From positions 209,741 to 273,740 of the forward strand of contig DATLYW010000012.1 in the NCBI GenBank assembly GCA_035574315.1: DNA of 64,000 nucleotides, read 5' to 3'. The position numbers were made by a program, and so were the translations under genes. How positions within the stretch are numbered: position 1 is the stretch's first letter; the number at the start of each line of letters is the position of its first letter. This stretch comes from Candidatus Zixiibacteriota bacterium (GTDB taxonomy: Bacteria > Desulfobacterota > Binatia > UBA9968). Positions 1-64,000 of the stretch are shown piece after piece. Under the pieces are notes generated by a model. That model was given only the letters and a program-made list of their open reading frames with translations. It was not told the origin of the DNA and made no database searches.

Positions 1-88
1 TCGTCATGGACTGAACGGAGATCGGCGCCCCACCGCCGATCGCGACGTTGCCGACCCGGATCTGCCTGGTTTTTCGGCGCGGGATCAT
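1..88 (-). CDS. ispG: IspG (GcpE) HMBPP synthase, 5' end only (runs off window)
   Basis: Manual translation from ATG at 88: [29 protein letters not shown], the characteristic IspG N-terminus. Not in the ORF track. Confidence 0.9.
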
Positions 89-164
89 GGTCTCACTATA
101 GAGAAGCCGTAACAGGGGGTCAAACGCGGTTCTCGCGCGTCGGAAACCTTCCCGACGCGAGCGG

Positions 165-926
165 CTACTTGCTCGCTTTGCCCGCGGCCCGGTCCTGGGA
201 GCCGGGCCGCGGCTCTTCTTTCTTCTTGCGATCGCCTTCCGGGATGATGAGCAGCCGCCGGTACGAGCCCTGGCCGAGGCTCTTGGTGGTGACCCAGGGA
301 TCGTCCTGCAGGGCGGCATGGATGATGCGCCGATCCGCGGCGCTCAGCGCTTCCACGGTAACGGTCTTGCGCTGTCGTTTGGCCTTTTCCCCCAGCCGGA
401 GAGCCATGTCCTCCAGGGATTTTCGCCGCCGCTCCCGGTAGTTTTCGATGTCGACCACGACGTGCGGGCCCTCGCCGGTGTGCTCTCCGGCGATCCGGGT
501 GACCAGGTACTGGAGGGCTTCGAGGGTCTGCCCCTTCCGGCCGATCAAAAGGCCGCTGTTCTCCGTCCGGATCTCCAGCACCGTTTCGGCTCGTTCCTGA
601 TCCTCCTTCACCTCGATCGTGGCCGGGATGCCCATCAACCGCAGGATCTCTTCGAGGACATCCTTCGCCTTCGCCGTCAGCGCCGCCGCATCGGGCTCGG
701 CCATGCGCGCGGCCGCTGAAGCCTGCGGGGCGGCGACCGCCGCCGCGAGGATCGTCTTGCGCAGCGAAGCCCTGATGCGGGCCTTTTGGGCTCGGAACCC
801 GAGAATACCCCTGCGCGGCTCGGCGAGGATATCGACCGTCACCTGGTCTCGCCCCACGCCCAGGGCCTTGAGAGCGGCCTCGATCGCCTCATCGATGCTG
901 TCGCCTTCGGTTTCCACGTAATCCAT
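165..926 (-). CDS. jag: Jag/EloR (KhpB) RNA-binding protein
   Basis: Jag_N start ([13 protein letters not shown]), KH GxxG ([16 protein letters not shown]), R3H motif (DRRIIH); directly downstream of yidC. Confidence 0.95.
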
Positions 927-947
927 ATCAGACCTCGCCGCGCGTCC

Positions 948-2555
948 CTACTTGTCCATGCGGTTGATCCACCACTGCTGGCCGATCGACAGAATGTTAT
1001 TGACCAGCCAGTAAATCGTCAATCCGGCCGGGAAGGTGACGAACATGAAGGTGAACATGAGCGGCATCATCAACATCATCTTGCGCTGGTTCGGGTCGCC
1101 CGCGCTCGGAGTCATCCACTGCTGGATGAACATGCTGGCGCCCATCAGGATCGTCAGCACCGGAACGCCGAGATGCCAGCCGCCGACCGTAAAAGGCAGC
1201 GACTCCCAGTCCGGCCGCGACAGGTCCTTGATCCAGAGAAACGGAGCGTGGCGCAGCTCGATGGGCGTGCTGAGCGCGTTGTACAGGCCGATGAACACGG
1301 GAAACTGCAGCAGCATCGGCAGGCAACCGCCCAGCGGATTGACCCCGTTGCGCCGGTAAAGCTCCATGATCTCCTTGTTGAGCTTCTCGCGATCGTCCTT
1401 GAACTTCTCCTTGAGCCGCTCCATCTGCGGCTGCAGCCGCTGCATCTGCTTCATCGAGACGTAGCTCTTGTGCGTCAGCGGCGCCGTGAGAATCTTGATC
1501 AAGACCGTGAGCAGGATGATATCGATCCCGTAGCTCGCGGTGAACCGGTGGAAGAAATGGAGCACGTAGAGCAGTGGAATCGAGATGAAGGCGAAATAGC
1601 CGAAATCGATCGAGCGCTCGAGCCCCTTCCCGATCGCTTCGAGGACGCTCAGATCCTTCGGGCCGATGAACAGCGTGTAGCGGGCGGCGTCCCGGGCGGG
1701 TTGCGGGGCGACGCTCAGCACGAGCGCCGGACCGGACTGCCCCAGCGTGACGGAGTGCTTCCCCCCGCTTTCGGGGAGGAGCGCGATAAAAAAATAAGTG
1801 TAGCCGAAGCCGGCCCAGGCGACATCCCCGGAAAACGCCTTCTCCTCCTTCAACGGATCGGCCACGTGCTCGCGCTTGATCTTGTTGTCGACGAGCGCCA
1901 CGAGCCCCTCGAACGGGGCGTCGGGATTGCGGACCGCCTGATCGGCAGGAGCCGTCAACAGAACCTGGAGCGGAACCGCCGCGCCCGCAGGGTTCACGGC
2001 GGACACCTCGAGCCGGATCGGGTAGCTGCCTCCCGTGAACACGAGCGTCTTGGTGATCGTCGTGCCGTCGCCCGCACGCCCGCGGAAGGTCAAGGCGGCC
2101 TGCTGCTCCCCTGACAGTCGCACGCTCGATCCCTCGACCTCGTAGTTCACATCCGCGTCGCCTCCCGCAGGGGCACCGATCCAAGTAACCCCGAGGGGGA
2201 GCGGCAGGGCCGGGGAGGGAGAGACGATGTCGAACGGCGGGCTCTTCTCATGAGCCGAGCTGCGATAGTCCTTGAACTGAAAGCTCTTCAGACGCGCGCC
2301 CCGGCTCGTGAAAACCGCCATGTAGCGGTCGGTCTCCACTGTGAGCTCCCTTGCTTCCTGCGGGACCGGACGCTCGGCAGCCGCCGCCTTCGGCGGCGCA
2401 GCGGGCCGGGCGGGCTCGGGAACGACCGGCTTTTTCGCTTCGGGAACCGGCGGAGCTGGAGATTCCGGGGTGCCGTACTGCCATCCCAGCCACTGCTGGT
2501 ACAGAACGAGGACGATGAGCGAAAGAACGACCGCTAAAAGGGCGCGCTTCTCCAT
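948..2555 (-). CDS. yidC: Membrane protein insertase YidC
   Basis: N-terminal TM, periplasmic domain, conserved GVNPLGGCLPMLLQFPVFIGLY, WIKDLS and GLTIYWLVNNILSIGQQ. Confidence 0.97.
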   Translation of the reverse strand: MEKRALLAVVLSLIVLVLYQQWLGWQYGTPESPAPPVPEAKKPVVPEPARPAAPPKAAAAERPVPQEARELTVETDRYMAVFTSRGARLKSFQFKDYRSSAHEKSPPFDIVSPSPALPLPLGVTWIGAPAGGDADVNYEVEGSSVRLSGEQQAALTFRGRAGDGTTITKTLVFTGGSYPIRLEVSAVNPAGAAVPLQVLLTAPADQAVRNPDAPFEGLVALVDNKIKREHVADPLKEEKAFSGDVAWAGFGYTYFFIALLPESGGKHSVTLGQSGPALVLSVAPQPARDAARYTLFIGPKDLSVLEAIGKGLERSIDFGYFAFISIPLLYVLHFFHRFTASYGIDIILLTVLIKILTAPLTHKSYVSMKQMQRLQPQMERLKEKFKDDREKLNKEIMELYRRNGVNPLGGCLPMLLQFPVFIGLYNALSTPIELRHAPFLWIKDLSRPDWESLPFTVGGWHLGVPVLTILMGASMFIQQWMTPSAGDPNQRKMMLMMPLMFTFMFVTFPAGLTIYWLVNNILSIGQQWWINRMDK

Positions 2556-2560
2556 GATGA

Positions 2561-2782
2561 TCAGCGAACCGGATCATATCCGCCCGGGTTTCCGGGATGG
2601 CAACGGCCCAATCGGCGAAGGGCCATGAGCGTCCCGGCAACCACCCCGTACCGCTCGACGGCCTGCGACGCGTAAACCGAGCAGGTGGGAAAGAAACGGC
2701 ACGAGCGGGGAAGCACCGGCGAGACGAAGCGATGATAGGCCTTGAGGCCCGCGGCTAGAATCGACCGGATCCTGCGGTTCAC
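2561..2782 (-). CDS. yidD: Membrane protein insertion efficiency factor YidD
   Basis: CRFFPTCSVYA and RCHPGNPGGYDPV motifs; lies between rnpA and yidC. Confidence 0.95.
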   Translation of the reverse strand: MNRRIRSILAAGLKAYHRFVSPVLPRSCRFFPTCSVYASQAVERYGVVAGTLMALRRLGRCHPGNPGGYDPVR

Positions 2783-2785
2783 GGC

Positions 2786-3139
2786 TCAGCGGCTCCCGTT
2801 TCTCACCAGAGCTTTTTTCAGCTCGCTTTCGGTCTGGGCGTAAGAGATGTCGGCTGCGGCGTCGCGCGCGATCACCAGAACGTCGAGCACCGGTACGATG
2901 TCGCGGCGGCACCGCCGGAAGCATTCGCGGACGAGCCGTTTGACACGGTTGCGCGCCACTGCGTTTCCAACCTTGGCGCTGACGGTTACGCCCAGTCGCG
3001 CCTGCTTGCCGTCGTTCGGCCTGGTGATGACCACGAAATGGGGGGTGTGGATCTTCTTTCCGCGGCGCGACAGATCGATGAATTCGGGTCGTTTCCTCAG
3101 GCGGGCCTGCTTCGGAAAGTCCGCCTTTCCCGGCGACAT
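2786..3139 (-). CDS. rnpA: Ribonuclease P protein component
   Basis: RLGVTVSAKVGNAVARNRVKRLVRE (RNR motif). Confidence 0.96.
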   Translation of the reverse strand: MSPGKADFPKQARLRKRPEFIDLSRRGKKIHTPHFVVITRPNDGKQARLGVTVSAKVGNAVARNRVKRLVRECFRRCRRDIVPVLDVLVIARDAAADISYAQTESELKKALVRNGSR

Positions 3140-3150
3140 GCGTGCTTGGC

Positions 3151-3312
3151 TTACGTTCGCGCTCGCTTCGGCGGCACCGTAACCGTTAGCCGTTTTCGCC
3201 CCTTGGCCCGTCTTCTCTTTAGCACGTTTCGCCCGCCCGGCGTGGCCATACGGGCGAGAAACCCATGTGTTCGCTTGCGGCGAACGTTGCTCGGCTGATA
3301 AGTCCTTTTCAT
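3151..3312 (-). CDS. rpmH: 50S ribosomal protein L34 (53 aa; missed by ORF track)
   Basis: Manual translation [53 protein letters not shown]; upstream GGAG; precedes rnpA. Confidence 0.97.
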
Positions 3313-3379
3313 AGCGCTAATGGCTCCTGAGACGGTCGAATCGCCAACTTTTTATATGAACCATACCGTCGGGGTATTG

Positions 3380-4393
3380 TCAATTTAGCGAATTTTCGGG
3401 CTTGAGCGAGCGCTTCATCAGGTCGCGCACCGCGAGTGCAGGCGGTTTTCCCTCGTACAGCACCCGGTACATCTGGTCGACGATCGGCATCTCGACCGAT
3501 AGACGGCTGGCGAGTTCCCGCACCGACCGCGTGTTGCGCACTCCCTCGGCCACCATCCGCGTTCCCGCCATGATTTCTTCCAGGCTCTTTCCCTGCGCCA
3601 CCAAAACCCCCACCTTGCGGTTGCGGCTCAGCTCTCCGGTGCAGGTGAGCACGAGGTCCCCGAGGCCGGCCAGTCCGGAGGTGGTTGCGGGGTCCGCGCC
3701 CATGCGAACCGCCAGCCGCGTGAGCTCGGCGAGACCGCGGGTGATCAACGCCGCGCGGGCGTTGTGTCCCAGCCCGAGGCCGTCGCTGATGCCGGCCGCG
3801 ATGGCGATGACGTTCTTCACCACGCCTCCCATCTGGACCCCGATCACGTCGGTCGAGGTGTAGACCCGGAAGTTTTGCGTGCTCAAAGTCTCCTGCACCG
3901 CGCGCGCGACTTCCCGGCGGTAGGCCGCCGCCGTTACCGCTGCGGGCAGCCCCCGCCCGACTTCCGCGGCGAAGGTGGGGCCGGAGAGAAAAGCGTGGCG
4001 TTCTCTGGCGCCTTCACCGAGAATCTCGGCCATGAGCTCTCCCATCGTCTTGAGGCTCCCCTCCTCCAACCCTTTCGTGGCGCAGAGCAGCGTCGTGCCT
4101 CGATCGAGGCCTGGAGCCGCCTGCTCCAGCACCTCGCGCACCGCGTGCGAGGGAACCGCGCAGATCACGAGCGATTTTCCCCGGGCGGCCGCCGCGGCGT
4201 CACGCGTCAGCTCCACGTCGTCGGGCAGACGCACCCCGGGGAGATAAGTACGACTTTCGCGCGCTCCGGCCAGCTCCCGGTGCGTGTCCGCGCCGTGGCA
4301 CCAGAGGGTGACCCGCATGCCCTTTTCGGCCAGCAGCTTCGCCAGCGCGATTCCCCACCCGCCGGCGCCGATGACGGCAATGGCCTGGCTCAT
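3380..4393 (-). CDS. gpsA: NAD(P)H-dependent glycerol-3-phosphate dehydrogenase
   Basis: GAGGWG Rossmann motif, KNVIAIAAG, GLAGLGDLVLTC, SRNR, VAEG. Confidence 0.96.
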   Translation of the reverse strand: MSQAIAVIGAGGWGIALAKLLAEKGMRVTLWCHGADTHRELAGARESRTYLPGVRLPDDVELTRDAAAAARGKSLVICAVPSHAVREVLEQAAPGLDRGTTLLCATKGLEEGSLKTMGELMAEILGEGARERHAFLSGPTFAAEVGRGLPAAVTAAAYRREVARAVQETLSTQNFRVYTSTDVIGVQMGGVVKNVIAIAAGISDGLGLGHNARAALITRGLAELTRLAVRMGADPATTSGLAGLGDLVLTCTGELSRNRKVGVLVAQGKSLEEIMAGTRMVAEGVRNTRSVRELASRLSVEMPIVDQMYRVLYEGKPPALAVRDLMKRSLKPENSLN

Positions 4394-4426
4394 GGTGGCT
4401 CAGCTTCCGTAGAGAACGGCACAGAT

Positions 4427-4457
4427 CGATCCGTTCCGGCGGGCCGGGAACGGATCG
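4427..4457. other. Inverted repeat (11-bp stem) between gyrA and gpsA
   Basis: CGATCCGTTCC (4427-4437) pairs with GGAACGGATCG (4447-4457). No U-tract, so a classical intrinsic terminator is not established. Confidence 0.5.
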
Positions 4458-4465
4458 AGAGCGCC

Positions 4466-6916
4466 TCACACCCCCTCTTCCTCCTCCTCTCTTTCCGCCA
4501 GCCGCGCGAGCGATACCACCCGCTCCCCCTCCTCGAGATCGATCAGGCGCACGCCCTGGGTGTTGCGGCCGATCACCCGAATGTCCCCGACCCTGAGTCG
4601 AATGATCTTCCCCTTGTTGGTGACGAGCATGAGCTGGTCCTCTTCCGTCACCTGCTGCACGCCGACGACGCGACCCGTCTTTTCCGTGGTCTTCATCGTG
4701 ATGATGCCCTTGCCGCCGCGTGCCTGCAGCCGGTACTCGTCCATCGCGGTGCGCTTGCCGAGGCCGTTTTCCGCCACCGTCAGGATGTCGGATCCCAGGC
4801 TGAGAATCTCCATGCTCACCACCGAGTCGCCTTCGTCCAGCCGCATCCCGACCACGCCGTAGGTGCCGCGCCCCGTGGCGCGGACCTGCTCCTCCTTGAA
4901 GCGGATAGACTGCCCGGCGGCCGTGGAGAGGATGATCTCCTGGCGGCCGTCGGTCAGGCGGACGCCGATGACCTCGTCGCCGGGCTCCAGCGCGATCGCC
5001 CGCAGGCCGCTGGCGCGCAGGTTGGCGTAGGCCATCAGCTCGGTTTTCTTGATCAGGCCGTTCTTCGTGGCGAAGACCACGTAACGCCCTTCCTGGAACT
5101 CGCGGATCGAGAGAAACGCCGAGACCCGCTCTCCGGGCTCAAGATTCAACAGATTGACGATCGGCTTGCCGCGCGCGGCGCGGCTGGCCTGCGGCAGCTC
5201 ATGGACCTTGATCCCGTAGACCTTGCCGGTCGTCGTGAAGAACAGCAGCGTGGCGTGCATCGAGGCGATGATCAGGTACTCGACGAAATCCTCCTCCTTG
5301 GTCGTCGTGCCGATTTTTCCCTTCCCGCCGCGCCGCTGGGCCCGGTAGAGCGCCACCGGATTGCGCTTGATGTAGCCTTCGTGGGAGATCGTCACCGCCA
5401 TGTCCTCGTCGACGATCAGGTCCTCGATCGAGATCTCTTCCGATTGCGCCACGATCTGGGTGCGCCGCTCGTCACCGTATTTCTTCTTGATCTCGCGCAG
5501 CTCCTCGACGATGATCCGGTAGATCTCCCTCTCGCTCGCCAGGATCGCGCGCAGCTTGGCGATCAGCTCGAGCGTTTCGCGGTGCTCCTGCACGATCTTG
5601 TCGCGCTCCAGGCCGGTGAGCCGCTGCAGCCGCATCTCCAGGATCGCCTGTGCCTGCGCTTCCGACAGGCCGAAGCTCTGCATCAGGCCCTCCTTCGCGG
5701 TCTTGGGATCGCGCGAGCCGCGGATCAGCCGGATCACCTCGTCGAGGTGATCGAGCGCGATCTTCAGTCCCTCCAGGATGTGCAGCCGCTCTTCGGCCTG
5801 GCGCAGCTCGTAGGCCGTGCGCCGCGTCACCACTTCCTTGCGGTGGTCGAGGAACGCTTTCAGCGCCTCCTTGAGATTGAGAAGCTTGGGCCTGCCGTCG
5901 ACGATCGCGAGCATGTTGACGCCGAAGGACTCCTGCAGGGCGGTGTGCTTGTAGAGCTGGTTGAGGATGATGTCCGCCATCGCGTCGCGCTTCAGCTCCA
6001 GAACGATGCGCATCCCCTCCCGGTCGGACTCGTCGCGCAGATCGGCGATGCCCTCGATCTTCTTTTCCTGAACCAGCGCCGCGATCTGCTCGATCAGCCG
6101 GTTCTTGTTCACCATGAAAGGGATCTCGCTGATGACGATCTGTTCCTTCCCCGTGCGCTTGACGGTCTCGGTGAACGCCTTGCCGCGCATCTGGATGATG
6201 CCCCTGCCCTCGGTGTAGGCTTGCAGGATCGGCTCGCGGCCGTGGATGAAGCCGGCGGTGGGGAAATCCGGCCCGGGAATGTAGTGCATGAGCTCCTTCA
6301 CCGTGATGTCCGGGTTCTCGATGAGCGCGATCAGCCCGTCGACCACTTCCCCGAGATTGTGCGGCGGGATGTTGGTCGCCATTCCCACCGCGATCCCCGC
6401 CGCGCCGTTGATGAGCAGATTGGGGATCCGCGACGGCAGGACGACCGGCTCCTTCAGCGAATCGTCGTAGTTGGGGACGAACTCGACGGTATCCTTCTCG
6501 ATATCCGCGAGGATCTCCTCGGCGAGCTCCGCCATGCGGATCTCCGTGTAGCGCATCGCCGCCGGGGGATCGCCGTCGATGCTGCCCCAGTTCCCCTGAC
6601 CATCGATCAGCGGATAGCGCATCGAGAAATCCTGCACGAGCCGGACGATCGTGTCGTAGACTGCGGTGTCGCCGTGCGGGTGGTAGTTCTTGAGGACCTC
6701 GCCGACGACGCCGGCGCTCTTGCGATAACGCTTCTCGTGCGTGAGACCCATCTCGTACATCGCGTAGAGGACGCGACGGTGCACCGGCTTCAGGCCGTCG
6801 CGGACGTCGGGCAGGGCGCGGCTGATGATGACGCTCATGGCGTAGTCCATGAACGACTGCCGCATCTCGTCTTCGATGTAGACCGGGACCTTCTGCTGCT
6901 TCAGGGTCGCTTCCAT
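4466..6916 (-). CDS. gyrA: DNA gyrase subunit A
   Basis: [22 protein letters not shown], catalytic AAMRYTE, GyrA-box QRRGGKG, C-terminal pinwheel repeats. Confidence 0.98.
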
Positions 6917-6968
6917 TGCGAATCTTCAGTCGGGACCGCGCGTCGATCGCGTCCGGGCGGACTGGTGG

Positions 6969-9416
<2,448 letters not shown>

Positions 9417-9468
9417 TTAAAAAATCCCTTAAAATTAATGCACTTACGCTTTCAAAGGAACCAGTCGA

Positions 9469-9497
9469 ATCATAGCGGAAATGCCCTCGAAAGTAAA
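9469..9497 (-). promoter_or_regulatory. Sigma70-type promoter for gyrB operon
   Basis: Minus strand TTTACT (9497-9492), N17, TATGAT (9474-9469), about 70 bp upstream of the gyrB ATG, in an AT-rich gap. Confidence 0.6.
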
Positions 9498-9628
9498 GCT
9501 TTTTGTGGCCCCTAACGGGGCGATTTTTAAAGAAAATTTCATCCCTCGCCAGTCCGCCCGAAAACCCCCGGCAAAGGCCGCTGGAAAGCCCGGTTGACAG
9601 CCCTGCTTCCTTGCGTCAAAACGGAGCG

Positions 9629-10336
9629 GTGAAACCGGCCATTACGGCACTCGCGTTCCTTACCGCGCTGCAGCGCCTTGGAAAGACGCCGCCGGAGCCG
9701 CACCGGATCGGCGCCATGGCCGGTTGTTTTCCGCTGACCGGGCTGATCCTGGGCGTTGCGTTGTTGCTTTCGGATCGCTTGCTTCAGCCCCATCTCGACT
9801 CCGAGGTGCTGAGCGCGGTTCTGGTTCTGGAGCTTGCGCTCTTGACCGGCGGGATGTCTCTCGACGCGCTGCGCGGGACGTTCGCCCGCCTGCCCGGAAG
9901 CCTGAGCTTCGGCGGCTCCGGCACAGGCGAAACCTCGGGTCTGCTCGCCCTCTTTTTCGTTCTGATGCTCAAGGTCCGAACGATCGAAGTCGCGGGCGAC
10001 TCTCGCTCGATCGATCTCCTGCTCGCTCCGGTGTTCGGCCGTTGGGCGCTCGTGATTTACCTCTACGGGGCTGCCGCCGCCGCGGGCGAGCCTCTTCGAT
10101 CGATCGCCGCAGGCGTCAGGCCCCTGCAGCTTTTTCTGGCCACTGCGATCGCGTTGGTGTTGGCGGTCTACCTCCTCGGGCGGGGCGCGCTCTGGATCGG
10201 CCTGGTCGTTTCTCTTGCGACGCTTCTCGCGCGGAGTTGTTTCGGCAAATGGGCCGGAGCACCCTCGCTGGATGGAGCGGGCGGAGTCGTGGAGCTGGCG
10301 GAAACGCTGGCGCTCCTCCTGCTTTCCGTGCTGTGA
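9629..10336 (+). CDS. Degenerate CobS-like membrane protein (probable pseudo-enzyme)
   Basis: Likely GTG start at 9629 after GGAG. CobS-like hydrophobic layout (ALAFLT...FPLTGLILG...LLAPVFGRW...ELAETLALL), but the HxDGLxDxxD and DSRxG motifs are lost. Confidence 0.7.
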   Translation: MKPAITALAFLTALQRLGKTPPEPHRIGAMAGCFPLTGLILGVALLLSDRLLQPHLDSEVLSAVLVLELALLTGGMSLDALRGTFARLPGSLSFGGSGTGETSGLLALFFVLMLKVRTIEVAGDSRSIDLLLAPVFGRWALVIYLYGAAAAAGEPLRSIAAGVRPLQLFLATAIALVLAVYLLGRGALWIGLVVSLATLLARSCFGKWAGAPSLDGAGGVVELAETLALLLLSVL

Positions 10337-10368
10337 CGGTCCGGGCTCGGGGGCAGCAAACGATCCTA

Positions 10369-10397
10369 TTGACACCCGCCAGCCAAGAGGATAACTT
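10369..10397 (+). promoter_or_regulatory. Sigma70-type promoter upstream of riboswitch 1
   Basis: TTGACA (10369-10374), N17, TAACTT (10392-10397). Confidence 0.7.
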
Positions 10398-10413
10398 CGC
10401 CACCAGTTTACAC

Positions 10414-10580
10414 GGCTCTAGGTGACAGGGAAGCCGGTGCGAATCCGGCGCGGTCCCGCCACTGTGAAGGGGTAAGTTTCCGCGACCCAGGCCACTGTCC
10501 CGTTGAGGGATGGGAAGGCTGCGGAAAGCAGGGCGCAGACAAACGCCCCGCGCCCCCAAGCCAGGAAACCTGCCTAGAGT
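10414..10580 (+). ncRNA. Cobalamin riboswitch 1
   Basis: AGGGAAGCCGGTGCGAATCCGGCGCGGTCCCGCCACTGTGA ... GCCACTG ... GGGAAGG ... AAGCCAGGAAACCTGCC; P1 CTCTAGG pairs with CCTAGAG. Confidence 0.95.
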
Positions 10581-10660
10581 TTGTCGACCGGTCTCTCCGG
10601 TAGAGAGAGAAAGGTTTTCCCTATTTCCCGTTACACCGTCGGGGTCTCGAGAGGTGGTGT

Positions 10661-11458
10661 GTGAGAGAGGCGTTTTTCCTGTCGGCCTCGCTGGCGTTGC
10701 ATGCGCTTGCCCTCGCATATCCGGTCTCGTTTCGCGAGAGCGGGGAAGCTCCGGTCGTGGTCACGCTGATCAGCAGACAGGAAAGCGCCCGCGAGCGGAC
10801 CGGTTCGCCCGGATCTGCGCCCCCGTACCGCACGGCAGGCGGCGTACAGCCAGCGGCGGCTGACACGAAGCGCCTCGATGACCGCGGCGGAACTTTCGGC
10901 CAGGCGGCCGTGGAAGCAAAGATGCCGGAAACCGCCCGAGACGGTGAATCCGAAACGCTCTCGGTTTTTCACGCCGAGAACGACGATGGCTCGTTGTTGG
11001 CGCTGGCCGGAAGGTCCGGCTCCGAAAAGTCCTCCGTCTTCGCGGCGGGGGACGCTTCGAGGGTTGGAGGGGCCGGCCCTTCTTCGGCGGGAGGCGGCAA
11101 GGCAGATCTCGCGGCCGGCGGTTCGGGCGGAGGCAGAGCGCGGTTCACCCCCGCCTCCTACGATTACGCCCCGGCCCCTCCCTACCCAGAGCACGCCCGC
11201 AGAGAGGGACGGGAGGGGCGCGTGCTGCTGCGGGTCCTGGTCGATCCTGAGGGGAGGTCGAAAACGGTCGAGGTCAGACTGAGCTCCGGGAGCGACGTCC
11301 TCGACCGAGCCGCCGAGGAGGCAGTGAAGCGCTGGCGTTTTGTGCCGGCGCGATCGGGCGGGCGAGCCGTGGAAAGCTGGGTCAACGTTCCCGTCGAATT
11401 CCGACTGACTGATTCCGGGCGCTGGCCGACAAAGGAGGCAGACCGGAGCACAAACTGA
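10661..11458 (+). CDS. tonB: Energy transducer TonB family protein
   Basis: N-terminal TM with SxxLH, low-complexity linker, TonB C-domain (PPYPEHARREGREGRV...SSGSDVLDRAAEEAVKRWRF). Confidence 0.88.
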   Translation: MREAFFLSASLALHALALAYPVSFRESGEAPVVVTLISRQESARERTGSPGSAPPYRTAGGVQPAAADTKRLDDRGGTFGQAAVEAKMPETARDGESETLSVFHAENDDGSLLALAGRSGSEKSSVFAAGDASRVGGAGPSSAGGGKADLAAGGSGGGRARFTPASYDYAPAPPYPEHARREGREGRVLLRVLVDPEGRSKTVEVRLSSGSDVLDRAAEEAVKRWRFVPARSGGRAVESWVNVPVEFRLTDSGRWPTKEADRSTN

Positions 11459-11460
11459 CT

Positions 11461-11610
11461 GCGGACGGATGCAAGGGAAAGAGGTGCGATTCCTCTGCTG
11501 CCCCGCAACTGTAAAGGCGACGAAAGCCGCGAGACGCCACTGCCGGCGCAAGCCGGTGGGAAGGCGCGGCGAGTAGGACGAAGCCTGAGCCAGGAGACCT
11601 GTCCGGACGC
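11461..11610 (+). ncRNA. Cobalamin riboswitch 2 (intercistronic)
   Basis: AGGGAAAGAGGTGCGATTCCTCTGCTGCCCCGCAACTGTAA ... GCCACTG ... GGGAAGG ... GAGCCAGGAGACCTGTCC; begins 2 nt after the tonB stop. Confidence 0.93.
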
Positions 11611-11618
11611 CACAACAT

Positions 11619-11640
11619 CCCCTTTCGCGGGAAAAGGAGG
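11619..11640 (+). promoter_or_regulatory. Candidate RBS-sequestering hairpin (riboswitch expression platform) for btuB
   Basis: CCCCTTTC-GCG-GGAAAAGGAGG: the pyrimidine arm can pair with the 5' part of the AAGGAGG Shine-Dalgarno just before the ATG at 11645. Confidence 0.55.
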
Positions 11641-11644
11641 TTTG

Positions 11645-13561
11645 ATGAAGGCTTATTTTCTCGTCTTACCGCTGCTTTTTTTCTCGATCTCAAAAGGATT
11701 TGCCGGCGAACCGGCGGAATCCAGCCTGCCGCCCGTGTTTGTCACCGCGACGCGCACCGAGACGCCGCTTCGACAGGTGACGACCTCGGCCACGATCATC
11801 ACGGCCGAAGAGATCGAGAAGCAGCAGGCCGAAACGGTCCTGGACGCGCTGCGCCACGTGCCCGGGCTCGACGTCGTCCAGTCGGGGTCGCGCGGGAACA
11901 ACACTGCAGTGTTCATCCGCGGCTCGGAATCGGATCACGTTCTGGTGCTGATTGACGGCGTCGAGGTCAACAGCACGACCCTCGGCACGTTCGACTTCGC
12001 CCACCTGACCACCGAGAACGTCGAGCGAATCGAAATTCTTCGCGGCGCGGGCGGCACGCTCTACGGCTCCCAGGCGATCGGCGGCGTCATCAACGTCATC
12101 ACGAGGAAAGGCGAAGGGCCGCTCGAAGCGGGATTGTCGCTCGAGGGCGGCAACGGGCGGAGCCATCGACAGGCGCTGACGCTGCGCGGCGCGGCGGGCA
12201 GGCTCGGCTATTCGTTGAGCGGTGCGCGGCTCGAAAGCCGGGGCTTTCGAAGCGTCAACGACGACTACCGAAATCTCTCTGCATCGGCGCGCCTGGATTA
12301 TCGCGTGACGGAGAACGCAGGCCTCAAGGGCTTTTTTCACTTCGCCAAGAGCGACCTCGGGTTGTTCAACAGCAACAATTTCGCCTCGCAGCCCGATCCC
12401 AACGCGCGCGAAGCCTCGATCCGGTACCTGGGCAAGCTCGAATGGGAGCATAAGATTTTGCGGAACTGGGATTACCGGATCTCGGGGTCTTTCTTCAAAG
12501 AGCACATCAAGGACAGCGACGACGTCGATGGCTGCGCTTTTTTCGGCTTCCCGTGCGATTTTCGCAGCCGCGACCGCTTCCGCCCGCGCAGCGACACGGC
12601 GGAGGTCCAGACCAACTACCGCTTCGAGCACTGGGGCACGACGACCTTCGGCGTGGAATACAAGCGGCGCTCCGCCAGCACCAGCAGCGGCATCGACGAG
12701 GCGATCGGGAACACGGGCTATTACCTCCAACAGCAGCTCCAGCTGCTCGATCGGCGGCTGATCTTGATCCCGGGCGTCCGCCTCGACGACAATCAAAGCT
12801 TCGGCAGCGCCTGGACCCCGTCGTTTTCCGCCGCCTACACCTTCGCAGGAACCGGCACCCGGCTGAAAGCCGGCTATGCGCGAGGCTTCAAGGCGCCGTC
12901 GCTGAACGAGCTTTTCTTTCCCCCGGCTTTCGGCTGCCCGGCCTTCGGCAACCCGAATCTCGATCCCGAAAGGAGCTGGGAGCTGAACGCGGGCGTGGAG
13001 CAGCGCCTGATGGGGGACCGGGTGGAAATCGGGGCGACTTATTTTCACCGGGAAGTGACGGGCCTGATCGAAGCGCGCCCCATTCCGGGCGATCCCCTGG
13101 GCTGCTTTCGCGCCGAGAACGTCGGCAAGGCTCGCTTCGACGGCGTGGAGTGGAACCTGGGCTTTAAGCCGCTTCCGTCGCTCGCGGTAAACGCCGGCTA
13201 CACCTACCTCGACTGGGACACCGCCGACGGAAAGCTGCGGCGCCGGCCGAGGCACCGCGGCAGCATCGGCCTGAATTATCTCCGCGACGGCTGGAACGTG
13301 AACGTCATTGCCCACCTGATCGGCCGACGGGACGATTTTCGCGCCGCCTCCCCCTTCGGTGACACGTCCAAACCGGGTTACCTGAAGCTCGACGTCTCCT
13401 CGAGCTACGAGCTGCCGTGGAAAGCGCCTTTTGCCAACAGCCTGGCGCTTTTCGGCAAGATCGAAAACCTGCTCGACAAAAGGTATGAAGAAGCCGACGG
13501 CTTTCGCGCGCGCCCGCTCAATTTCCTGCTCGGGGTTCGCGCCCGGTTCGGCGGAACGTAG
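11645..13561 (+). CDS. btuB: TonB-dependent cobalamin receptor
   Basis: Signal peptide, plug (VFVTATRT, LRHVPGLDV, IRGSESDHVLVLIDGV, ERIEILRG...LYGSQAIGGVINVIT), beta-barrel; riboswitch and cob context. Confidence 0.9.
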   Translation: MKAYFLVLPLLFFSISKGFAGEPAESSLPPVFVTATRTETPLRQVTTSATIITAEEIEKQQAETVLDALRHVPGLDVVQSGSRGNNTAVFIRGSESDHVLVLIDGVEVNSTTLGTFDFAHLTTENVERIEILRGAGGTLYGSQAIGGVINVITRKGEGPLEAGLSLEGGNGRSHRQALTLRGAAGRLGYSLSGARLESRGFRSVNDDYRNLSASARLDYRVTENAGLKGFFHFAKSDLGLFNSNNFASQPDPNAREASIRYLGKLEWEHKILRNWDYRISGSFFKEHIKDSDDVDGCAFFGFPCDFRSRDRFRPRSDTAEVQTNYRFEHWGTTTFGVEYKRRSASTSSGIDEAIGNTGYYLQQQLQLLDRRLILIPGVRLDDNQSFGSAWTPSFSAAYTFAGTGTRLKAGYARGFKAPSLNELFFPPAFGCPAFGNPNLDPERSWELNAGVEQRLMGDRVEIGATYFHREVTGLIEARPIPGDPLGCFRAENVGKARFDGVEWNLGFKPLPSLAVNAGYTYLDWDTADGKLRRRPRHRGSIGLNYLRDGWNVNVIAHLIGRRDDFRAASPFGDTSKPGYLKLDVSSSYELPWKAPFANSLALFGKIENLLDKRYEEADGFRARPLNFLLGVRARFGGT

Positions 13562-13597
13562 GAAAAAACGCGCTGGCGGCGCGTGGAGGTTCGAGCC

Positions 13598-14119
13598 GTG
13601 GCCAGACGGATCATCTTCGTGACCGGCGGCGCCCGGTCGGGAAAAAGCAAATACGCGGAGGCGCGCGCCGAGGCGCTTGGAAAGCGTCCGCTCTACTTCG
13701 CCACCGCGGAAGCCATGGACGAGGAGATGGCGCAGCGCATCGCCGCGCACCGGAAGCGGCGCGGCGAACACTGGGAGACCGTCGAGGAGCCTTTCGAGCT
13801 GGCGCAGGTGCTGCTCTCGTATCGCGGCCGCGCGGATTGCGCGCTCGTCGACTGCCTGACGCTCTGGCTGAGCAACCTTCTGCTTCTCGGAGGGGAAAGC
13901 GCAGCCGAGGCACGAGTCAAGACGCTGCTCGAGACGCTGCCATCGCTCGATTTTCACGTCGTACTGGTCGGCAACGAGGTCGGCTGCGGCGTTGTGCCAG
14001 AGAACGCACTGGCGCGACGGTTCCGCGATCTCGCGGGCTGGACCCACCAGCGGGTGGCCGCGGCCGCCGACGAGGTGGTGTTGATGGTAGCGGGAACGCC
14101 GCTGACGGTGAAGCGGTGA
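13598..14119 (+). CDS. cobU: Bifunctional adenosylcobinamide kinase / guanylyltransferase
   Basis: GGARSGKS P-loop, RIAAHRKRR, W.TVEEP, LVDCLTLWLSN, NEVGCGVVP, RFRD; start at GTG 13598 or 13583. Confidence 0.95.
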   Translation: MARRIIFVTGGARSGKSKYAEARAEALGKRPLYFATAEAMDEEMAQRIAAHRKRRGEHWETVEEPFELAQVLLSYRGRADCALVDCLTLWLSNLLLLGGESAAEARVKTLLETLPSLDFHVVLVGNEVGCGVVPENALARRFRDLAGWTHQRVAAAADEVVLMVAGTPLTVKR

Positions 14120-15180
14120 GCGGGAGCCTGTTGGCGGAGACGCTCCGGCGAATCGGTCCCATCGACCGCGACCTGGAGCGAGCCGCTCAGGCCCGGCTCG
14201 ACTCGCTGGCCAAGCCGCAGGGCAGCCTTGGCCGGCTCGAGGAGCTGGCCCGGCGGGTGGCGGCGATCCAGGGCCGTGTTCCGCCACGTCTCGGGCCCAA
14301 GCTCCTGTTCGTGCTGGCGGCCGACCACGGCGTTACGGAGGAGGGCGTGAGCGCTTACGCAAAAGAGGTCACGGCCCAGATGGTCCGCAACTTTCTTCAG
14401 GGCGGGGCGGCGGTGAACGTTCTCGGCCGGCACTGCGGCATCGACATCGAGGTCGTCGACGTCGGCGTCGACGGCGACTTCGGCGGGATCGGCGGCTTGC
14501 GGGATTGCAAGCTGCAGCGCGGCACGGCGAACTTCGCCCGCGGCCCCGCGATGACGCGGGGCCAGGCGCTAGGTTCGCTGGAGGTCGGAATCAACTTGGC
14601 GCGGGAGGCCGCGAGAAGGAATGTTTTCTTGCTCGCGGCCGGCGACATGGGGATCGGGAACACCAGCAGCGCCGCGGCCGTCGTCTGCGGCTTGACCAGC
14701 GCAGCTCCCGCAGAGATCGTCGGGCGCGGCACCGGGATCGATGATACGACCCTGGAACGGAAGATCGCCGCGATTGAGTCTGGGTTGAGGCTCAACCGGC
14801 CGGACCGCGATGATCCTCTGGATGTGCTGGCCAAAGTCGGCGGTCTGGAGATCGGCGCGGCGGCCGGCCTCATCATCGGCGCCGCTGCGCTCCGCCTTCC
14901 GCTGGTGCTCGATGGCGTGATTTCCACGGCCGCCGCGATGCTGGCCACACGGCTGCACCCGCAGGCGGTAGAGGTACTTTTCGCTTCCCACCTTTCCGCC
15001 GAGCGCTGCCACCGCTTGATGCTCGAAAGGCTCGGACTACGGCCAATCCTCGATCTTCGAATGCGCCTCGGCGAAGGGACCGGAGCCTGTCTCGCGATTG
15101 GCCTGATCGAAGCCGCGGTCAAGATCATCGTCGAGATGGCGACGTTCGCCTCGGCCGGAGTGAAGGAGAAAGTGCGATGA
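14116..15180 (+). CDS. cobT: Nicotinate-nucleotide-dimethylbenzimidazole phosphoribosyltransferase
   Basis: LAKPQGSLGRLEEL, AADHGV.EEGVSAY, GDMGIGNTS, GRGTG, VGGLEIG, MRLGEGTGA; GTG start overlaps the cobU stop. Confidence 0.96.
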   Translation: MSGSLLAETLRRIGPIDRDLERAAQARLDSLAKPQGSLGRLEELARRVAAIQGRVPPRLGPKLLFVLAADHGVTEEGVSAYAKEVTAQMVRNFLQGGAAVNVLGRHCGIDIEVVDVGVDGDFGGIGGLRDCKLQRGTANFARGPAMTRGQALGSLEVGINLAREAARRNVFLLAAGDMGIGNTSSAAAVVCGLTSAAPAEIVGRGTGIDDTTLERKIAAIESGLRLNRPDRDDPLDVLAKVGGLEIGAAAGLIIGAAALRLPLVLDGVISTAAAMLATRLHPQAVEVLFASHLSAERCHRLMLERLGLRPILDLRMRLGEGTGACLAIGLIEAAVKIIVEMATFASAGVKEKVR

Positions 15181-15902
15181 GTTCCTTTGTCGTCGCGTTG
15201 CGGTTCTTGACTCTCTGCCCATGGCCTCGATCCGGCAACGACCCGGTCGAGAAGCCGGGGCGGTCGGCGATTTTCTTCCCGGTAATCGGCTTCGGGCTGG
15301 GCTGCATTCTGGTCGCGGCGGAGACCGGCCTGTCCCTGCTCGCGAGTCCCGGGCTGACGGGCGTCGTCCTCGTCGCGCTTCTTGCCGTCCTGACGCGCTC
15401 CCTCCACCTCGACGGCCTCGGAGATACCTTCGACGCCCTCGGCGCCAGCCGCGAGCGGGCGCTCGAAGCGATGGCGGACAGCCGCATCGGCGCTTTCGGC
15501 GCGGTCGCGATCGCGCTGACGATCCTCTTCAAGGTCGAGGCGATCGCGGGGCTCGGCGTCGACCGCTGGCGCGCGCTGCTCGCCGCTCCGGTGCTGGGGC
15601 GCTGGGCGATGGTTCTTTGCGGCTACCGCTCCGTTGCCGCCCGGCCGGGACTCGGCTCGCTGTTTGCGAACGGCCTCGAGGCGAAGCATCTCCTGGTCGC
15701 GACCGCGATCGCGCTGGTGCTGGTTTCGGCCGTCCTTCGCGGTCCCGGCCTCGTGGTGATGGCGTGGGTCGCCGCTGTCGGCTTGGGCGCTAAGGCCTAT
15801 GCCCACCGACGCCTGGGGGGTGTAACCGGAGACGTTCTCGGCGCGATCGGCGAGCTCGGTGAGACCTCGGTCCTCGCCTTGCTCGCTTTGGGGGCGCGAT
15901 GA
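15177..15902 (+). CDS. cobS: Adenosylcobinamide-GDP ribazoletransferase (cobalamin synthase)
   Basis: Intact LHLDGLGDTFD, MADSRIGAFG and GGVTGDVLGAIGELGE motifs. Confidence 0.95.
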   Translation: MSSFVVALRFLTLCPWPRSGNDPVEKPGRSAIFFPVIGFGLGCILVAAETGLSLLASPGLTGVVLVALLAVLTRSLHLDGLGDTFDALGASRERALEAMADSRIGAFGAVAIALTILFKVEAIAGLGVDRWRALLAAPVLGRWAMVLCGYRSVAARPGLGSLFANGLEAKHLLVATAIALVLVSAVLRGPGLVVMAWVAAVGLGAKAYAHRRLGGVTGDVLGAIGELGETSVLALLALGAR

Positions 15903-16816
15903 GCTTTTCGTCCCGGACCGCCACCGGCCTGTTGCTCCTCGCCGTTCTCGTGGCCGCGGCGCAGGCTCTCCCGGTCGCATCCGCGGCGGCGCCGGCGCCG
16001 CCGCAAAGAGTCGTTTCCCTCGCGCCGAGCGTCACCGAGACGCTCTTCGCCCTGGGCTTCGGCGACCGCCTCGTCGGCGTCACCACCTACTGCGACTATC
16101 CCGCGGGGGCGCGAAAAATTCCCAGGATCGGGGGCTTCATGAACCCGAGCCTCGAGGCGATCCTCGCCCGCCGGCCCGATCTGGTGCTCGGCGTCGTGGG
16201 CGCCACGGATCCCGTCACGGCAGGCGGAATGAGACGCCTGGGCCTTCGGGTCGATCTCATCTCGCTCGGGAGCGTAAGCGACATCTTGAGCGCCGTCAAA
16301 AGCATCGCCCGGCTGCTCGGAAACCCCGACGCCGGGGAAGAACTGGCGCGGCGGATCGCCCGACAAATCGACCGGGTGAAGCGGCGGGTCGCGCCGGCGC
16401 CACGCCGCTCGACGCTTCTGGTCGTCGGCCTGCGTCCGCTGATCGCCGTCGGCGGCAAGAACTTCATCGACGAGTTGATCACCCTGGCCGGCGGCAGGAA
16501 CGTCGCCGGCAGCGCGCCGCAGCCCTGGCTCAATCTGCCGGACGAATACGTGGTCGCCAGGGCTCCCGAGGTGATCATCGAGGCGGGGATGGGCTCGGAG
16601 CGCGCGGAGTCGTGGCGGCACTGGCGGGACCTCGGGTCCATTCCGGCGGTGAAGGAAGGTCGCGTCTACTCCTATCCTTCGGACAAGATCCTGCGTCCCG
16701 GCCCGCGGATCGGCGAAGGGCTCGAGGAGATCGCCCGGCTCGTGCACCCGGAGTGCTTCGCCCGCTCCAGCGGTCGAAACCGCGGAGAAACGGCATGTGA
16801 AAGTTCTCGACCGTAA
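15899..16816 (+). CDS. btuF: Cobalamin ABC transporter substrate-binding protein
   Basis: QRVVSLAPSVTETLFALG.GDRLVGVTTYCDYP, LRPGPRI. Confidence 0.9.
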   Translation: MSFSSRTATGLLLLAVLVAAAQALPVASAAAPAPPQRVVSLAPSVTETLFALGFGDRLVGVTTYCDYPAGARKIPRIGGFMNPSLEAILARRPDLVLGVVGATDPVTAGGMRRLGLRVDLISLGSVSDILSAVKSIARLLGNPDAGEELARRIARQIDRVKRRVAPAPRRSTLLVVGLRPLIAVGGKNFIDELITLAGGRNVAGSAPQPWLNLPDEYVVARAPEVIIEAGMGSERAESWRHWRDLGSIPAVKEGRVYSYPSDKILRPGPRIGEGLEEIARLVHPECFARSSGRNRGETACESSRP

Positions 16817-17828
16817 GAAGATGCTGCTCGTGAACGGCGCCCTGCTTGCGGCACTCGGCGCCTCCGTGGCCGCCTGCGCGCTGCTCGGTCCCGTGCGCCT
16901 CGACTGGACGCGGTTGCTGCGCCAATTTCCCGGGGGTCCGGAAGCCGAGATCCTCTTCCGCGCGCGGCTGCCGCGGGTGCTCCTGGGAGCCGCCATCGGC
17001 GGGGGCATGGCCGCCTGCGGCGCCGTGCTGCAGGCCTTGCTCCGCAATCCCCTAGCCTGCCCGCAGATGCTGGGGGTGTCGGGCGGGGCCTCCCTGGGCG
17101 GTATCTTGGGTCTGATCTTTCTTCCCGGCTGGCTCTTGCCCGCGTGCGGCGCGCTCGGCGAGATCTCGTGGGCGCCGCTGACGGCGTTCTGCGGCGCCTT
17201 GCTGAGCATGGTCTTGATCTACCGCTTTTCCTTGTTTCACGGGCGGCTCCATCCCTATCACCTGCTTTTGTCCGGCGTGGTCTTCAATTCGTTCATCGCC
17301 GCCGTGATCATGTTCCTCAACTCGATCGTCGATTTCTACCAGGCCCAGGGCCTGCTTTTCTGGCTCATGGGAAGCCTTTCCACCCGAACCTATGTCACCG
17401 TGGCTTTCATCTGGGCGTACGTCGTCCTGGGCTTTTTGTGGCTGTGGAGCAAGAGCCTGGCGCTGAACCTGATCGCGCTGGGCGAGGAGGCGGCGCTGCA
17501 GCTCGGCGTCGAGACCGCCGCGCTGCAGCGCGACGTCTTTATCGCTTCCTCCCTGATGATCGGCGCCATGGTCTCGGTGAGCGGCATGATCGGCTTTGTC
17601 GGGCTGATGATTCCCCACGTCATGCGCCTGCTCGTCGGCAGCGATCACCGGCTCCTGCTCCCCGCTTCTTTTCTCGCCGGCGGCGTTTTTCTCGCCTGGG
17701 CCGACACCCTCGCGCGCATCGTGCTCGCCCCCGCGGAGCTCCCCGTGGGGATCGTCACGGCGTTCTTCGGCGCGCCCTTTTTTCTCTTCCTGCTCTCCCG
17801 TGGCGGAGGGAGGAACGCGGCCCCATGA
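16797..17828 (+). CDS. btuC: Cobalamin/iron-chelate ABC permease
   Basis: RLPRVLLG, LLRNPLA.P..LGVSGGA, FWLMGSL, SGMIGFVGLMIPH, ELPVGIVTAFFGAPFF. Confidence 0.9.
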   Translation: MKVLDRKKMLLVNGALLAALGASVAACALLGPVRLDWTRLLRQFPGGPEAEILFRARLPRVLLGAAIGGGMAACGAVLQALLRNPLACPQMLGVSGGASLGGILGLIFLPGWLLPACGALGEISWAPLTAFCGALLSMVLIYRFSLFHGRLHPYHLLLSGVVFNSFIAAVIMFLNSIVDFYQAQGLLFWLMGSLSTRTYVTVAFIWAYVVLGFLWLWSKSLALNLIALGEEAALQLGVETAALQRDVFIASSLMIGAMVSVSGMIGFVGLMIPHVMRLLVGSDHRLLLPASFLAGGVFLAWADTLARIVLAPAELPVGIVTAFFGAPFFLFLLSRGGGRNAAP

Positions 17829-18601
17829 AGGCGATCGGCATCGAAAATCTGGCGTTCCGGTACACGGAGGCTCCGGTTCTCGAAGGCGTCTCGCTCGCCG
17901 TCGAACGAGGGGAGATGCTGGCGCTCCTCGGCCCCAACGGATCGGGCAAGACGACCCTTCTCAAGCTCCTGGCCGGGCTGCTGCCCGCCGACGGGACGAT
18001 CGAAGTCAACGGCCGGCCCTTGCGCGACTACGGCCGGCGGGAGCTCAGCCGACTGATCGCCGTCGTGCCGCAGGAAACCCAGGCGATTTTCCCTTATACC
18101 GTGGCCGAGGTCGTCTTGATGGGGCGGGCGAGCCACCATAGCCCGCTGGCCCTCGAGAGCGCGGCCGACCGGGAGGTGGCGCTCCGGTGCATGGAGCTGA
18201 CCGGAGTCTTCACGCTCGCCGATCGCTACCTCCACGAGCTGAGCGGCGGCGAAAAGCAGCGGGTGATCATTGCCCGCGCGCTCGCCCAGGAGCCGGAGAT
18301 CCTGCTGCTCGATGAGCCGTCCGCGTTCCTGGACCTCAGGCACCAGGTGCAGGTGCTCGAGCTGCTCCGACGGCTCAACCGCGAGCGCGCCCTGACCATC
18401 GTCGCCGCGCTGCACGATCTCAATCTCGCTGCGCTTTTCTTTCCGCGGCTGGTCATGCTGCGGGGGGGGAAGATCTATCGCGACGGCACGCCAGCCGAGG
18501 TTCTGACGGAACAGACCGTCGAAGCGGTCTACGGCGTTCGCGTCCGGATCGAAGCGGACGGCCAAAGACCGCGGTTGTTCCTCCGTCCCGAAGGCGCCTA
18601 G
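17825..18601 (+). CDS. btuD: Cobalamin/iron-chelate ABC ATPase
   Basis: ATG 17825; GPNGSGKT, LSGGEKQRV, LLLDEP, LHDLNLA. Confidence 0.9.
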   Translation: MKAIGIENLAFRYTEAPVLEGVSLAVERGEMLALLGPNGSGKTTLLKLLAGLLPADGTIEVNGRPLRDYGRRELSRLIAVVPQETQAIFPYTVAEVVLMGRASHHSPLALESAADREVALRCMELTGVFTLADRYLHELSGGEKQRVIIARALAQEPEILLLDEPSAFLDLRHQVQVLELLRRLNRERALTIVAALHDLNLAALFFPRLVMLRGGKIYRDGTPAEVLTEQTVEAVYGVRVRIEADGQRPRLFLRPEGA

Positions 18602-19749
18602 CGGTTCGCCTTGCGGTATCCCAGCGCGTCCTGGGCGATGATCATCTTCTGGATGTTCGAGGAGCCCTCGACGATCTGGTAGGACTTGGCGTCGCGGTAG
18701 TAGCGCTCGACGGGGAATTCCGTGGAGTAGCCGTACGCCCCGAGGATTCTCAGCGCCGCGTCCGCGGCGAAGTTGGCGGCTTCCGCGGCGACGTATTTGG
18801 CGATGGAGGTCTCCAGATTGTTCGGCCGCTTCTGATCCGCGAGCCACGCGGCGCGGTAAACCAGCAGGCGCGCCGCTTCCTCGTGCGCGATCATCTGCGC
18901 GATCAGGTCCTGGTTCATCTGAAACTCGCCGATTTTCTGGCCGAACTGCACGCGCTGGTTGCAGTAGCTCACGGCCGCCTCCTTGGCGGCGCGCGCAACG
19001 CCCAGGGCGCCCGCCGCGCAGTTGAGCCGGGTCTGGTTGAGCTGCCACATGCAGATCTTGAAGCCGTCGCCTTCCTCTCCCAGGCGATTGGCCGCCGGCA
19101 CGCGAAAGTTGTCGAAGATCAGCTCGCCCAGCGGCGAGCAGTGCGCGCCCAGGGTTTCCATGGTCCGGCGGGTCAGGCCGGGCTGGGACCAGTCCGCATA
19201 GAAGGCGCTGATGCCGCGGTGCTTTTGCGACCGGTCGGTGTAGGCATAGACCAGGCCGCCCTGTGCCACCGGCGCGTTCGTGATGAAGACCTTGTTGCCA
19301 TTGAGCAGATAGTGATCGCCTTCTCTTTTCGCCACCGTGCGCATGCCGGCGACATCCGAGCCCGCTTCAGGCTCGGTGATCGCGAAGCAGCCGATGACCT
19401 CTCCGGTGACCAGCGGCGGGATGAATTTCTTTTTCTGCTCCTCCGTGCCGAACCGTAGCAGGGTCACCGCCGGACCGACTTGCATGTTGATGGCCACGCG
19501 CATGGCGCTGTGAGCGCGCGCGATCTCCTCGGTGATCAGCACCATCGCCAGGTAGCCGAGCCCGTTGCCGCCGTATTCCTCCGGGATCATGGTGCCGTAG
19601 AAGCCGAGCTCGCCCATCTTGCGCAGCAGGTCCGGGCGGAAATTCTTCTCCCTGTCGTCCCTGGCCGCGCTGGGCGCGATCTCCTTCTCGGCAAATTCCC
19701 GCGCCAGGTCGCGCACCGACAACAGCTCGTCCGATAGCTCGAAATCCAT
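18598..19749 (-). CDS. Acyl-CoA dehydrogenase, glutaryl-CoA dehydrogenase (non-decarboxylating) type
   Basis: ACAD motifs (AITEPEAGSD, R.QFG..IGEFQ); shares AMRVAINM, YAYTD, RILGAYGYSTE and IVEGSSNI...LG.RKANR with the Desulfococcus-type enzyme as I recall it. Confidence 0.8.
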   Translation of the reverse strand: MDFELSDELLSVRDLAREFAEKEIAPSAARDDREKNFRPDLLRKMGELGFYGTMIPEEYGGNGLGYLAMVLITEEIARAHSAMRVAINMQVGPAVTLLRFGTEEQKKKFIPPLVTGEVIGCFAITEPEAGSDVAGMRTVAKREGDHYLLNGNKVFITNAPVAQGGLVYAYTDRSQKHRGISAFYADWSQPGLTRRTMETLGAHCSPLGELIFDNFRVPAANRLGEEGDGFKICMWQLNQTRLNCAAGALGVARAAKEAAVSYCNQRVQFGQKIGEFQMNQDLIAQMIAHEEAARLLVYRAAWLADQKRPNNLETSIAKYVAAEAANFAADAALRILGAYGYSTEFPVERYYRDAKSYQIVEGSSNIQKMIIAQDALGYRKANR

Positions 19750-19801
19750 TTTTCATTCCCCCGCCAGCCGTACGACGACGGCCCCGCGCCTCGAAGCCCT
19801 C

Positions 19802-20968
19802 CTATCCCGGCCTCGCGCCGGGCGACGTTTTCAAGAGCTCCCGCGCAATCACGATTTTTTGAATCTCCGAAGTGCCCTCGTAAATCCGCAGCGCGCGGAT
19901 GTCCCGGTACAGTCGTTCCACGACGCTCCCCACCACCACGCCGCTCCCGCCGTGGATCTGCAGCGCCTGATCGATCACGCCTTGAGCGGTCTCCGTGGCG
20001 TACAGCTTGGCCATCGAGGAGCGGAGTTTTGCCGCCGGCAGTCCGGAGTCCACCGTCCAGGCCGCCTGGTAAACCATCAGACGCGCAGCTTCGAGCGCCG
20101 TGGCCATCTCGGCGAGCTTGAACTGGGTGGCCTGAAACTCCGCGAGCGCGCGTCCGAACTGCCGCCGGCGGCCGCTGAACCCGAGCGCCTCTTCCAGGGC
20201 GCGCTGGCCCAACCCCACCGCTGCCGCTCCCACCGTGCAGCGCAGCAGCTCCAGGGTCGCAAACGCGATCTTCAGGCCCTCGCCTTCCTTTCCCAGCAGT
20301 GCGCTCTCCGGAATCGCGCAGTCCTTGAAGACGATTGTGCCGATCGGGTGCGGCGAGATCACCCGCGTCTTCTCGGTCACCCTGAGGCCGGCGCTGCGCG
20401 CCGGAACGACGAAAGCGCTGATGCCCTCGGCGCGCCTCGCGGGATCGGTCGACGCGAACACGACGTAGGTGTCGGCGATGCCGGCGTTGGAGATGAGCCG
20501 CTTGGTGCCCTGCAGCACGTACCCGCCGTCGCGCCTGACGGCGCGGGTCTGCAGCGAAGCGGCGTCCGAACCCGCCTCGGGCTCGGTCAGGGCGAAGGCG
20601 GCGATCGCGTCCCCCGCCGCCACGGGTGGCAGGCAGGCAGCCTTCTGCGCTTCGCTCCCGCAGAGAGAGATCGGGTAGCTCCCGAGAGCCTGAACTGCGA
20701 ACATTGAGTCCGCCAGGGCGGACTGGCGCGCCAGCTCCTCCCGGATGATGCAGAGATCCCTGGCGCTGACCGCGCGGCGCGCGCCGCCGTAGCGATCGGG
20801 AACCGCGAAGCGGAGCAACCCAGCCTCCCCCAGCCCTCGCAGGAGCGCACGGGCCGCGCCTTCGACATCCGCGCCGGGTTCGCCGGCGGACGACGCCGCC
20901 GCCCACGCGCGCACGCGCTCGCGCAGTTCGGCGTGATCCGGTTCGAAAAAAGGCGGCTGGCTGCTCAT
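19802..20968 (-). CDS. Acyl-CoA dehydrogenase family protein
   Basis: FALTEPEAGSDAA, RRQFGR.LAEFQ, LQIHGGSG, LYRDIRALRIYEGTSEIQK. Confidence 0.92.
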   Translation of the reverse strand: MSSQPPFFEPDHAELRERVRAWAAASSAGEPGADVEGAARALLRGLGEAGLLRFAVPDRYGGARRAVSARDLCIIREELARQSALADSMFAVQALGSYPISLCGSEAQKAACLPPVAAGDAIAAFALTEPEAGSDAASLQTRAVRRDGGYVLQGTKRLISNAGIADTYVVFASTDPARRAEGISAFVVPARSAGLRVTEKTRVISPHPIGTIVFKDCAIPESALLGKEGEGLKIAFATLELLRCTVGAAAVGLGQRALEEALGFSGRRRQFGRALAEFQATQFKLAEMATALEAARLMVYQAAWTVDSGLPAAKLRSSMAKLYATETAQGVIDQALQIHGGSGVVVGSVVERLYRDIRALRIYEGTSEIQKIVIARELLKTSPGARPG

Positions 20969-21174
20969 GACGAATGATTGCGCCGCGGCGTGGCCTCGAG
21001 CCCATCCGCCGCAGCATATGCCTCGCTCACGAGCCGTTGGTGCTTGCCCGCGGGCGTTGCGAGATCCGCCTCGCGGCCGAAGCTTCTGTAGATCGTCACG
21101 GCGCCTACCGACCCCTCTCTTCGAGCGATTTCCGCCTCAGAACGTGGTAACGCGAAACCGAAAGGCGCGCAAGC

Positions 21175-21954
21175 TCACGCCATGACGGCTCCGCCGTCCA
21201 CGTTGATCGCCTGGCCGGTGACCGCCGCTGCTTTCTCCGACGCCAGAAGCAACGCCAGCTGCGCGACTTCTTCGGGATCGATCAACCGGGCCTGCGGGGT
21301 GCTCGCGGCGAAGAGACGGAGAATCTCCTCGGGGGTCCGGCCGGTGCGCGCCGCCATCCGGGAGGCGTTCTCACGGGTCAGCTCGTCGTCGAGGTAGCCG
21401 GGGCAAACGGCGTTGACCGTGATGCCCAACCGCGCCGTCTCGAGAGCCAACGCCCGCGTCAGCCCCAACACGGCATGCTTCGAGCTCGCGTAGGCTGACA
21501 CGTGGGGATAGGCGATCTTCGCGGTGGTCGAGGCGATGTTGACGATCCTCCCCCACCTCGCTTCGAGCATTGCCGGCAGAAAGACCTTGCAGCAATTGTA
21601 AGTTCCGTTGACATTGACCTGGAAGGTGTGCTCCCACAGCGCATCGTCCATCTCGAGAAAGCTCGCTGCGCCCGCCACCCCCGCGTTGTTCACCAGGACC
21701 GCCACGGGGCCGAGCCGGTCTTCCAGGTTTTTCCGCAGCGCCTCGACCTCGGCCCGTCGGGTAATGTCGCACGCGAAGGCCGCGCTTTCCCCTCCCTCTG
21801 CCCGCGCGATATCCGCGCTCGCCCGCAGCCTTTCCGGATCGCGCGAGGTCAGCCCCAGCCGCGCGTTCGCCCGGGCAAAGGTTCGCACCAGGGCCCGGCC
21901 CAGCCCGCCGCCCGCTCCGGTGATCAGGACGACCTTCCCTCTGAGATCGATCAC
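21175..21954 (-). CDS. SDR family oxidoreductase
   Basis: GTG start 21954 with GGAGGAG RBS; TGAGGGLG, NNAG, YASSK, TGQAINVDGG. The ORF-track 1092-aa version is an artefactual extension. Confidence 0.93.
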   Translation of the reverse strand: MIDLRGKVVLITGAGGGLGRALVRTFARANARLGLTSRDPERLRASADIARAEGGESAAFACDITRRAEVEALRKNLEDRLGPVAVLVNNAGVAGAASFLEMDDALWEHTFQVNVNGTYNCCKVFLPAMLEARWGRIVNIASTTAKIAYPHVSAYASSKHAVLGLTRALALETARLGITVNAVCPGYLDDELTRENASRMAARTGRTPEEILRLFAASTPQARLIDPEEVAQLALLLASEKAAAVTGQAINVDGGAVMA

Positions 21955-22083
21955 GGCTCCTCCACCATAGCACAGGCCCCGCGGAATACCCATGGCCCGG
22001 CCCGTTCCACGGGCACGCCGCGTCTTGTCCTCCGCGGCGGTTTTGTATAAAGGAAACTCAGCCAGCAACAGGGGGGTTGAACC

Positions 22084-23169
22084 ATGAGGCGCCGGATTCC
22101 AGCCGTCGCCGCCGCGCTGGCGTTCGCCGCCGCGCCCGCTTTTTCGCCTGCCGACGATACCATCAAGGTCCTGTGGCGCGAGGCTCAACCGCCGGCGGAA
22201 GAAAACGAGCTCGACCCGCTCAGCCGTGCCTACATGCGGCTCGCAAGCTCGGCGCGCCCCGCGGTCGTGCAGGTGCGCGTCCTCCTCGAACCTTCCGGCA
22301 AATCCCCGTCGGCGGATTCCCGCACGGGGAGCCGCGGGTCGGGATTCATCATCAACGCGGCAGGTTATATTCTGACCGCCCAGCACGTCGTCGACCGCGC
22401 GAAAGAGATCGAGGTGCGGCTCCCCGACATGCAGCGACTCCCCGCACGCGTGGTGGCCGCCGACGCCAACGTCGACCTGGCCTTGCTGAAGATCGAAAGC
22501 GAGCGTGAGCTGCCGGTGCTGGCGCTCGGCGATTCCGACGAGATTCGAGTCGGGCAGCTGGTCGTGGTTTTCGGATATCCTTTCGGCCGCGAGAGCTCGA
22601 TGAGCCTCGGTATCGTGAGCCGGGCGGGGCGCACCTATCCGGATTCGGCAAGCTACGAGCTCATCCAGACGGACGCGGGCGCGTATGCGGGAGGCAGCGG
22701 GGGGCCGCTGCTGAACAGCCGCGGCCACGTCGTCGGCATGATCACGATGGCGTCGGAGCGAGGCAACATGGGCTTTGCCTTGCCGATCAACGTCGTCAAG
22801 CGCGTCCTCCCTCGGCTGCTCAACGGCGAGAAGCTCGTCTGGGGCTGGCTCGGTCTGCAGATGACCGAGGTCCCCCTGAGTCAGGCCAAGACGCTCGGCC
22901 TTTCGCGTGTGAAAGGGGTGCTGGTGAGCTCGGTCCTGCCGGGGCAGGCGGCGGAACGGGGAGGCCTTCTTTCCAGGGACGTCATTCTCGCGGTCAACGG
23001 CCTGCAGGTGGACAGCCCCCGCGACGTCCATCGCCTGATCCGGGGGCTGGAGGCAGGCCGGGAAGTAAGGCTCACGGTCTTGCGGAACGGCGAGACCCTG
23101 CACCTTTCGGTGCCCCTGGGACCGAAGCCCGCCGCGCCCGCGAACGAGGGCAACGCCGGGCTGGACTAG
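22084..23169 (+). CDS. HtrA/DegP-like S1C serine protease with one PDZ domain
   Basis: Signal peptide, GSGFII, TAQHVV (His), DLALLKI (Asp), GGSGGPLLN (Ser), C-terminal PDZ. Confidence 0.88.
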   Translation: MRRRIPAVAAALAFAAAPAFSPADDTIKVLWREAQPPAEENELDPLSRAYMRLASSARPAVVQVRVLLEPSGKSPSADSRTGSRGSGFIINAAGYILTAQHVVDRAKEIEVRLPDMQRLPARVVAADANVDLALLKIESERELPVLALGDSDEIRVGQLVVVFGYPFGRESSMSLGIVSRAGRTYPDSASYELIQTDAGAYAGGSGGPLLNSRGHVVGMITMASERGNMGFALPINVVKRVLPRLLNGEKLVWGWLGLQMTEVPLSQAKTLGLSRVKGVLVSSVLPGQAAERGGLLSRDVILAVNGLQVDSPRDVHRLIRGLEAGREVRLTVLRNGETLHLSVPLGPKPAAPANEGNAGLD

Positions 23170-25616
23170 CGCTGGTCCCCGTCCTCCGCCGTCGCCCCAG
23201 CCGGACTGAGCTTGCGCAGCTGCTCGGCGTAGCGCTGGAGCTTTTTTTCCACCCTCCCGTTGACGGAATCTTCCGGATAGCGACCGTCCGGGCCCCGCCG
23301 GCCGGCCTCCACCCCGGTCAGCACCTCGATTCCCTCGTCCACGGTGGCGACGGCATAGATGTGGAACCTGCCAGCTCCCACGGCCTCGACGACGTCGGGC
23401 CGCAGCATGAGGTTGCGCAAGTTCGCGCGCGGCATCAGCACTCCTTGCGTTCCGGTAAGGCCTTTGATGCGGCAGACGTCGTAGAAGCCCTCGATCTTTC
23501 GGTTGATCCCGCCGATCGCCTGAATCTCGCCGTTCTGATTGACGGACCCGGTGACCGCGATGCCCTGGCGGATCGGCAGCTCGGCAAGGCTGGAGAGAAT
23601 CCCGTACAGCTCGGTGGAGGATGCGCTGTCGCCGTCGACGCCGTCGTAGGACTGCTCGAAGCAGATGCTGGCCGAGAGCGAGAGCGGCCGGTCCTGCGCG
23701 TACCTGCTTCCGAGATAGCCGCCGAGGATCAGTACCCCCTTGTCGTGCGTCTTGCCGCTCAGCTTCGACTCCCGCTCGATGTTGACGATTCCGTCCCGCC
23801 CCATGAACGTCTTCACCGTGATGCGCGACGGCTTGCCGAAGCTGAAATCGCCCATCTGGTAGATCGCGAGGCCGTTGACCTGCCCCACGGCCGCGCCGTC
23901 GACGTCGACGAGCAGCGTGCCTTCGGCGATCAGCTCCTGCAATCGCGTTTCGACCAGGTTTAAACGAAACGTCTTTTCCGCGACTGCACGCTCGACATGC
24001 GAGGCGGAAACCAGCTCCGCGCCCTCCCTGCGGGCCCAGTAGTCGGCCTCGACGAGCAGGTCCGCGATCTCGCTGAAGCGCGTGGAAAGCTTGTACTGGT
24101 CCTCGACCACCCGGGCGCAGTGCTCGATCACCCGGGCGACGCCGCCGCTGTCCAGATGGCGGAGCTTCTCGCGCGTGCAGTAATCGCTGATGAAGCAGGC
24201 GAACGCGACGATGTTTTCCTGCGAGCGGTCGATCCGGTAGTCGAAATCCGCCTTGACCTTGAAAGTTTCGCGGAAATCCGGATCGAGCGTCGCCAGAGTC
24301 CGATAGAGCGCCGGATCGCCGATCATGATCACCTTCGTGTCGGTCGGGATCGGCTCGGGCCGCAGCCCCTGCGGCGGCGCCCAGCCGAAGAAGGTCGCCG
24401 GCTCCTCGACCCGCAGCTCGCGGTTCTTGATCACCCGCTGCAGCGCCTCCCACACACCCGCGTTCGACAGCACGTCACGGTCGTAGAGCACGAGGTAGCC
24501 CCCGTTGGCCCGGCTGATCGAGCCCGCCTTGATCAGGGTGAAATCGGTGACGTACCCGCCGACGATCGGCTTCTTTTCGACGACCCCGAAGACGTTGTGA
24601 TAAGTCGGATTGGTTTCCACGATAATCGGCGGTCCCTGCGTCTCGCTGTTGTCGACGAAGACGTTGACGCGGTACGGCAGAAACGGATCGGCCGCCGCCT
24701 CGCCGAATCGCGGCCCGGGCGCGGTCGACGGCGCCGGCGGTTCGGTCCCCTTGAAGCGGCCGAGGTTTCCGAGAATGTGGTCGCGGACCGCTTCGAGATA
24801 GCTCAGCACTCTCGGGTGATCGCGGTATTTCTCGCGCAGCTCGGCCAGCGGCAGGCGCACCAGGTACTGCCCGGCCTCGCTCTCGAGCGCGTTCAGCTTC
24901 TCGGCGATTTGCCGTTCCAGCTTCTTCCCTTCACGCAGCGTCGCCTCGACCTTCTCCTCGATCTCGCGCCGCTTCTCCTCGAGCGCCTTTCTCTCGGCCG
25001 CGGAGAGCGCCAGATACTCCGACTCCTGCATGGGCTTGCCGTTGCGGGTCGCCAGCAGCACCATTCCCGAAGGGGTCATCCGAAGGGCGAAGTCGTGGCG
25101 GCGCGCTTCCTCGACCAGCGCGGCCATCATCTCCTGCTGCTTGTTCTGGATCTCCTCGACCATCGCCTGGCGCTGCTCGGCGAATTCTTCGCTCTCGAAA
25201 GTCTTCTTGGCCTCCCGTTTGAGGTGCTCCACGAGCTGCTCCATGTCGGCCTTGAGCCTCTTGCCCCAGCCCGCGCGAACCCTGAGCACCTGCGGCCGGT
25301 CGGGATCGGCGAAATTGTAGACGTAGCACCAGTCGTCCGGCGTGGCGGCGTCCTGGCCGGGAGCGGCCCTTTCGGAAGTGACCTTCCTGAGGAACGCCTT
25401 GATGATGCTGGTCTTTCCGGTTCCCGTGAGCCCGGTGACGAAGATATTGAAGCCCGGCTTGTTGACACCCAGGCCGAACTCGATCGCGCGCATCGCGCGG
25501 TCCTGCCCGATGAAGTCCTCCAGCGGATTCATGTCCGCGGTGCAGCTGAAAGGCAGGAACGAGAGATCGCACCGCCAGCTCAACCGATCCGCCGACACCT
25601 CGAACGCGTTGGCCAT
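23166..25616 (-). CDS. Lon-like protease, LonC/LonB (AAA_32) type
   Basis: FIGQDRAMRAIEFG, GLTGTGKT, coiled-coil insert, Lon protease dyad DGDSAS and GGINRKIEGF. Confidence 0.9.
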   Translation of the reverse strand: MANAFEVSADRLSWRCDLSFLPFSCTADMNPLEDFIGQDRAMRAIEFGLGVNKPGFNIFVTGLTGTGKTSIIKAFLRKVTSERAAPGQDAATPDDWCYVYNFADPDRPQVLRVRAGWGKRLKADMEQLVEHLKREAKKTFESEEFAEQRQAMVEEIQNKQQEMMAALVEEARRHDFALRMTPSGMVLLATRNGKPMQESEYLALSAAERKALEEKRREIEEKVEATLREGKKLERQIAEKLNALESEAGQYLVRLPLAELREKYRDHPRVLSYLEAVRDHILGNLGRFKGTEPPAPSTAPGPRFGEAAADPFLPYRVNVFVDNSETQGPPIIVETNPTYHNVFGVVEKKPIVGGYVTDFTLIKAGSISRANGGYLVLYDRDVLSNAGVWEALQRVIKNRELRVEEPATFFGWAPPQGLRPEPIPTDTKVIMIGDPALYRTLATLDPDFRETFKVKADFDYRIDRSQENIVAFACFISDYCTREKLRHLDSGGVARVIEHCARVVEDQYKLSTRFSEIADLLVEADYWARREGAELVSASHVERAVAEKTFRLNLVETRLQELIAEGTLLVDVDGAAVGQVNGLAIYQMGDFSFGKPSRITVKTFMGRDGIVNIERESKLSGKTHDKGVLILGGYLGSRYAQDRPLSLSASICFEQSYDGVDGDSASSTELYGILSSLAELPIRQGIAVTGSVNQNGEIQAIGGINRKIEGFYDVCRIKGLTGTQGVLMPRANLRNLMLRPDVVEAVGAGRFHIYAVATVDEGIEVLTGVEAGRRGPDGRYPEDSVNGRVEKKLQRYAEQLRKLSPAGATAEDGDQR

Positions 25617-25683
25617 CGAAAACCTCCCGGTTTTCGACAGAGGATAGGCGCTCGGCGGGCGAGCGTCAAACTGCCCGGCGGTA

Positions 25684-25713
25684 TTGAAACGGCGGGCGTG
25701 CGATCCCTATAAT
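25684..25713 (+). promoter_or_regulatory. Sigma70-type promoter, possibly leaderless transcript
   Basis: TTGAAA (25684-25689), N18, TATAAT (25708-25713); ATG at 25720 with no SD in between. Confidence 0.6.
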
Positions 25714-25719
25714 TCGCTG

Positions 25720-27147
25720 ATGCCCCCCCCACTCGGCAGACGCCCCCCGTGGATCAGGCGCTGGGCCTCCGCGCTCGCCGTCGTCCTCTCGTTCGCGAGC
25801 TGTGCTCCCTATCGCGCACCGGCGCCGGCGATCCCAGGCATCACGCCCCCTGCGGAGGACGAAGATGTCCGCATCAGCCGCGAGTTCCGGCGTGAAGCAA
25901 GAAAGCACCTGCGGCTGGTCAACGACCCCGAGGTCGAGCGGTATATCGATGACGTCGGCCGCCGCATTCTCGCCGCCATGGGGCCCCAGCCGTTCGAGTA
26001 CAGATTTTTCGTCGTCGACGAAGCCCAGCTCAACGCTTTCGCGGTTCCTGGGGGCTCGATCTATTTCTACGCCGGGCTGATCGAGAGAGCGAAAAGCACC
26101 TCCGAGATCGCGGGCGTCATGGGACACGAGATCGTCCACGTCAAGGGGCGCCACATGGCGCGGTCCGCCGGTCCCGACGCCGTTTCGCTTTTGAGTCTTC
26201 TCGGGATGATCCTGCTCGCCCGCAGTGGCGGCGCGGCGGCGCAAGCGGCCGGCGCCGTGGGCCAGGCGATCTCCGCGACCCGGCAGATCGCCTACGGTCG
26301 GCAGCTCGAAATGGAAGCCGACACGCTCGGCGCGCGCTACATGGCCGCCGCCGGCTTCGACCCCGAGGGCGCGCTGGGTTTCCTCAAGACGCTCGACCAG
26401 GAGCGCGCGCTCAGCCCCATCGACGTCCCGAGCTACATGCTGACGCACCCGGTCACTCAGGAGCGCCTTGCCAACATCGAGCTGGTCATTCGCTCGCTCG
26501 GGGATACCCGGCCGAAGGCTCCGGACCCCGATCCGTTGAAGAAAATCCAGCTGATTCTCCGGATGGAGCGGGATGCCGACAAGGCGCTGGCGGAGCAGGA
26601 GAAGCAGGTTCGCGAAAACCCCAGGAGCGCCTCCGCCCTCCATTTGCTCGGCTTTGCCTACTTTTTGAAAGGGAATATGGCCGCGGCGCGGGAAAACTAT
26701 GAGAAGGCGCAGCGACTCGAGCCCGGCAATCCCGCCCTGGAAAGGGATCTGGGGCGCCTGTATACCCGGATCGGGGACTACGCCGCCGCCCGGGCTGCGT
26801 TCGACCGGGCGATCGCCGCCGAACCGAAAAACGCGCTTACCTACCTCTTTCTTGGGGAGCTTTACGAGAAGGAAAACGACCTGAGAAATGCGGCGGGCGC
26901 CTATCTGAACGCGTCTAACCTCGCCCCTCTGTGGGAGAAGCCGCCGCAGCGTCTGAGCGCGGTCTACGGGAAGCTCGACCGGCTCGGCGACGCCTACTAT
27001 TACCTCGGCCGCTCCTACGCGCTTCAGGACGAGGACGAGCTCGCGATCGCCAACTTCGAAAAAGCCGTCAAGGCGCTGGGCGGGCAGTCTCCCCGCGCCC
27101 AGCTGATCCGCGACGAGCTCCAGCGCCTCAGAACGCGCAAACGGTGA
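25720..27147 (+). CDS. M48 family zinc metalloprotease with TPR repeats (BepA/YfgC-like)
   Basis: Lipoprotein-like signal (LSFASC), LNAFAVPGG, HEIVH, E.EAD, THP, C-terminal TPRs. Confidence 0.9.
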   Translation: MPPPLGRRPPWIRRWASALAVVLSFASCAPYRAPAPAIPGITPPAEDEDVRISREFRREARKHLRLVNDPEVERYIDDVGRRILAAMGPQPFEYRFFVVDEAQLNAFAVPGGSIYFYAGLIERAKSTSEIAGVMGHEIVHVKGRHMARSAGPDAVSLLSLLGMILLARSGGAAAQAAGAVGQAISATRQIAYGRQLEMEADTLGARYMAAAGFDPEGALGFLKTLDQERALSPIDVPSYMLTHPVTQERLANIELVIRSLGDTRPKAPDPDPLKKIQLILRMERDADKALAEQEKQVRENPRSASALHLLGFAYFLKGNMAAARENYEKAQRLEPGNPALERDLGRLYTRIGDYAAARAAFDRAIAAEPKNALTYLFLGELYEKENDLRNAAGAYLNASNLAPLWEKPPQRLSAVYGKLDRLGDAYYYLGRSYALQDEDELAIANFEKAVKALGGQSPRAQLIRDELQRLRTRKR

Positions 27148-27522
27148 TCAGTCCTGGTTCTGCGTGCCCGGAAAAGGATAGACCTTGCCTGCGGCGGAAC
27201 GGCTGTACTTTTCTTCCCGCCTGAGCAGGACCTCGCGCAGATAATCGGGGTCGAACCCCAGCAGATCGCAGATGTTGGTGAACGAAAAGAGCCAATCGGT
27301 GCCCCGATCCTCGATCCACTCCAAGGCATTCTGGTACTGAATCCGGCCGGAGCTGCTCCGAGCGCCGCGATACTTGTCGAGGCACTCCACCGCGTCCTTC
27401 AGAATAGCGATCATCAACCGCTTTTCGCCTTCGAGCTTTCGGGAAAGACCGCTGGTGCCGTAGAACTGCGAGGGGAGAAAAACGTCGGGCTCGAGAATCC
27501 TTGCGAGGAAATCGTCGTACAT
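27148..27522 (-). CDS. Uncharacterised helical protein (paralogue A)
   Basis: AGGAGA RBS; motif EKRLMIAILKDAVECL...WI.D...FSFTNICDLLG.DPDYLR shared with 32408..32845. Confidence 0.8.
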   Translation of the reverse strand: MYDDFLARILEPDVFLPSQFYGTSGLSRKLEGEKRLMIAILKDAVECLDKYRGARSSSGRIQYQNALEWIEDRGTDWLFSFTNICDLLGFDPDYLREVLLRREEKYSRSAAGKVYPFPGTQNQD

Positions 27523-27682
27523 CTGAAGAGTTTCTCCTGGCTAAAGTTGAATCGTCATAAATAGCACGGACCGGCTCCGAATGCAACCGAAAAATCGCAC
27601 GATACGGAAATTTGCGAACGGCGCGGAAAGCGCCCTTCGAAAGGCCGCGCGGCCCGCTTCGGCAGGCACGCCGCGTCGCCCG

Positions 27683-28393
27683 TCAGATGTTTTCCATCAA
27701 ACCGGCCAGGCGGGTCTTGGCGACGTTATGGTCCCAGATCTTCTGCACGACCGCATCCCTGCGTCGCCCTTTCATCACTCTCCGGGTCTCGTCGTCGGTG
27801 TAAACGCGCACTGCCCCGAGAAGCGACGCTTTGTAGAAGCGGGCGGCGGCCTCTTCGAGATCAATGCATGCCGCAAACGTCCATTCGATCGACTGTCCCA
27901 CGACCATCGACCCGTGGCCCCTGAGGATCACCGCGTCCCGGTCGCCGAGAGCCCGGGCCACCGCGTCGCCCTGCTCGATTGTATGGATCAACGCAGGGTC
28001 CATGTAGAGCGGCATCGGCCCCGGCCCGAAAAACGCCCCCGGATTGGAAGAGGCGGGAAAGAAGGGCCTGTCCACCATGCTGAGCACCGCCACCATGTGG
28101 TTGTGCAGGTGGGCGATGCTGCGGACGTCGGGGCGTGCCTTGTAGCCGCGCGCGTGCATGTAAACCTCGGACGGCGCCCTGTACTTCCCTTCCACCAGAT
28201 TGCCCTCGAAATCGGCGACGACCATGTCGTCGGCGCGGACCGTCGCCCGGCTCACGGGATGAGGCAGAATGAGAAAATGCTCGGTGCCCGGAATCCGGGC
28301 GCTGATGTGACCGCTGTAATCGACGAGGCCCGCATTGAAAAGCATCCGCGACGACATGGCCAGCTTGATTCTGAGATCCGATAACTCCGACAC
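27683..28393 (-). CDS. Class II aldolase/adducin family protein
   Basis: GTG start 28393 with GAGGAG; SGHISAR, SEVYMH, HLH, LRGHG. Confidence 0.88.
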   Translation of the reverse strand: MSELSDLRIKLAMSSRMLFNAGLVDYSGHISARIPGTEHFLILPHPVSRATVRADDMVVADFEGNLVEGKYRAPSEVYMHARGYKARPDVRSIAHLHNHMVAVLSMVDRPFFPASSNPGAFFGPGPMPLYMDPALIHTIEQGDAVARALGDRDAVILRGHGSMVVGQSIEWTFAACIDLEEAAARFYKASLLGAVRVYTDDETRRVMKGRRRDAVVQKIWDHNVAKTRLAGLMENI

Positions 28394-28486
28394 GGCCTCT
28401 TTCCTCCTCGACCTTTGATCCGCACATATAGCCGCCGGCGCCCGCAGGCGCAACCACTGAAGCGCACGCCGCCCGCGGACAACCGG

Positions 28487-29929
28487 TCAGCGCATTCGAA
28501 AAGACGGCGGGACGACCTCGTCGATGCCCTTGCCGGTCCAGTGCCACTTGGGAAGGCTCGCCCAGACCTGCTCCCCCCTGGTCTGGACTTTCTCGAGCAG
28601 CTCTTCTTCGTCGAGGCGCAGATAGCGTCCGCCGTCGACCAGCGTCTCCCCGTCGACGATGACCGTACGAACGTCCCGGCTCACGGCGGTTTCGACCAGC
28701 GACCGGATCGGGTCGCGCACCGCGCCGAAAGCGATGTCCTTGAGGTTCACGATGACGATATCCGCTTTGGCGCCCTTTTCGAGCCGCCCCAGGTCGTCCC
28801 GCCCGAGCATTCGGGCGCCGCCCAGGGTGGCGGCGTTGAAGACGTCGCGCGGATGGCCCGCCAGAAAGCTTTTGTCCGCCACCCGCGACGCCAGCGCGGC
28901 GTAGCGCATGTCGGAGAGGATGTCCTTCGGGAAGGTGTCGGTGCCGATGCCGAGGTTGATCCCGGCCTGGCGATAGCGGTCGAAGGACTCCATTACGACG
29001 CCGAGCTTCAGATACTTGAGCGGACTGTACGCGACCGAAGCGCCCGAGTCGGCGATGATCTTGAGATCGTCGCCGAACGGATAGGAAAGCCAGCTGTGGC
29101 CGCTGACGAAGATGCAGTGCGACAGCGACACCTCGGGGTCGAGAAAGCCGATGCGATGCAGCAGCTCGATCGGCGTGCAGCGCTCGCGCCGGAGCACGGT
29201 ATGGAACTCGAAGAGGTTGATCGTAGCGTGAATCTGCACGCGCACGCCGAGGTCCCTCGCCAACCGCCGCGTCCGCTGGAGAAGCTCCGGCGTGCACGAA
29301 TCGACGTGCCCCGGGAACAGCATCGCGTTCAGGCGGCCGCCGCAGGCGCCGTTGAATTTCTTGGCGAACCCGACCGCCCGCTCCAGGCCCTCGCTGCCGC
29401 GCGCTTCGTCCCAGTCGTACTCCAGTCGCCCGGCCGAGTCGTGAAAGAAGCTGACGTTCTTGTAGCTCGGCCCGGTATAGCAACGGATGCCGACCTGATC
29501 GACCATGTCGACGTACGCCTGCGGCTCGGTTCCCGGCCCGCCGATCTCGAAGGTGGTCGTTACCCCGCTCTTCAGCACGTGGATGAGCGAAAACCGCTGG
29601 CCGACGTCGACGTCCTTCAGGTGAGCGTGCCGGGCCCCCTCGCGCGTCGGCGCGCCGTGCGCGAGGTAGTTGGCGGCGAAGAAGTCGCGCTTCGTCGAGT
29701 CGTTGAGAATGTAATCGCTTGCGTTGATGCCGGAATGGAAGTGCGTGTCGATGAACCCCGGGCAGACCAGGCATCCTCGGGCGTCGATGAGCTTGTCGGG
29801 TTTGCCGGGATACTCCTTGCCGACGAACTCGATCCGGTCACGCTCGAAGACGACGACCCCATCCCTGAGGATCTCGTGCTCGCGGCCGTCGAATCCGACC
29901 ACGTACCCGCCCTGGATCAGCGTTTTCAT
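28487..29929 (-). CDS. Amidohydrolase family protein (AtzA/MtaD-like)
   Basis: PGFIDTHFH, QIH, LSHCI, GIGTD, GRLEKGAKADIV. Confidence 0.9.
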   Translation of the reverse strand: MKTLIQGGYVVGFDGREHEILRDGVVVFERDRIEFVGKEYPGKPDKLIDARGCLVCPGFIDTHFHSGINASDYILNDSTKRDFFAANYLAHGAPTREGARHAHLKDVDVGQRFSLIHVLKSGVTTTFEIGGPGTEPQAYVDMVDQVGIRCYTGPSYKNVSFFHDSAGRLEYDWDEARGSEGLERAVGFAKKFNGACGGRLNAMLFPGHVDSCTPELLQRTRRLARDLGVRVQIHATINLFEFHTVLRRERCTPIELLHRIGFLDPEVSLSHCIFVSGHSWLSYPFGDDLKIIADSGASVAYSPLKYLKLGVVMESFDRYRQAGINLGIGTDTFPKDILSDMRYAALASRVADKSFLAGHPRDVFNAATLGGARMLGRDDLGRLEKGAKADIVIVNLKDIAFGAVRDPIRSLVETAVSRDVRTVIVDGETLVDGGRYLRLDEEELLEKVQTRGEQVWASLPKWHWTGKGIDEVVPPSFRMR

Positions 29930-30010
29930 GAGGTGCCTCTCAAGGAATCCCCGCCCGGCCGGGTCGGTACCGATCCGGTCCGAGCAACATGCCGCCGGAC
30001 GGCCGCCGCG

Positions 30011-31066
30011 TCAGCGGCCGCTTTTCTGCCCGCCCCAAAGCTCGGCGAAAAAGCCGCTTTTCTCCAGATGCTGAACGAAGCTGTTGTCGTAAAGCTCCTC
30101 GGGTTTTTTTCTCACCTGGGTTCCTGCGGCGCGCACCAGCTCGACCGCTTCGGCCACCGCTGCGCCGGGAACCGCCATCCTGCGATCGACGATCTCCCGC
30201 GCGTAAACCCGGTAGGAAGCCCGCACGGCTTCGTCGTCGGTGATCCGCATCGTCTTGCGGATCGACGCCATGGCTTTGTCCGGATGCCGCTCGACGAAGT
30301 GAACCGCCTCGGCGAAGCCGGCGACCACCCGCTGCACCAGCTCCGGCCGCTCGCGCAGGCTGCGCTGGCTCGCGTGCAACGAGCTGTAGATGAAGGGCAG
30401 ATCGAGATCGATCAGGCGGTAGAGCACGTTGAAGCCCTCGTTTTTCGCGCGCACGTCCAGCGGTGGCGTCACGATGACCCCCTGGACCACGTTGGCAGCC
30501 ATCGCGTGAAAGCGCTCCGACTGGCTACCGCCGATCGGCCGGATTAAGACCTGAGAGGCGAGATTGAACTTCTTCAGCAGCGCGCGAGAGAGCCGGGCGC
30601 TCAAATCGCCCGGACGGGTCACCCCGAGCGACTTTCCGCGCAGGTCCTCCAGGCGCCGGATCTCCTGGCGGGTGACGAGCACGTAGGGGAGCTTGACCAG
30701 GGGCGCCGCCACCAGCTTCGCCTCCACGCCCGTCGCGAGGCCGGGAAGGGTCGCGTCCGCGGCGCAATAGAGGAACTGGATCTCATCGGCCGCCAAAGCG
30801 GCGAGCGAAGGGCCGCTGCCGCGGATGTAGACGTGCTCCATCCTGACCCCGTACTTGTCGAACAGGCCGTGATCGAGCGCGGTATAGAGGTGGGTGAAAC
30901 CTCCGGAGACCGCGCAGGTGGCGATTCGTACGGTCACCGGCCGCTCGTTGGGGCCCGCCACGTAGGGATTGGCGGCCGCCGGACCGCCGGCGGCGAACAG
31001 CCAGAGCACCGCCAAGACGGCGCTCGAAACGGGGGTCGCCCTTCGGGGTTTCCTGGTGTGAATCAT
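30011..31066 (-). CDS. ABC transporter substrate-binding protein (NMT1/SsuA-like)
   Basis: Signal peptide, GLFDKYGV, EDLRGKSLGV..PG, C-terminal YDNSFV..LEKSGF. Confidence 0.85.
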   Translation of the reverse strand: MIHTRKPRRATPVSSAVLAVLWLFAAGGPAAANPYVAGPNERPVTVRIATCAVSGGFTHLYTALDHGLFDKYGVRMEHVYIRGSGPSLAALAADEIQFLYCAADATLPGLATGVEAKLVAAPLVKLPYVLVTRQEIRRLEDLRGKSLGVTRPGDLSARLSRALLKKFNLASQVLIRPIGGSQSERFHAMAANVVQGVIVTPPLDVRAKNEGFNVLYRLIDLDLPFIYSSLHASQRSLRERPELVQRVVAGFAEAVHFVERHPDKAMASIRKTMRITDDEAVRASYRVYAREIVDRRMAVPGAAVAEAVELVRAAGTQVRKKPEELYDNSFVQHLEKSGFFAELWGGQKSGR

Positions 31067-31139
31067 GGGTGTCGCTCCTCCTGCGGGAACAAAGGCGGGT
31101 CGAATTTAAATGATTTTCGCCGGCGACTCAAACGACGCG

Positions 31140-32174
31140 CTAGACCGCGAAGCGGAAGTGGATGATGTCGCCGTCGCGGACCACGTAATCCTTGCCTTCC
31201 ACCCTCAGCTTGCCCGCTTCGCGGCACCGCGCCTCGCTCCCGAGCGCGATGAAGTCGTCGTAGGCGATCACCTCGGCGCGGATGAAGCCCCGCTCCATGT
31301 CGCTGTGAATCTTCCCCGCAGCCTTGCGCGCCGAGGTTCCCTGGCGGACGGTCCAGGCGCGAACCTCGTCCTCGCCGGTAGTAAAGAAACTGATCAGGTC
31401 GAGCAGTCGATAGCAAGCGCGGATGAAGCGGTCGCGCGCCGGCTCTTCCACGCCGATCTCCTTCAAGAACGCCGCCCGGTCGCTCTCCTCGAGCTGCGCG
31501 ATTTCGGCCTCGACCCGTCCGGCCAGAGCGAGCCCCGTCAAGCCCCGTCGCTCCAGCGCTTCGCGGTAGCGCTCCGGCAGCGGCTTTCCCGCGTCCTCGT
31601 CGGCCCGGTTGAAAAGCACGAGCAGCGGTTTGCGGCTGAGAAAGCCGAAGCCGGACAGGAGGTTTTCCTCGTCGGGGGAAAAGGCGACGCTTCTCAGGCT
31701 CTGCTCGTTTTCCAGAGCCGCGGCGCACCGCTGCAGCAGCGCCGCCTCGTTGGGCCGGCCCTTTTCTTTTTTCAACCGGCCGAGGCGGTTTTCCACGACC
31801 GCAAGGTCGGCGAGAATCATCTCCGCGACGAGATCGTTCAGCTCCTTCAGCGGATCCGCGTCCGGCCCGAAATCGCGGAGCACGAGCGCGATCGCCTCGA
31901 CTTCGCGCATTTGCGCCGCCAGGCCAGCGCCCGGCTTGAGCGACTCCTCGCCCCGACCTCCGGGAAAGTCCGTGAAGCGAATCTCGGCGTAGGTCGTCTT
32001 TCGCGGCCGGTAGATCTCCGAGAGCCGATCGATGCGGGCGTCGGGAACCTTGATCGTTCCCAGGTGAATCTCGCCTGCGCTCCCGGCGAAGCCGGTTTGC
32101 ACCTGGAGGCCGGTGAGCATGTTGAAGATCGTCGTCTTCCCGGCCCCGCGATAACCGATCAGGCCGACTTTCAT
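31140..32174 (-). CDS. ychF: YchF/Obg-family P-loop NTPase (divergent)
   Basis: G1 GYRGAGKTT, DFPG, C-terminal LISFFT.GEDEVRAWT...AAGKIHSDMERGFIRAEV...EGKDY.V.DGDIIHFRF. Confidence 0.85.
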   Translation of the reverse strand: MKVGLIGYRGAGKTTIFNMLTGLQVQTGFAGSAGEIHLGTIKVPDARIDRLSEIYRPRKTTYAEIRFTDFPGGRGEESLKPGAGLAAQMREVEAIALVLRDFGPDADPLKELNDLVAEMILADLAVVENRLGRLKKEKGRPNEAALLQRCAAALENEQSLRSVAFSPDEENLLSGFGFLSRKPLLVLFNRADEDAGKPLPERYREALERRGLTGLALAGRVEAEIAQLEESDRAAFLKEIGVEEPARDRFIRACYRLLDLISFFTTGEDEVRAWTVRQGTSARKAAGKIHSDMERGFIRAEVIAYDDFIALGSEARCREAGKLRVEGKDYVVRDGDIIHFRFAV

Positions 32175-32176
32175 TG

Positions 32177-32239
32177 GCTATCCGGCTCCCCGTTTCCGCT
32201 TTCCGGTCTCCAGTTCCCGGTTCGAAATTCGAATTTCAC
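32177..32239. repeat. Degenerate heptanucleotide tandem array (9 units) in the ychF 5' region
   Basis: GCTATCC GGCTCCC CGTTTCC GCTTTCC GGTCTCC AGTTCCC GGTTCGA AATTCGA ATTTCAC; a further CGTTCTT x2 near 32267-32280. Confidence 0.7.
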
Positions 32240-32332
32240 CGCGCGTACGATTCGAAACGTGCTTCCCGTTCTTCGTTCTTCGGTCCCCGCTCTGACCCGT
32301 CCGCAGGCTCGAACCGCCCGACCTTCCGCCCC

Positions 32333-32358
32333 CCGGCCGGTCCTGCGCGACCGGCCGG
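32333..32358. other. GC-rich hairpin (10-bp perfect stem)
   Basis: CCGGCCGGTC-CTGCGC-GACCGGCCGG between paralogue B and ychF; no clear U-tract. Confidence 0.5.
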
Positions 32359-32407
32359 GACTTCTCAATTTCTAACAGGAATCCGAAAGACAGCAAAGTC
32401 GGGGCCG

Positions 32408-32845
32408 TTATCCGACTTTGCGCTTTCCGACTTCCCGCAGAGCCGTTCGGGATCGCTTCCACCGCTTCAAACCCTGCCGCAGGTAGGCTGCGTCGAGCCC
32501 CAATACGTCGCAGATATTGACGAACGAGAACAGGTGGCTGCGGTCGTCGTCGAAAATCCACGCTTCGGCGTCGCGATGCAGAGCAGCCCGCTTGGGCTGC
32601 GTGGCCCGGAGATGGCTTTGAAAGCAGTCGACGGCGTCCCTGAGAACCGCCAGCATCAGCACCTTTTCCGGCTGCAACCGGAACTTTCTCTGGTAAGTCG
32701 CAAGATACTCGTGCGGCACCAGCACATCCGGCTGGAATATGGAAAACGCCCGTTCGTCGCAGAAGAACGCTTTGCGGACCGCCGGGGCACCGGCGGCCGC
32801 CTTTGTCCTGAACAAAACACGCTTGCCTTTCTTTCGCGCGATCAT
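32408..32845 (-). CDS. Uncharacterised helical protein (paralogue B)
   Basis: ATG 32845 with GGAGGAAAG RBS; EKVLMLAVLRDAVDCF...WIFD...FSFVNICDVLGLDAAYLR. Confidence 0.8.
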   Translation of the reverse strand: MIARKKGKRVLFRTKAAAGAPAVRKAFFCDERAFSIFQPDVLVPHEYLATYQRKFRLQPEKVLMLAVLRDAVDCFQSHLRATQPKRAALHRDAEAWIFDDDRSHLFSFVNICDVLGLDAAYLRQGLKRWKRSRTALREVGKRKVG

Positions 32846-32989
32846 CTTTCCTCCGTAAAAAAAATTCCCTGCGGGCGCGGCCTCTCCGGAGGGAAATGAA
32901 AAACCCGGGCTCGCGCCGGCGCCGGAAATTTCCGCACGCACGGGCTTACGCGGCCGCCCGGCGCCGGAAAACAAGCCGGTAGCCGGAGA

Positions 32990-33337
32990 TCAGATGATCA
33001 GGACGGATTGCAAGAGGTTGAGCGGGATTTTCGGCGCGAGCCGCATCGGCGCGAAGGGCTCAAAGGCGGGCTGGACCACCTTCCCGCACGACGAACGGTG
33101 ATCGACCGCGCCGAGCTGAAACGAGCCGGGCAGATCGGCGGCCCCGAGCCCGATCTTCGCGACTAGACCCCAGCGGTCCAGCAGGGCTGGTCCCGCGGCT
33201 GCGGGGTGCGGCAGAGCCATGCTCGCGGCAAAGAGATCGGCGCTTTCTTCGTGCGCAGCGAAGCTGACGGCCACGGCTCCGAGAATCAGGAGCGCCGCCA
33301 TGAGCAGGGCGGAGGCCGCTTTGAAGATTCGGTCCAT
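32990..33337 (-). CDS. Hypothetical small protein with N-terminal signal/TM
   Basis: ATG 33337, MDRIFKAASALLMAALLILGAVAV..., ends KIPLNLLQSVLII; fills the gap divergent from ribBX. Confidence 0.5.
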   Translation of the reverse strand: MDRIFKAASALLMAALLILGAVAVSFAAHEESADLFAASMALPHPAAAGPALLDRWGLVAKIGLGAADLPGSFQLGAVDHRSSCGKVVQPAFEPFAPMRLAPKIPLNLLQSVLII

Positions 33338-33405
33338 GTCGGGCTGTGGCCAACCTAGCACTCGGCCTGGCCAAGTCAATAGCAACGCCGACTCCCTGGA
33401 CCGGT

Positions 33406-33433
33406 TTGAAGTTACCGGGCGAGGTGATAAATT
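33406..33433 (+). promoter_or_regulatory. Sigma70 promoter with extended -10 for ribBX
   Basis: TTGAAG (33406-33411), N16, TAAATT (33428-33433), with TG at 33425-33426. Confidence 0.5.
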
Positions 33434-33442
33434 AGGAGCCGC

Positions 33443-34621
33443 ATGCCCCTGGCTACCATCGAAGAGGCGATCGACGAGATCCGCCGCGGCCGGATGGTCA
33501 TCCTGATGGATGACAAGGATCGCGAAAACGAGGGCGATCTCTGTATGGCGGCGGAAAAGGTCACGCCCGAAGCGATCAACTTCATGGCGAGGCACGGTCG
33601 CGGTTTGATCTGCCTCTCGCTGACCGAAGAGCGCGTCCGGCAGCTGAACCTCAACATGATGGTTTCGGAGAATACCTCCCCGTTCGGCACCGCTTTCACG
33701 GTCTCGATTGACGCCGCTTCCGGGATCACGACCGGCATATCGGCCGCCGACCGCGCCAAAACCATCCTCGACGCGATCGCCGACGACGCCAAACCGCAGG
33801 ACCTCGTGGTTCCCGGCCATATCTTCCCGCTCCGCGCCAGAAAGGGAGGCGTCCTGGTGCGCGCGGGGCAGACCGAGGGATCGGTCGACCTCGCCCGCCT
33901 GGCCGGGCTCAAGCCGGCGGGAGTGATCTGCGAGATCATGAAGGACGACGGTACCATGGCGCGGCTTCCCGATCTGATGAAGTTCGCGCGGCGCCACAAG
34001 CTCAAGGTCGTGACGGTCGCCGACCTGATCCAGTATCGCCTGAACTACGACTCGCTGGTGTACCGCGCGGCCTCGGCGCCGCTGCCCACGCGCGTCGGCG
34101 GCCGTTTCGAGGCCGTGGTCTACAACACGCACGTCGACCAGAGCGAGCACCTGGCGTTGATCAAGGGGGAGATCTCACCCAGGGAAGAAACCCTCGTGCG
34201 CGTGCACACCAAGTACGTCCCCGGGGACGTCTTCGGATTCGAGCTGCTCAACACCGGCGCGGTCATCCAGCGTTCGATGGAGATGATCGCCGCGGAAGGC
34301 AAAGGGGTCATCCTCTATCTTCAGCCCGAGCACAAGGGGGTGCGGCCGCTGACCGTAACCTATCCGAGAGTCGAAGGGAGGCAGCAAAAGGACATGAACC
34401 CTTCCTTCGTCTACCGCGCCGATTTCAAGGAGTACGGGATCGGGGCGCAGATCCTGCGTGACCTCGGGGTGCGCAAGATGCGCCTGCTCACGAACAACCG
34501 CAAGCACCTGGTGGGTCTGCGCGGTTATGGCCTGGAGGTCACCGCTCTGGTTCCGATCCCGAGGGAAAACCCGTTGCGCGAAGCGCCGAAGCCGAAGAAA
34601 GCCAGAGCGACGACCGGGTGA
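33443..34621 (+). CDS. ribB: DHBP synthase fused to a degenerate GTP cyclohydrolase II domain (RibBX-like)
   Basis: Intact RibB motifs ([38 protein letters not shown]); the GCH II domain lacks the Zn cysteines. Confidence 0.9.
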
Positions 34622-34658
34622 GCGTCGCCGGGTTGACGAGCTGTCCGGGAGAGGAGTC

Positions 34659-34874
34659 ATGCCGATTTACGAGTACGCCTGCCGCCGCTGCGGCCACAGT
34701 TTCGAGCAGGTCGTTTTGTCGAAGAGCGAGCAGATCCGCTGCCCAAAGTGCGACAGCCGCAGCATCACCAAACAGCTGTCCGTTTTTCGTTCCCCCGCGG
34801 CGCGCGCGGCTGGCGAAAGCACGGCCCCGACAGGCGGCTGCGGCTGCACGCCCCAGGGCTGCGGCTGTCGTTAG
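34659..34874 (+). CDS. FmdB family zinc-ribbon protein
   Basis: GAGGAG RBS; MPIYEYACRRCG...CPKC, Cys-rich tail. Confidence 0.88.
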   Translation: MPIYEYACRRCGHSFEQVVLSKSEQIRCPKCDSRSITKQLSVFRSPAARAAGESTAPTGGCGCTPQGCGCR

Positions 34875-35392
34875 CCCTCTTCGGGACGCTGCAGGTATTT
34901 GGCGAGCTCCGTCCGGATCCGGTTCAGCGCCTCGCCGACATTGGAGAAGACCCGCTCCTGAACGAGTTGGCCCCGCACCCAGTAATCGAGGGAAGGCGCG
35001 TCGGTGAAGTTGATGTCGACATAGCGCTCTCCCACCGGCTCCCCCGTGATGATCACCCGGACTGAATAGCCCGCGTCGATCACCACGCCCCGGGCGCCAG
35101 CCGGCAACGGCAATCCGTTTTTTATTTTGGCGAGCTTTTCCGGCGGGTAGGTGCCGACCTCCATCGAGAAGTAGGCCCACTGCCCCGGCGCGACCTCGAC
35201 CTCTCTCAGGATTCGCGGGTTGATGTCGACGAGATTCCTGGCCGCCTGCTCCTGGTCGTAGCCTTTGAGGATCTCGTAGGCCCAGCGCTCGACGATCCCG
35301 CGCGCCGGCGCGGCGGGCCGCCGCTCCTTGACCGGCCCGCGGTCGATCCACCACTTGGTTTCCTCCAGGGTCGCGGTCTTTTCGTCGGGCAT
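34871..35392 (-). CDS. Hypothetical protein (173 aa)
   Basis: ATG 35392; globular-looking sequence filling the gap after the decarboxylase-like gene; no family recognised. Confidence 0.65.
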   Translation of the reverse strand: MPDEKTATLEETKWWIDRGPVKERRPAAPARGIVERWAYEILKGYDQEQAARNLVDINPRILREVEVAPGQWAYFSMEVGTYPPEKLAKIKNGLPLPAGARGVVIDAGYSVRVIITGEPVGERYVDINFTDAPSLDYWVRGQLVQERVFSNVGEALNRIRTELAKYLQRPEEG

Positions 35393-35426
35393 AGGCTGGT
35401 CTTCTTGCGGTCCGGCGGGCCGGTCG

Positions 35427-36419
35427 CTAGATCTTGAACTCCTCGAGCGTGTTGGGGGCGAACAGCGATTCGATCGCCGGCTTCCGCTTGAGCAGTCCCT
35501 GCTCATGGGCGTACTGGACCAGCGTCTCGAGCACGTGCCGGTTCGCTTCCAGCCCGTAGGCCCAAGGATCCGGGCCGAGGATCTCGCGCTCTTTTTCCAT
35601 TTCGTCGATGGACCATGCCATCATGTACTTGAGCGCGGAGAACTCGTACATCGCTTCCTGGCAGATACGCTTCGACTCCTCGAAGGCCTTGAACAGGCTC
35701 TGTGCCACCCAGGGATGCTTTTCGTAGAATTCCTGGCGCAACGCCACCGTGTGCATGATCGGGAAGATCCGCGTGCGGCGGAAATAATCCTCCTCGACCT
35801 CGCGGAAGTTGGGAATCAGGCGGCGCACCTTGGGCGAGCGCCGGACGAACGGCGACGGCATGTGCGCGGAAATCATCGCGTCGATCTCCCCGTTCTCGAG
35901 CATCGACGAAAGCGTCTGGTCCGGCCGGATGGGCCGGATATCGATGTTGGCCGGCAGGTCGTGCTTGATCTTGTCTTCCCGGCCCGGATGCTCTTCCCCG
36001 CCGGTGAACCACTTCATCGCGTGCGGCGGAACCCCGTACTCGTGCTGCAAAATCCCCCGGGCCCAGATCGCCATCGTAATCTGGTACTCGGGAACTCCGA
36101 CGCGCTTGCCGGCCATGTCGGCCGGTTTTTCGATTCCGGAGCCGGTGTTGACGTAGATGCAGGAATGGCGGAAAGCGCGTGACGGGAAGACCGGAATCGC
36201 GATCAGCTTCGGAGATCCTTTCTCCCGAGCCATGAGGTAGGAGCCGGTCGACAGCTCCGCAGCGTCGAACTCGCCGTAGCGCAGCATGCGCCAGAAGGTT
36301 TCTTCGACCCTCAGCGGCAGGTAGGTGAGGTCCACCCCCTCCACCTCGACCCGGCCGTCCTGCAGCGCCCGCGTCCGGTCGTAATCCCAGCAGGCCAGCG
36401 TAAGCCTGATCCTCCCCAT
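35427..36419 (-). CDS. 4,5-dihydroxyphthalate decarboxylase-like / SBP-fold protein
   Basis: LTLACWDYDRTRAL.DG.V, EFDAAELS, IPVFPSRAFRHS.IYV, GVPEYQ.T.AIW.RG, IFPIMHTV, WAYG.EANR. Confidence 0.8.
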   Translation of the reverse strand: MGRIRLTLACWDYDRTRALQDGRVEVEGVDLTYLPLRVEETFWRMLRYGEFDAAELSTGSYLMAREKGSPKLIAIPVFPSRAFRHSCIYVNTGSGIEKPADMAGKRVGVPEYQITMAIWARGILQHEYGVPPHAMKWFTGGEEHPGREDKIKHDLPANIDIRPIRPDQTLSSMLENGEIDAMISAHMPSPFVRRSPKVRRLIPNFREVEEDYFRRTRIFPIMHTVALRQEFYEKHPWVAQSLFKAFEESKRICQEAMYEFSALKYMMAWSIDEMEKEREILGPDPWAYGLEANRHVLETLVQYAHEQGLLKRKPAIESLFAPNTLEEFKI

Positions 36420-36432
36420 CCTGACCTCCGTT

Positions 36433-36645
36433 CTAATCGCTCGATGCCGTCTCCAGACCGGCGAAAAACTCGCCCGCCCCCACCGTGAATTGTTCGTTTT
36501 CCCCTCGGAGCACCACCGCAGCTTCGCCCGAGGCCAGCGTCGTTCGCCGCTCGACGGTGTACGGCTTGCCGCGAAACGTGACCCGCGAGCCGGGGGCGTA
36601 CGGCCTCAGCCGCTCGTGGTCAGACTGCGGTTCGATCCTCTCCAT
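36433..36645 (-). CDS. Small hypothetical protein (70 aa)
   Basis: ATG-started ORF filling the gap upstream of 36419; beta-rich pattern; no family recognised. Confidence 0.55.
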   Translation of the reverse strand: MERIEPQSDHERLRPYAPGSRVTFRGKPYTVERRTTLASGEAAVVLRGENEQFTVGAGEFFAGLETASSD

Positions 36646-36803
36646 CGCGCTATTTTTCTAGCATAACATGGCCGGAAGCGAAACGGAGGCCGCGGTGAGC
36701 CCCGGCAAGCTCCGCGTTGACAACCTCGCGCCCGCCGACTACTAAAGAGCTCGTTGGCGCCGGGAGCGGCGCCCGGGGATATGAGCACCAGGACGGACCA
36801 GCG

Positions 36804-37745
36804 ATGCGCGTAGCGGTCGTCGGCGCTGGCGCGGTGGGCGGCTATTTCGGCGCCCGGCTCGCAGCCGCGGGAGAGAGCGTCGTATTCGTCGCGCGCGGAG
36901 CGCATCTGGAGGCGATGCGGCGCGACGGTCTGGAGGTTCGCAGCCCGGGCGGCGACCTGCGGATCCGAGACAGCCTGTGCGTTGCGGATCCTGCCGCGGC
37001 CGGCCCGGTGGATCTCGTGCTCTTTTGCGTCAAATCCTACGATACCGACGGGTGCGCCGAAACCCTCGGTCCTCTTCTGGGGCAGCAAACGGCGATCCTC
37101 TCCCTGCAAAACGGCGTCGACAACGCGGACAAGATCGCGCGGCGTTGGGGCGAGCGCCGCGTGCTGGCGGGAGTAGTCTACCTGGCGGCGAGGCTCGCCG
37201 GGCCGGGGCGGATCGAGCACACCGCCGAGGGGCGGATCGTGTTGGGCACGCTCGACGGTTCCACGGGGACGGTCGCGGGCGAGGCGGCCAGGGTTTTTGC
37301 GGCTGCGCAGATCCCGTGCAAGATCAGCCCGGAGATCCGGCGCGTGCAGTGGGCCAAGCTCCTCTGGAACGCACCGTTCTGTGCCATCGCGGCGCTCACC
37401 CGCGCAACGGTTCGCGAGATCGTCGAGTCGGAGTCGCTTTCGCAGCTCGCGCTCGACTGCATGACCGAGGTGCGGGAGGCTGCCGCGATCCGGGGAATCG
37501 TCCTGGCTCCGGAAACGGCGCGCGCTTCGCTGGAATTCTCGCGCAGCCTGGGGGAGTTCAAACCCTCCATGCTCCAGGATCTCGAAGCGGGAAAACCGCT
37601 GGAATACGAGGCCTTCAACGGCGTCGTGGTGAAGCTTCTGTCCGAGGCCGGCAAGAAGGCGCCGATCAACCAGCTCTTCTACGGGATGCTCGGTCATCTG
37701 GACGCGAGGATTCGCGCCGCTTCGTCCGGGCGGCCGAGAGCATGA
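36804..37745 (+). CDS. panE: 2-dehydropantoate 2-reductase family (PanE/ApbA)
   Basis: MRVAVVGAGAVGG, VKSYD, LQNGV, WAKL.WN, KPSMLQDL..GKPLE. Confidence 0.88.
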   Translation: MRVAVVGAGAVGGYFGARLAAAGESVVFVARGAHLEAMRRDGLEVRSPGGDLRIRDSLCVADPAAAGPVDLVLFCVKSYDTDGCAETLGPLLGQQTAILSLQNGVDNADKIARRWGERRVLAGVVYLAARLAGPGRIEHTAEGRIVLGTLDGSTGTVAGEAARVFAAAQIPCKISPEIRRVQWAKLLWNAPFCAIAALTRATVREIVESESLSQLALDCMTEVREAAAIRGIVLAPETARASLEFSRSLGEFKPSMLQDLEAGKPLEYEAFNGVVVKLLSEAGKKAPINQLFYGMLGHLDARIRAASSGRPRA

Positions 37746-38635
37746 AGCGACGGCGCTCGTTTGTCGTCCGCAGCCTCGCGGGAGTCCTGTTGCTGGTTGC
37801 GACTGCTCGCGGTGAAGCTCAGGAGAACGCTCTGGTCGCGCGCGGCCGCTACGTCTTCGGTGCCGCGGGTGGTTGCGCGTGCCACACCGACCCGAAGGGA
37901 ACCCGCAACGCGGGCGGTCGGGCATTCCCCACGCCGTTCGGCACCGTCTACAGCACCAATCTCACCTCGGACAGGGAAACCGGGCTCGGAAGCTGGACCG
38001 ACTCGCAGATCGGGGCAGCGCTGACCCGGGGGGTCCGCCCCGACGGAAGCCGCATTCTTCCGGTCATGCCCTACGAAGCCTATTCAGGGATGGCGCGGGA
38101 GGATCTGAACGCCCTGATCGCCTACCTTAGAACGCTGAAGCCCGTCAGAAAAGCCACGTCCCCTCTGCGGACGCGCATCCCGTTTCTCCGCGGCCTCGGG
38201 GTGCCGCTCTGGCTCAAGCTCTTCGGACGTTTCTCGTCTCCCCCGGATCGGGCGCCACGGAGCGGCGTCGAGCGGGGACGTTACCTCGTCGATCACGTCG
38301 CGGTTTGCGGAGACTGCCACACGCCCCGAAACGCGCTCGGCGCGCCCAAGCGCTCGCTCTACCTGGCAGGCGTGGATCAGGCGCACGGTCCTCTCGGCGA
38401 GGCGGTGCCGAACATCACGCCGGACAAGGAAACCGGGATCGGGACCTGGAAGCGCGAAGAGATCGCCGAGCTGCTGCTGACCGGAACCAAGCCCGATCTC
38501 GACAACGTCCAAGGGCTGATGGCCGAGGTCGTCGAGGGTGTGGGCCACGGCTATAAAGACCTGACACGGGAGGACGCGCTCGCGATTGCCGACTACCTGA
38601 AAACCGTGCCGGCGATAAAAAACAAGATCGACTAG
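37742..38635 (+). CDS. Periplasmic di-haem cytochrome c (gluconate/alcohol dehydrogenase cytochrome-subunit-like)
   Basis: Signal peptide; RGRY...CACH, PFG.VYSTN.T.DRETG.G.W, PVMPY, RGRYLV...CGDCHTPR, PNITPD.ETGIG.W. Confidence 0.85.
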   Translation: MKRRRSFVVRSLAGVLLLVATARGEAQENALVARGRYVFGAAGGCACHTDPKGTRNAGGRAFPTPFGTVYSTNLTSDRETGLGSWTDSQIGAALTRGVRPDGSRILPVMPYEAYSGMAREDLNALIAYLRTLKPVRKATSPLRTRIPFLRGLGVPLWLKLFGRFSSPPDRAPRSGVERGRYLVDHVAVCGDCHTPRNALGAPKRSLYLAGVDQAHGPLGEAVPNITPDKETGIGTWKREEIAELLLTGTKPDLDNVQGLMAEVVEGVGHGYKDLTREDALAIADYLKTVPAIKNKID

Positions 38636-38736
38636 ACCTGAGAAACGCTTCCCGGAGCGCCGCGCGTCGAAAGCTCAGAACGCCCGACAGCGAGCGCTGG
38701 ATACCACCGCAGGCGAGCGCCCGCGCTGCGGAGCTC

Positions 38737-39723
38737 CTAATTGCGCGGCACCTGCTTGAGCACCTCGGCGAGGATCTGATCGGCGGTGACGTTTTCCGCT
38801 TCCGCCTGAAAGTTGAGGATGACCCGGTGGCGCAGCGCCGGGTAGATCATTTTTTCGACGTCCGCGTAACTTACGTGAACACGGCCCTCCGCCAGCGCGT
38901 TGGCTTTGGCCCCCAGGATGATCGCCTGCGCTCCGCGCGGGCTCGAGCCGAACCGCAGATAATGTTTCACGGGGGCGGCGGACGGGCCTCCGTCCTGCCC
39001 GTTCGGCTGCGTCGCGTGCACCAGGCGCACCACGTAGTCCTCGATCGGCGGCGCGATCAGCACCTGGCGGACCAGCCGCTGCATTTCGTGGATCAGCTGG
39101 CCGCCGTCCTCCGGCAGGATCCTTCCCGTGGCCGGGATCTCGGCACCCGTCGTCCGTTTCAGGATCTCCCGCAGCTCGGCGGGCGAGGGCGGCAGGACCA
39201 GCAGCTTGAAGAAAAATCGATCGAGCTGCGCCTCCGGAAGAGGGTACGTTCCCTCCAGCTCGATCGGGTTTTGCGTCGCCAGCACCATGAACGGCGCCTC
39301 CAGGCCGTGCGATTCGCCGAAGACCGTGACCTGCTTTTCCTCCATCGCCTCGAGCACCGCCGACTGCGTCTTGGGCGTGGCCCGGTTGATCTCATCGGCG
39401 AGAACCACGTGGGCGAAGATCGGGCCGCGCTTGAAGTGGAACTCCCGCGCACCGTCGGTTTCCGAAAGCACCTGTGTGCCGACGATGTCCGACGGCATGA
39501 GGTCGGGGGTGAACTGGATACGCTTGAAGGAAACGCCAAGGGCGCTGCTCAGGGTTTTCACCAGCAGGGTTTTCCCCAGGCCGGGAACGCCTTCGAGAAG
39601 GACGTGGCCGCCGCTGAAAAAAGCGATCAGCACGTCGCGAATGACCTCCTCGTGGCCGACGATGACCTTGCGCACTTCGCGCTCCAGCTGGGCGAAAATC
39701 TCGCGAAACTGTTCCGGCTCCAT
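38737..39723 (-). CDS. moxR: MoxR family AAA+ ATPase
   Basis: GHVLLEGVPGLGKT, RIQFTPDLMPSDI.G, LADEINRATPKTQSA.LEAMEE, TQNPIE.EGTY.LPEAQLDRF. Confidence 0.95.
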   Translation of the reverse strand: MEPEQFREIFAQLEREVRKVIVGHEEVIRDVLIAFFSGGHVLLEGVPGLGKTLLVKTLSSALGVSFKRIQFTPDLMPSDIVGTQVLSETDGAREFHFKRGPIFAHVVLADEINRATPKTQSAVLEAMEEKQVTVFGESHGLEAPFMVLATQNPIELEGTYPLPEAQLDRFFFKLLVLPPSPAELREILKRTTGAEIPATGRILPEDGGQLIHEMQRLVRQVLIAPPIEDYVVRLVHATQPNGQDGGPSAAPVKHYLRFGSSPRGAQAIILGAKANALAEGRVHVSYADVEKMIYPALRHRVILNFQAEAENVTADQILAEVLKQVPRN

Positions 39724-39739
39724 CCGTTCCTTTCCCGTC

Positions 39740-41098
39740 TCAGCGGATCATTCCCCGGTATTCGAGCGGAATGTTCTGCTTCTCGCGCGGCGCGTCGGGA
39801 ACGTGCACCGGCAGCGGCGTGTTGCTCACCGGGACTCTGGGACGGGCCCTCTTCGCCGCCTTCCCCTCCCCCACGGACGCCGCTGCCGCGTCAGCCGTAA
39901 GCTCCTCCGGCAGCTGCACGGTCACGTAACCGGCGCCCTTGAGCCCCTGTTTTCCCTCTTCCCCCGGCTTGACGAAACGCTCGGCGGGCGGCGGGCCGGT
40001 CGGAATTTCCTCCGGCCGACTGCCGCCCATCCTTCCTTCCGTTCCCCCTTGCGCCTTGCCCGGCCTTTCTCCGCCTTCCTGCTTGCCTGGCTGGGGCTGA
40101 TTGCCGCCCTGAGATTTTGCCGGACCGCTGTTCTTCTCGCCTTCTCCCGGCGGCGGCGCCGTGTTGCCGCTCTTTCCCTGCTCGAGCGCCGAATTGCGCT
40201 GCGCCGCGATCTCGCCCTTGCCGTCCCCTCCCCCCTGCCTCGGCCCGCCCGGCCCCGGACCTTGCTCCTGGAGCTCGGTTCGGACCCCGCCGCCGCCCGG
40301 TTGCTGCGCGTTGCGCTGGCGCTCCGCCTGCTCCTCCAGCCCCTTGAGCGCGGCCGCAGTCTGACCCAGCAGGTTGCGCTCGTCCGACTGCCGTTCTTTC
40401 TGCCGCTGCTCCTCGACCTGCTCGCGCGTCTCGGCGGCCAGCTCGCGGCGTTCTTCAGCCGTGGCCCTCGGATCCTGAGCCTTCGCCGCAACGGCCCGCA
40501 CGCGCTCGGCGAGCCCGGCAAACCGCGGCTGGCGCGCCAATCGATCGGCGAGCTCGAGAAGCCGCTCAGGGGTGGACATCCTCGATTGCGCCAGGGGCAA
40601 AAAGAGATGGAGCAGCACAACCGCCAGCACGGAGCCGGCGGCGGCGGCCGGGAAAGAGCGCTTGATCCGGTAGGCGAAATCGCGCTTCAGATTCACGCTT
40701 GCGGCGAGCTGCGCCGCCTCGCTGCGCAAACGCTTCACGAGGGCACCGGAGACCGACGCGGGCTCGAGTGTGGCGAGCGTGAGGAAACGATCGGCCGCAT
40801 CCTTCCTTTGGTCGAGAAGCCGCGCGGCAAGGCCGGGTGTCGGCGCTCGCCGGCGAAAGCGTGCCACGGCGGCGGTCAGCGCCGCTCCAAGGACCGCTGC
40901 CGGCAGCAAGACCGCCGCAAGCGGCGGGATGCGCCCGTTGCGCCCGAGCACGGCCGCGATGTAGAGGGCCGCAAGCAACGGGGGACCCCAGGCCAGCGCC
41001 AGGTCCCCGAGGACCTGGCGGCGCAACCGCCTGTAAAGCCTTTCGATCAGCCGCTCCGGGGCGTCGCCGCCTCGCTGGGCGCCCGGGAAAATCCGCAT
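39740..41098 (-). CDS. Membrane-anchored coiled-coil / low-complexity protein (MoxR partner)
   Basis: Three hydrophobic segments, coiled coil, Gly/Gln/Glu/Lys-rich tail ending NIPLEYR; 16 bp upstream of moxR. Confidence 0.7.
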   Translation of the reverse strand: MRIFPGAQRGGDAPERLIERLYRRLRRQVLGDLALAWGPPLLAALYIAAVLGRNGRIPPLAAVLLPAAVLGAALTAAVARFRRRAPTPGLAARLLDQRKDAADRFLTLATLEPASVSGALVKRLRSEAAQLAASVNLKRDFAYRIKRSFPAAAAGSVLAVVLLHLFLPLAQSRMSTPERLLELADRLARQPRFAGLAERVRAVAAKAQDPRATAEERRELAAETREQVEEQRQKERQSDERNLLGQTAAALKGLEEQAERQRNAQQPGGGGVRTELQEQGPGPGGPRQGGGDGKGEIAAQRNSALEQGKSGNTAPPPGEGEKNSGPAKSQGGNQPQPGKQEGGERPGKAQGGTEGRMGGSRPEEIPTGPPPAERFVKPGEEGKQGLKGAGYVTVQLPEELTADAAAASVGEGKAAKRARPRVPVSNTPLPVHVPDAPREKQNIPLEYRGMIR

Positions 41099-41142
41099 GG
41101 CCGAAACTATAACACGTCGGGACCGGGCGATAAATCGCGCGC

Positions 41143-42192
41143 TCAGCGGCGGCGCACGAGATCCTTCTTCCCGCCGGAAGCGCTCTGCTTCGGCTGGAAG
41201 GTTTTCACCGCCTGGCTGTGCGCGTCGAGGGTTTCCGAAAACAGATGGGTGCCGTCGTTGCGCGAGACGAAGTAGAGATACGGCACGTCGGCCGGCTGTA
41301 AGGCCGCTCTCAGCGAGGCGAGCCCTGGATTGCAGATGGGCCCGGGCGGCAATCCGGGAATCCGGTAGGTGTTGTAAGGGCTCCGGCTCTGGAGGTCCTT
41401 GCGCGTGAGATTGCCGTTGAAGTCCTTGATGCCGTAGATCACCGTGGGGTCGCTCTGCAGCGGCATCTTCAGCCGCAGGCGGTTGTGAAATACGGCCGCG
41501 ATCAGCGGTCGCTCGGCGTCGATTCCCGTCTCCTTCTCGATGATCGAGGCGAGCGTCACCACCTCGTGGGCGGTGAGCGGTGTGGTCGCCGCTTCCCGGC
41601 GCACGAGCGAATCGAATGCTTTGCGGAATTGCTCGGACATCGCGACGATGATCTCGCGCTCGGAAAGCGACGGCGCGAAATGGTAGGTGCTCGGAAAAAG
41701 ATATCCTTCGATGCCCTTGTCGCGCAGCCCCAGGCTCGACAGCAGCTCGGGGTCGGCGGCCGCCTCCAGGAACTTTTCCTTGTCGACGATTCCCAGATTG
41801 GCCAGCAGCTCACCGATCTCTTCGACCGTGAGCCCTTCGGGGATCGTGACACGATGGTAGACGCCCTTGCCCGAGGCCAGCTGCCGCAGCACCTGGTGCG
41901 CCGACAGCGGCGTTTCGAAGCGATAAACGCCCCACTGGACCCGCTTTTCGAGTCCCGCAAGCCGCGCCCAAAGGGAAAACAGCCTCGCGTGGACGACGAT
42001 GCGCTGCTCGCTCAGCTTACGAACGATCGAGGAGAGCGGCTCCCCCTGTTCGATTCGGATTTCCGCGGTTCCGGGCGGCTGCCAGGGCGGGAGAAAGATC
42101 GCGGAGCCCGCCAGGGCCGCGGCCAAAAGAACCCCGCCGGCGAGCAAACCGACGGCGGTTCCGAGACGCTTCACGGCGAGACGTCGGCGCAC
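41143..42192 (-). CDS. mltG: Endolytic transglycosylase MltG (YceG)
   Basis: VTIPEGL, EGYLFPSTY, LASIIEKET, VFHNRL...M.LQSDPTVIYG, SPYNTY...GLPPGPICNPG, YLYFV. Confidence 0.95.
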   Translation of the reverse strand: MRRRLAVKRLGTAVGLLAGGVLLAAALAGSAIFLPPWQPPGTAEIRIEQGEPLSSIVRKLSEQRIVVHARLFSLWARLAGLEKRVQWGVYRFETPLSAHQVLRQLASGKGVYHRVTIPEGLTVEEIGELLANLGIVDKEKFLEAAADPELLSSLGLRDKGIEGYLFPSTYHFAPSLSEREIIVAMSEQFRKAFDSLVRREAATTPLTAHEVVTLASIIEKETGIDAERPLIAAVFHNRLRLKMPLQSDPTVIYGIKDFNGNLTRKDLQSRSPYNTYRIPGLPPGPICNPGLASLRAALQPADVPYLYFVSRNDGTHLFSETLDAHSQAVKTFQPKQSASGGKKDLVRRR

Positions 42193-42213
42193 CGGCTCGG
42201 AGCCGATGCGCGG

Positions 42214-42777
42214 CTAGTTCTGGGTGAGGTTGACCTTCATCCAGCCCTCGACCTGGCGGAGGAATCCGGCGAACGGATCTTCTCCCGGCTCGGGCGCAAA
42301 ATACGCTTTCCGGGCATAATCGAGCGCTCCGGAGTAATACTCGAATTTTTTGGAAAGCTCCTGGAAAAGAATGAAGCCGGTGCGGTACAGCGTCAGATCG
42401 AGCTCCGAGACCGTCCAGTACGAGCGCGTGCCTTCGCGGATGTAGTAATCGAGGTACCCCTGACCTTCGACGTGGCTGCGGAAGATGCCGCTCATGAAGA
42501 GCGCGTAATCCCCGATGTACTTGCGCAGCTCCCTGTGGCGCAGGATGTTGGTTTCGTCCGTGGCGTCGAGCGGGTTTTGCGACAGCATTTCGACCACGCT
42601 GTCCACTTTGCGTCCGCCGCGGCGAATGCGGTAGAGTTTGTCGGCGCGTGCAAAGTCGGTGAGGACGTCGGCGACGTAGCCCGCCACGGTCGCATCGTAG
42701 ATGCCGAGCTGCCAGAAGCTTTGCCGCACCATCTCCAGGAAGAACCGATGCAAGCGGTTGTCCGATTTCGTTTCCAT
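42214..42777 (-). CDS. Conserved hypothetical protein
   Basis: Helical protein with KYIGDYALFMSGIF...DYYI.EG...Y...LFQELS..FE; start at 42777 or 42789. Confidence 0.75.
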   Translation of the reverse strand: METKSDNRLHRFFLEMVRQSFWQLGIYDATVAGYVADVLTDFARADKLYRIRRGGRKVDSVVEMLSQNPLDATDETNILRHRELRKYIGDYALFMSGIFRSHVEGQGYLDYYIREGTRSYWTVSELDLTLYRTGFILFQELSKKFEYYSGALDYARKAYFAPEPGEDPFAGFLRQVEGWMKVNLTQN

Positions 42778-42992
42778 AGCTATGGCCATCATATCAAAGT
42801 TGACCGGGGATGGAAAGATTTTGACTTTCCGGCGCCGACCGGCCGCGAAATCGGCGCACCGGCGGGCGGCAACTCTCCGTCCCGCTCTCCTACGGGACTT
42901 TTGCGGTTGATCTCGCCCGGATACAGGAGACACATGAACAGGCATGAAGGGTCGGTACAATGGCAGCGCTCCGGCCTTGAACGGGGGGTTCT

Positions 42993-43514
42993 ATGGCAAG
43001 AGATCTCAAAGAGGATTTCTTTCGCCTCGATGGCGCCTGGGCTTCGTTCGAGCTGATGTCGATCCGCAAGCGCGAGGACTACCTCAAGCCCTTTCGCGTC
43101 CTCAGGTGCAAGATCGACGATCAGGTCGATTTTCAGGCTCCCGAACTGCTCCGCAACACCACCCAAGCGACGGTTCTGATCGAGATATTCGGGCAGGAAG
43201 AGCTGGTCGCCGCGACGGGGCGAGGCCCGGTGCACGCGGTGGACAGCGCGATGCGCAAGATCCTCGAAAAACACTACCCCCAGCTGGCCGAAGTCAAGCT
43301 CGAGGAATTCGACGTGCGGCTGCTCCACCACGGCGCGCTCGTCCGCGATGATGAGGAAGGGGGCGCGGGAGCGCTCGTCCGGGTTCTGGCGATCTTCTCC
43401 GACGATCAGGAGCGCTGGGGCACGGTGGGAGTGGCGGCCGACATTCTCCAGGCGAGCGTCGAGTGCATCATCGACGGCCTGGAGTGGAAGCTCCGGGGCG
43501 AGCAGAAGCACTGA
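42993..43514 (+). CDS. Stand-alone CimA/LeuA C-terminal allosteric domain protein
   Basis: ASFEL, QATV.I, GRGPVHAVD.A.RK.L...YP.LAEV.L..FDVR, VRVL..FSD...WGTVGV..DI..AS...I.DG.EWKL; no TIM-barrel domain. Confidence 0.8.
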   Translation: MARDLKEDFFRLDGAWASFELMSIRKREDYLKPFRVLRCKIDDQVDFQAPELLRNTTQATVLIEIFGQEELVAATGRGPVHAVDSAMRKILEKHYPQLAEVKLEEFDVRLLHHGALVRDDEEGGAGALVRVLAIFSDDQERWGTVGVAADILQASVECIIDGLEWKLRGEQKH

Positions 43515-43544
43515 CGCCGCAGATCGGCGCTCCGAAACGAGGTC

Positions 43545-45278
43545 TCAGCCGAGCGAGGTTTCGGAACGCGCCAACGAGGGCAGGTAGGCGTCGCGCAGGT
43601 ACTGCGCCATCATGCGCTGGGTATTGAAGAACGCTCCGTTGATGCTGATCGCGTAGCGCATGACCTCGGCGAACTCATCCGGCCGGTTGTAGAAGAGCGG
43701 CAAAATGACGTTTTCGAGCTTCGAGTAAAGGGAGCTCACCTCGGCCTGCGGGTCGTTCTCCGGGTCGTCCGGCTCCCCGATCGACCATCCGGTCACGCCC
43801 TCGATGTGTCCTTCGACCCACCAGCCGTCGAGCACGCTGAAGCTCGGCACGCCGTTGAGCGCCGCCTTCATACCGCTCGTCCCCGAAGCCTCCTGGGGTC
43901 GGAGCGGCGTGTTCAGCCACACGTCCACGCCGGAGCAGATCAGCTTGCCGAGGTTCATGTCGTAGTTCTCGAGGTAGACCACGCGCACGTCCGACGCCAG
44001 TGCGGCCGCCGCCTCGAAAATGCGCCGGATGATCGCCTTTCCGGCCTGGTCGCGCGGATGGGCCTTGCCGCCATAGATCAGCTGGAGCGGCCCCGAGCGG
44101 CGGGAGATCTGCTTGAGCCGCTCCAGGTCGGTGAACAGCAGATCGCCGCGTTTGTAGGCCGTGGCCCTGCGGGCGAAACCGATGGTGAAGACGGACTCGT
44201 CGAGCGCGGCCCCCGTCAACCACCGCACCTGTCGGAACAGCTCGCTCTTGGCGCGCGCATGCGTTTCCCGGATGTCGCGCAGCGGGATCCCGACGGCGTA
44301 ACGCAGATACCAGCTGTCGCTGCGCCACTGCGGGATGGTTCGATCGTAAAGCGCCGCGAACGGCGCCGACGTCCAGGTCCCTGCGTGAACGCCGTTGGTG
44401 ATCGCGCCGATGCGGTAGCCGGGAAACATTTTTCTCGAGACCTCGCCGTGGCGCATCGAAACGCCGTTGGCGAAGGAGGAAAGCCGCAGGGCCAGCTCCG
44501 TCATGTTGAGCGAGCCGTCGAGCAGCTGCATCCGCTTGAGCAGCTCCGCCCGCTCCTCTCCCAGCGCGTCCCGGACCAGCTCGTGCGAAAACCGGTCGTG
44601 CCCGGCCGGCACCGGGGTATGCGTGGTGAAAACGCATCGCTGCCGGACCGACTCGATCTCCCGCTCGCCGATCGCCTGCGGGACGCTGTTCCCGAACTGC
44701 TGTTCCAGCAACGCCATCGCAACGAAGGCCGAATGGCCCTCGTTCATGTGGTACAGGCGCACGTTGCTGTACCCCAGGGCACGGATCATCGCCACCCCCC
44801 CATAGCCCAGGACCACCTCCTGTCGCAGCCGGTAATGCTCGTCCCCCCCGTAGAGATGATCGGTCAGCGTGCGATCCCGCGGATCGTTTTCCTCAAGGCA
44901 CGTGTCGAGCAGGAGCAACGGAACCGTGTGGCCGGTCACCCCGCGAAACAGGTATCGCCAGGCGCGCACATACACTTCCCGCCCGTCGATCGAGATGGTC
45001 ACTTTGGGCTCCAGGGGCTCGAGATGGTCCTCCGGGTTCCAGTGGGACGGGCTTTCGAGCTGGTTGCCCTCGGAGTCGAGCCGCTGGTCGAAGTATCCTT
45101 TGCGGTGGAGGAGGGTTATGGCGACCATGGAGATGCCGATGTCGGCCGCGGAACGAAGCATGTCGCCGGCCAGAATCCCCAGACCTCCGCTATAGGTCGG
45201 AATCGAGGAATCGATGGCGACGTCCATCGAAAAGTAAGCAAAAGTCCCGAGGAGCCCGTCGAAAGTGGGCGGTTTCAT
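43545..45278 (-). CDS. glgP: Alpha-glucan (glycogen/starch) phosphorylase, short form
   Basis: YSGGLGILAGD, HMNEGH, FTTHTPVPAGHD, ITNGVH, FARR..AYKR, PLP-lysine motif EASGTSGMKA. Confidence 0.93.
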   Translation of the reverse strand: MKPPTFDGLLGTFAYFSMDVAIDSSIPTYSGGLGILAGDMLRSAADIGISMVAITLLHRKGYFDQRLDSEGNQLESPSHWNPEDHLEPLEPKVTISIDGREVYVRAWRYLFRGVTGHTVPLLLLDTCLEENDPRDRTLTDHLYGGDEHYRLRQEVVLGYGGVAMIRALGYSNVRLYHMNEGHSAFVAMALLEQQFGNSVPQAIGEREIESVRQRCVFTTHTPVPAGHDRFSHELVRDALGEERAELLKRMQLLDGSLNMTELALRLSSFANGVSMRHGEVSRKMFPGYRIGAITNGVHAGTWTSAPFAALYDRTIPQWRSDSWYLRYAVGIPLRDIRETHARAKSELFRQVRWLTGAALDESVFTIGFARRATAYKRGDLLFTDLERLKQISRRSGPLQLIYGGKAHPRDQAGKAIIRRIFEAAAALASDVRVVYLENYDMNLGKLICSGVDVWLNTPLRPQEASGTSGMKAALNGVPSFSVLDGWWVEGHIEGVTGWSIGEPDDPENDPQAEVSSLYSKLENVILPLFYNRPDEFAEVMRYAISINGAFFNTQRMMAQYLRDAYLPSLARSETSLG

Positions 45279-45478
45279 AATTCTGTTTGGCAACCGGGAG
45301 GCTTGGAGGAATTTTGAGCGGGCACTCTAAGGTTTTGATTTTCCTTGCTTTTCAAAACAGCGTAATTTTAGCATGGACGCACCCCGGCAGCAAATTCGCC
45401 ACTGGCCGTTTTACCCACGGCCATCGTCCCAAGTAAACGAAAAATGTCTGGAAATCGCCTCCTTGGCTGCTACCTGCG

Positions 45479-46231
45479 CTAGGAACGTCTGGGCGAGACG
45501 GCCTCTGAAACCCTGAGCGACGGCCGGCCTATGTGAATGTGCGCACCGGTGGCGGCTCCCGCGGCTGCATTGCGAAAAGCAACGAAGGGAATCCCGGACC
45601 GGCGCAGGTAAGCGATCAAAGAGCGCCCCTCCGGACTGTCCGGGTGCAGGGCCACGTCGAGAGCATCGCGGTGGTCGAACCTCAGCCGGTCGTGGGTCGG
45701 CGTCTGACCGCGCGCGCTCACCGGCAGGGGGCGGCCGAACGCGCGGGAAAAAAAATCCTCGATCTCGCGCGCGTCGGCGAGCGACCACCGTCCGGTTCCA
45801 TCGAACCGTATCGCGACCGCGCCGTTGTTTGCCGCGGGCACCTCTTGCGCCCGGCCGGCCAGCGCGGCTTCGGCCAGGGCATTTTCGTTCTCCCGTATCG
45901 AGCGCGCCAGCTCGGCGATCTTGCGATCGAGCTCCCGGAGCGCCTCGTCTGCATCCTCGACGTCGCGGCGCGCAATCAGCCCGCGCTCGTAGAACGAACG
46001 GCGTTTGCCGACCTCGACCGCGAGTCGCAAGTGCTCCCGCTCGTAGATCTCCATCAGCTCTCGCGAGCGGGCCAGGGTTTGCCGGATGCTGGCGAGCAGC
46101 TCCGCGCGGGCCTCTGCGGCGACCCCGGAGGTGCGACTGCCGGAGGACGCCGTTCCGGCCGAGCCGACCGGAAAAACGCCGGCGCAAAGCACGCAGGCCA
46201 TCAAAATCGAATCGCGGGTCCGGACTCTCAT
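45479..46231 (-). CDS. Secreted hypothetical protein: coiled coil plus possible Zn-peptidase-like C-domain
   Basis: Signal peptide, long amphipathic helix, C-terminal FDHRDALDV...GIPF.AFR...ATGAHIHIG. Confidence 0.75.
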   Translation of the reverse strand: MRVRTRDSILMACVLCAGVFPVGSAGTASSGSRTSGVAAEARAELLASIRQTLARSRELMEIYEREHLRLAVEVGKRRSFYERGLIARRDVEDADEALRELDRKIAELARSIRENENALAEAALAGRAQEVPAANNGAVAIRFDGTGRWSLADAREIEDFFSRAFGRPLPVSARGQTPTHDRLRFDHRDALDVALHPDSPEGRSLIAYLRRSGIPFVAFRNAAAGAATGAHIHIGRPSLRVSEAVSPRRS

Positions 46232-46300
46232 GCAGCGACCGACGAACGGCCAAGTCTAGGGGCTAATCGTCCCGGCGTCAAGCAATCGCCCGAACCTTTC

Positions 46301-46329
46301 TTGACAACCCGGGGTCCGGGCCCTAGGCT
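46301..46329 (+). promoter_or_regulatory. Sigma70-type promoter for hsp20-lon
   Basis: TTGACA (46301-46306), N17, TAGGCT (46324-46329). Confidence 0.7.
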
Positions 46330-46368
46330 GATCGCATTGGTGACGCTGAATCACGGAGACCTCCATCG

Positions 46369-46794
46369 ATGGCCGCATCCGAACGGGATGTCATGATCTG
46401 GCGCCGTGCCGCGGACCTGCTCCAGCAGGCCGAGCGCATCCATAGAAATTTTCTGCAGCTCGCAACCGCAGTCCAGTACCGGGCTCCCCAGGGCCGACTC
46501 ACCTCGTGGTCGCCGCCGGTCAACGTGGTCGAGACCGAAGAATCGCTCTGGGTCATGGCCGCCCTGCCCGGGGTGGCGGCGGAGCGGGTCGACATCCGGC
46601 TCGAAGGATGCGAGCTTCGCATCGCGGGCGAACGTCCGTTGCCGAAGTGCTGCCGGGACGGAGAGCTGAAGGTCTGGGAGGTGCCACTCGGCCGCTTCGA
46701 GCGGCGCCTCAGCCTGGTCCGACATCAGAATCCTCTGAAAATGGGAGAGATCGTCTTCCAGAACGGATTGCTGATCGTCGAGCTGAAAAAATAA
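46369..46794 (+). CDS. Hsp20/alpha-crystallin family small heat-shock protein
   Basis: W.PPVNVVETE, ALPGV, L.IAGER, GRFERRL, GLL.V.LKK. Confidence 0.88.
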   Translation: MAASERDVMIWRRAADLLQQAERIHRNFLQLATAVQYRAPQGRLTSWSPPVNVVETEESLWVMAALPGVAAERVDIRLEGCELRIAGERPLPKCCRDGELKVWEVPLGRFERRLSLVRHQNPLKMGEIVFQNGLLIVELKK

Positions 46795-46799
46795 AGGCC

Positions 46800-49202
46800 A
46801 TGGCGGGATCAGCGGAACCCCTGAAATCCACGCCCCGTCTTCACGTGCCGCCCGGGGCGCTCGTCATCCTGCCCCTCCGCAATTCGGTGCTCTTCCCTTC
46901 GACCGTGATGCCCTTTATCATCGGCCGGCCGGCGAGCCTGCGGGTGGTCGAGGAGGCTGTCCGGCAGGAATTGACCATCGGCTTCGTCACTCAGCGGGAC
47001 CCGCGGGTCGAAACGCCGCGGCCCGAGGACCTCTATCCGGTCGGCACGGCCGCCGGAGTGCTGCGCATGCTCACGCTGCCCGACGGCCAGAGACAGGTGA
47101 TCGTGCAGGGGCGCCAGCGCTTCGGGATCGCCGAGTTCCTCGAAACCGATCCGTTCCTGATCGCGCGCGTCACGATGATCGAAGAGACGGTTCCGACCAC
47201 CAAGGAGTTCGAGGCGCGAGTGCTGCACCTGCGCCAGCTGGCGGCGAAGTCCCTCTCGCTGATGCCGCAGCCGATGAGCGAGCTGATCTACACCATCGAA
47301 GGCATCCAGGACCCCCGCGTCCTGATCGACATCATCGCCTCCACCCTCGACCTGCCGCCAGCGGAAAAACAGGAGATCCTGGCGACCTTCGACGTGGAGG
47401 CGCGCATCCAGAAAGTCTCCGAGAAGCTGGCGCGCCAGATCGAGCTGCTCGAGCTGACCAAGAAAATCGGCGAAGAGACCAAGGAGTCGATGGACCGGGC
47501 ACAGCGGCAATATTTCCTCCGCGAGCAGCTCAAGGCGATCCAAAGAGAGCTCGGTGAAGAAGACGGCAGGAGCGTTGAAATCGAGGAGCTGCGAAAAAAA
47601 ATCTACGAGGCCAAGATGCCTCCGGAAGTGGAGCGAGAGGCGCTTCGGGAGCTGGCGCGGCTCGAGCGCATGCCGGAGGCCGCCGCCGAATACTCGTCGC
47701 TCAGGACCTACCTCGACTGGCTGATCGAGCTGCCGTGGAACGTCACCACGCCTGAGCAGATCGATTTGGCGCGGGCGCGGGCGATCCTCGACGCCGACCA
47801 CCACGGGCTGGAAAAGGTGAAGCGCCGCATCATCGAGTTTCTCGCCGTGCGGAAGCTCAAGCCCGAGGGAAAGAGCCCCATTCTGTGCCTGGTCGGTCCG
47901 CCCGGAGTCGGGAAGACCTCACTGGGGCAGAGCATTGCACGCGCCATGAACCGCAAGTTCGTCCGCCAGAGCCTCGGCGGCGTGCACGACGAGGCCGACA
48001 TCCGCGGCCACCGGCGCACCTACGTCGGCGCGTTGCCCGGCAACATCATCCAGGGGATACGCAAGGCCGGCACCAAAAATCCCGTCTTCATGCTCGACGA
48101 GATCGACAAGCTCAGCGCGAGCTTTCACGGCGATCCGTCCGCGGCGCTGCTCGAGGTCCTCGACCCGGCGCAGAACGCCACTTTCCAGGATCACTACCTC
48201 GGCGTGCCCTTCGACCTCAGCCAGGTCCTTTTCATCGCGACGGCGAACGTCCTCGACACGATCCCCGGACCCCTGCGCGACCGCATGGAGGTGCTGGAGC
48301 TCCCGGGCTACATTGAGGAAGAGAAGCTCGCGATCGCCAAAGGATACCTGATTCCGCGCCAGATCGCCGAAAACGGCCTCAAGCCCGACGACGTGGTCTT
48401 TACCGACGAGGCCGTCCGCGGGATCATCCGCTTCTACACCCGGGAGGCCGGCGTGCGCCAGCTCGAGCGCGAGCTGGGAAGCATTTGTCGCAGCGTGGCG
48501 ACCCGGATCGCGGAAGGCTTCCAGGGAAAAGTGACCGTGACGCTCGAGTCGCTCCCGAGCTACCTGGGGCCGCACAAGTTCTTCAACGAGATTGCGCTCC
48601 GCACCAGCCTTCCGGGCGTCGCCACCGGTCTCGCCTGGACCCCCTTCGGGGGCGACATCCTGTTCATCGAGGCGACCAAGATGCCCGGCGAAGGGCATCT
48701 GATCCTTACGGGCCAGCTCGGCGAGGTCATGAAAGAAAGCGCCCAGGCCGCCCTGAGCCTCGTCAAGTCGCGCGCCGAGGCCCTGGGAATCGATCCCGAT
48801 ACCTTCAAGCGCCACGATCTGCACGTTCACATACCCGCCGGCGCGATTCCCAAGGACGGGCCGAGCGCCGGCGTCACGCTGTTCGTCGCCCTTGTCTCCC
48901 TGCTCACCGGCCGGCGGGTGAGCAAGGACGTGGCCATGACGGGGGAAATCAGCCTGAGAGGCCTGGTGTTACCGGTGGGAGGAATCAAGGAGAAGGTCCT
49001 GGCGGCCAAGCGGGCGGGCATCCGCTGTGTTCTGCTTCCCGACCTCAACCGCAACGACATGGAGGAGATTCCTTCCTCGGCGCGCGAGGGTATCCGGTTC
49101 GAGTTCCTCAAGACCGTGGACGAGGCCCTGCAGCTGGCGCTGGAACCCGAAGTCGCGGAAGAGCCCACCGAGGAGCGGCCCGAGGCGCCCCCGCTCGCTT
49201 GA
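46800..49202 (+). CDS. lon: ATP-dependent protease La (LonA)
   Basis: LON N-domain (LPLRNSVLFP), GPPGVGKTS, LDEIDK, PKDGPSAG, GGIKEKVLAA. Confidence 0.97.
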   Translation: MAGSAEPLKSTPRLHVPPGALVILPLRNSVLFPSTVMPFIIGRPASLRVVEEAVRQELTIGFVTQRDPRVETPRPEDLYPVGTAAGVLRMLTLPDGQRQVIVQGRQRFGIAEFLETDPFLIARVTMIEETVPTTKEFEARVLHLRQLAAKSLSLMPQPMSELIYTIEGIQDPRVLIDIIASTLDLPPAEKQEILATFDVEARIQKVSEKLARQIELLELTKKIGEETKESMDRAQRQYFLREQLKAIQRELGEEDGRSVEIEELRKKIYEAKMPPEVEREALRELARLERMPEAAAEYSSLRTYLDWLIELPWNVTTPEQIDLARARAILDADHHGLEKVKRRIIEFLAVRKLKPEGKSPILCLVGPPGVGKTSLGQSIARAMNRKFVRQSLGGVHDEADIRGHRRTYVGALPGNIIQGIRKAGTKNPVFMLDEIDKLSASFHGDPSAALLEVLDPAQNATFQDHYLGVPFDLSQVLFIATANVLDTIPGPLRDRMEVLELPGYIEEEKLAIAKGYLIPRQIAENGLKPDDVVFTDEAVRGIIRFYTREAGVRQLERELGSICRSVATRIAEGFQGKVTVTLESLPSYLGPHKFFNEIALRTSLPGVATGLAWTPFGGDILFIEATKMPGEGHLILTGQLGEVMKESAQAALSLVKSRAEALGIDPDTFKRHDLHVHIPAGAIPKDGPSAGVTLFVALVSLLTGRRVSKDVAMTGEISLRGLVLPVGGIKEKVLAAKRAGIRCVLLPDLNRNDMEEIPSSAREGIRFEFLKTVDEALQLALEPEVAEEPTEERPEAPPLA

Positions 49203-49212
49203 GGCCGCGCCG

Positions 49213-51861
49213 TCAGGCGTGGGCGTCGGCCCAGTTCCGGGCCACGTGGATTTCCACCGCGAGCCCGCAGCGCAGCTCCGCCGCGTGTGTCATCTCCTGC
49301 TCGATCAGCGCGCGCGCCCGCTCGAGCCTTTCCTCGGGAATCTCGAACACCAGCTCGTCGTGCACGGTGAGAAGCATTTTCCCGACCGGCTCGCGCCGCA
49401 GCGCGGAGTCCACGCGGATCATGGCCTGCTTCAGGATGTCGGCGGCGCTTCCCTGGATCGGCGTGTTCAGCGCCATGCGTTCTCCCAGCGCCCGCAGGCG
49501 GAAATTGGCCGAGTTGAGCTCCGGCAGGTAGCGCCGGCGCCCGAACATGGTGGTGGTGAAGCCGTTGATCCTGGCCTGCTCGACCTGCGTTCGCAGAAAG
49601 TCCTTGACCTTCGGAAACTGGGCGTAATAGGCGTCGATGAACTCCTCCGCGACGTCGAGCTCGACGCCCAGGCGCTGCGAGACGCCGAACGCCGACATGC
49701 CGTAGGCGATCCCGTAGGAGAACTGCTTGACGGCGCTGCGCATCTCGGGGGTCACTTCGGAGAGCGCCACGCCGTAGACCTTGGCGGCGATCGCCGCATG
49801 AAAGTCGCGGCCGTGCGCGAACGCCTCGAGGAACTGCTCGTCTCCCGAGAGATGCGCCAGCACGCGCAGCTCGATCTGCGAATAATCCGCCGACAGCAGC
49901 ACGTGGCCCGCCGGCGCGATGAAAGCCCGGCGGATCTGCCGGCCGGTCTCGCCGCGAATCGGAATGTTCTGCAGGTTGGGAGCGGTCGAAGACAGCCGGC
50001 CGGTCGCGGCGGTCGTCTGCTCGTAGGTGGTGTGGATGCGCTGCGTGCGCGGGTCGATCAGGCCGAGCAGCGCTTCGGTGAAGCCGGTCCGCAGCTTCGC
50101 CACCTCGCGGTACTCGAGCAAGCAGCCGACGATCGGATGGGCGCCTGCGATTTTTTCCAGCTCCGCCGCGTCCGTCGAGTACCCGGTCTTGATCCTCTTG
50201 GTTTTGGGCAGCCCGAGCTTCTCGAACAGAATCCGCTGCAGCTGGGGATTCGAGTTGACGTTGAACCGCTCTCCCGCGAGCTCCTGGACCCTTTGCTCGA
50301 GCGCGCTCATTTTCTCGCGGAACTCCGCGTTGAGCTTCTCGAGATAAGCGCGGTCCACCAGAATCCCCTCGTGCTCCATGCGTGCCAGGACCCCGACCAG
50401 GGGAAACTCGAGGCGCACGGCCAGCTCCCAGAGCTCGCGGCTGCGGAGCTGGCTTTCCAGGACCCCAGCCAGCGAGCGAACCGCAACCGCCTCCCGGCAG
50501 ACGCGGCCTCGCTCCTGCTCGGGGAACGCGAGGGAGGGTTGCTCCGCGGCGCTCCCGACGCCTTCCTCCTCGAGCGTAACGCCCAGATAGCGGCCGACCG
50601 TTTCCCCGAGGCTGTAACCTCGTGCCAGACCCGGCTCGAGCAGATAGGCAGCGATCTTGGTGTCGCAGCGCAGTCCCCGCAGCTCGATGCCCGCAGCCAG
50701 CGCCGCGCGGCAGAGAGGCTTGGCGTCGTGCGCGATCTTTTCCCGGCGCGGGTCCTCGAGAAAATCCTTCAGCCCGGCGAGCGCCTCGGGAAAACGCGCG
50801 ACGCGCGCTTCGCCCGCGGCACTGGAGGCCGCGATCCAGTTCGCGCTCCAGGCGAGCGCGACCGGGCCCTCGCCCAGCTCGCGGCCCGGGCCGAGATCTC
50901 CGACCGATCGGAGCTCCACCGAATCCGAAACGTCCGGGGCCGGATCCTTGAGCTCCTTAAGGCGCTCGTGCAGCGTGCGAAACTCCAGCGCCGTAAAGAG
51001 CCTGCGGACCTCCTCGTCGTCCCACGGCTCGAGGCGCAGGCTCGCCGGCTCCGTCTCCAGCGGCACGTCGTCCCGAAGCCGCCCCAGCTCCTTGTTGAGG
51101 CGCACCTGCTCCGCGTGCGCCTTGACCGCGTCCCTGAGCTTCGGGGTCAGCTCGTCGGCATGGGCGATCACCTGCTCGATGTCGCCGTACTTGGCGATCA
51201 GCTGCGCGGCGGTCTTGTCGCCGATCCCGGGAACGCCCGGGAGATTATCCGAGCTTTCTCCCTTGAGCGCGACGAAGTCGATCCATTTTTCCGGCGGCAC
51301 GCCGTACCGCTCGGCGACCCCGGCCGCGTCGTAGCGGGTCACGTCCGTGATCCCGCGCCGCGTCATCACTACGGACACGCCGTCGCGCACGAGCTGCAGG
51401 ATGTCGCGATCGCCGGTCACGATCACCACCTCGGAGCCCTCCTCGCGACAGCGGCGCGTCAGGGTGGCGAGCAGATCGTCCGCCTCGTAGCCTTCGAGCT
51501 CCAGTGCGGGAATCCGCAGCGCCTGGAGCACCTCGCGGATGAGCGGCAGCTGTTGCCGGAAGGCGTCGGGGGCTTCCGCCCGCCCGGCCTTGTAGTGCTC
51601 ATAGCGCTCGAGCCGAAACTGCGGCGCTCCTTTATCGAAACAGACCACGACCGCGTCGGGTTGCTCCTCGGCCATGAGCTTGATGAGCATCGAGGTGAAG
51701 CCGTAAACCGCGTTGGTGACCTGGCCCGAAGAGGTAACCAGCGTCTCCGGCAGGGCGAAAAAGGCGCGATAGGCGAGCGAATGACCGTCGAGCAGGAGGA
51801 CCTTGCGCCGCCCCTTCGCGCTTCCTGCCGCAGGCGTCGCGTTCTTGTTCTTTGCGGCCAC
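49213..51861 (-). CDS. polA: DNA polymerase I
   Basis: 5' nuclease (LLDGHSLAYRAFFA, EADD, GDRD, GESSDNLPGVPGIG.KTA), motif A DYSQIELR, motif B KQFSYGIAYG, motif C VHDEL; the 3'-5' exonuclease domain looks degenerate. Confidence 0.97.
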   Translation of the reverse strand: MAAKNKNATPAAGSAKGRRKVLLLDGHSLAYRAFFALPETLVTSSGQVTNAVYGFTSMLIKLMAEEQPDAVVVCFDKGAPQFRLERYEHYKAGRAEAPDAFRQQLPLIREVLQALRIPALELEGYEADDLLATLTRRCREEGSEVVIVTGDRDILQLVRDGVSVVMTRRGITDVTRYDAAGVAERYGVPPEKWIDFVALKGESSDNLPGVPGIGDKTAAQLIAKYGDIEQVIAHADELTPKLRDAVKAHAEQVRLNKELGRLRDDVPLETEPASLRLEPWDDEEVRRLFTALEFRTLHERLKELKDPAPDVSDSVELRSVGDLGPGRELGEGPVALAWSANWIAASSAAGEARVARFPEALAGLKDFLEDPRREKIAHDAKPLCRAALAAGIELRGLRCDTKIAAYLLEPGLARGYSLGETVGRYLGVTLEEEGVGSAAEQPSLAFPEQERGRVCREAVAVRSLAGVLESQLRSRELWELAVRLEFPLVGVLARMEHEGILVDRAYLEKLNAEFREKMSALEQRVQELAGERFNVNSNPQLQRILFEKLGLPKTKRIKTGYSTDAAELEKIAGAHPIVGCLLEYREVAKLRTGFTEALLGLIDPRTQRIHTTYEQTTAATGRLSSTAPNLQNIPIRGETGRQIRRAFIAPAGHVLLSADYSQIELRVLAHLSGDEQFLEAFAHGRDFHAAIAAKVYGVALSEVTPEMRSAVKQFSYGIAYGMSAFGVSQRLGVELDVAEEFIDAYYAQFPKVKDFLRTQVEQARINGFTTTMFGRRRYLPELNSANFRLRALGERMALNTPIQGSAADILKQAMIRVDSALRREPVGKMLLTVHDELVFEIPEERLERARALIEQEMTHAAELRCGLAVEIHVARNWADAHA

Positions 51862-51903
51862 GCGCGTACTCTACCGGTCTGCGGCGCGTCCGGCAACGGC
51901 GCT

Positions 51904-53436
51904 TCAGAGAACCTCTTGCGGGAGCAAGGCGGCGGGATCGCGGATTGTCTTGCCCGAGGCGGTCCGGGGCAGCGACTCTCGGATGACGATCCGCTGCGGC
52001 ACCTTGAAGGTCGCCAGATTGGCTCGGAGGAAAGCGAGCAGCTCCTTCTCGGCGATGCGCGCGCCCGGGCGGGGAACCACCGCGGCGCCGATGGTGACGC
52101 CGCGCTTTTCATCGGGAATCGGGAAGACCACCGCCTCCTGCACCTCCGGATAGTTGTAGATCATGTTCTCGACCTCGGCCGGGTAGACGTTCAGCCCCCC
52201 GGTGATCATCATGTCGTCGCGCCGCCCGAGGTGGTAGTAGTAGCCGCTCGGCTCCCGAACGCCGACGTCGCCGGTGTAGAGCCAGCCGCCGCGAATCCGG
52301 GCCGCGGTCGCTTCCGGCTTGCGGAAATAGCCCTTCATCACGTGGGGTCCCCGGGTGATGATCTCCCCGGCCTCCCCGTCGGGCAGCTCGGCGCCGCTTT
52401 CGTCGACGATCTTGACCTCGACCCCCGGAACCGGGCGGCCGATGCTGCCCATCTTCGCCGCCGCCTGCTCGGGCTCTACGATCGTGATCAGCGGCGAGGT
52501 TTCCGTCAGACCGTAGCCCTGGATCACCTTGACGTGGGGCTGGGCGGCGTGAAAGGCCCGAAGCAGCGGCACCGGCACCGTCGTTCCCATCATCGCCGCG
52601 ACGCGGACGCTGCTCGTGTCGTACTCCGCGAGGTTGCGCACCCCGAGCAGCAGCTGAAAGACCACCGGCACGCCTTCGAAGACCGAGATGCGGTGGCGTT
52701 GAATCCCCTCGAGCAGCGCCACCGGATTGAGCTGATCGAAAATCACCAGGGTGTAGCCGCGCACGGCCAGCTCGTTGCAGACGATCGGGCCGACGATGTG
52801 CGACATCGGCAGGACGCAGCCGCGCACCGTGTCCGAATCCGTGATCCCCAGCGCCGCCATCACGCGCGGATACTGCGCCAGGTTTTCGTAGCTCAACACC
52901 ACTCCCTTCGGCTCACCGGTGGTGCCCGAGGTGTAGAGGATCAAGGCGTCGTCCTCCGGGGACGGATGCGGCAAGCGCAGCTCGCCCGCCGGAGTGGCCC
53001 ACCGCCTCTCGAAGCTCCGCTCGCCCTCGCCCTGCACCACCCATACCGGCGCCGCGCCGCCGATCGCCTCCTCGGTTTCCTGAAAGAGCTGGTGCTGGAT
53101 CACGAGGAGCTTCAGATCCGCGTCGCGAAGCACCCCCTGCAGCTCCCGGCCGCGCAGCCGCGCGTCCAGGATGACGGTCACCGCGCCGATCTTCTGCGTC
53201 GCGTAGTAGGCGAGCGGGATCGCGGTGGAGTTCGGCAGGAGCACGCCGACGCGATCGCCCGGGCGGATCCCTTCACGCTGCAAATAACCGGCGAGAGCGT
53301 GTACGCGCCGGTTGAGCTCGGCGAAGCTCAGCGCTTCCTGTTTCGCGACCAGCGCCGTCTTCTGCGGCCGGCGGGCCGCCGTCCGCTCCAGCTCCTCGCC
53401 CGCGAAGAAACCTACTCGATCGGTATCCTTCTCCAT
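51904..53436 (-). CDS. Long-chain acyl-CoA ligase family (class I adenylate-forming) enzyme
   Basis: YTSGTTGEPKG, GYGLTET, WLYTGD, GR.DDM.ITGG.NVYP.EVE, FKVP, PRTASGK. Confidence 0.92.
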   Translation of the reverse strand: MEKDTDRVGFFAGEELERTAARRPQKTALVAKQEALSFAELNRRVHALAGYLQREGIRPGDRVGVLLPNSTAIPLAYYATQKIGAVTVILDARLRGRELQGVLRDADLKLLVIQHQLFQETEEAIGGAAPVWVVQGEGERSFERRWATPAGELRLPHPSPEDDALILYTSGTTGEPKGVVLSYENLAQYPRVMAALGITDSDTVRGCVLPMSHIVGPIVCNELAVRGYTLVIFDQLNPVALLEGIQRHRISVFEGVPVVFQLLLGVRNLAEYDTSSVRVAAMMGTTVPVPLLRAFHAAQPHVKVIQGYGLTETSPLITIVEPEQAAAKMGSIGRPVPGVEVKIVDESGAELPDGEAGEIITRGPHVMKGYFRKPEATAARIRGGWLYTGDVGVREPSGYYYHLGRRDDMMITGGLNVYPAEVENMIYNYPEVQEAVVFPIPDEKRGVTIGAAVVPRPGARIAEKELLAFLRANLATFKVPQRIVIRESLPRTASGKTIRDPAALLPQEVL

Positions 53437-54398
53437 AGCGCAAACGCCCTCTGAAATGGTTTGTACCAGCGGGAAAGCCGCGCCAGCTCGCCGCGGCGCA
53501 GCTCGAGCTTTCCCTGCTGCGTCGCGAGGAACGGATCGATCCTGCCGCAAAAGACCGCCCGCCACCACTCCGCCTTTCCGCCGATCAGGAACTCCCCGTC
53601 GCTCCTCTCGCGCAGACCGCGGATTTCGCCGTGGGCGAAATCGACCGTCCATGCGGCTGCGGTGTCGTCGAGGCGGAGGGTGAGAGAGGTCGTCAGATCC
53701 GTCCGTTCCCCTTCGGCCCGGAATTCCGGGTCGCTGTTGGCGGTCGCGACGAGCGCTTCCATGTGCGCGCGCGAAAACAGCGCGTGTGCCGGTCCCGCCG
53801 AGGCCGGCGGCTCCGCCTCGGCGCCCGCCGACGGCTCTGTCCCGTTCAGGCGCTCGTTGAAGAACTGGCAGCGAACCGCTTCCTCCAGGAGATCCGTGTA
53901 GAGAAAGGCCTCCTCCAGGCTTCTTGCGGCGGCGACGGTACCGTGACCCTTCAGAATCGCGATCGGGCCGTACTTGAGCGCCTCCACCAGCGCTTCAGGC
54001 TCGGTCACGGTCGGCGTTTCCTGCGGGATCACCGGCACGCGGCCGATGGTGTACTTCTCCTCGAAGCTCGCCGGGATGAAATGGCTCCGGGCGAGCGAGA
54101 AGGCCACCACCGCCGGAGGATGCGCGTGAACGACCGCCTGGGCGCCGCACCCCTGATAGACCGCCAGGTGCATCGGCGTCTCGCTCGAGGCGCGGCGGTT
54201 TTTCGCCCGCGTTTTTCCGGTCTCGTCGATGCGCACGAGATCGCGCGGGGTGAGAAATCCGAGCGGGGCGTGCTGCGCGGTGATCAGGAACTCGCGCCGG
54301 CCGAGGCGCCGGCTGAGGTTTCCGCCCCAACCGCTTACCAGCCGGCGCTCGAAGAGAAGCCTGCCCCAGCGGATCATTTCGCGCTCCGCCGCGTTCAC
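53412..54398 (-). CDS. Class II aldolase (FucA/MtnB/Ald2-like) fused to C-terminal SCP2 lipid-binding domain
   Basis: GTG start with GGAGGAG; GGNLSRR, SSETPMH, HAH, GHG; after an Ala/Pro linker an SCP2-like tail (W..VF.G.IDPF.A..QGKL.L..G). Confidence 0.85.
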   Translation of the reverse strand: MNAAEREMIRWGRLLFERRLVSGWGGNLSRRLGRREFLITAQHAPLGFLTPRDLVRIDETGKTRAKNRRASSETPMHLAVYQGCGAQAVVHAHPPAVVAFSLARSHFIPASFEEKYTIGRVPVIPQETPTVTEPEALVEALKYGPIAILKGHGTVAAARSLEEAFLYTDLLEEAVRCQFFNERLNGTEPSAGAEAEPPASAGPAHALFSRAHMEALVATANSDPEFRAEGERTDLTTSLTLRLDDTAAAWTVDFAHGEIRGLRERSDGEFLIGGKAEWWRAVFCGRIDPFLATQQGKLELRRGELARLSRWYKPFQRAFALWRRIPIE

Positions 54399-55918
54399 TC
54401 CTCCCCTCCCGCCCCGCCGCGCAGCACGGCCCACGGCAGAGCGTCGTTCTCGACGGCGTAGATCGAGGCCCCTTCGGGACAGACCCGCGACCCCAGAAAG
54501 GTCGCGACGTCGCGGTCCGCCGCCTGCGCTTGATCTTCACCCGCCTCGATCAACTCGACGGCGACGCCGTGCAGCCGGGCGAGCTGCGCCGCGAGCAACG
54601 CCCCGCAAGGCGCAACCACGCCCCGCTCGTTCATGGCCTGGTAGAAAAGGTAGACCTTGGCGATCTCTCCGGCAGAAAAAAGCGCTCCCATCATGGCGTC
54701 CGAGATCAGCGCCGTCGGCACGCCGCGACGAAGGAGCGCGGGGACCGCCTGACGAGCCCCCCGCAACTCCGGCCGCATCTCGGCAACGAGCACGTTCTCG
54801 GCCTCCTCCGCCTTGAGCGCGTGGCGGAGAAAAGAGCAGCCGCTTTCGCCCGGCACGCCGTAAACCAGCAGGTAGCGCGCCGCCCCTGGCCGCTGCCCCG
54901 CGTCCGAACAAGACCCTGCGTACCGGAGCCGAAATTCCGCCGGGCTCAAGACCCCCTCGAAGGTCACGAACGAGGTGATCAGCTCGCCCGGGGTAATGTC
55001 GAACGCCGGGTAGCGCACCGCCACCGCGGCGCCTTCGGCGGGCACTACCGGCCGGCCCTGAAACGTGAGCAGCTCGCTTCCCGGCCGCTCCTCGATCGGC
55101 GCATCGCCGCCGCGCTCGAGGCCGCGCGGCTCCTGCACCAGAGCGTAGAACGGGATCCGATACTCCCGCGCCATCAGCGCCAGCGGATAGGTCCCGACCT
55201 TGTTGACGATGTCGCCGTTGCGCGCGACGCGATCCGACCCGACCAGCACACAGTTGACCGCGCCCCTGGCCATCGCCTGCGCGACGGCGCAGTCCGGGAT
55301 AACCGCGACATCGATGCCGGCGCGCGCGAGCTCCCAGGCGGTCAGCCTGGAGCCCTGGAGATACGGACGGGTTTCGGTCGCCATCACCGAAAAATCCTTC
55401 CCCGCCGCGCGCGCCGCCGCGGCCACGGCCACCAGCTCCCCGCTGATGTTGCAGTGGGTGAGCACCCGCGCGGACTCGGGCAGAAGGGCGGCCGCGTGCC
55501 TCGCTCTGGCGCGACGGGCCTCGACGATTTGCGCCGCGAAGCGCCGGGCCTCGCCCGCCACCCATTCCCCGGCTCCGGCTTTCGGCCAGCGCTCGAACGA
55601 GCTTTCCAGGACTGCGGCGAGCCCGGCGAAATCGAACGTCGGCCGGGCCGCGCGAAACCGTTCCGTCATCGCGCCGAGCCTTTCCCGGAGCGACTCCGGA
55701 TCGCCCCCGTGGGCCTGCCCGAGCAACGCCGCGCTGTAGAGAAACGCGAGCACCTGCCCGAACGCCCGGGTCTTCATCTCGCGCACGGCGTCCACCGCTT
55801 CCCCGATCTCCCGCACGCGCAGATAGGCGATGCGCTCCGGCAGAGCCGTCTCGTCGAGAATCCTGAACCCGTCTCCGTCCCAGAGGACGGGCTCGAACAG
55901 AGGGCTTTCAGCGGTCAT
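54395..55918 (-). CDS. MtnA-like ribose-1-phosphate isomerase (eIF2B-alpha fold) with duplicated C-terminal domain
   Basis: ILDETALP, MKTRA, RPT, THCN, ETRPYLQGSRLTAWEL, GSDRVARNGDIVNKVGTY, IEER, PAFDITP, then a second degenerate copy (VAEMRPELRGAR...). Confidence 0.85.
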   Translation of the reverse strand: MTAESPLFEPVLWDGDGFRILDETALPERIAYLRVREIGEAVDAVREMKTRAFGQVLAFLYSAALLGQAHGGDPESLRERLGAMTERFRAARPTFDFAGLAAVLESSFERWPKAGAGEWVAGEARRFAAQIVEARRARARHAAALLPESARVLTHCNISGELVAVAAAARAAGKDFSVMATETRPYLQGSRLTAWELARAGIDVAVIPDCAVAQAMARGAVNCVLVGSDRVARNGDIVNKVGTYPLALMAREYRIPFYALVQEPRGLERGGDAPIEERPGSELLTFQGRPVVPAEGAAVAVRYPAFDITPGELITSFVTFEGVLSPAEFRLRYAGSCSDAGQRPGAARYLLVYGVPGESGCSFLRHALKAEEAENVLVAEMRPELRGARQAVPALLRRGVPTALISDAMMGALFSAGEIAKVYLFYQAMNERGVVAPCGALLAAQLARLHGVAVELIEAGEDQAQAADRDVATFLGSRVCPEGASIYAVENDALPWAVLRGGAGGEE

Positions 55919-55940
55919 GGCTTCACGGCGCGCCCCGAAC

Positions 55941-56675
55941 TCAGAGGTGGCCTACGGCGCGCCGCGCAACCTCCAGGATCTTCTCTTCCGCGGCGAGAAA
56001 CGCGGGGTCGCGAAAGCCGAACCGCGCGTGCAGGCACTCATCGGAGACGGCGAGAATCGCGCCCGCTTTCTTTTGGCGCACCTGGGCGACCGTGAGAAAC
56101 GCTGACGTCACCATGTCGATCCCCGCTACTCCCTGGGCGTTGAGTTGCTCGATGAGCTCCGGGGTCTCCTGAAAGAGCGCATCGATCGTGAAGATCGAGC
56201 CCGTATGGCAGCGCAACCCCAGGCTCGCCGCCGCCTCGGTCAGGGCGCGCACGACTCCCGGATCGGCCTTGGTGGCGAAGCCGTCGGGAACGTAGTAGCG
56301 GCTGGTTCCCTCCCCGCGCAGCGCTCCGGTGACGATGATCACATCTCCGACCCGGATTCCCTCCTGCAGCGAGCCGCAGCTCCCGACTCGAATCAGCCAC
56401 TCGGCGCCGGCGGCGCAGAGAATTTCCGCCGTGATCGCGCTGTCCGGCGCGTAGCGTCCTCCGTTTCCCACGGTGACACGCCTGCCCTCCAGCTCGCCGG
56501 TGTGCATCTCGTAATCGAGAAACGTGAAGTTCTTCACCGGCCGCTCCAGGCTTCGGAGCAACGCCTGGCTTCGCTCGCGGGGACCGGGGACGAGGGCGTA
56601 CGGCCCGAGCGAGTCCTTCTTGAGACCGAGAAGCGAGAGCATGCGCTCGGGCGTGAAATGAGGCTCGGCCAGCAT
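55941..56675 (-). CDS. Nucleoside phosphorylase (uridine/purine phosphorylase, PNP_UDP_1 family)
   Basis: ATG 56675; LVPGPRER, IRVGSCGSL, GDVII.TGA.RGEGTS..Y, G.IFTIDALF.ET, IDM.TSA...V. Confidence 0.88.
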   Translation of the reverse strand: MLAEPHFTPERMLSLLGLKKDSLGPYALVPGPRERSQALLRSLERPVKNFTFLDYEMHTGELEGRRVTVGNGGRYAPDSAITAEILCAAGAEWLIRVGSCGSLQEGIRVGDVIIVTGALRGEGTSRYYVPDGFATKADPGVVRALTEAAASLGLRCHTGSIFTIDALFQETPELIEQLNAQGVAGIDMVTSAFLTVAQVRQKKAGAILAVSDECLHARFGFRDPAFLAAEEKILEVARRAVGHL

Positions 56676-56676
56676 G

Positions 56677-57900
56677 TCAGAGCGCCTGCAGCACGAGCTC
56701 GAGGAGATCCTGCGACGGCAGGGCACGCTCCAGGGCCGCAAAGCTCCGTCGGCAAAGCGCGCTCGTGGTGAGCACCAGCTCGGCGCCCGCCGCTTCCGCC
56801 TCCCGCATCCGGTCGGCGGCGTTCCATTGCGCCAGCTCCGGGTACGCTTCGGGAACTCCGCCCCCGCCGCCGCAGCACCAGGACCAGCGTCCATTGCGCT
56901 CCATTTCCCGCAGCTCCACCCCGGGCAGCATCCGCAGGAGATCTCGCGGCGCCCCGTAAACTCCGCAGCCGCGGCCGAGGTGGCAGGAGTCGTGATACGT
57001 GACGCGCCGTGGATTCCGCTTCGTGAAGCGGAGCCTGCCCTCGCGCGCCTGGCGTTCGACGTACTCGGTCCCGTGCAGGATCTCGACACCGGGATCTTTC
57101 TCCCGAGCGTATTCGCGCCACATCCGAAGACAGCTCCCGCAGGCGACCACGACGCGGCGCGCACCCGAGGCGGCGAGCTGCTCGAGGTTCGCCTTCCTCA
57201 AGCGCTCGAACTCGGCGCGAAAGCCCAGATCGAAGGCGTAAAGGCCGCAGCAGCGCTCCTCCGGTCCCATGATCGCGAAGTCCTCGCCGCACCGCTGCAT
57301 CAGCCTTGCGAGCGCGACGGCCGAGGCGCGTCCTTCTTCACGATCCGCCGAGCAGCCGGCGAACAACCACGTCGATGCTTTTCCCGCCTCGGCGAAGGTC
57401 CTCAGCCCGAGACCGGCCGCCCATCGGCCGCGCTCGGAGCGGGGCAGGGCCCAGGGATTGTCGTGCTGCCGAAGTCCTTCGAAGATCGGCCGGTGCGCCG
57501 CTATCGGACCCTCTTTTTCGGCGATCTCCTCGCGCATCGCCACCGTGATGTCCCAGGGGCCGTAGCCGTCGTTGCGCACGCCGCAAAGCTCCTGGCACAT
57601 CAGGCAATTGGTGCAGGTGTAGACGACCTCCTTGAGCTCCGGTGTGACGGCGTCGAGGCCGTGGAAGACCCGCTGGGCCATCAGCCACCGCGACTTCGGC
57701 GTGAAGCGCTGAAACCGGTAGAATTCGTACGGAGGGCATTTGCTGGCCGGCCCGGGAACGTCCTCGAAAGGATTTGCCGGCCCGTGGCCGTAGCACGAGC
57801 CGCAGAGCACGCAGCCCGCCCCGCGCGCACCGGTGTCTTTGGCATAAAGCCACCGCCGCACTCTCCGCAATCCGGAATCTTTCGTTTCGAGCCCGGCCAC
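56677..57900 (-). CDS. HdrD/GlpC-like (Fe-S)-binding oxidoreductase with two CCG domains
   Basis: CVLCGSC...CP, CTNCLMCQELC, AGC...RCCG...CGSC, YHDSCHLGR...WCCGGGGG. Start is uncertain (GTG 57900 or 57861) because the track's TTG at 57951 lies inside the promoter. Confidence 0.88.
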   Translation of the reverse strand: MAGLETKDSGLRRVRRWLYAKDTGARGAGCVLCGSCYGHGPANPFEDVPGPASKCPPYEFYRFQRFTPKSRWLMAQRVFHGLDAVTPELKEVVYTCTNCLMCQELCGVRNDGYGPWDITVAMREEIAEKEGPIAAHRPIFEGLRQHDNPWALPRSERGRWAAGLGLRTFAEAGKASTWLFAGCSADREEGRASAVALARLMQRCGEDFAIMGPEERCCGLYAFDLGFRAEFERLRKANLEQLAASGARRVVVACGSCLRMWREYAREKDPGVEILHGTEYVERQAREGRLRFTKRNPRRVTYHDSCHLGRGCGVYGAPRDLLRMLPGVELREMERNGRWSWCCGGGGGVPEAYPELAQWNAADRMREAEAAGAELVLTTSALCRRSFAALERALPSQDLLELVLQAL

Positions 57901-57919
57901 GATCTGCGCGCGAAAATTC

Positions 57920-57933
57920 GTTAAGGCCTTAAC
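57920..57933. promoter_or_regulatory. 14-bp perfect palindrome, candidate operator
   Basis: GTTAAGGCCTTAAC directly downstream of the -10 box of the operon promoter. Confidence 0.55.
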
Positions 57934-57961
57934 TTTATAACTCTGGAACAATCGCTGTCAA
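57934..57961 (-). promoter_or_regulatory. Sigma70-type promoter of the Fe-S/phosphorylase/isomerase/aldolase/ligase operon
   Basis: Minus strand TTGACA (57961-57956), N16, TATAAA (57939-57934); TAAAGT at N18 is an alternative -10. Confidence 0.65.
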
Positions 57962-57997
57962 CAAACCGCCGCGGCAAAGCGGCGCGCCGGTCGCCGC

Positions 57998-58456
57998 TCA
58001 ATTGGAGGCCGCCGAGGCGTCGTGGTTGAGCTTGCGCAGGAGCGCCGAGAGCTCTTTTTGCTGCGCCGGGTCGAGCGCCGAAAAGATCTGCGCCACGCTC
58101 CTTTCGAACAGCGGGATCGTGCTCTTGTAGAGCCGCACGCCCTTTTCGGTCAGCACCACGTGGACCACGCGCCGGTCGCGCTCGTCGCGCTTGCGGGCGA
58201 CGAGCTTTTTTTCTTCGAGCCGGTCGACGATCCCCGTCAGATTGCTCACGGTCACCATCATCTTGGCACCGATCTCGCCGAAAGGCAGACCTCCCGCGTA
58301 GCCGATGGTGGCGAGGACGTAGAATTGAGGGGGCGTGAGGTCAAGCTTTTCCAGGTCGCTTTCGAGCTTCTTGTGGGAGAGAAGGCTGAAGCGCAGAAAA
58401 CGAACCCATAAGCTTGTAGAATAGCGCGTGAAGAAAGGACGCTTTCCGACCGTCAC
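57998..58456 (-). CDS. MarR family transcriptional regulator
   Basis: LTPPQFYVL, NLTGIVDRLEEKKLVAR.RD..DRRVV.V.LTEKG; probable GTG start at 58456. Confidence 0.92.
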   Translation of the reverse strand: MTVGKRPFFTRYSTSLWVRFLRFSLLSHKKLESDLEKLDLTPPQFYVLATIGYAGGLPFGEIGAKMMVTVSNLTGIVDRLEEKKLVARKRDERDRRVVHVVLTEKGVRLYKSTIPLFERSVAQIFSALDPAQQKELSALLRKLNHDASAASN

Positions 58457-58463
58457 GGAAGCC

Positions 58464-58492
58464 AATGTAAACAGAGGGCCAGAAAAAAGCAA
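58464..58492 (-). promoter_or_regulatory. Sigma70-type promoter of marR, probably leaderless
   Basis: TTGCTT (58492-58487), N17, TACATT (58469-58464), 7 nt, then GTG at 58456. Confidence 0.6.
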
Positions 58493-58593
58493 ACGAGCAC
58501 GAGGGGTTGCGCGGCTCCAAAAGACCGGGTGAAACTACCTCGAGACCGGGGACCTGCACGGGCGTTCCGCCGGCGCCTGCCGGCGCCAGAAGG

Positions 58594-58692
58594 CTCGAAC
58601 GGAGCGCAGCGATGGACCGGTTTGAACTGCTTGAACGGGGCCCGGCGACCTTTGGGAGCGAAGCGCTTGGACCACTTGAACGGTTGGAACAT
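58594..58692. repeat. Degenerate 9-bp repeat lattice
   Basis: CTCGAACGG, ATGGACCGG, TTTGAACTG, CTTGAACGG, CTTGGACCA, CTTGAACGG, TTGGAACAT starting at 58594, 58612, 58621, 58630, 58666, 58675, 58684, all in one 9-nt phase. Confidence 0.55.
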
Positions 58693-58711
58693 CCGTCAGT
58701 AAGGAGGCCTT

Positions 58712-59443
58712 ATGAGGATGCGCATTCTCGGCTGCGGCGACGCCTTTGGAAACGGCGGCCGCAATCAAAGCGCCTATCTCGTGGAGGCGGCGGCGGGAAG
58801 GCTTCTTCTTGACTGCGGACCCGCGGCGCTTCTCGCCATGAAACGGGCCGGCTTCGACCCCTGCTCGCTCGATCTCGTCGTGCTGAGCCACCTCCACGGC
58901 GACCACATGGGCGGCCTTCCGTTCCTGTTCATTTCATACCTCTATGAGAAAGGCCCGTCCGGGCCGCTCACGATCGCCGGCCCCCCTGGCACGCAGGCGC
59001 GCGTTGTCGAGCTTTTCCGGGTCATGTACGGGGGCGGATCCGCACCGGAGCTTCCCGCGCTCCGCTTCTGCGAGCTCGAGCCGGGCCGGCCGACGACCTT
59101 CGGCGGGTTCGAGGTGCTCCCGTTTCGCGTTCCGCATCAGGTCCACGAGATCTCGCTCGCCCTGAAAATCCGCGGCGACGACAAGACGATCCTGTTTTCC
59201 GGTGACTCCGCCTGGACCGAGCTTTTCGTCGAGCACGCCCGCGGCGCGGATCTGTTTCTCTGCGAATGCTCGTTCTACGAGCGGGAAACCGCCAACCATA
59301 TGAGCTACTTACGATTGAGCGCCGAGATTGCGCGGCTTGGCTGCAAACGGGTCCTGCTCACCCATCTGGGCGCCGATGTCCTTGCCCGCCGGGCAGAGAT
59401 TGCGCTGCCGCTCGCCGAAGACGGGATGGTCGTGGAGATTTGA
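58712..59443 (+). CDS. MBL-fold metallo-hydrolase (RNase Z/ElaC-like)
   Basis: AAGGAGG RBS; LGCGDAF, LLDCG, SHLHGDHMGG, FSGDS, ADLFLCEC, LLTHLG. Confidence 0.88.
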   Translation: MRMRILGCGDAFGNGGRNQSAYLVEAAAGRLLLDCGPAALLAMKRAGFDPCSLDLVVLSHLHGDHMGGLPFLFISYLYEKGPSGPLTIAGPPGTQARVVELFRVMYGGGSAPELPALRFCELEPGRPTTFGGFEVLPFRVPHQVHEISLALKIRGDDKTILFSGDSAWTELFVEHARGADLFLCECSFYERETANHMSYLRLSAEIARLGCKRVLLTHLGADVLARRAEIALPLAEDGMVVEI

Positions 59444-59447
59444 GAGT

Positions 59448-60629
59448 CTAGCTGCGGGTTTCCCTCGGCCCGCTCGGCTGGGAGAGAGGCACCACGATCG
59501 CCTGATAGCCGATTTTCTGCCACACTTCGTAAGCCGCCCGGTGGGCCTCGCGCAGCCCGGCGTACGGCCCCAGCCGCACCCGGTAGGTCCTGTCGCCTTC
59601 CTTGAGCGAGGTGACCTCCAGAAAAGCCTCCAGGCCGGTCTCGGAGAATTGCCGGACCAACGCTTCCGCCCGCTCTCGCTCACGAAAAGAGCCGACCTGA
59701 ACCACGTACCCGTCGACCGCGCCGAGCGTTTCCTCGCGCGGCGCCGCGCGCTCCACCGCCGCCGAAACCGCCACCGCGGCTCCGTCGCTGCGTCGAGCGG
59801 TCTTCAAGGAATCGTAGTGGTCGAAACCGTATTCAAGCAGCCCCTTGGCGTCGCCCCAGAGATTGCGCGATCCGAGCAGAGAGACGATCAGCGTAACGCC
59901 GTTGCGCTCCACGGCCCCCACGAAGCACCTCTGCGCGGCGTGTGTGTAGCCGGTCTTTCCTCCGATGGCCCCGTCGAAGTTCCACAACAGGCGATTGTGA
60001 TTGCGCACCGAGATCAGCCGGTTTTTCCGTTTTTTTCGGCCGCCCGCGACGGATCGAACCGAGCCGATCTTGGTCTGCACGATCTGGCGGAAGGTCGGGT
60101 TTTTCATCGCGTAGCGGAAGATCAACGCGAGGTCCCGCGCCGTCGAGTAATGGTCGGGCGCGGTCAGCCCGTGCGGGTTCGTGAAATGAGTGTTGCGCGC
60201 GCCGATCTCGTGTGCCTTCTTGTTCATCAATTCGGCGAAATCCTCGACCGAGCCGGCCACACCCTCCGCGAGGACCACGCTCGCGTCGTTGGCCGAGGCG
60301 AGCAGCACGGCATAGAGGAGATCCTCCATGCTGATCGTCTGACCCGGCTGGAGATAGAGCTTGGATGCCGGCACCCGGGTCGCCTGCTTCGAGACCGTGA
60401 ACCGATCGGCCTGCGCGCGGCCGCTCTCCAGAGCGACGACGGCGGTCAGCACCTTGGTGGTGCTGGCCGGAGGCAGCCGCAGATCGGGATTTTTCTGCAG
60501 CAGAATTCTCCCGCTCGTGGCGTCCATGAGCAGGAAGGAACGCGCGGTGATGTCGTCTTCCGGAGAAAAAGACCACGCGCCGGAGCGCGCCAGCCCTACG
60601 AGGAACAAAACAACCGCCGAAAACCGCAA
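59448..60629 (-). CDS. D-Ala-D-Ala carboxypeptidase (S11) with C-terminal SPOR domain
   Basis: SxxK (PASTTK), SxN (SAN), KTG; SPOR-like YVVQVGSF...YRVRLGPY. A strong AGGAGG lies 10 nt before an in-frame CTG at 60647, a possible alternative start. Confidence 0.92.
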   Translation of the reverse strand: MRFSAVVLFLVGLARSGAWSFSPEDDITARSFLLMDATSGRILLQKNPDLRLPPASTTKVLTAVVALESGRAQADRFTVSKQATRVPASKLYLQPGQTISMEDLLYAVLLASANDASVVLAEGVAGSVEDFAELMNKKAHEIGARNTHFTNPHGLTAPDHYSTARDLALIFRYAMKNPTFRQIVQTKIGSVRSVAGGRKKRKNRLISVRNHNRLLWNFDGAIGGKTGYTHAAQRCFVGAVERNGVTLIVSLLGSRNLWGDAKGLLEYGFDHYDSLKTARRSDGAAVAVSAAVERAAPREETLGAVDGYVVQVGSFRERERAEALVRQFSETGLEAFLEVTSLKEGDRTYRVRLGPYAGLREAHRAAYEVWQKIGYQAIVVPLSQPSGPRETRS

Positions 60630-60783
60630 CGATCCGAAGTAGCGCAGCTTTCCCTTCCCTCCTTATTCCCCTTGGTGCGTAAGCCGTGAAAAAGCACGCC
60701 GGCACGGCGCCGGCACGACCTGCCTTATACCATATTTCACTCTCTGCGAACAGCGTTTTTCCGAGTCGAAACCGCTGTCTCGA

Positions 60784-60969
60784 TCAGCGGCCCGTCTTCG
60801 AAGGGTTCACGCCGTGACCTGCCAGCTCGGAGTCGGCTCGCTTTGCGGCCTCGGCCTGTTCTCCGAGCGCTTCCTTGCGAATGCGCTCCTGGCAGGGCTC
60901 GCAGATCCCGCCCTTGACGGTCACCGCCGGCTTCCCGCAGATCATGCACCTGGCTCGCGCCTGTTCCAT
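60784..60969 (-). CDS. Small CxxC-x10-CxxC zinc-finger protein (61 aa)
   Basis: ATG 60969 with GGAG; CMICG...ICEPC. Confidence 0.65.
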   Translation of the reverse strand: MEQARARCMICGKPAVTVKGGICEPCQERIRKEALGEQAEAAKRADSELAGHGVNPSKTGR

Positions 60970-61010
60970 GAGAACATCTCCTTGTATTTTTGCGCCGCGC
61001 CGAACACCGC

Positions 61011-61553
61011 TCACTTCAACACCTTCAGTTGCGCCGGGCTCTCGAGCACCACCTCGAGGCCGTACTGCGGATGATCTCTGATCTCGCCCTGGATCTCGAT
61101 CTCCTTCCCCTCGAGGCTCTTCGGCGGGAGCCGGCTCTTTTCGAACAGCTCGACCGCCGAAGCGAAGATGACCGCGGTCAATGCCTCTCGCGACGGCCCG
61201 AAATCGAGGAAGTAGGTGTTGCTCCTGGAGGAGTGGCCGACACGGAAGATTCTGCCGCGGATGCGCGCGCGCCGGCCGGCCAGCCCGCGGATGCGCTCCA
61301 CGTCGCGCGCCTCCAGAAGCGGCGCCTCCTCCGGGCCCGCTGCGCCCGGAGGAGAGGACGGCACGAAAACGACCGGAAAGCTCGCCGGCTCCCCGCCGGA
61401 GCTTTCCGGCATCCCCGCTCCGCTTTGCCGCCCGTCCGGTCGCGGCGCGTTCCAGCGCAGGTACAAGAACGGGATCGCCAGCCCCGCCACGAAAGCAGCG
61501 GCGGCGATCAGCGCCGTCCCGCGCGGCGATCGTGTCAGTTCTTTTTTTCCCAC
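61011..61553 (-). CDS. Membrane-anchored OB-fold-like protein
   Basis: N-terminal TM, Pro/Gly linker, beta-rich domain (V.GRIFRV...YFLDFG...AVIF...LEGKEIEIQGEI..H). Confidence 0.7.
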   Translation of the reverse strand: MGKKELTRSPRGTALIAAAAFVAGLAIPFLYLRWNAPRPDGRQSGAGMPESSGGEPASFPVVFVPSSPPGAAGPEEAPLLEARDVERIRGLAGRRARIRGRIFRVGHSSRSNTYFLDFGPSREALTAVIFASAVELFEKSRLPPKSLEGKEIEIQGEIRDHPQYGLEVVLESPAQLKVLK

Positions 61554-62068
61554 AGCCGCGTGAAAGCCTTGCGGTACTCTTCGGCCAGGGCGCCGGCGTT
61601 GCGGAACATCAGCAGGTTTTCCTCGTTAAACCGGTCGGCCGCGTACGTCCAGTTGTACGATCCGGTAAAGACGATGCTGCGATCGACGATCGCGAACTTC
61701 TGGTGCATCAGCCCTGCCTCCCCTTCGGCGCCGTCGCTTCTCGCTCCGGACACGCGGCGCACCGCCACCCTCTGACTCTCCAGGAATCTGCCCCTGGATC
61801 GCTCGTTGGCGGTGTCGAACTCCCGGTCGATGACGACCTGGACGTTCACCCCCCGCCGCTTTGCGCGCACCACGGCGTCCGCCAGCTCCTGGCTGGTGAA
61901 AGCGTACACCGCGATCAGCAGCTCTGTTTTCGCCCGATCGACCTCGCGAATGATGAGAGCGGAGCAGCGGGTCTGGGGGGTGAAGCAGGTCTGAACCACC
62001 GTGTCCGCAGCCGGCACCGCCGCCGCGAGGATGAGGTTCGAGAGCAGACCCCACGCAAGCCTGCGCAT
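61535..62068 (-). CDS. Phospholipase D-family single-HKD protein (Nuc/NucT-like nuclease)
   Basis: Signal peptide, CFTP, MHQKFAIVD, TGSYNWT.AA..FNEEN; ATG overlaps the holA stop. Confidence 0.88.
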   Translation of the reverse strand: MRRLAWGLLSNLILAAAVPAADTVVQTCFTPQTRCSALIIREVDRAKTELLIAVYAFTSQELADAVVRAKRRGVNVQVVIDREFDTANERSRGRFLESQRVAVRRVSGARSDGAEGEAGLMHQKFAIVDRSIVFTGSYNWTYAADRFNEENLLMFRNAGALAEEYRKAFTRLWEKKN

Positions 62069-63423
62069 CACGCCCGGACGACCCTCGCGGACGAACAGGA
62101 GACACCGCGGCCCAAACAAAGCTCCAGGATCAGCCGCTCCAGGACGAGGCGGGCCGGCTGGCCGCTGGACTTCAAGCGAAAATCGGCCTCGTGGACGGCG
62201 GCCAGCAGAGAACGCAGCGCGGCGAGCGAAAACTGCTCGGCGCGTTGCAGCGTCTTATAGTCCGCGTACGCGTTCCGGCCGAAGAGCGGCCCCTCCCCCC
62301 CCAGCACGGTCCGCTGGAACTGGTCGTAGCTCATCCGCGGACGCCACCGCCCGCGCAGCTCGCCCTCGATCAGCTGGCGCGCGGTCACGAGGCGGCGGAT
62401 CTCGGTGGCGATCGTTCCGAGCAGCCTGAGCGGCGGCTCGCCGCGGGCGATCAGCCGCGCCAGCTGGGAGAGCGCGGCCGGGGCGTTGCGGTCGCCGATC
62501 GCCTGCGTGAGGTCGAATATCCATCCCTCGCCGAGATCGCTGAAGCTCGCCGCAACGTCCTTTGCGCGGATGACCCGTTCCTCGCCGACGTAGATCAGGA
62601 GCTTTTCCAGCTCGTGCGCAAGCGGGCGCAGCGCCTCGCCGGCGCGTTGGAGGATCATTTCCCGCGCCGGCCCCTCCAGCGTCTTGCCCGAAGCGCTCGC
62701 CCAGCGGTTGATGTGGTCGAGAAGGCTTTCGCGCTTGACCCGCCCGCGGTCGCGATCGAGATCCACGAAAAGGACCGCGCCGGCTTCCTCGAGCTTCTTG
62801 TAGAGCCTGGTGCGACGGTCCACCTGGATCGCCGTGAGGAGGAGAAAGCTCCACGGGGGCATGGCGCCGTCGCACAGCTCGACGATTCCCGTTCCCTCCG
62901 ATTCTCGGCGTGGGCGGATTCCGAACCCGCGGCTGCGGCAGTGCGCCCAGATCGCGGCGATCTCCTCGCGCTCCGCGTGATCCTCGATTCCCGCCACCCC
63001 GTAGAGCGGCGCCGGCCCCTGCAGCTCCTCCCACTGCTGCTGCGTCCAGCCGTCCACCGCCAGGAGGTCCAGAAGCAGCCTTCCCGCCTCGTCCCTCTTG
63101 CCCTCGGCCCAGAGCTCCAGCGCCCGTTCGCTCAGCTCGCCCTTGTGCTCGCGCGAGAGAAAATAAGGGGCGTTCTCGACCCAGACCACCTTTCGGCCCG
63201 GGAAAAACGGCGCGATCCTGAGCGACCCGACGATTTCTTCCCAGGGGTTCGTGCGGCCGTCGAAGCGCTCCAGGTTGAAGGCGCGGTCGCTTTCCGGAAT
63301 CAGACGATCGATCAGCGCCTTGCAGACCTGCTCGACCCGCAGGCTGTCGCCGAATACCAGCAACAGCGGCGGCCCCTCGCCGCGCACGATCCGCTCGATG
63401 ACGGCCGACCGATCGCGTCTCAC
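62068..63423 (-). CDS. holA: DNA polymerase III subunit delta (with large insertion)
   Basis: LLLVFGDS, FNLERFDG, PFF..RKVV.V, DRRT.LYK, ELEKLLIYVG, IFDL..AI, LHEADFRLKSSG...LERLI. Confidence 0.88.
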   Translation of the reverse strand: MRRDRSAVIERIVRGEGPPLLLVFGDSLRVEQVCKALIDRLIPESDRAFNLERFDGRTNPWEEIVGSLRIAPFFPGRKVVWVENAPYFLSREHKGELSERALELWAEGKRDEAGRLLLDLLAVDGWTQQQWEELQGPAPLYGVAGIEDHAEREEIAAIWAHCRSRGFGIRPRRESEGTGIVELCDGAMPPWSFLLLTAIQVDRRTRLYKKLEEAGAVLFVDLDRDRGRVKRESLLDHINRWASASGKTLEGPAREMILQRAGEALRPLAHELEKLLIYVGEERVIRAKDVAASFSDLGEGWIFDLTQAIGDRNAPAALSQLARLIARGEPPLRLLGTIATEIRRLVTARQLIEGELRGRWRPRMSYDQFQRTVLGGEGPLFGRNAYADYKTLQRAEQFSLAALRSLLAAVHEADFRLKSSGQPARLVLERLILELCLGRGVSCSSARVVRA

Positions 63424-63484
63424 GGAAACCTCGCGCCGCTCGGCGCCGACCGGCGCCGGGCTGCCCGGCGCCGCGGCCCTGCTT

Positions 63485-63682
63485 TCAGCGCTTGGGCACC
63501 CACATCTGGTTTTTGTCGCTCCAGGTGTAATCGGACTTCCAGATCTTGAGGCCGATGGTGTACTTGCCGCCCGACTTCGAGACGAAAGCCCTTTCGCTGG
63601 AGTGAGGAACGTCCACCCGAGCGACGATGAACACCTTTTTGGAGATCCCCTTGTTGATGAGGACCCGATCGCCTTCCCGCAT
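63485..63682 (-). CDS. Small basic hypothetical protein (about 65 aa)
   Basis: MREGDRVLINKG...; beta-rich, Trp-containing; alternative ATG at 63712. Confidence 0.6.
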   Translation of the reverse strand: MREGDRVLINKGISKKVFIVARVDVPHSSERAFVSKSGGKYTIGLKIWKSDYTWSDKNQMWVPKR

Positions 63683-63785
63683 CGTCGTTCGGCTCTCCTT
63701 CTTCGCCTTCATCGAGGCCAAAATTAACACCGCGGGCCGCGGCGCGCAAATCTCGCGCCCCTCGACCGGGCGGCCGGCGGTCTCC

Positions 63786-63814
63786 TTGACAATCCGGGCA
63801 TCCTCTCTTATAGC
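63786..63814 (+). promoter_or_regulatory. Sigma70-type promoter
   Basis: TTGACA (63786-63791), N17, TATAGC (63809-63814). Confidence 0.55.
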
Positions 63815-63870
63815 TGATTCGTTTTTCGCACGGTCAGCTCTTTAGCGACGAGACACCGACGGAGGGAAAG

Positions 63871-64000
63871 ATGCGGCTTGTCACTTTTTCGCGCGCAAAC
63901 CAGCAACGCCTGGGGCTGGTCGGTCCCGGCGATCAGATCATCGACCTGGCCGAGGTCAACCAGCGCTACCTGCGTGGCGGCAAGCCCCCCTTTCTGGCCA
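63871..64000 (+). CDS. Probable fumarylacetoacetate hydrolase family protein, 5' end only
   Basis: GGAGGG RBS; MRLVTFSRANQQRLGLVGPGDQIIDLAEV is a typical FAH-family N-terminus; the catalytic domain is outside the window. Confidence 0.55.
   Translation, partial: MRLVTFSRANQQRLGLVGPGDQIIDLAEVNQRYLRGGKPPFLA

Follow-up and report, generated by a model that had tools for sequence, protein, structure and literature searches.

The polA locus and its neighbors

The window analyzed here is a stretch of 64,000 nucleotides from the genome of an uncultured 'delta-proteobacterium-like' soil bacterium. Its polA gene (49213..51861, minus strand) encodes a full-length DNA polymerase I of 882 amino acids, probably of Actinomycetota origin, and the open reading frame is translated without an internal stop codon. 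The contig is 277 kb long and has host-type gyrB, gyrA, and yidC on it as well; polA is about 16 kb from its end. An earlier note on this DNA had described the gyrB and yidC of this genome as delta-proteobacterial in appearance, and both are of the host type. The gyrB gene (6969..9398, minus strand; 809 amino acids, long type) was used as the vertical control marker from the same contig. Throughout, f1 is the host family, f3 is its sister family, and f2 is a further family of the host order.

Upstream of polA is an acyl-CoA ligase gene (51904..53652, minus strand), which is the last gene of a nucleoside operon. The spacer between its stop codon and the GTG start codon of polA (51862..51903, minus strand) is 42 bp long, as the earlier note had reported, and a scan for promoter-like or terminator-like sites around polA, including this spacer, found none. 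Whether the adjacency was a coincidence had been left open. Since polA is next to neither the acyl-CoA ligase gene nor the nucleoside operon at the 26 further polA loci that were examined from the host lineage, the adjacency looks coincidental, and a functional link between polA and the operon was rejected because the arrangement was found in the window genome alone. Downstream is a convergent Lon protease gene (46506..49202, plus strand), which is also beside polA in only one relative (G010). There is no synteny of the polA locus when f1 is compared with f3, or when the genera of f1 are compared with each other. Six of the eight loci from close Actinomycetota have the order polA-rpsA(-coaE), as do most of the other Actinomycetota. 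The polA-rpsA-coaE order is absent from the window and from the other 26 host-lineage loci, as expected for a single transferred gene.

Domains and catalytic residues of the window PolA

The window PolA scored 999 bits with NF004397, the NCBIfam equivalog model of Pol I (cut-off 720), and 935 bits with TIGR00593 (cut-off 600). Its Pfam matches were PF02739, PF01367, and PF00476. The first two make up the 5'-3' exonuclease/flap endonuclease domain (51016..51804, minus strand; residues 20-282), in which the metal-binding carboxylates D25, D76, E126, D128, D129, D151, D153, E202, and D205 are all present. In an alignment with E. coli K-12 PolA (reference taken from NC_000913.3), all nine of these positions hold a carboxylate, with a single D-to-E change.

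The family-A polymerase domain (PF00476, 502 bits; 49225..50349, minus strand; residues 505-879) contains motif A, DYSQIELR (49864..49887, minus strand), with the catalytic D659 and the steric-gate E664; motif B on the O-helix, RSAVKQFSYGIAYG (49699..49740, minus strand; residues 708-721); and motif C, VHDELVFE (49342..49365, minus strand), with H834, D835, and E836. The residues R708, K712, Y720, D659, E664, and H834/D835/E836 of the window PolA correspond to R754, K758, Y766, D705, E710, and H881/D882/E883 of E. coli PolA. Motifs A, B, and C, with the catalytic Asp, the steric-gate Glu, and the Arg, Lys, and Tyr of the O-helix, are those of a canonical Pol I (cluster 1 of PMC10201439).

Between these domains is a vestigial 3'-5' exonuclease-like region (core 50563..50784, minus strand; residues 360-433). 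The ExoI motif (D355/E357 in E. coli) is deleted in the alignment with E. coli PolA, and two Pfam exonuclease models scored under their cut-offs (26.0 vs 27 and 20.7 vs 23.6). An active 3'-5' proofreading site (DxE etc.) is thus missing, and since the ExoI motif is deleted, no proofreading is expected from the window PolA. Such a site does not define canonical Pol I, of which only about 42% retain it (PMC10201439). Taq, Bst, and mycobacterial Pol1 have lost the proofreading site as well.

The top match in the PDB was 6VDE, M. smegmatis Pol1, with 704 bits over residues 9-879, while Taq scored 597 bits. With intact 5'-flap nuclease and polymerase domains and a dead proofreading domain, the polA product is, judged by its residues, most probably a catalytically active, canonical Pol I.

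Tyr716 and dideoxynucleotide discrimination

Tyr716 in motif B (codon TAC, 49714..49716, minus strand) is in the F762 column of the alignment with E. coli K-12 PolA, and in HMMER alignments it is opposite the Tyr of M. smegmatis Pol1 (Y741, 6VDE) and opposite Taq F667. The window PolA therefore has Tyr at the position of E. coli F762, Taq F667, and T7 Y526. The codon and the equivalence to F762 given in the earlier note were exact, as judged from the translation and the alignment. Tabor and Richardson reportedly found in 1995 that the Phe/Tyr state at the position of Taq F667 and T7 Y526 sets dideoxynucleotide discrimination.

A role of this Phe/Tyr position in dideoxynucleotide discrimination is also stated in PMC10201439. 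In mycobacteria, the O-helix Tyr (Msm Y741, Mtb Y737) hydrogen-bonds with the beta-phosphate of the dNTP, and the Y737F mutation decreases the activity of Mtb PolA 6-fold (PMC7102940). For a measurement of the ddNTP/dNTP discrimination of M. tuberculosis Pol I, that paper refers to Mizrahi and Huberts 1996 (its reference 14). By analogy with T7, Taq F667Y, and mycobacterial Pol1, Tyr716 would form a hydrogen bond with the beta-phosphate of the incoming nucleotide, and dideoxynucleotides would be poorly rejected. The window PolA should, on this analogy, be permissive for ddNTPs. Tyr716 is not unusual, and its interest is purely practical, since a natural Pol I that accepts ddNTPs and does not proofread is predicted from it.

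The earlier note had found that the protein looks actinobacterial, from this Tyr and from N- and C-terminal strings that are present in the translation. The actinobacterial origin held (see below), but Tyr as a sign of it did not. Tyr at the F762-equivalent site is also found in three of 10 native host-class PolAs, in Myxococcota, and in Abditibacteriota, while two members of the donor clade have Phe, and Tyr was therefore rejected as a marker of actinobacterial origin. Position B3 has been described as the most variable of the conserved positions, with a caution that it should not serve as a marker by itself (PMC10201439). The motif-B signature KQFS[YF]GIAYG is limited to f1, f3, and the close Actinomycetota clade; the motif reads VKQFSYGIAYG in the window, IKAMSYGLAYG in the sampled Actinomycetes, and VKAMSYGLAYG in M. 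smegmatis.

Phylogenetic origin of PolA

Horizontal acquisition of polA from Actinomycetota into a 'delta-proteobacterial' genome, as the earlier note had proposed, was borne out by the PolA tree, an AU test, a GyrB control tree, the synteny of the donor, and the distinct type of the native PolA. A second polA was looked for, and there is a single PF00476 match in this 98.6%-complete genome, so polA is the only family-A polymerase found. The window PolA is 68-74% identical to the PolAs of f1, 63-66% to those of f3, and 63-66% to those of eight or nine Actinomycetota genomes, but only 39-45% to those of about 170 other host-class genomes. Its identity to the sampled class Actinomycetes is only 41-45%, and inside Actinomycetota the identity falls along a gradient from 66 to 53 to 39%. 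GyrB identities from the same genomes followed the expected species order (f1, 78-86%; f2, 78-80%; f3, 74-77%; rest of the class, 63-69%; Actinomycetota, which have the short type, 52-59%).

In a maximum likelihood tree of 85 PolA sequences (trees were built with a short, 'quick' search), the sequences from f1 and f3 clustered together in one clade (support 97), in which the two families were reciprocally monophyletic (99 and 100). This clade was part of a joint clade with eight Actinomycetota sequences (100), which fell within Actinomycetota (95), and the native PolAs of the host class formed a separate clade (95). The node linking the donor-plus-host clade to its nearest actinobacterial neighbors had modest support (82). 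When the host-order and native-class PolAs were constrained together, the tree was 245 lnL worse and was rejected by the AU test (p-AU 6.2e-5). The 5'-nuclease domain alone grouped with the close Actinomycetota (99), as the polymerase domain does, suggesting that the whole gene was transferred. In the GyrB tree, the host order (100) was within the host class, and Actinomycetota split off (100). GyrB is a single-gene proxy for the species tree, and it puts one f2 genus inside f1. The window PolA does not cluster with the vertical orthologues of the host class.

The genomes of the donor clade, among them the records DASQWC01, JBOGXL01, CAZLKN01, and JBBDRJ01, are labelled 'Actinomycetota bacterium' in NCBI, and one genome from the host family is labelled 'uncultured delta proteobacterium'. 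The GC3 of polA (0.87) is the same as that of the host genes, indicating that the transfer is old. Placement inside Actinomycetota, together with rejection of a placement in the host class, makes it very likely, as one account with the enzyme assignment above and the two-kit history below, that polA is a xenologue from an uncultured, deep-branching lineage of Actinomycetota, which has since reached the base composition of the host. The transfer is ancient and common to at least two families, and it is not peculiar to the window genome.

An artefact of assembly or binning, in which actinobacterial DNA was joined to or binned with a host contig, might be suspected in a 53-contig assembly of an uncultured organism, but it is practically out of the question, and the contig is not the chimera that the earlier note had considered, since polA is on a contig with host-type gyrB, gyrA, and yidC, has host genes of equal GC3 on both flanks, and has orthologues of 63-74% identity in about 60 genomes of the order that were assembled independently, among them closed, single-contig genomes of f3.

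Vertical inheritance, with rapid or convergent evolution in the host order giving the actinobacterial look, is highly improbable. It would agree with the orthologues in many relatives and with the host-like base composition. However, the AU test refutes it, as does the separate native remnant in the same order, which occurs alongside the imported gene in 10 genomes (see below), and it fits neither the identical placement of the two domains nor the higher identity to specific Actinomycetota than to genomes of the same class.

Transfer in the opposite direction, from the host order to one lineage of Actinomycetota, or from a third source to both, is unlikely. The host clade is almost sister to the eight Actinomycetota, and since these eight are monophyletic with only 73% support, the tree alone gives no direction at this node. 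However, the joint clade is nested in the PolAs of Actinomycetota, where the identity gradient is smooth, and the gene in Actinomycetota is within the canonical polA-rpsA-coaE block of the phylum. Moreover, the branching of the Actinomycetota PolAs roughly tracks their GyrB tree, and the native PolA of the host class is of a different type, the remnant of which is found in the order. The contigs of the close Actinomycetota carry actinobacterial rpsA and coaE, and thus they are unlikely to be mis-binned host DNA.

The native polA survives as a stand-alone nuclease

All that is left of the native polA in the host order is a stand-alone 5'-nuclease of about 300 amino acids. This nuclease is 49-52% identical to the N-domains of native class PolAs (about 300 bits) and about 40% identical to the imported type (200-225 bits). 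In the domain tree, it was sister to the native N-domains (94), and the Xni-like paralogue was remote. These sequence comparisons identify the nuclease as a descendant of the native polA N-domain. Similar to mycobacterial FenA and E. coli ExoIX/Xni, it is a 5'-nuclease of the Pol I type that has no polymerase part; unlike Xni, it comes from the N-domain of the native polA and not from an Xni-like paralogue. Genomes that have only the remnant, including closed ones, do not encode any PF00476 domain. The bacteria with the remnant are free-living and have genomes of 3-8 Mb.

A tblastn search of the whole window genome with the nuclease of its relatives matched polA only, and polA is the sole 5'-nuclease homologue found in this genome. 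In the relatives, the nuclease gene is between a Pyr_redox gene and an M20-peptidase gene. In the window genome, these two genes are about 80-110 bp apart on another contig (C16) and the site is empty, so the nuclease locus is not inside the window. For truncation of the native polA in situ, the 1.5-kb flanks of the nuclease and native polA loci were compared, and no flanking genes were common to both. Replacement of the polymerase beside the nuclease gene was ruled out, as the gene has the M20 peptidase downstream and, in f2, dnaA upstream.

Polymerase kits in the host order

Among 91 genomes, 46 have PolA only, 20 have the nuclease and PolB, and 25 have other combinations. Many of them are MAGs that are 71-100% complete, and thus some absences may be assembly gaps. 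In the window genome and throughout f3, there is just the imported Pol I; every f2 genome and some of the f1 genomes have the native nuclease remnant and a family-B polymerase. PolA and PolB were complementary in the raw counts (Fisher p=1e-8). After correction for relatedness, 10 independent pairs remained, and the effect had a consistent direction but was no longer significant (sign test, median p 0.125); since this test is underpowered, we do not claim the complementarity as established.

The distribution suggests a probable history. The polA gene probably entered the ancestor of the host order, or at least that of f1 and f3, from Actinomycetota. The native polA would have been cut down to a stand-alone 5'-nuclease, and the order would then have been sorted mostly into two kits, one with the imported Pol I alone and the other with the native nuclease remnant and a family-B polymerase. 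In the window genome, the remnant would have been deleted, and the imported Pol I would cover both primer/flap removal and gap filling. With the remnant deleted, the imported Pol I would have to carry out the steps of both lagging-strand maturation and excision repair. We infer the order of these events, and also that the family-B polymerase stands in for Pol I in the second kit.

The same actinobacterial origin could also be combined with spread inside the order by repeated horizontal transfer, in place of one entry followed by losses. We consider this possible but doubtful. The presence of PolA requires at least 13 changes on the GyrB tree (67 genomes), the polA locus differs among f1 genera and between f1 and f3, and genus g18 is nested in the PolA tree among lineages that GyrB sets apart from it. 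However, a species tree from GyrB alone is weak, and gaps in MAGs inflate the number of changes. The reciprocal monophyly of the f1 and f3 PolAs and their joint clade argue against repeated transfer, as does the agreement of the PolA and GyrB trees on three groups (G003 and G011; G017, G072, and G211; G010 and G001). Genomes with all three genes fit differential loss. Within f1, the two topologies are not fully congruent, and given this and the lack of synteny among the polA loci, some of the spread within the order may be horizontal.

We see an even chance that two interchangeable ways of maturing Okazaki fragments and repairing gaps segregate within one order of free-living, uncultured bacteria, and that the relic and PolB tend to decay and be lost where the import is kept. 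The window genome would then be an end state of this replacement, and the genomes with two or three of the genes would be intermediates.

Comparison with known systems

Mycobacterial Pol I (6VDE/6VDD) is the closest solved structure to the window PolA. It consists of an active FEN/5'-exonuclease domain, a vestigial 3'-exonuclease domain without metal ligands, and a POL domain (PMC7102940). The window PolA has the same three-part architecture and the same O-helix Tyr, and both proteins are on the Actinomycetota branch of canonical Pol I. Unlike the mycobacterial gene, the window polA is carried by a genome from outside Actinomycetota, where the polA-rpsA-coaE context has been lost, and the nearest relatives of the window PolA are from an uncultured deep actinobacterial clade, not from Mycobacteriales. 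Mycobacteria have kept a separate FenA, while no second 5'-nuclease was found in the window genome. Truncation of the polymerase part of Pol1 leaves mycobacteria viable (PMC7102940). Taq resembles the window PolA in domain order and in the loss of proofreading, but it naturally has Phe where the window PolA naturally has Tyr. The T7 polymerase is a member of another PolA subfamily, and its exonuclease is active.

Aquificae have lost the canonical Pol I and have a phage-related family-A polymerase instead, the 'Hot Spring 1' cluster (PMC10201439). The host lineage is similar in that the native canonical Pol I was lost and a horizontally acquired family-A polymerase is carried. Unlike in Aquificae, what was imported is an entire canonical Pol I that came from a different bacterial phylum and is not phage-like, and the native gene persists as a stand-alone 5'-nuclease in sister lineages, most of which have a family-B polymerase and lack the import. 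In insect endosymbionts, polA has also been reduced to the nuclease domain, whereas the remnant of the host order is found in free-living bacteria.

The window polA is a clean and well-controlled case of cross-phylum replacement of a core gene, which was then fixed in a lineage of an uncultured class. PolA used as a phylogenetic or metagenomic marker would place this host lineage wrongly in Actinomycetota. More broadly, the pattern amounts to a natural experiment on the dispensability of the Pol I polymerase: there are closed genomes of free-living bacteria with no family-A polymerase and just a 5'-nuclease relic and a family-B polymerase, and sister lineages with an imported Pol I. If the two-kit reading is true, the second kit would be an 'archaeal/eukaryote-like' pair of a flap nuclease and a family-B polymerase without any family-A polymerase, and the pattern of the kits bears on which enzyme could replace Pol I.

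Identity and domains of the window PolA

The open reading frame at 49213-51861 on the reverse strand has no internal stops and encodes an 882-aa protein. It was identified as DNA polymerase I by the NCBIfam equivalog NF004397 (999 bits, cut-off 720), and it also matched TIGR00593 (935 bits). Pfam places the 5'-3' exonuclease domains in residues 20-282 and the family-A polymerase domain in residues 505-879. Full-length matches were found to M. smegmatis Pol1 (6VDE, 704 bits) and Taq polymerase (597 bits).

Residues were numbered through an alignment to E. coli K-12 polA from NC_000913.3. The polymerase catalytic and O-helix residues were complete (D659, the steric gate E664, R708, K712, Y720, and H834-D835-E836), and the 5'-nuclease carboxylates were kept at 9 of 9 positions, one via D-to-E. 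Tyr716 (TAC, 49714-49716) aligned to the E. coli F762 column, at exactly the codon named in the earlier note. Since the proofreading ExoI motif (E. coli D355 and E357) was deleted and the Pfam exonuclease models scored below their cut-offs, the enzyme is of the proofreading-dead type, as are the Taq and mycobacterial enzymes (PMC7102940). The window protein is thus an ordinary canonical Pol I: actinobacterial in type, dead for proofreading, and with Tyr in the O-helix.

Two genomes of f3, another family of the host order, have a longer PolA open reading frame of 936-949 aa (L072, G154:C1:3525105-3527876; L073, G205:C154). Their match is broken into residues ~6-435 and 440-882, and identity is lower over the former part; the linker or the vestigial-exonuclease region may therefore hold an insertion or a divergent stretch.

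PolA is out of step with GyrB

PolA identity to the window was 68-74% in many genomes of the host family (f1), while it was 63-66% in the sister family f3, closed genomes included, and also 63-66% in eight or nine Actinomycetota genomes. About 170 other genomes of the host class carry a different full-length PolA that was 39-45% identical. Within Actinomycetota (a 120-genome sample), identity graded from 66 to 53 to 39%. GyrB identity was 78-86% in f1, 78-80% in f2, a further family of the order, 74-77% in f3, 63-69% in the rest of the host class, and 52-59% in Actinomycetota, whose GyrB is of a short type (~685 aa). On these values, GyrB of the same genomes follows vertical inheritance, and PolA is out of step with the genome.

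The earlier note had proposed that polA was acquired horizontally, to be checked by comparing PolA and ribosomal-protein phylogenies, and a comparison of this kind was made with GyrB as the control. In a maximum likelihood tree of 85 PolA sequences (IQ-TREE, LG+C20 PMSF), the f1 and f3 PolAs formed a single clade (support 97) within a clade with eight Actinomycetota (support 100, stem 0.61), and this larger clade was nested in Actinomycetota (95). Ten native host-class PolAs formed a separate clade (95), and PolAs from Myxococcota, Bacillota, and Abditibacteriota intervened between the two. Constraining the host-order PolAs with the native class PolAs was rejected (-245 log-likelihood units, p-AU 6.2e-5). 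In the GyrB tree, the host order (100) was inside the host class and Actinomycetota were apart from it (100). The proposed acquisition is thus borne out. In a tree of the 5'-nuclease domain, the window type and the close Actinomycetota were together (99); this rules out a domain chimera, and since the domain alone has the same placement, the whole gene moved.

GyrB from one f2 genus (g23; G025 and G027) nests in f1, beside G006. This points to movement of gyrB or to families that are not sharply bounded, and thus gyrB is limited as a species-tree proxy in the host order.

Host genome and neighbors of polA

The window comes from a 4.26-Mb assembly (98.6% complete), in which its 277-kb contig also has yidC, gyrA, and an 809-aa long-type gyrB. 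The genome has only one family-A polymerase domain, which answers the earlier question of a second polA. The window GyrB was 83-87% identical to that of a same-family genome labelled 'uncultured delta proteobacterium'. In the genome with this label (G035, MFD04944; L018, L050/L059), polA is broken (longest ORF 583 aa) and gyrB is in two overlapping pieces, which look like assembly indel errors rather than pseudogenes.

The 42-bp spacing between polA and the acyl-CoA ligase gene of the neighboring operon is real. The ligase gene is beside polA in none of the 26 other host-lineage polA loci, and lon adjoins polA in one of them. A functional link with the operon is therefore unlikely. The 42-bp spacer showed no site resembling a terminator or a promoter, so read-through transcription from the operon into polA is possible in the window genome. 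Also encoded in the window are a canonical Lon protease (ORF of 898 aa, 46506-49202, forward strand), in which ~120 residues precede the TIGR00763 match, and a second, distant Lon-related protein (816 aa, 23166-25616, reverse strand) that matched a LonB-related model weakly (115 bits, cut-off 517).

Origin and relative age of polA

Downstream of polA, the close Actinomycetota carry an actinobacterial-type rpsA and then coaE. Six of the eight genomes and most other Actinomycetota sampled had this gene order, and it was absent from all 27 host-lineage loci. Moreover, the PolAs of the eight genomes branch roughly as in their GyrB tree. Therefore, polA belongs to Actinomycetota by origin, and the host copy is foreign. 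The motif-B string KQFS[YF]GIAYG was found only in the host lineage (f1/f3) and the close Actinomycetota.

The GC (0.675) and GC3 (0.87) of polA are the same as those of neighboring and housekeeping genes, and the f1 and f3 copies are reciprocally monophyletic, indicating that the transfer is probably older than the f1/f3 split. Synteny around polA is not kept between genera of the host order, so the gene may to some extent have spread horizontally there. Together, the sequence comparisons support an ancient replacement, across phyla, of a core replication/repair gene.

Fate of the native polA

Many relatives (the whole of f2 and some of f1, closed genomes included) have only a ~300-aa match to the PolA N-terminal domain, and PF00476 was not found in any of them, closed genomes included. 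Relatives without a family-A polymerase domain include G019 (closed, 4.46 Mb), G021, G023, G025, and G027 from f2 and part of f1 (for example, L115:1492-2406). They are free-living with genomes of 3-8 Mb, and nearly all of them have a family-B polymerase of ~750-800 aa. The stand-alone nuclease gene adjoins dnaA in f2.

The stand-alone nuclease was 49-52% identical to the N-domain of native class PolA (~300 bits) and ~40% identical to the imported type (200-225 bits). In the domain tree it was sister to the native N-domains (94) and distant from an Xni-like third paralogue. It is thus a relic of the native polA, which has been reduced to this nuclease in the host order. Identity of the relic to the f2 protein was 50-63% where the import is also present, compared with 62-73% in relic-only f1 genomes, so it is more diverged beside the import. 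In one further genome, G382, the relic is broken. In relatives such as G006 and G009, the relic gene is between Pyr_redox (lipoamide-dehydrogenase-like) and M20 peptidase genes. In the window genome these two genes are only ~80-110 bp apart (contig C16:115725-115840, outside the window), and a search for nuclease similarity across the whole genome matched polA alone. The C16 site is thus an empty site from relic loss.

The third, remote paralogue (Xni/ExoIX-like) was 31-38% identical to the relic and is scattered in the order (G010:C133:1665-2408, L121). Such ~300-aa ORFs are in G162, G217, G349, G354, G355, G359, G373-G377, G380, G382, G383, and G387. In three genomes of genus g16 (G375, G376, and G374, the last with a decayed relic), it was the sole intact 5'-nuclease homologue detected. 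Two relic-only genomes, G005 (L043, C474:8645-9775) and G004 (L044/L045, C102), have extra divergent family-A polymerase-like ORFs, one of 678 aa (PF00476, 1e-48) and one of 798 aa with weak matches. These ORFs belong to neither Pol I type, native or imported, and may derive from mobile elements. G005 additionally encodes two family-B polymerases.

Tyr716 and predicted activity

As a complete Pol I that is the sole 5'-nuclease and the sole family-A polymerase of its genome, the window enzyme would remove RNA primers and flaps, as canonical Pol I does, and would fill gaps in lagging-strand maturation and excision repair. According to Tabor and Richardson in 1995, the position equivalent to Tyr716 reportedly governs dideoxynucleotide discrimination. 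The same role is described in PMC10201439 and, according to PMC7102940, by Mizrahi and Huberts (1996). In mycobacterial Pol1 the equivalent Tyr hydrogen-bonds the dNTP beta-phosphate, and the Y737F mutation in M. tuberculosis made activity 6-fold lower (PMC7102940). Given this role, the window enzyme is predicted by analogy to accept ddNTPs well; the natural significance of this is not obvious.

The tyrosine had been read as a sign of actinobacterial origin. PMC10201439 cautions against the F762-equivalent position as a sole marker, and Tyr was also present in three of the ten native host-class PolAs and in Myxococcota and Abditibacteriota, so it is neither rare nor diagnostic. Two donor-clade members have Phe instead (L014 and L015, Actinomycetota MAGs; motif B KQFSFGIAYG) while their closest relatives have Tyr, and thus the state flips over short evolutionary distances.

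Two proposed gene kits in the host order

Among 91 genomes of the host order, 46 have the imported Pol I only, including the window genome and every f3 genome except G026, which had no match (30 of 31). The relic with a family-B polymerase and no Pol I was found in 20, including all five f2 genomes, the imported Pol I with the relic in 10, and other combinations in 15. PF00136 occurred in 23 of 30 genomes lacking the import versus 9 of 61 with it (Fisher's exact test, which ignores relatedness, p 1e-8 for all 91 genomes and 4e-4 for f1 alone). The family-B polymerase is old in the host class, where it occurs alongside native full-length PolA in ~100 of 175 other genomes sampled. The pattern in the order thus reads as loss where the import was kept.

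On a GyrB tree of 67 genomes with 10 independent PolA contrasts, PolB changed in the opposite direction to PolA in ~5, in the same direction in ~0, and was unchanged in 5. The direction is consistent, yet the association is unproven (sign test median p 0.125). Each trait needs 13-14 changes on this tree, and thus either the history is dynamic or gaps in the MAGs and a weak species tree obscure it.

Canonical Pol I has been lost and replaced before, in Aquificae (PMC10201439). What is new here is where this actinobacterial type of Pol I occurs and the history behind that placement. The alternative gene kit appears to persist in sister lineages, and this two-kit reading is the part of greatest value for follow-up.

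Follow-up and report, generated by a model that had tools for sequence, protein, structure and literature searches.

What does a bacterium do with an operon that couples a nucleoside phosphorylase, an MtnA-like isomerase and an aldolase fused to an SCP2 domain to a CoA ligase? We addressed this question for a minus-strand operon in a 64-kb stretch of Binatia DNA (hereafter the window), combining a reading of its gene content with a comparison of related loci in other phyla. The reading we favour, to which we give a probability of about 0.55, is that the operon is a variant of the DHAP shunt, in which the ribose of a modified nucleoside is trimmed off and the remainder is passed to CoA metabolism.

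Operon layout and promoter region

Pfam and NCBIfam assignments place six genes on the minus strand, a MarR-family regulator and a five-gene block (Table 1). Start and stop positions confirm the five tightly coupled genes described in the first-pass annotation: a single base separates the TGA stop of the Fe-S (CCG) protein gene from the phosphorylase ATG (read directly in the sequence), the phosphorylase and isomerase genes are 22 nt apart, the isomerase TGA is overlapped by the aldolase GTG (GTGA), and the aldolase and ligase genes overlap by 28 nt. Three of the gene starts are not at the longest-ORF start. For the CCG protein, the GTG at 57900 gives 407 aa, the length of all homologues; the listed TTG at 57951 falls inside the promoter and was rejected. 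The regulator has a probable GTG start at 58456 giving 152 aa (its longest ORF extends to 58492), and its homologues at Binatia-type loci measure 135-177 aa. The surroundings of the Binatia operon consist of housekeeping genes.

Table 1. Features of the operon, in window coordinates.
Feature	Position	Strand	Evidence
MarR-family regulator	57998..58456	-	Pfam MarR 62.6 bits
Sigma-70-like promoter and palindrome	57920..57961	-	Promoter scan, sequence read directly
Soluble HdrD/EtfD-like Fe-S protein	56677..57900	-	Pfam CCG 95 bits, two stretches; Fer4_8
NP-I (hexameric PNP/UP type) phosphorylase, purine type, 244 aa	55941..56675	-	Pfam PNP_UDP_1 123 bits
IF-2B/MtnA-like isomerase, whole gene, 507 aa	54395..55918	-	Pfam/NCBIfam
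MtnA-like aldose-ketose isomerase module, ~residues 1-330	54929..55918	-	NCBIfam, AlphaFold, Foldseek
Extra C-terminal half IF-2B (Rossmann-like) domain, ~residues 345-507	54398..54886	-	Pfam IF-2B E 4.7e-10
Aldolase_II-SCP2 fusion, whole gene, 328 aa	53412..54398	-	Pfam; SCP2 by PDB sequence and predicted structure
Class II (Zn) aldolase domain	53829..54398	-	Pfam Aldolase_II 134 bits
SCP2-fold domain	53415..53789	-	PDB sequence matches, AlphaFold, Foldseek
AMP-forming acyl-CoA ligase, 511 aa	51904..53439	-	Pfam AMP-binding 305 bits and AMP-binding_C

A sigma-70-like promoter, the palindrome and the upstream MarR gene claimed for the block were all found. The -35 element is TTGACA (57961-57956), and the -10 candidates are TATAAA at 57939-34 or TAAAGT at 57937-32, separated from it by 16 or 18 nt; within 7.1 kb the promoter scan gave this 1 match, where shuffled sequences predict 0.4. 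Positions 57933-57920 form a perfect 14-bp palindrome, GTTAAGGCCTTAAC, and TTGTTGACAG...GAGTTATAAAGTTAA together with a TTAA-N4-TTAA core is largely kept in the same place at three related loci (L001-L003). This palindrome is the probable MarR operator, and a repressor bound there, over the promoter, would control the operon. Outside Binatia, 0/44 well-flanked loci have MarR, and a PadR regulator often takes its place; a dedicated ligand-responsive repressor of either kind fits an inducible pathway.

Enzymes encoded by the block

The phosphorylase had been assigned to the uridine/purine phosphorylase family; the family stands, and because the purine-type catalytic Asp is present the enzyme is closer to PNP than to uridine phosphorylase. 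It falls under every NCBIfam cut-off (uridine phosphorylase 117 vs 280, DeoD 94 vs 230). Aligned with E. coli DeoD, it retains the equivalents of R24, R87, S90 and D204, while Asp/Glu stands in place of R43' and Val in place of E181; at least 90% of the 58 sequences compared keep the D, M, V and second S of its motif DMVsS. With the canonical R43' and E181 missing, its activity may depart from that of a normal phosphorylase.

The isomerase scores 267.8 on the NCBIfam MtnA subfamily model (cut-off 271), and its AlphaFold model (pLDDT 88.8) superposes on B. subtilis MtnA (2YRF/2YVK) with TM 0.80-0.83 in Foldseek. The enzyme retains its catalytic Cys (LTHCN) and Asp, and a 7-residue deletion immediately after this Cys is common to 72 family members. 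The extra domain reported earlier is real and family-wide: it covers IF-2B profile positions 120-210 (Pfam), was detected in 42 loci, and in Omnitrophota and Fibrobacterales has an ORF of its own, 162-170 aa long.

In the aldolase, whose best PDB match is Thermus fuculose-1-P aldolase (2FK5), the Glu and the three His ligands do not vary even among divergent fusions. Its SCP2 domain is below threshold by Pfam alone (16.8 vs 21.3 bits), and the claim that it exists is upheld by a PDB sequence search matching the solved Thermus SCP2 proteins 1WFR and 2CX7 (E ~1e-6) and by the AlphaFold model, the SCP2 part of which has pLDDT 80-93 and superposes on the same two structures with TM 0.75-0.81 (Foldseek, with further matches to UbiJ-SCP2 and an alkylsulfatase SCP2 domain). 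The fusion is family-wide, and the SCP2 domain is better conserved than the linker. The ligase is, by sequence, of FadD / medium- to long-chain / aryl-acid type and not acetate type, with PRK06187 long-chain-fatty-acid-CoA ligase as its best NCBIfam model (416 vs 476) and feruloyl/fatty-acyl-CoA synthetase (8WEV/8WEU) as its best PDB matches.

Conservation of the module across phyla

The complete block, from MarR through the CCG protein, phosphorylase, isomerase and aldolase-SCP2 fusion to the ligase, is also found on five other Binatia-type contigs with varying downstream genes. The upstream genes (holA, PLD-like, S11 peptidase, MBL-fold) are likewise conserved within Binatia, so block conservation inside that lineage alone proves little. 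Our cross-phylum sample comprised 80 loci from Omnitrophota, Thermodesulfobacteriota and Fibrobacterales; counts take in only loci with enough flank, with denominators that differ by gene, and the SCP2 fusion is present in every locus fetched by a scan that was itself seeded with fusion sequences. The isomerase adjoins the fusion in 70/71 non-Binatia loci, and the phosphorylase was detected in 52 of the 63 with enough upstream flank, supporting phosphorylase, MtnA-like isomerase and class II aldolase as one conserved module. It was not detected in the other 11/63, and its slot in the two such loci examined (L045, L077) holds an aminotransferase or methyltransferase, so a nucleoside pathway does not describe the wider family throughout.

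An ordinary ALDH gene lies directly downstream of the aldolase in 64/70 non-Binatia loci, and a homologous ligase was found in 35/44 well-flanked ones. This retention makes the aldehyde to acid to CoA logic well supported, and with it the route proposed in the first-pass annotation, from phosphorylase through isomerase and aldolase to an acid and its CoA ester. As the ligase is upstream at some loci and downstream at others, its link to the module survives rearrangement. Within the operon, 35 of the 44 well-flanked loci also carry a B12-binding radical SAM enzyme of BchE/HpnJ-like type, and non-Binatia clusters further include SRPBCC, MFS, LolA-like/DUF1329 and DUF1302 genes. The 64-kb window contains no radical SAM gene and no ALDH gene, in the operon or elsewhere, so one pathway step is missing here. 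The expected co-occurrence holds for the core and ligase, which recur across phyla in other gene orders, and fails for the CCG protein and MarR, both absent from the 44 well-flanked loci outside Binatia. No description of the module was found in the literature searched.

The CCG protein (68-74% identity within Binatia) is a Binatia-specific addition to the module, present at 0/44 well-flanked loci elsewhere. It had been cast as the oxidant of the aldehyde, a role that finds no support in this absence, with a classical ALDH in its stead, or in its nearest solved relative, the soluble Fe-S part of EtfD, which is an electron-transfer module (PMC13083937). Its sole PDB sequence match, 9OJN, covers EtfD residues 407-712 without the membrane domain. 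Like the EtfD (Rv0338c)/HdrD family, it combines a ferredoxin-type 4Fe-4S dicluster region (one Fer4_8 match, below threshold) with two CCG domains (PMC13083937); EtfD differs in its five-helix haem b membrane domain, the window protein corresponding to the soluble part only, and in the first CCG domain, which reads Cys-Cys-Gly here, as in Hdr, and Cys-Thr-Gly in EtfD. No ETF genes are adjacent. The protein may be a lineage-specific electron-transfer or thiol/disulfide accessory.

Proposed pathway and competing readings

In the pathway that we favour, the NP-I phosphorylase would, from its homology, remove the purine base from a 5'-substituted 5'-deoxynucleoside, and the resulting 5-substituted ribose-1-phosphate would be converted to the ribulose-1-phosphate form by the isomerase, with its conserved Cys/Asp pair. 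The Zn aldolase would then cut C3-C4 to give DHAP and an aldehyde R-CH2-CHO carrying the 5' substituent, while the fused SCP2 domain would hold the hydrophobic part; we infer the nature of R, as we do every enzymatic activity named here. Oxidation to the acid would fall to the ALDH encoded beside the aldolase in other phyla and to an enzyme encoded outside the operon in the Binatia lineage, and the FadD-type ligase would form the acyl-CoA. The SCP2 fusion, the lipid-handling neighbours and the long-chain/aryl-type ligase hint at a hydrophobic substituent; as acyl-CoAs too are ligands of SCP2 domains, and such a domain can have a structural role alone, the substituent is probably, but not certainly, hydrophobic.

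The closest known systems are the DHAP shunt for MTA/5'-deoxyadenosine in Rhodospirillum rubrum and extraintestinal E. coli, which uses MtnP or MtnN/MtnK, MtnA and Ald2 (PMC12632272, PMC10986504), and the DrdK-DrdI-DrdA salvage of 5-deoxyribose in Bacillus thuringiensis (PMC6079011). Both share with the proposed pathway a 5-deoxypentose-1-phosphate, an MtnA-family isomerase and a class II aldolase yielding DHAP and the 5'-substituent aldehyde, and their catalytic Cys/Asp and Zn ligands are conserved in the window enzymes. The window differs in its divergent hexameric-type NP-I phosphorylase in place of MtnP, in the isomerase deletion and half IF-2B domain, and in the SCP2 fusion and FadD-type ligase; operons of other phyla differ further in their ALDH and B12 radical SAM enzyme. 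The fluorometabolite pathway of Streptomyces cattleya, which processes 5'-fluoro-5'-deoxyadenosine through the PNP FlB, an isomerase, a fuculose-type aldolase and fluoroacetaldehyde dehydrogenase, has the same order of activities, ALDH included, as the extended module of Omnitrophota and Fibrobacterales, but is not known to involve an SCP2 fusion, a CoA ligase or a radical SAM enzyme. The module clusters, for their part, contain no gene for a fluorinase or chlorinase.

This kinship feeds the strongest alternative, unlikely in our view though to be taken seriously, that the operon is an ordinary DHAP shunt salvaging the by-products 5'-deoxyadenosine and/or MTA; acetaldehyde or methylthioacetaldehyde would, once oxidised, be activated as acetyl-CoA or methylthioacetyl-CoA, with SCP2 structural or CoA-binding. 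The shared phosphorylase-isomerase-aldolase logic (PMC12632272, PMC6079011), the conserved purine-type Asp, the retained MtnA catalytic residues with a score just below the cut-off, and the presence in other phyla's operons of a radical SAM enzyme, a 5'-dAdo producer, are all consistent with it. It accords poorly with the occurrence at every locus (of a fusion-seeded scan) of an SCP2 domain that small polar substrates would not need, with a ligase that is FadD-like rather than Acs-like, and with the cost of taking acetaldehyde through an ALDH and an ATP-consuming ligase. The family-wide deletion beside the isomerase Cys and the altered ribose and phosphate contacts of the phosphorylase also tell against it, and in Omnitrophota type A clusters no further enzyme would remain to process what the radical SAM enzyme itself makes.

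It is improbable that the module serves biosynthesis or modification, adding a carboxyl arm of two carbons to a lipid or natural product, with the CoA ester destined for further assembly. Such a pathway has a precedent for building on adenosyl ribose in the adenosylhopane pathway, where radical SAM HpnH makes adenosylhopane and NP-I family HpnG removes adenine (PMC12324291 Table 1). On the HpnG model, which has a cut-off of 187, the module phosphorylase scores no more than 34-52 bits. Another precedent is the futalosine pathway (MqnE/MqnB), which keeps only part of the ribose carbons. In both pathways, as may be the case for the module, an NP-I family enzyme acts on a nucleoside whose large hydrophobic 5' group comes from a radical SAM enzyme; neither is known to include isomerase-aldolase trimming, and the BchE/HpnJ-like B12-binding enzyme of the module is neither HpnH nor MqnE. 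Omnitrophota type B clusters do surround the isomerase-aldolase-ALDH core with SDR, Amidohydro_2, radical SAM, methyltransferase or aminotransferase, DeoC-like aldolase and Zn-ADH genes, but the Binatia operon is without such tailoring genes, and housekeeping surroundings with a MarR-type repressor are more typical of catabolism or detoxification.

We give little credence to ordinary nucleoside ribose catabolism, in which ribose-1-P would pass through ribulose-1-P to DHAP and glycolaldehyde, with the CCG protein acting, GlcF-like, on glycolate. The aldolase weakly matches the haloarchaeal ribulose-1-phosphate aldolase model and the CCG protein that of GlcF, at 56 and 35 bits, far under cut-offs of 300 and 333. 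The haloarchaeal non-carboxylating pentose bisphosphate pathway does combine a nucleoside phosphorylase, an IF-2B-family isomerase and, as its last step, such a class II aldolase giving DHAP, but it runs via ribose-1,5-bisphosphate and requires a kinase and a phosphatase (PMC9700705), both absent here, and the window isomerase is MtnA-like (133 bits vs 314 on the R15P isomerase model). The GlcD/GlcE flavoprotein partner is also absent, the other phyla all have the module without a CCG protein, and the FadD-type ligase and SCP2 would be left unexplained. Adjacency through inherited synteny only, which the similarly conserved Binatia upstream neighbourhood might suggest, is largely refuted by cross-phylum conservation, the core recurring in at least 3 other phyla in other gene order and surroundings, and by the overlapping start and stop codons.

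The operon is real, uncharacterised and conserved in several uncultured bacterial phyla. Most likely, it removes the base of a modified purine nucleoside together with three carbons of the ribose, and turns the aldehyde that remains, which is probably hydrophobic, into an acyl-CoA.

Organisation of the operon and its control region

Family assignments of the six minus-strand genes agree with those named in the first-pass annotation (see table), and the junctions, read from the sequence, show the tight coupling that it had also reported: a single base separates the TGA stop of the CCG gene from the phosphorylase ATG, the isomerase starts 22 nt after the phosphorylase, the isomerase TGA and aldolase GTG overlap as GTGA, and aldolase and ligase overlap by 28 nt. 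A search of RNA runs turned up none containing this sequence. Downstream, 42 nt lie between the ligase stop and the PolA start, and scanning this gap revealed nothing resembling a terminator; transcription of the operon may continue into PolA, which is non-adjacent in three of five related contigs.

Features of the operon and of the related loci discussed in the text (L-handles denote fetched homologous loci)
Feature	Position	Strand	Length	Family or content
MarR regulator	57998-58456 (ORF to 58492)	minus	152 aa	MarR, Pfam 62 bits
CCG Fe-S protein	56677-57900	minus	407 aa	Fer4_8 + two CCG domains
Phosphorylase	55941-56675	minus	244 aa	PNP_UDP_1
Isomerase	54395-55918	minus	507 aa	IF-2B / MtnA-like
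Half IF-2B domain, fused	54398-54886			
Aldolase-SCP2	53412-54398	minus	328 aa	Aldolase_II + SCP2-like tail
CoA ligase	51904-53439	minus	511 aa	AMP-binding
Promoter element	57961-57956			TTGACA
Palindrome	57933-57920			GTTAAGGCCTTAAC
MBL-fold hydrolase	58712-59443	plus		Lactamase_B_2
Ligase-PolA gap	51862-51903			
Half IF-2B, separate ORFs	L031:8508-8993; L079:8453-8962			
Replaced phosphorylase slot	L045:7222-8025; L077:7406-8026			
Genes between aldolase-SCP2 and ligase	L061:10160-12599			LolA-like/DUF1329, DUF1302
Molybdenum hydroxylase	L085:18311-21224; L086:17511-21224		three subunits	Fer2, MoCoBD, FAD_binding_5

The operon's own sigma-70 promoter and palindrome, proposed at first pass, likewise hold up. 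Scanning the 7.1 kb returned a single sigma-70-like site, between the MarR and CCG genes, where shuffles gave an expectation of 0.4; its TTGACA is followed by TATAAA or TAAAGT, and the palindrome, which is perfect, lies downstream of the TTGACA and overlaps the promoter. For the CCG gene, the start of the longest ORF (TTG at 57951) falls within this promoter, and the GTG at 57900 yields a protein of the length of all homologues. At related loci the promoter and the TTAA-N4-TTAA core of the palindrome are largely kept, and the palindrome itself partly kept. The MarR-domain regulator adjoins what its sequence suggests is a palindromic operator at the target promoter. Divergent from the MarR gene lies an MBL-fold gene, with a sub-threshold Apyc1-like Pfam match (29.5 vs 50), which might share the regulator, since its position is conserved in the Binatia-type loci examined.

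For the isomerase, aldolase and CCG protein, identity to the nearest homologues is 55-74%, the named sources being Candidatus Binatia and 'Deltaproteobacteria' MAGs, with one aldolase cluster labelled Methylomirabilota. Gene order from MarR through CCG protein, phosphorylase, isomerase and aldolase to ligase is identical in five long contigs, which share upstream synteny (holA, a PLD-like gene, an S11 peptidase with a SPOR domain and the divergent MBL-fold gene) and vary downstream (PolA, flagellar genes, or a phosphopantetheinyl transferase with a molybdenum hydroxylase).

Recurrence of the module across phyla

Among 1.84 billion representative proteins, a profile search recovered aldolase-SCP2 fusions of full length at scores as low as about 150 bits. 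Scanning species-representative genomes with eight divergent fusions (a narrower alignment, the broader alignment of divergent fusions, A3, being too divergent) gave 80 loci, all from a search seeded with fusion sequences and thus covering SCP2-bearing relatives; most are from Omnitrophota (among them Ca. Velamenicoccus archaeovorus, whose genome is complete), and others from Thermodesulfobacteriota (ORM2a, Desulfofervidaceae and Desulfococcus MAGs) and Fibrobacterales. At one locus, L038, the fusion stands alone in an unrelated context. Querying the loci by tblastn with window and neighbour proteins (up to 9 kb of flank per side), with Pfam assignments on representative ORFs, revealed two recurring, tightly packed architectures. 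Type A runs PadR, ligase, phosphorylase, isomerase, half IF-2B protein, aldolase::SCP2, ALDH, B12-binding radical SAM; type B runs SRPBCC, MFS, SDR, radical SAM, (small ORF), Amidohydro_2, phosphorylase, isomerase, aldolase::SCP2, ALDH, ligase.

Counted over non-Binatia loci with enough flanking DNA, the isomerase is present in 70 of 71, the phosphorylase in 52 of 63, a downstream ALDH in 64 of 70, and the ligase and the radical SAM enzyme each in 35 of 44, so that the co-occurrence search for which the first-pass annotation had called finds the module recurring across phyla. These architectures and counts tie the ligase to the phosphorylase-isomerase-aldolase core whatever the gene order, and indicate that an ordinary ALDH fills the step between aldolase and ligase; the frequency of the ALDH also supports an aldehyde product, and hence an aldolase rather than an MtnB-type dehydratase. 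MarR is found at none of 44 non-Binatia loci, and neither is the CCG protein, which is a lineage-specific addition. Its earlier casting as the oxidiser of the aldehyde is not supported, given this absence and the ALDH that fills that step at those loci.

The phosphorylase went undetected in 11 loci, and in two Omnitrophota loci examined its slot beside the isomerase holds a class IV aminotransferase or a SAM methyltransferase; in one of them (L077) the ALDH is followed by a DeoC-type aldolase and a Zn alcohol dehydrogenase. This pattern shows the isomerase-aldolase::SCP2-ALDH trio to be the true core. Separately, the Thermodesulfobacteriota MAG ORM2a carries LolA-like/DUF1329 and DUF1302 genes between aldolase-SCP2 and ligase (L061).

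In the operon and the 64-kb window we found neither an ALDH nor a radical SAM orthologue, which leaves one pathway step unaccounted for in this lineage. Two Binatia-type contigs, L085 and L086, encode a three-subunit molybdenum hydroxylase that starts about 1.5-2.5 kb downstream of the ligase and is absent from the window; it could serve as an oxidant of the aldehyde or of the freed purine.

The encoded enzymes and their nearest relatives

The SCP2 domain ascribed to the aldolase at first pass is confirmed by sequence matches and by superposition of the predicted structure. The tail falls short of the Pfam SCP2 threshold (PF02036, 16.8 bits, threshold 21.3) and matches the Thermus SCP2 structures 1WFR and 2CX7 at E about 1e-6 (phmmer). 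As the AlphaFold model is poor in the aldolase domain (pLDDT 30-60), the SCP2 part (pLDDT 80-93) was used alone; it superposes on 1WFR/2CX7 with TM 0.75-0.81 (Foldseek), other matches being UbiJ-SCP2 and the SCP2 domain of sec-alkylsulfatase. Across 32 aligned homologues, conservation is higher in the tail than in the linker. The aldolase domain itself scores 134 bits on Aldolase_II and has the Glu and three His of a class II zinc aldolase, the ligands (Glu, HxH, His) being invariant in both fusion alignments, A1 and the divergent A3. In one protein of the representative library (P0279, 694 aa), a Radical_SAM_N2/Radical_SAM enzyme continues into a truncated aldolase-SCP2 whose SCP2 part exceeds the Pfam threshold (26.2 bits); this could be a genuine fusion or a chimeric gene prediction.

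The isomerase is of the MtnA type. Its AlphaFold model (pLDDT 88.8) places residues 1-330 on the B. subtilis, T. maritima and human MtnA structures at TM about 0.8 (0.80-0.83 for 2YRF/2YVK), and the 72 family members aligned with T. maritima MtnA retain the catalytic Cys (LTHCN) and Asp (GxD) together with the motifs RPT, ETRPYxQG and NKiGTY; its score lies just below the NCBIfam MtnA subfamily cut-off (267.8 vs 271). The family uniformly lacks the seven residues right after the Cys (the AGALAT...GTA segment of MtnA) and has TRAfGQ in place of RGAPAIG. This deletion may open the pocket for a larger 5-substituent; a literature search on residues lining the MtnA pocket returned nothing usable. 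The extra domain noted earlier proves to be a partial second IF-2B Rossmann-like domain (residues 345-507, Pfam E 4.7e-10). In Omnitrophota and Fibrobacterales this half IF-2B is a separate ORF of 162-170 aa between isomerase and aldolase, which identifies the Binatia isomerase as two partners joined in one gene; the radical SAM gene separates the isomerase and half-domain genes in five loci.

For the phosphorylase, assignment to the uridine/purine phosphorylase family stands (PNP_UDP_1), and its residues narrow this to the purine type. An alignment of 58 family members to E. coli DeoD keeps the equivalents of the phosphate contacts Arg24, Arg87 and Ser90 and of Asp204, the purine-protonating acid; these retained residues argue for a purine-type enzyme even though uridine phosphorylase is the best NCBIfam match. 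At the position of Arg43', which the neighbouring subunit supplies, the family has Asp or Glu, and at that of the ribose-binding Glu181 it has Val, inside a conserved DMVsS motif. An NGGR motif has been gained and is conserved in the family. By curated score and canonical contacts the protein is neither a uridine phosphorylase (TIGR01718, 117 against a cut-off of 280) nor a DeoD (NF004489, 94 against 230); it lies below every equivalog cut-off, and its NCBIfam matches include no MtnP model.

The CCG protein has a single solved relative, mycobacterial EtfD (9OJN), and aligns with its soluble Fe-S part over residues 407-712. EtfD passes electrons from ETF to menaquinone via two cubane and two CCG-domain clusters (PMC13083937) and has a membrane domain, whereas the window protein is the soluble module alone. 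The 407-aa protein contains no hydrophobic segments and no HdrE-like gene adjoins it; it is thus not an EtfD/HdrDE-type membrane oxidoreductase, in which a cytoplasmic module of two [4Fe-4S] clusters and two CCG domains is joined to a haem b membrane domain or subunit. Its first CCG domain reads Cys-Cys-Gly, as in heterodisulfide reductase, and the most that homology allows is a putative electron-transfer or thiol/disulfide role. We rejected a GlcF/LutA-type 2-hydroxyacid oxidase subunit, as partner subunits are lacking and the protein is absent outside Binatia. The ligase is nearest to long-chain, aryl and feruloyl-CoA synthetases, not to acetate ligases, and the radical SAM enzyme of the other phyla is BchE/HpnJ-like, far under every curated cut-off.

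Readings of the pathway

We favour, at a probability of roughly 0.55, a variant of the DHAP shunt in which a purine nucleoside's 5' substituent ends up as acyl-CoA: the nucleoside would pass through a pentose-1-phosphate and a ketose-1-phosphate to DHAP and an aldehyde, which would be oxidised to the acid and activated as a CoA ester. This route, already put forward at first pass, draws strong support from the linkage of the ligase and the position of the ALDH after the aldolase. Counted over all readings, the odds that the 5' substituent is hydrophobic are roughly even; the type of ligase, the fused SCP2 domain and the neighbouring SRPBCC, LolA-like and DUF1302 genes speak in favour. In the Streptomyces cattleya fluoroacetate pathway, phosphorylase, isomerase, aldolase and aldehyde dehydrogenase act in succession. 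That pathway, the DHAP shunt (PMC12632272, PMC10986504) and Bacillus 5-deoxyribose salvage (PMC6079011) offer the nearest logic, and the HpnH/HpnG and MqnE/MqnB pathways set a precedent for an NP-I family enzyme with an adenosylated hydrophobic substrate. The haloarchaeal ribulose-1-phosphate aldolase pathway does not fit: the window aldolase scores 56 vs 300 on NF053831, the isomerase 133 vs 314 on TIGR00511 (R15P isomerase), and the operon contains no kinase or phosphatase gene. Taken together, the proteins reach none of the curated cut-offs for MtnA equivalogs, uridine phosphorylase, DeoD, HpnG, R15P isomerase and Ru1P aldolase.

Ordinary salvage of 5'-deoxyadenosine or MTA is the strongest competitor, if a somewhat unlikely one, as it accounts for the radical SAM neighbour but leaves SCP2, the ligase type and the altered enzymes unexplained. 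A biosynthetic or modifying use of the same chemistry strikes us as quite improbable, and plain ribose catabolism via glycolaldehyde as more improbable still. The conservation of the Binatia-type block could, by itself, be inherited synteny; for the module, mere synteny without shared function is scarcely credible.

The preferred shunt variant also admits a more speculative extension, which we consider unlikely, in which the module is the downstream half of a route using SAM as a two-carbon donor. The B12-binding radical SAM enzyme would put 5'-deoxyadenosyl on an unactivated hydrophobic molecule, for example an olefin, isoprenoid or hydrocarbon; phosphorylase, isomerase and aldolase-SCP2 would strip adenine and three ribose carbons, the latter as DHAP; and ALDH and ligase would convert the remaining R-CH2-CHO to R-CH2-CO-CoA. 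If true, Omnitrophota, Fibrobacterales, the Thermodesulfobacteriota MAG ORM2a and Binatia would possess a hitherto unknown means of activation or chain extension that needs no oxygen, Binatia with the radical SAM enzyme unlinked and an HdrD-like protein added.

Literature searches on the aldolase-SCP2 fusion, on radical SAM adenosylation with phosphorylase/aldolase and on Omnitrophota with methylthioribose found no description of the module. It is widespread in phyla known almost solely from metagenomes (Binatia, Omnitrophota, some Thermodesulfobacteriota, Fibrobacterales), and its distinctive parts, namely the aldolase-SCP2 fusion, the MtnA-like isomerase with its half-domain partner and the divergent phosphorylase, are unstudied; the comparative data narrow the enzymes and candidate substrates to a short list open to testing. 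At minimum, the module would extend the DHAP shunt to recovery of the 5' substituent as acyl-CoA. Were the substrate an adenosylated lipid or hydrocarbon, it would represent a new use of SAM in carbon-chain chemistry, and a large set of BchE/HpnJ-like radical SAM enzymes would acquire an assigned function.

Follow-up and report, generated by a model that had tools for sequence, protein, structure and literature searches.

The locus described here raises the question of why a predicted metal-dependent sugar-phosphate aldolase should carry a domain of the lipid-binding SCP2 type. Within the window (the whole stretch of 64,000 nucleotides of Binatia DNA that was analyzed), the fusion is encoded by a single unbroken open reading frame at 53412..54398 on the minus strand (328 amino acids plus a TAG stop codon), for which full-length homologues with 57 to 68% identity were found. 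The GTG start codon is preceded by a GGAGG-rich stretch and overlaps the TGA stop codon of the isomerase gene upstream, with 4 nt in common (GTGA), and the 3' end of the gene overlaps the downstream ligase gene by 25 nt. Pfam profiles, the homologue alignment and fold matching agreed on the architecture proposed in the initial annotation, that is, a complete class II aldolase, a linker and an SCP2 domain.

Distribution of the fusion gene

Fusion loci were detected 75 times in one-genome-per-species assemblies, mostly from Binatia; an Omnitrophota-type clade contributed at least 240 stretches from metagenomes, and further lineages carried the fusion as well. Hence, the fusion is not unique to one assembly; it is no assembly artifact and is present in several uncultured bacterial phyla. 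Apparently split aldolase and SCP2 genes are probably frameshifted copies or gene-calling artifacts. Natural fission into two genes was considered for the "stand-alone" representatives P0176 and P0178 (~150 amino acids) and rejected, as both begin within the C-terminal helix of the aldolase; at the G289 locus, a frameshift lies inside the linker. The initial annotation knew of no characterized fusion of SCP2 to a sugar-phosphate aldolase; the literature searched described neither such a fusion nor any other pairing of SCP2 with class II aldolase or with fuculose.

Class II aldolase domain

Residues 6 to 178 (53865..54383, minus strand) matched Aldolase_II (PF00596) at 134.5 bits against a gathering score of 22.2 (E 4.9e-39), covering profile positions 1 to 182 of 183, and matched the FucA-type structures 2fk5, 2irp, 4c24, 6voq and 6btd. 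The catalytic and metal-binding residues span 53943..54182 (minus strand), with codons for E73 at 54180-54182, H91 at 54126-54128, H93 at 54120-54122 and H152 at 53943-53945. All Zn-aldolase ligands noted previously (E, H, HxH and H) were recovered as E73 (SSETP), H77, H91-A-H93 (VHAHPP) and H152 (GHG), with SSETP, HAHPP and GHG aligning to SVES/SSE, HAHP and GHG of solved FucA-type aldolases. The catalytic and metal residues were invariant or nearly so in the alignment of 34 homologues. Likewise, the phosphate-binding motifs GGNLS and SSE aligned to AGNFS and SVE/SSE of 2fk5 and 4c24.

The best solved sequence relatives were L-fuculose-1-phosphate aldolases (FucA; Thermus 2FK5 and Escherichia coli 1FUA), led by 2fk5 (E 7e-19), with which the GN, SSE, HxH and GHG motifs are shared. 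However, the fusion fell below all FucA family cut-offs (37 to 66 bits against 250 to 400 for TIGR01086, NF040649 and others), carries the SCP2 domain and has no fucose genes nearby. The structure of DrdA from Bacillus thuringiensis (PDB 6BTD) ranked behind the FucA-type proteins, with modest sequence similarity (E 1e-9). DrdA and other Ald2-type aldolases of the DHAP shunt and 5-deoxyribose salvage have the class II fold and the metal and catalytic residues in common with the fusion but are single-domain proteins of ~200 to 220 amino acids, whereas the fusion has an added C-terminal domain. The aldolase domain reached none of the NCBIfam equivalog cut-offs (NF006413 scored best, with 132.8 against 203 bits). 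Gene context and residues were therefore used to choose among the reactions of the superfamily (aldolase, decarboxylase, epimerase or dehydratase), and we infer a FucA/DrdA-like metal-dependent DHAP aldolase rather than a dehydratase.

Linker and SCP2 domain

The two domains are connected by a linker rich in Ala, Pro, Glu and Gly (residues ~185 to 206; 53781..53846, minus strand), which occupies columns ~190 to 222 of the homologue alignment, differs in length and sequence among homologues and has a pLDDT below 50 in the full-length AlphaFold model. This model (pLDDT 67, pTM 0.49, residues 94 to 153 below 50) was not good enough to show where the SCP2 domain lies with respect to the active site.

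The C-terminal domain (residues ~207 to 328; 53415..53780, minus strand) is an SCP2-fold domain as judged from profiles, homologues and Foldseek matches of its predicted structure. Its SCP2 identity, as originally assigned, was thus borne out by both profile and structure, and at ~122 amino acids it is slightly longer than the ~115 first estimated. The fusion sequence alone matched PF02036 under the gathering score (16.8 bits, E 0.0088; cut-off, 21.3). Among the homologues, 23 of 34 matched at an E of ≤0.1 (best, 1.2e-5), the family profile picked up SCP2 structures from Thermus, 1wfr (E 5e-4) and 2cx7 (E 1e-3), and many relatives, including Omnitrophota-type ones, carry a precomputed PF00596+PF02036 architecture. 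The AlphaFold model of the C-domain (pLDDT 96) matched 2cx7 and 1wfr at E ~1e-10 and TM 0.82 to 0.85 in Foldseek; further matches were AF1534, UbiJ-SCP2, alkylsulfatase C-domains and animal SCP2. There were 39 PDB matches at an E of ≤1e-3, and all among the matches listed were SCP2-fold proteins.

The closest structural match, TT1886 of Thermus thermophilus (PDB 1WFR / 2CX7; 26 to 28% identity), has the same helix and strand order but is a free protein of 130 to 143 amino acids, whereas here the SCP2 domain is tethered to an enzyme. In the alkylsulfatases SdsA1 and Pisa1, the SCP2-like domain of human MFE-2 and UbiJ, all found by Foldseek, an SCP2-fold domain is likewise attached to, or works with, an enzyme of amphipathic substrates. 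The partners in those systems are a metallo-beta-lactamase-type sulfatase, a dehydrogenase/hydratase and the ubiquinone-synthesis machinery, in contrast to the class II aldolase here. Some proteins with an SCP2 fold have functions that involve no lipid cargo, such as the Eis-type acetyltransferases (weak Foldseek matches), an observation that counts against reading the domain as a carrier of hydrophobic cargo.

Operon structure and conservation of the module

The fusion gene belongs to an operon on the minus strand that lies downstream of a MarR-family regulator gene (57998..58492, minus strand). The first gene encodes a CCG / 4Fe-4S (HdrD/GlpC-like) protein (56677..57951) and is followed by genes for an NP-I family (DeoD/Udp-type) nucleoside phosphorylase of 244 amino acids (55941..56675, ATG at 56675), an MtnA-like (IF-2B family) aldose-1-phosphate/ketose-1-phosphate isomerase of 507 amino acids (54395..55918), the fusion, and a translationally coupled AMP-binding acyl-CoA ligase of the FadD/feruloyl-CoA-synthetase-like type (51904..53436). 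The isomerase consists of a core (residues 8 to 327) and a second, partial IF-2B-like domain (residues ~328 to 507), which is a separate open reading frame in other clades, and scored under the TIGR00512 cut-off (237 against 279 bits). The ligase most closely resembled the feruloyl/fatty-acyl-CoA synthetases FadD5 and FadD13 rather than acetyl-CoA synthetase. Elsewhere in the source genome there are canonical genes for MtnA (449 bits) and for MTAP (317 bits), so the module is paralogous to them. MtnB was not recognized in the source genome, so the fusion aldolase may also serve ordinary salvage.

The order CCG protein, phosphorylase, MtnA-like isomerase, fusion and ligase is typical of Binatia-type loci, where the four core genes were present in all 53 loci with enough flanking sequence, the ligase adjoining the fusion in each, and the CCG protein was present in 52. 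Omnitrophota-type loci (~34% identity) read PadR, ligase, phosphorylase, MtnA-like isomerase, a small IF-2B protein, fusion, aldehyde dehydrogenase (ALDH) and B12-radical SAM protein (B12-rSAM), and the core genes and ALDH were found in 33 of 34. The CCG/Fe-S protein was rejected as a core member, being conserved in the Binatia-type clade only and without a match in Omnitrophota-type loci. In a third clade, the order is MMPL, B12-rSAM, phosphorylase, MtnA-like isomerase, small IF-2B protein, fusion, ALDH, two LolA-like proteins, DUF1302 and three ligases, while a variant cluster (G035) places LpxL-type acyltransferase, PGM/PMM mutase, DeoC-family aldolase, MMPL, LolA-like and DUF1302 genes beside the fusion. 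A shared order inside a single clade may reflect inherited synteny, and in 7 loci PolA comes next.

The B12-rSAM family adjoins the module in two clades and, in a sample of 301 genomes, was present in 10 of 12 fusion-bearing genomes compared with 4 of 289 without the fusion. Genes for MMPL, LolA-like/DUF1329 and DUF1302 proteins adjoin the fusion in two separate cluster types or lineages. In Binatia loci, genes for ALDH, rSAM or lipid transport do not adjoin the module, and the neighborhoods of the rSAM paralogues in the source genome (C40 and C9) were uninformative. Published work ties the DUF1302, LolA-like/DUF1329 and MMPL families to the handling of monoterpenes and fatty esters. The three families of AmeABCD-type sets (DUF1302, LolA-like DUF1329 and RND) flank the fusion in two lineages, and such sets in Castellaniella are induced by, and required for, growth on monoterpenes. 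However, these families are neighbors and not part of the fusion, and they are absent from the operon in the window.

The published definition of DrdA/Ald2-type aldolases includes gene clustering with an MtnA-paralogue isomerase and either a nucleoside phosphorylase or a kinase (PMC6079011). The fusion has both a phosphorylase and such an isomerase in its cluster and, as in those systems, these two are distinct from the canonical methionine salvage genes. In contrast to DrdA/Ald2 systems, the isomerase of the fusion module has an extra IF-2B half-domain, the phosphorylase is DeoD/Udp-type and not MTAP-type, and the cluster extends to genes for ALDH and a FadD-like ligase, with a link to B12-rSAM.

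Proposed pathway and its alternatives

In light of the domain architecture, fold, residue conservation, and gene conservation and co-occurrence observed, the fusion aldolase most likely acts third, after the phosphorylase and the MtnA-like isomerase, in a module that follows DHAP-shunt logic, rather than as a general sugar aldolase. This role was not proposed in the initial annotation. The DHAP shunt is a three-enzyme disposal route for small SAM by-products. In the predicted pathway, the phosphorylase would take the base off a 5'-modified nucleoside to give a pentose-1-phosphate, the enlarged isomerase would convert this to a pentulose-1-phosphate, and the fusion aldolase would cleave the latter to DHAP and an aldehyde bearing the former 5'-substituent. 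The ALDH found in clusters outside Binatia could then oxidize the aldehyde to an acid, from which the FadD-like ligase would form a CoA thioester. The SCP2 domain may grip a greasy tail of the substrate or trap the aldehyde product and hand it on.

The same order of phosphorylase, isomerase and class II aldolase acts on a 5'-modified adenosine in the fluorometabolite route of Streptomyces cattleya, which converts 5'-fluoro-5'-deoxyadenosine to fluoroacetaldehyde and DHAP (PMC6079011), a substituted acetaldehyde thus being formed. That route, however, lacks an SCP2 domain as well as genes for rSAM and lipid transport, and no fluorinase or chlorinase gene occurred in any fusion cluster examined.

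We put at about even the chances that the 5-substituent, and hence the aldehyde product, is hydrophobic and held by the SCP2 domain before conversion to the acid and acyl-CoA. The SCP2 fusion, the FadD-like ligase and the MMPL, LolA-like and DUF1302 neighbors together suggest such a substrate. Of the two options in the initial annotation, an amphipathic substrate or product gains indirect support from gene context (the ligase here, and MMPL, LolA-like/DUF1329 and DUF1302 elsewhere), while membrane targeting was unsupported by any test. The first three enzymes would also be compatible with a simpler substrate (5'-deoxyadenosine or MTA), and this counts against the hydrophobic reading.

An unlikely, more specific form of the hydrophobic-substrate pathway starts from the co-inherited BchE/HpnJ-like B12-rSAM, which would transfer a 5'-deoxyadenosyl group from SAM onto some hydrophobic acceptor, in the way that HpnH modifies diploptene. 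By phosphorolysis, isomerization and aldol cleavage, the module would then trim the adduct to a lipid -CH2-CHO (ribose C4' and C5'), to be oxidized and CoA-thioesterified. If the rSAM does make an adenosyl adduct, the ribose of SAM would be a two-carbon donor or an activating handle for an unreactive hydrocarbon, a type of pathway not described before. More generally, if the substrate is a lipid-nucleoside adduct, radical SAM chemistry would gain a new link to lipid or hydrocarbon metabolism and SCP2 a new catalytic partner. Several uncultured phyla (Binatia-type, Omnitrophota-type and others) appear to have rebuilt DHAP-shunt chemistry with SCP2 on the aldolase, an enlarged isomerase, ALDH, fatty-acyl-type CoA ligases, a B12-rSAM partner and, in places, envelope transport of hydrophobic molecules. 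On a conservative reading, too, a widespread unannotated salvage operon is defined, with four or five soluble proteins.

Such a conservative reading, in which the module recycles 5'-deoxyadenosine (perhaps MTA) from the B12-rSAM to adenine, DHAP and acetaldehyde (or methylthioacetaldehyde) and on to acid and CoA ester, is possible but the less probable one. SCP2 would then be a "Rosetta stone" fusion carrying the lipid substrate of the rSAM, or be merely structural, without touching the aldolase substrate. The three enzymes are precisely those of the known 5-deoxyribose/DHAP shunt, and the adjacency and co-occurrence of the rSAM and the lack of a recognizable MtnB in the source genome also agree with by-product recycling. 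However, the source genome already has canonical MTAP and MtnA, the module isomerase falls under the MtnA cut-off and has an extra domain, and the ligase is FadD-like and not Acs-like. Neither an SCP2 domain nor three ligase paralogues would be needed for acetaldehyde, and recycling does not explain why three deep clades all keep a lipid-binding domain attached to the aldolase.

Aldolases of the FucA type can run in either direction and take a wide range of aldehydes, and the fusion might instead join DHAP to a fatty or otherwise hydrophobic aldehyde delivered by SCP2, yielding a long-chain ketose-1-phosphate as the head group of an envelope lipid exported by MMPL, LolA-like and DUF1302 proteins. 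The gene content of the G035 cluster (acyltransferase, mutase, DeoC-family aldolase and transport genes) is in line with this direction, as is the export of a cell-wall component by DUF1302/DUF1329/RND sets, which has been proposed in the literature. We consider biosynthesis quite unlikely, as the phosphorylase and isomerase would need to run in reverse and the ALDH directly after the fusion in two clades suits removal of an aldehyde better than its supply.

An MtnB-type methylthioribulose-1-phosphate dehydratase or other non-aldolase member (decarboxylase or epimerase) with an SCP2 appendage would accord with the weak NCBIfam matches to MtnB (TIGR03328; 50.8 against 137.05 bits) and OtnC decarboxylase (78 bits) and with the missing MtnB, but is very improbable, as the MtnB match is limited to the N-terminal half (residues 10 to 98), human MtnB (4m6r) is marginal (E 0.045) while FucA-type aldolases match over their full length at 1e-20 to 1e-11, the cluster has no downstream methionine salvage genes, and ALDH and ligase genes suit an aldehyde product.

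Two other candidate roles were also considered. Cleavage of an adenosylhopane or hopanoid side chain as the endogenous substrate was rejected, with no squalene-hopene cyclase (TIGR01507) and no HpnH above the cut-off in the source genome and 11 other fusion-bearing genomes. An alternative futalosine branch (aminofutalosine to a succinylbenzoate isomer) was disfavored, with no MqnA/MqnD (PF02621) and no MqnE above the cut-off in the source genome. Public databases currently label proteins of the fusion type "L-fuculose-phosphate aldolase."

Domain architecture and distribution of the fusion

The fusion gene is an uninterrupted open reading frame of 328 aa on the minus strand (54398 to 53412 of the window). 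A GGAGG-rich stretch precedes its GTG start codon, which overlaps the stop codon TGA of the preceding gene within GTGA; at the other end, its final 25 nt overlap the start (ATG) of the ligase gene that follows. The initial annotation described a complete class II aldolase domain with E, H, HxH and H ligands, an Ala/Pro/Glu linker and an SCP2-like domain of about 115 aa, and all three elements were borne out. The Aldolase_II domain spans residues 6 to 178 (Pfam, 134.5 bits, E 4.9e-39). The putative aldolase residues E73 (SSETP), H77, H91-x-H93 (VHAHPP) and H152 (GHG) line up with the corresponding motifs in solved FucA-type aldolases and vary little or not at all across an alignment of 34 homologues. 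An Ala/Pro/Glu/Gly-rich linker follows (residues ~185 to 206), whose length and sequence vary among homologues.

The C-terminal 122 residues alone match Pfam SCP2 below threshold (16.8 bits, E 0.0088). However, SCP2 was matched by 23 of the 34 homologues (best E 1.2e-5), the family profile retrieves the Thermus SCP2 structures 1wfr and 2cx7, and the combination PF00596 plus PF02036 is precomputed on many distant relatives. An AlphaFold model of the domain, built from a diverse alignment (pLDDT 96.2), matches the same two structures (Foldseek E ~1e-10, TM 0.82 to 0.85), with further matches to AF1534, UbiJ-SCP2, alkylsulfatase C-domains and animal SCP2. These four lines, together with the Pfam Aldolase_II match, confirm the architecture, and it is virtually certain that the fusion and the SCP2 fold are real. 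The linker is flexible and poorly conserved, which suggests that SCP2 acts as a carrier on a tether, not as a rigid lid. The full-length AlphaFold model was too poor to define the relative orientation of the two domains.

A word-indexed protein search retrieved more than 1,000 relatives, the best 120 of which are all full length (326 to 342 aa, 62 to 68% identity). Scanning one genome per species yielded 75 fusion loci, most of them in MAGs labelled Candidatus Binatia or "Deltaproteobacteria bacterium." With the SCP2 domain as sole query, an exhaustive search returned 76 representative clusters (identity down to 26%), mostly 318- to 342-aa proteins with a C-terminal SCP2 domain; the aldolase domain is present in all full-length members. 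A second large clade shares ~34% identity with the window protein and bears the label Candidatus Omnitrophota. Among 301 genomes sampled from the phylum of the window's own genome, 12 carriers span six families, and ESM Atlas clusters automatically named Aldolase_II/SCP-2 are mostly Binatota, with one Myxococcota. The initial annotation had allowed for a fusion unique to this assembly; the recurrence of the architecture in the 75 loci and in other clades shows otherwise, and the fusion is not an assembly artefact.

True gene fission was rejected, as apparent stand-alone SCP2 proteins start within the aldolase C-helix and the linker in genome G289 is frameshifted. In that locus (L186, contig C54, ~9241 to 10213), the two parts lie in different frames; the reading frame changes within the linker, close to an A-rich run, through either a sequencing error or a genuine frameshift. 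Two ~150-aa database entries (P0176 and P0178) seem to have arisen in the same way. Near-identical Binatia-type loci also occur in a few MAGs labelled Heimdallarchaeota, Actinomycetes, Chloroflexota, Limnocylindrales or Udaeobacter (L074, L073, L028, L001 and L005). Contamination during binning is a likelier explanation for them than gene transfer, given their 63 to 67% identity and unchanged gene order.

Gene context and proposed pathway

Downstream of a MarR regulator gene (57998 to 58492, minus strand) lies a tightly packed operon on the same strand, with the fusion as its fourth gene. The operon encodes a CCG/4Fe-4S protein (56677 to 57951), a DeoD/Udp-type NP-I nucleoside phosphorylase (55941 to 56675), a 507-aa MtnA-like IF-2B-family isomerase (54395 to 55918), the fusion (53412 to 54398) and an AMP-binding ligase closest to feruloyl/fatty-acyl-CoA synthetases, FadD5 and FadD13 (51904 to 53436). 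Phosphorylase, isomerase and ligase genes were found in all 53 Binatia-type loci with enough flank, and the CCG protein gene in 52. A DNA polymerase I gene follows the operon (49213 to 51861, minus strand), as it does in 7 related loci, showing that part of the gene order here is plain inherited synteny.

The fusion is very probably the aldolase of a DHAP-shunt-like module, in which a pentose-1-phosphate would be isomerized to a pentulose-1-phosphate and cleaved to DHAP and an aldehyde. The same logic converts MTA and 5'-fluoro-5'-deoxyadenosine (PMC6079011), and, as in that system, the module genes are paralogues of canonical salvage genes. The window's genome encodes a canonical MtnA (449 bits, cut-off 279; contig C8) and MTAP (317 bits, cut-off 275; contig C16), whereas the module isomerase scores 237 bits, under the MtnA cut-off, and the module phosphorylase is not MTAP-type. 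The last ~180 residues of the isomerase form a second, partial IF-2B-like domain (Pfam IF-2B E 4.5e-10 for the extension alone). This piece forms its own 155- to 176-aa open reading frame in the third clade and in Omnitrophota-type loci, immediately following a 296- to 335-aa isomerase (for example, at 6449 to 6979 in locus L078 and 10698 to 11165 in locus L185). The isomerase is a conserved two-part enzyme with its parts fused in Binatia.

Public annotations name the fusion proteins "L-fuculose-phosphate aldolase" or "class II aldolase/adducin family protein," and the literature searched did not mention SCP2 together with class II aldolase or fuculose. The protein would represent known chemistry with a new part, a DHAP-shunt-type aldolase joined to a new partner domain in an extended, uncharacterised module. 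To the operon and its duplicated isomerase the analysis adds the cross-phylum conservation, the links to aldehyde dehydrogenase (ALDH), radical-SAM (rSAM) and transport genes, and the negative hopanoid and futalosine results.

Conservation of the module and alternative explanations

Across lineages, the core genes stay clustered while gene order shifts. Omnitrophota-type loci run PadR, ligase, phosphorylase, MtnA-like isomerase, small IF-2B-like protein and fusion, followed by ALDH, a B12-binding rSAM protein (BchE/HpnJ-like), an ApbA-like reductase, a SnoaL-like protein and two ketoacyl synthases. Of 34 such loci with enough flank, 33 carry both the core genes and ALDH. A third clade, from the phylum of the window's genome and including the complete 2.54-Mb genome G039, has MMPL, B12-rSAM, phosphorylase, MtnA-like isomerase, small IF-2B-like protein, fusion, ALDH, two LolA-like/DUF1329 genes, DUF1302 and three tandem ligases. 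The fourth arrangement (genome G035) reads MMPL, LolA-like/DUF1329, DUF1302, Zn-ADH, DeoC-family aldolase, fusion, ligase, PGM/PMM and LpxL-type acyltransferase.

In two clades the ALDH gene immediately follows the fusion, and all arrangements include a CoA ligase; this gene content fits a flow in which the aldehyde released by the aldolase would be oxidized to an acid by ALDH and activated to an acyl-CoA by the ligase. We lean slightly towards a hydrophobic substrate or product. A hydrophobic aldehyde is favored over acetaldehyde by four features: the SCP2 domain, FadD-like ligases with three copies in G039, an enlarged isomerase and the MMPL, LolA-like/DUF1329 and DUF1302 genes. The latter genes, DUF1302 being an outer-membrane family, flank the fusion in two cluster types (loci L185, L189, L190 and L187 of genomes G039, G144, G205 and G035); the MMPL neighbor is RND-type with a weak sterol-sensing-domain match. 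The set resembles AmeABCD of anaerobic monoterpene degraders. In Castellaniella such families (AmeA, AmeB and AmeD) are linked to monoterpene metabolism, and in Pseudomonas they are linked to growth on fatty esters. The combined reading, a DHAP-shunt-like module handling a hydrophobic aldehyde with SCP2 as tethered carrier, stands at about an even chance.

The BchE/HpnJ-like B12-rSAM family adjoins the module in two clades (L078, 9493 to 10965; L185, 12766 to 14226). In the 301-genome sample it was found in 14 genomes, comprising 10 of the 12 fusion carriers and 4 of the 289 noncarriers. Because related genomes are not independent observations, this co-occurrence counts as a strong lead and not as a statistic. 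The two carriers lacking it have the G035/G289 variant, which is also without phosphorylase and isomerase. The window's genome has two copies unlinked to the module (contig C40, 18745 to 20175; contig C9, 62189 to 63661). Salvage of a by-product, with the module recycling 5'-deoxyadenosine from the co-occurring rSAM enzyme and SCP2 being a pathway-level fusion or structural element, would account for this link and for the absence of MtnB, which was not found above cut-off in the window's genome. It leaves the SCP2 domain, the FadD-like ligases and the duplicate canonical genes unexplained, and we consider it possible but less probable. A speculative and improbable reading is that the rSAM enzyme adds an adenosyl group to a hydrophobic acceptor to form an adduct, which the module then trims, making SAM ribose a C2-unit donor.

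A biosynthetic direction, in which the aldolase would condense DHAP with a fatty aldehyde towards an exported envelope lipid, is favored by the G035 cluster, but the placement of ALDH speaks against it, and it is unlikely. FucA-type aldolases match the aldolase domain full length, while MtnB dehydratase covers only its N-terminal half; MtnB-type or other non-aldolase chemistry is very unlikely indeed. Adenosylhopane as endogenous substrate was rejected, as all 12 carriers are without an SHC match and without HpnH above cut-off, and so was the futalosine branch, with MqnA/D and MqnE not above cut-off in the window's genome.

That genome has eight Aldolase_II paralogues, one of which lies in the window (~27842 to 28363, minus strand). 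Another (contig C50) adjoins an LpxL-type acyltransferase homologue, and a third (contig C48) lies ~4.5 kb from an ADH and DeoC-family pair that shares 56 to 58% identity with the corresponding pair of the G035 cluster.
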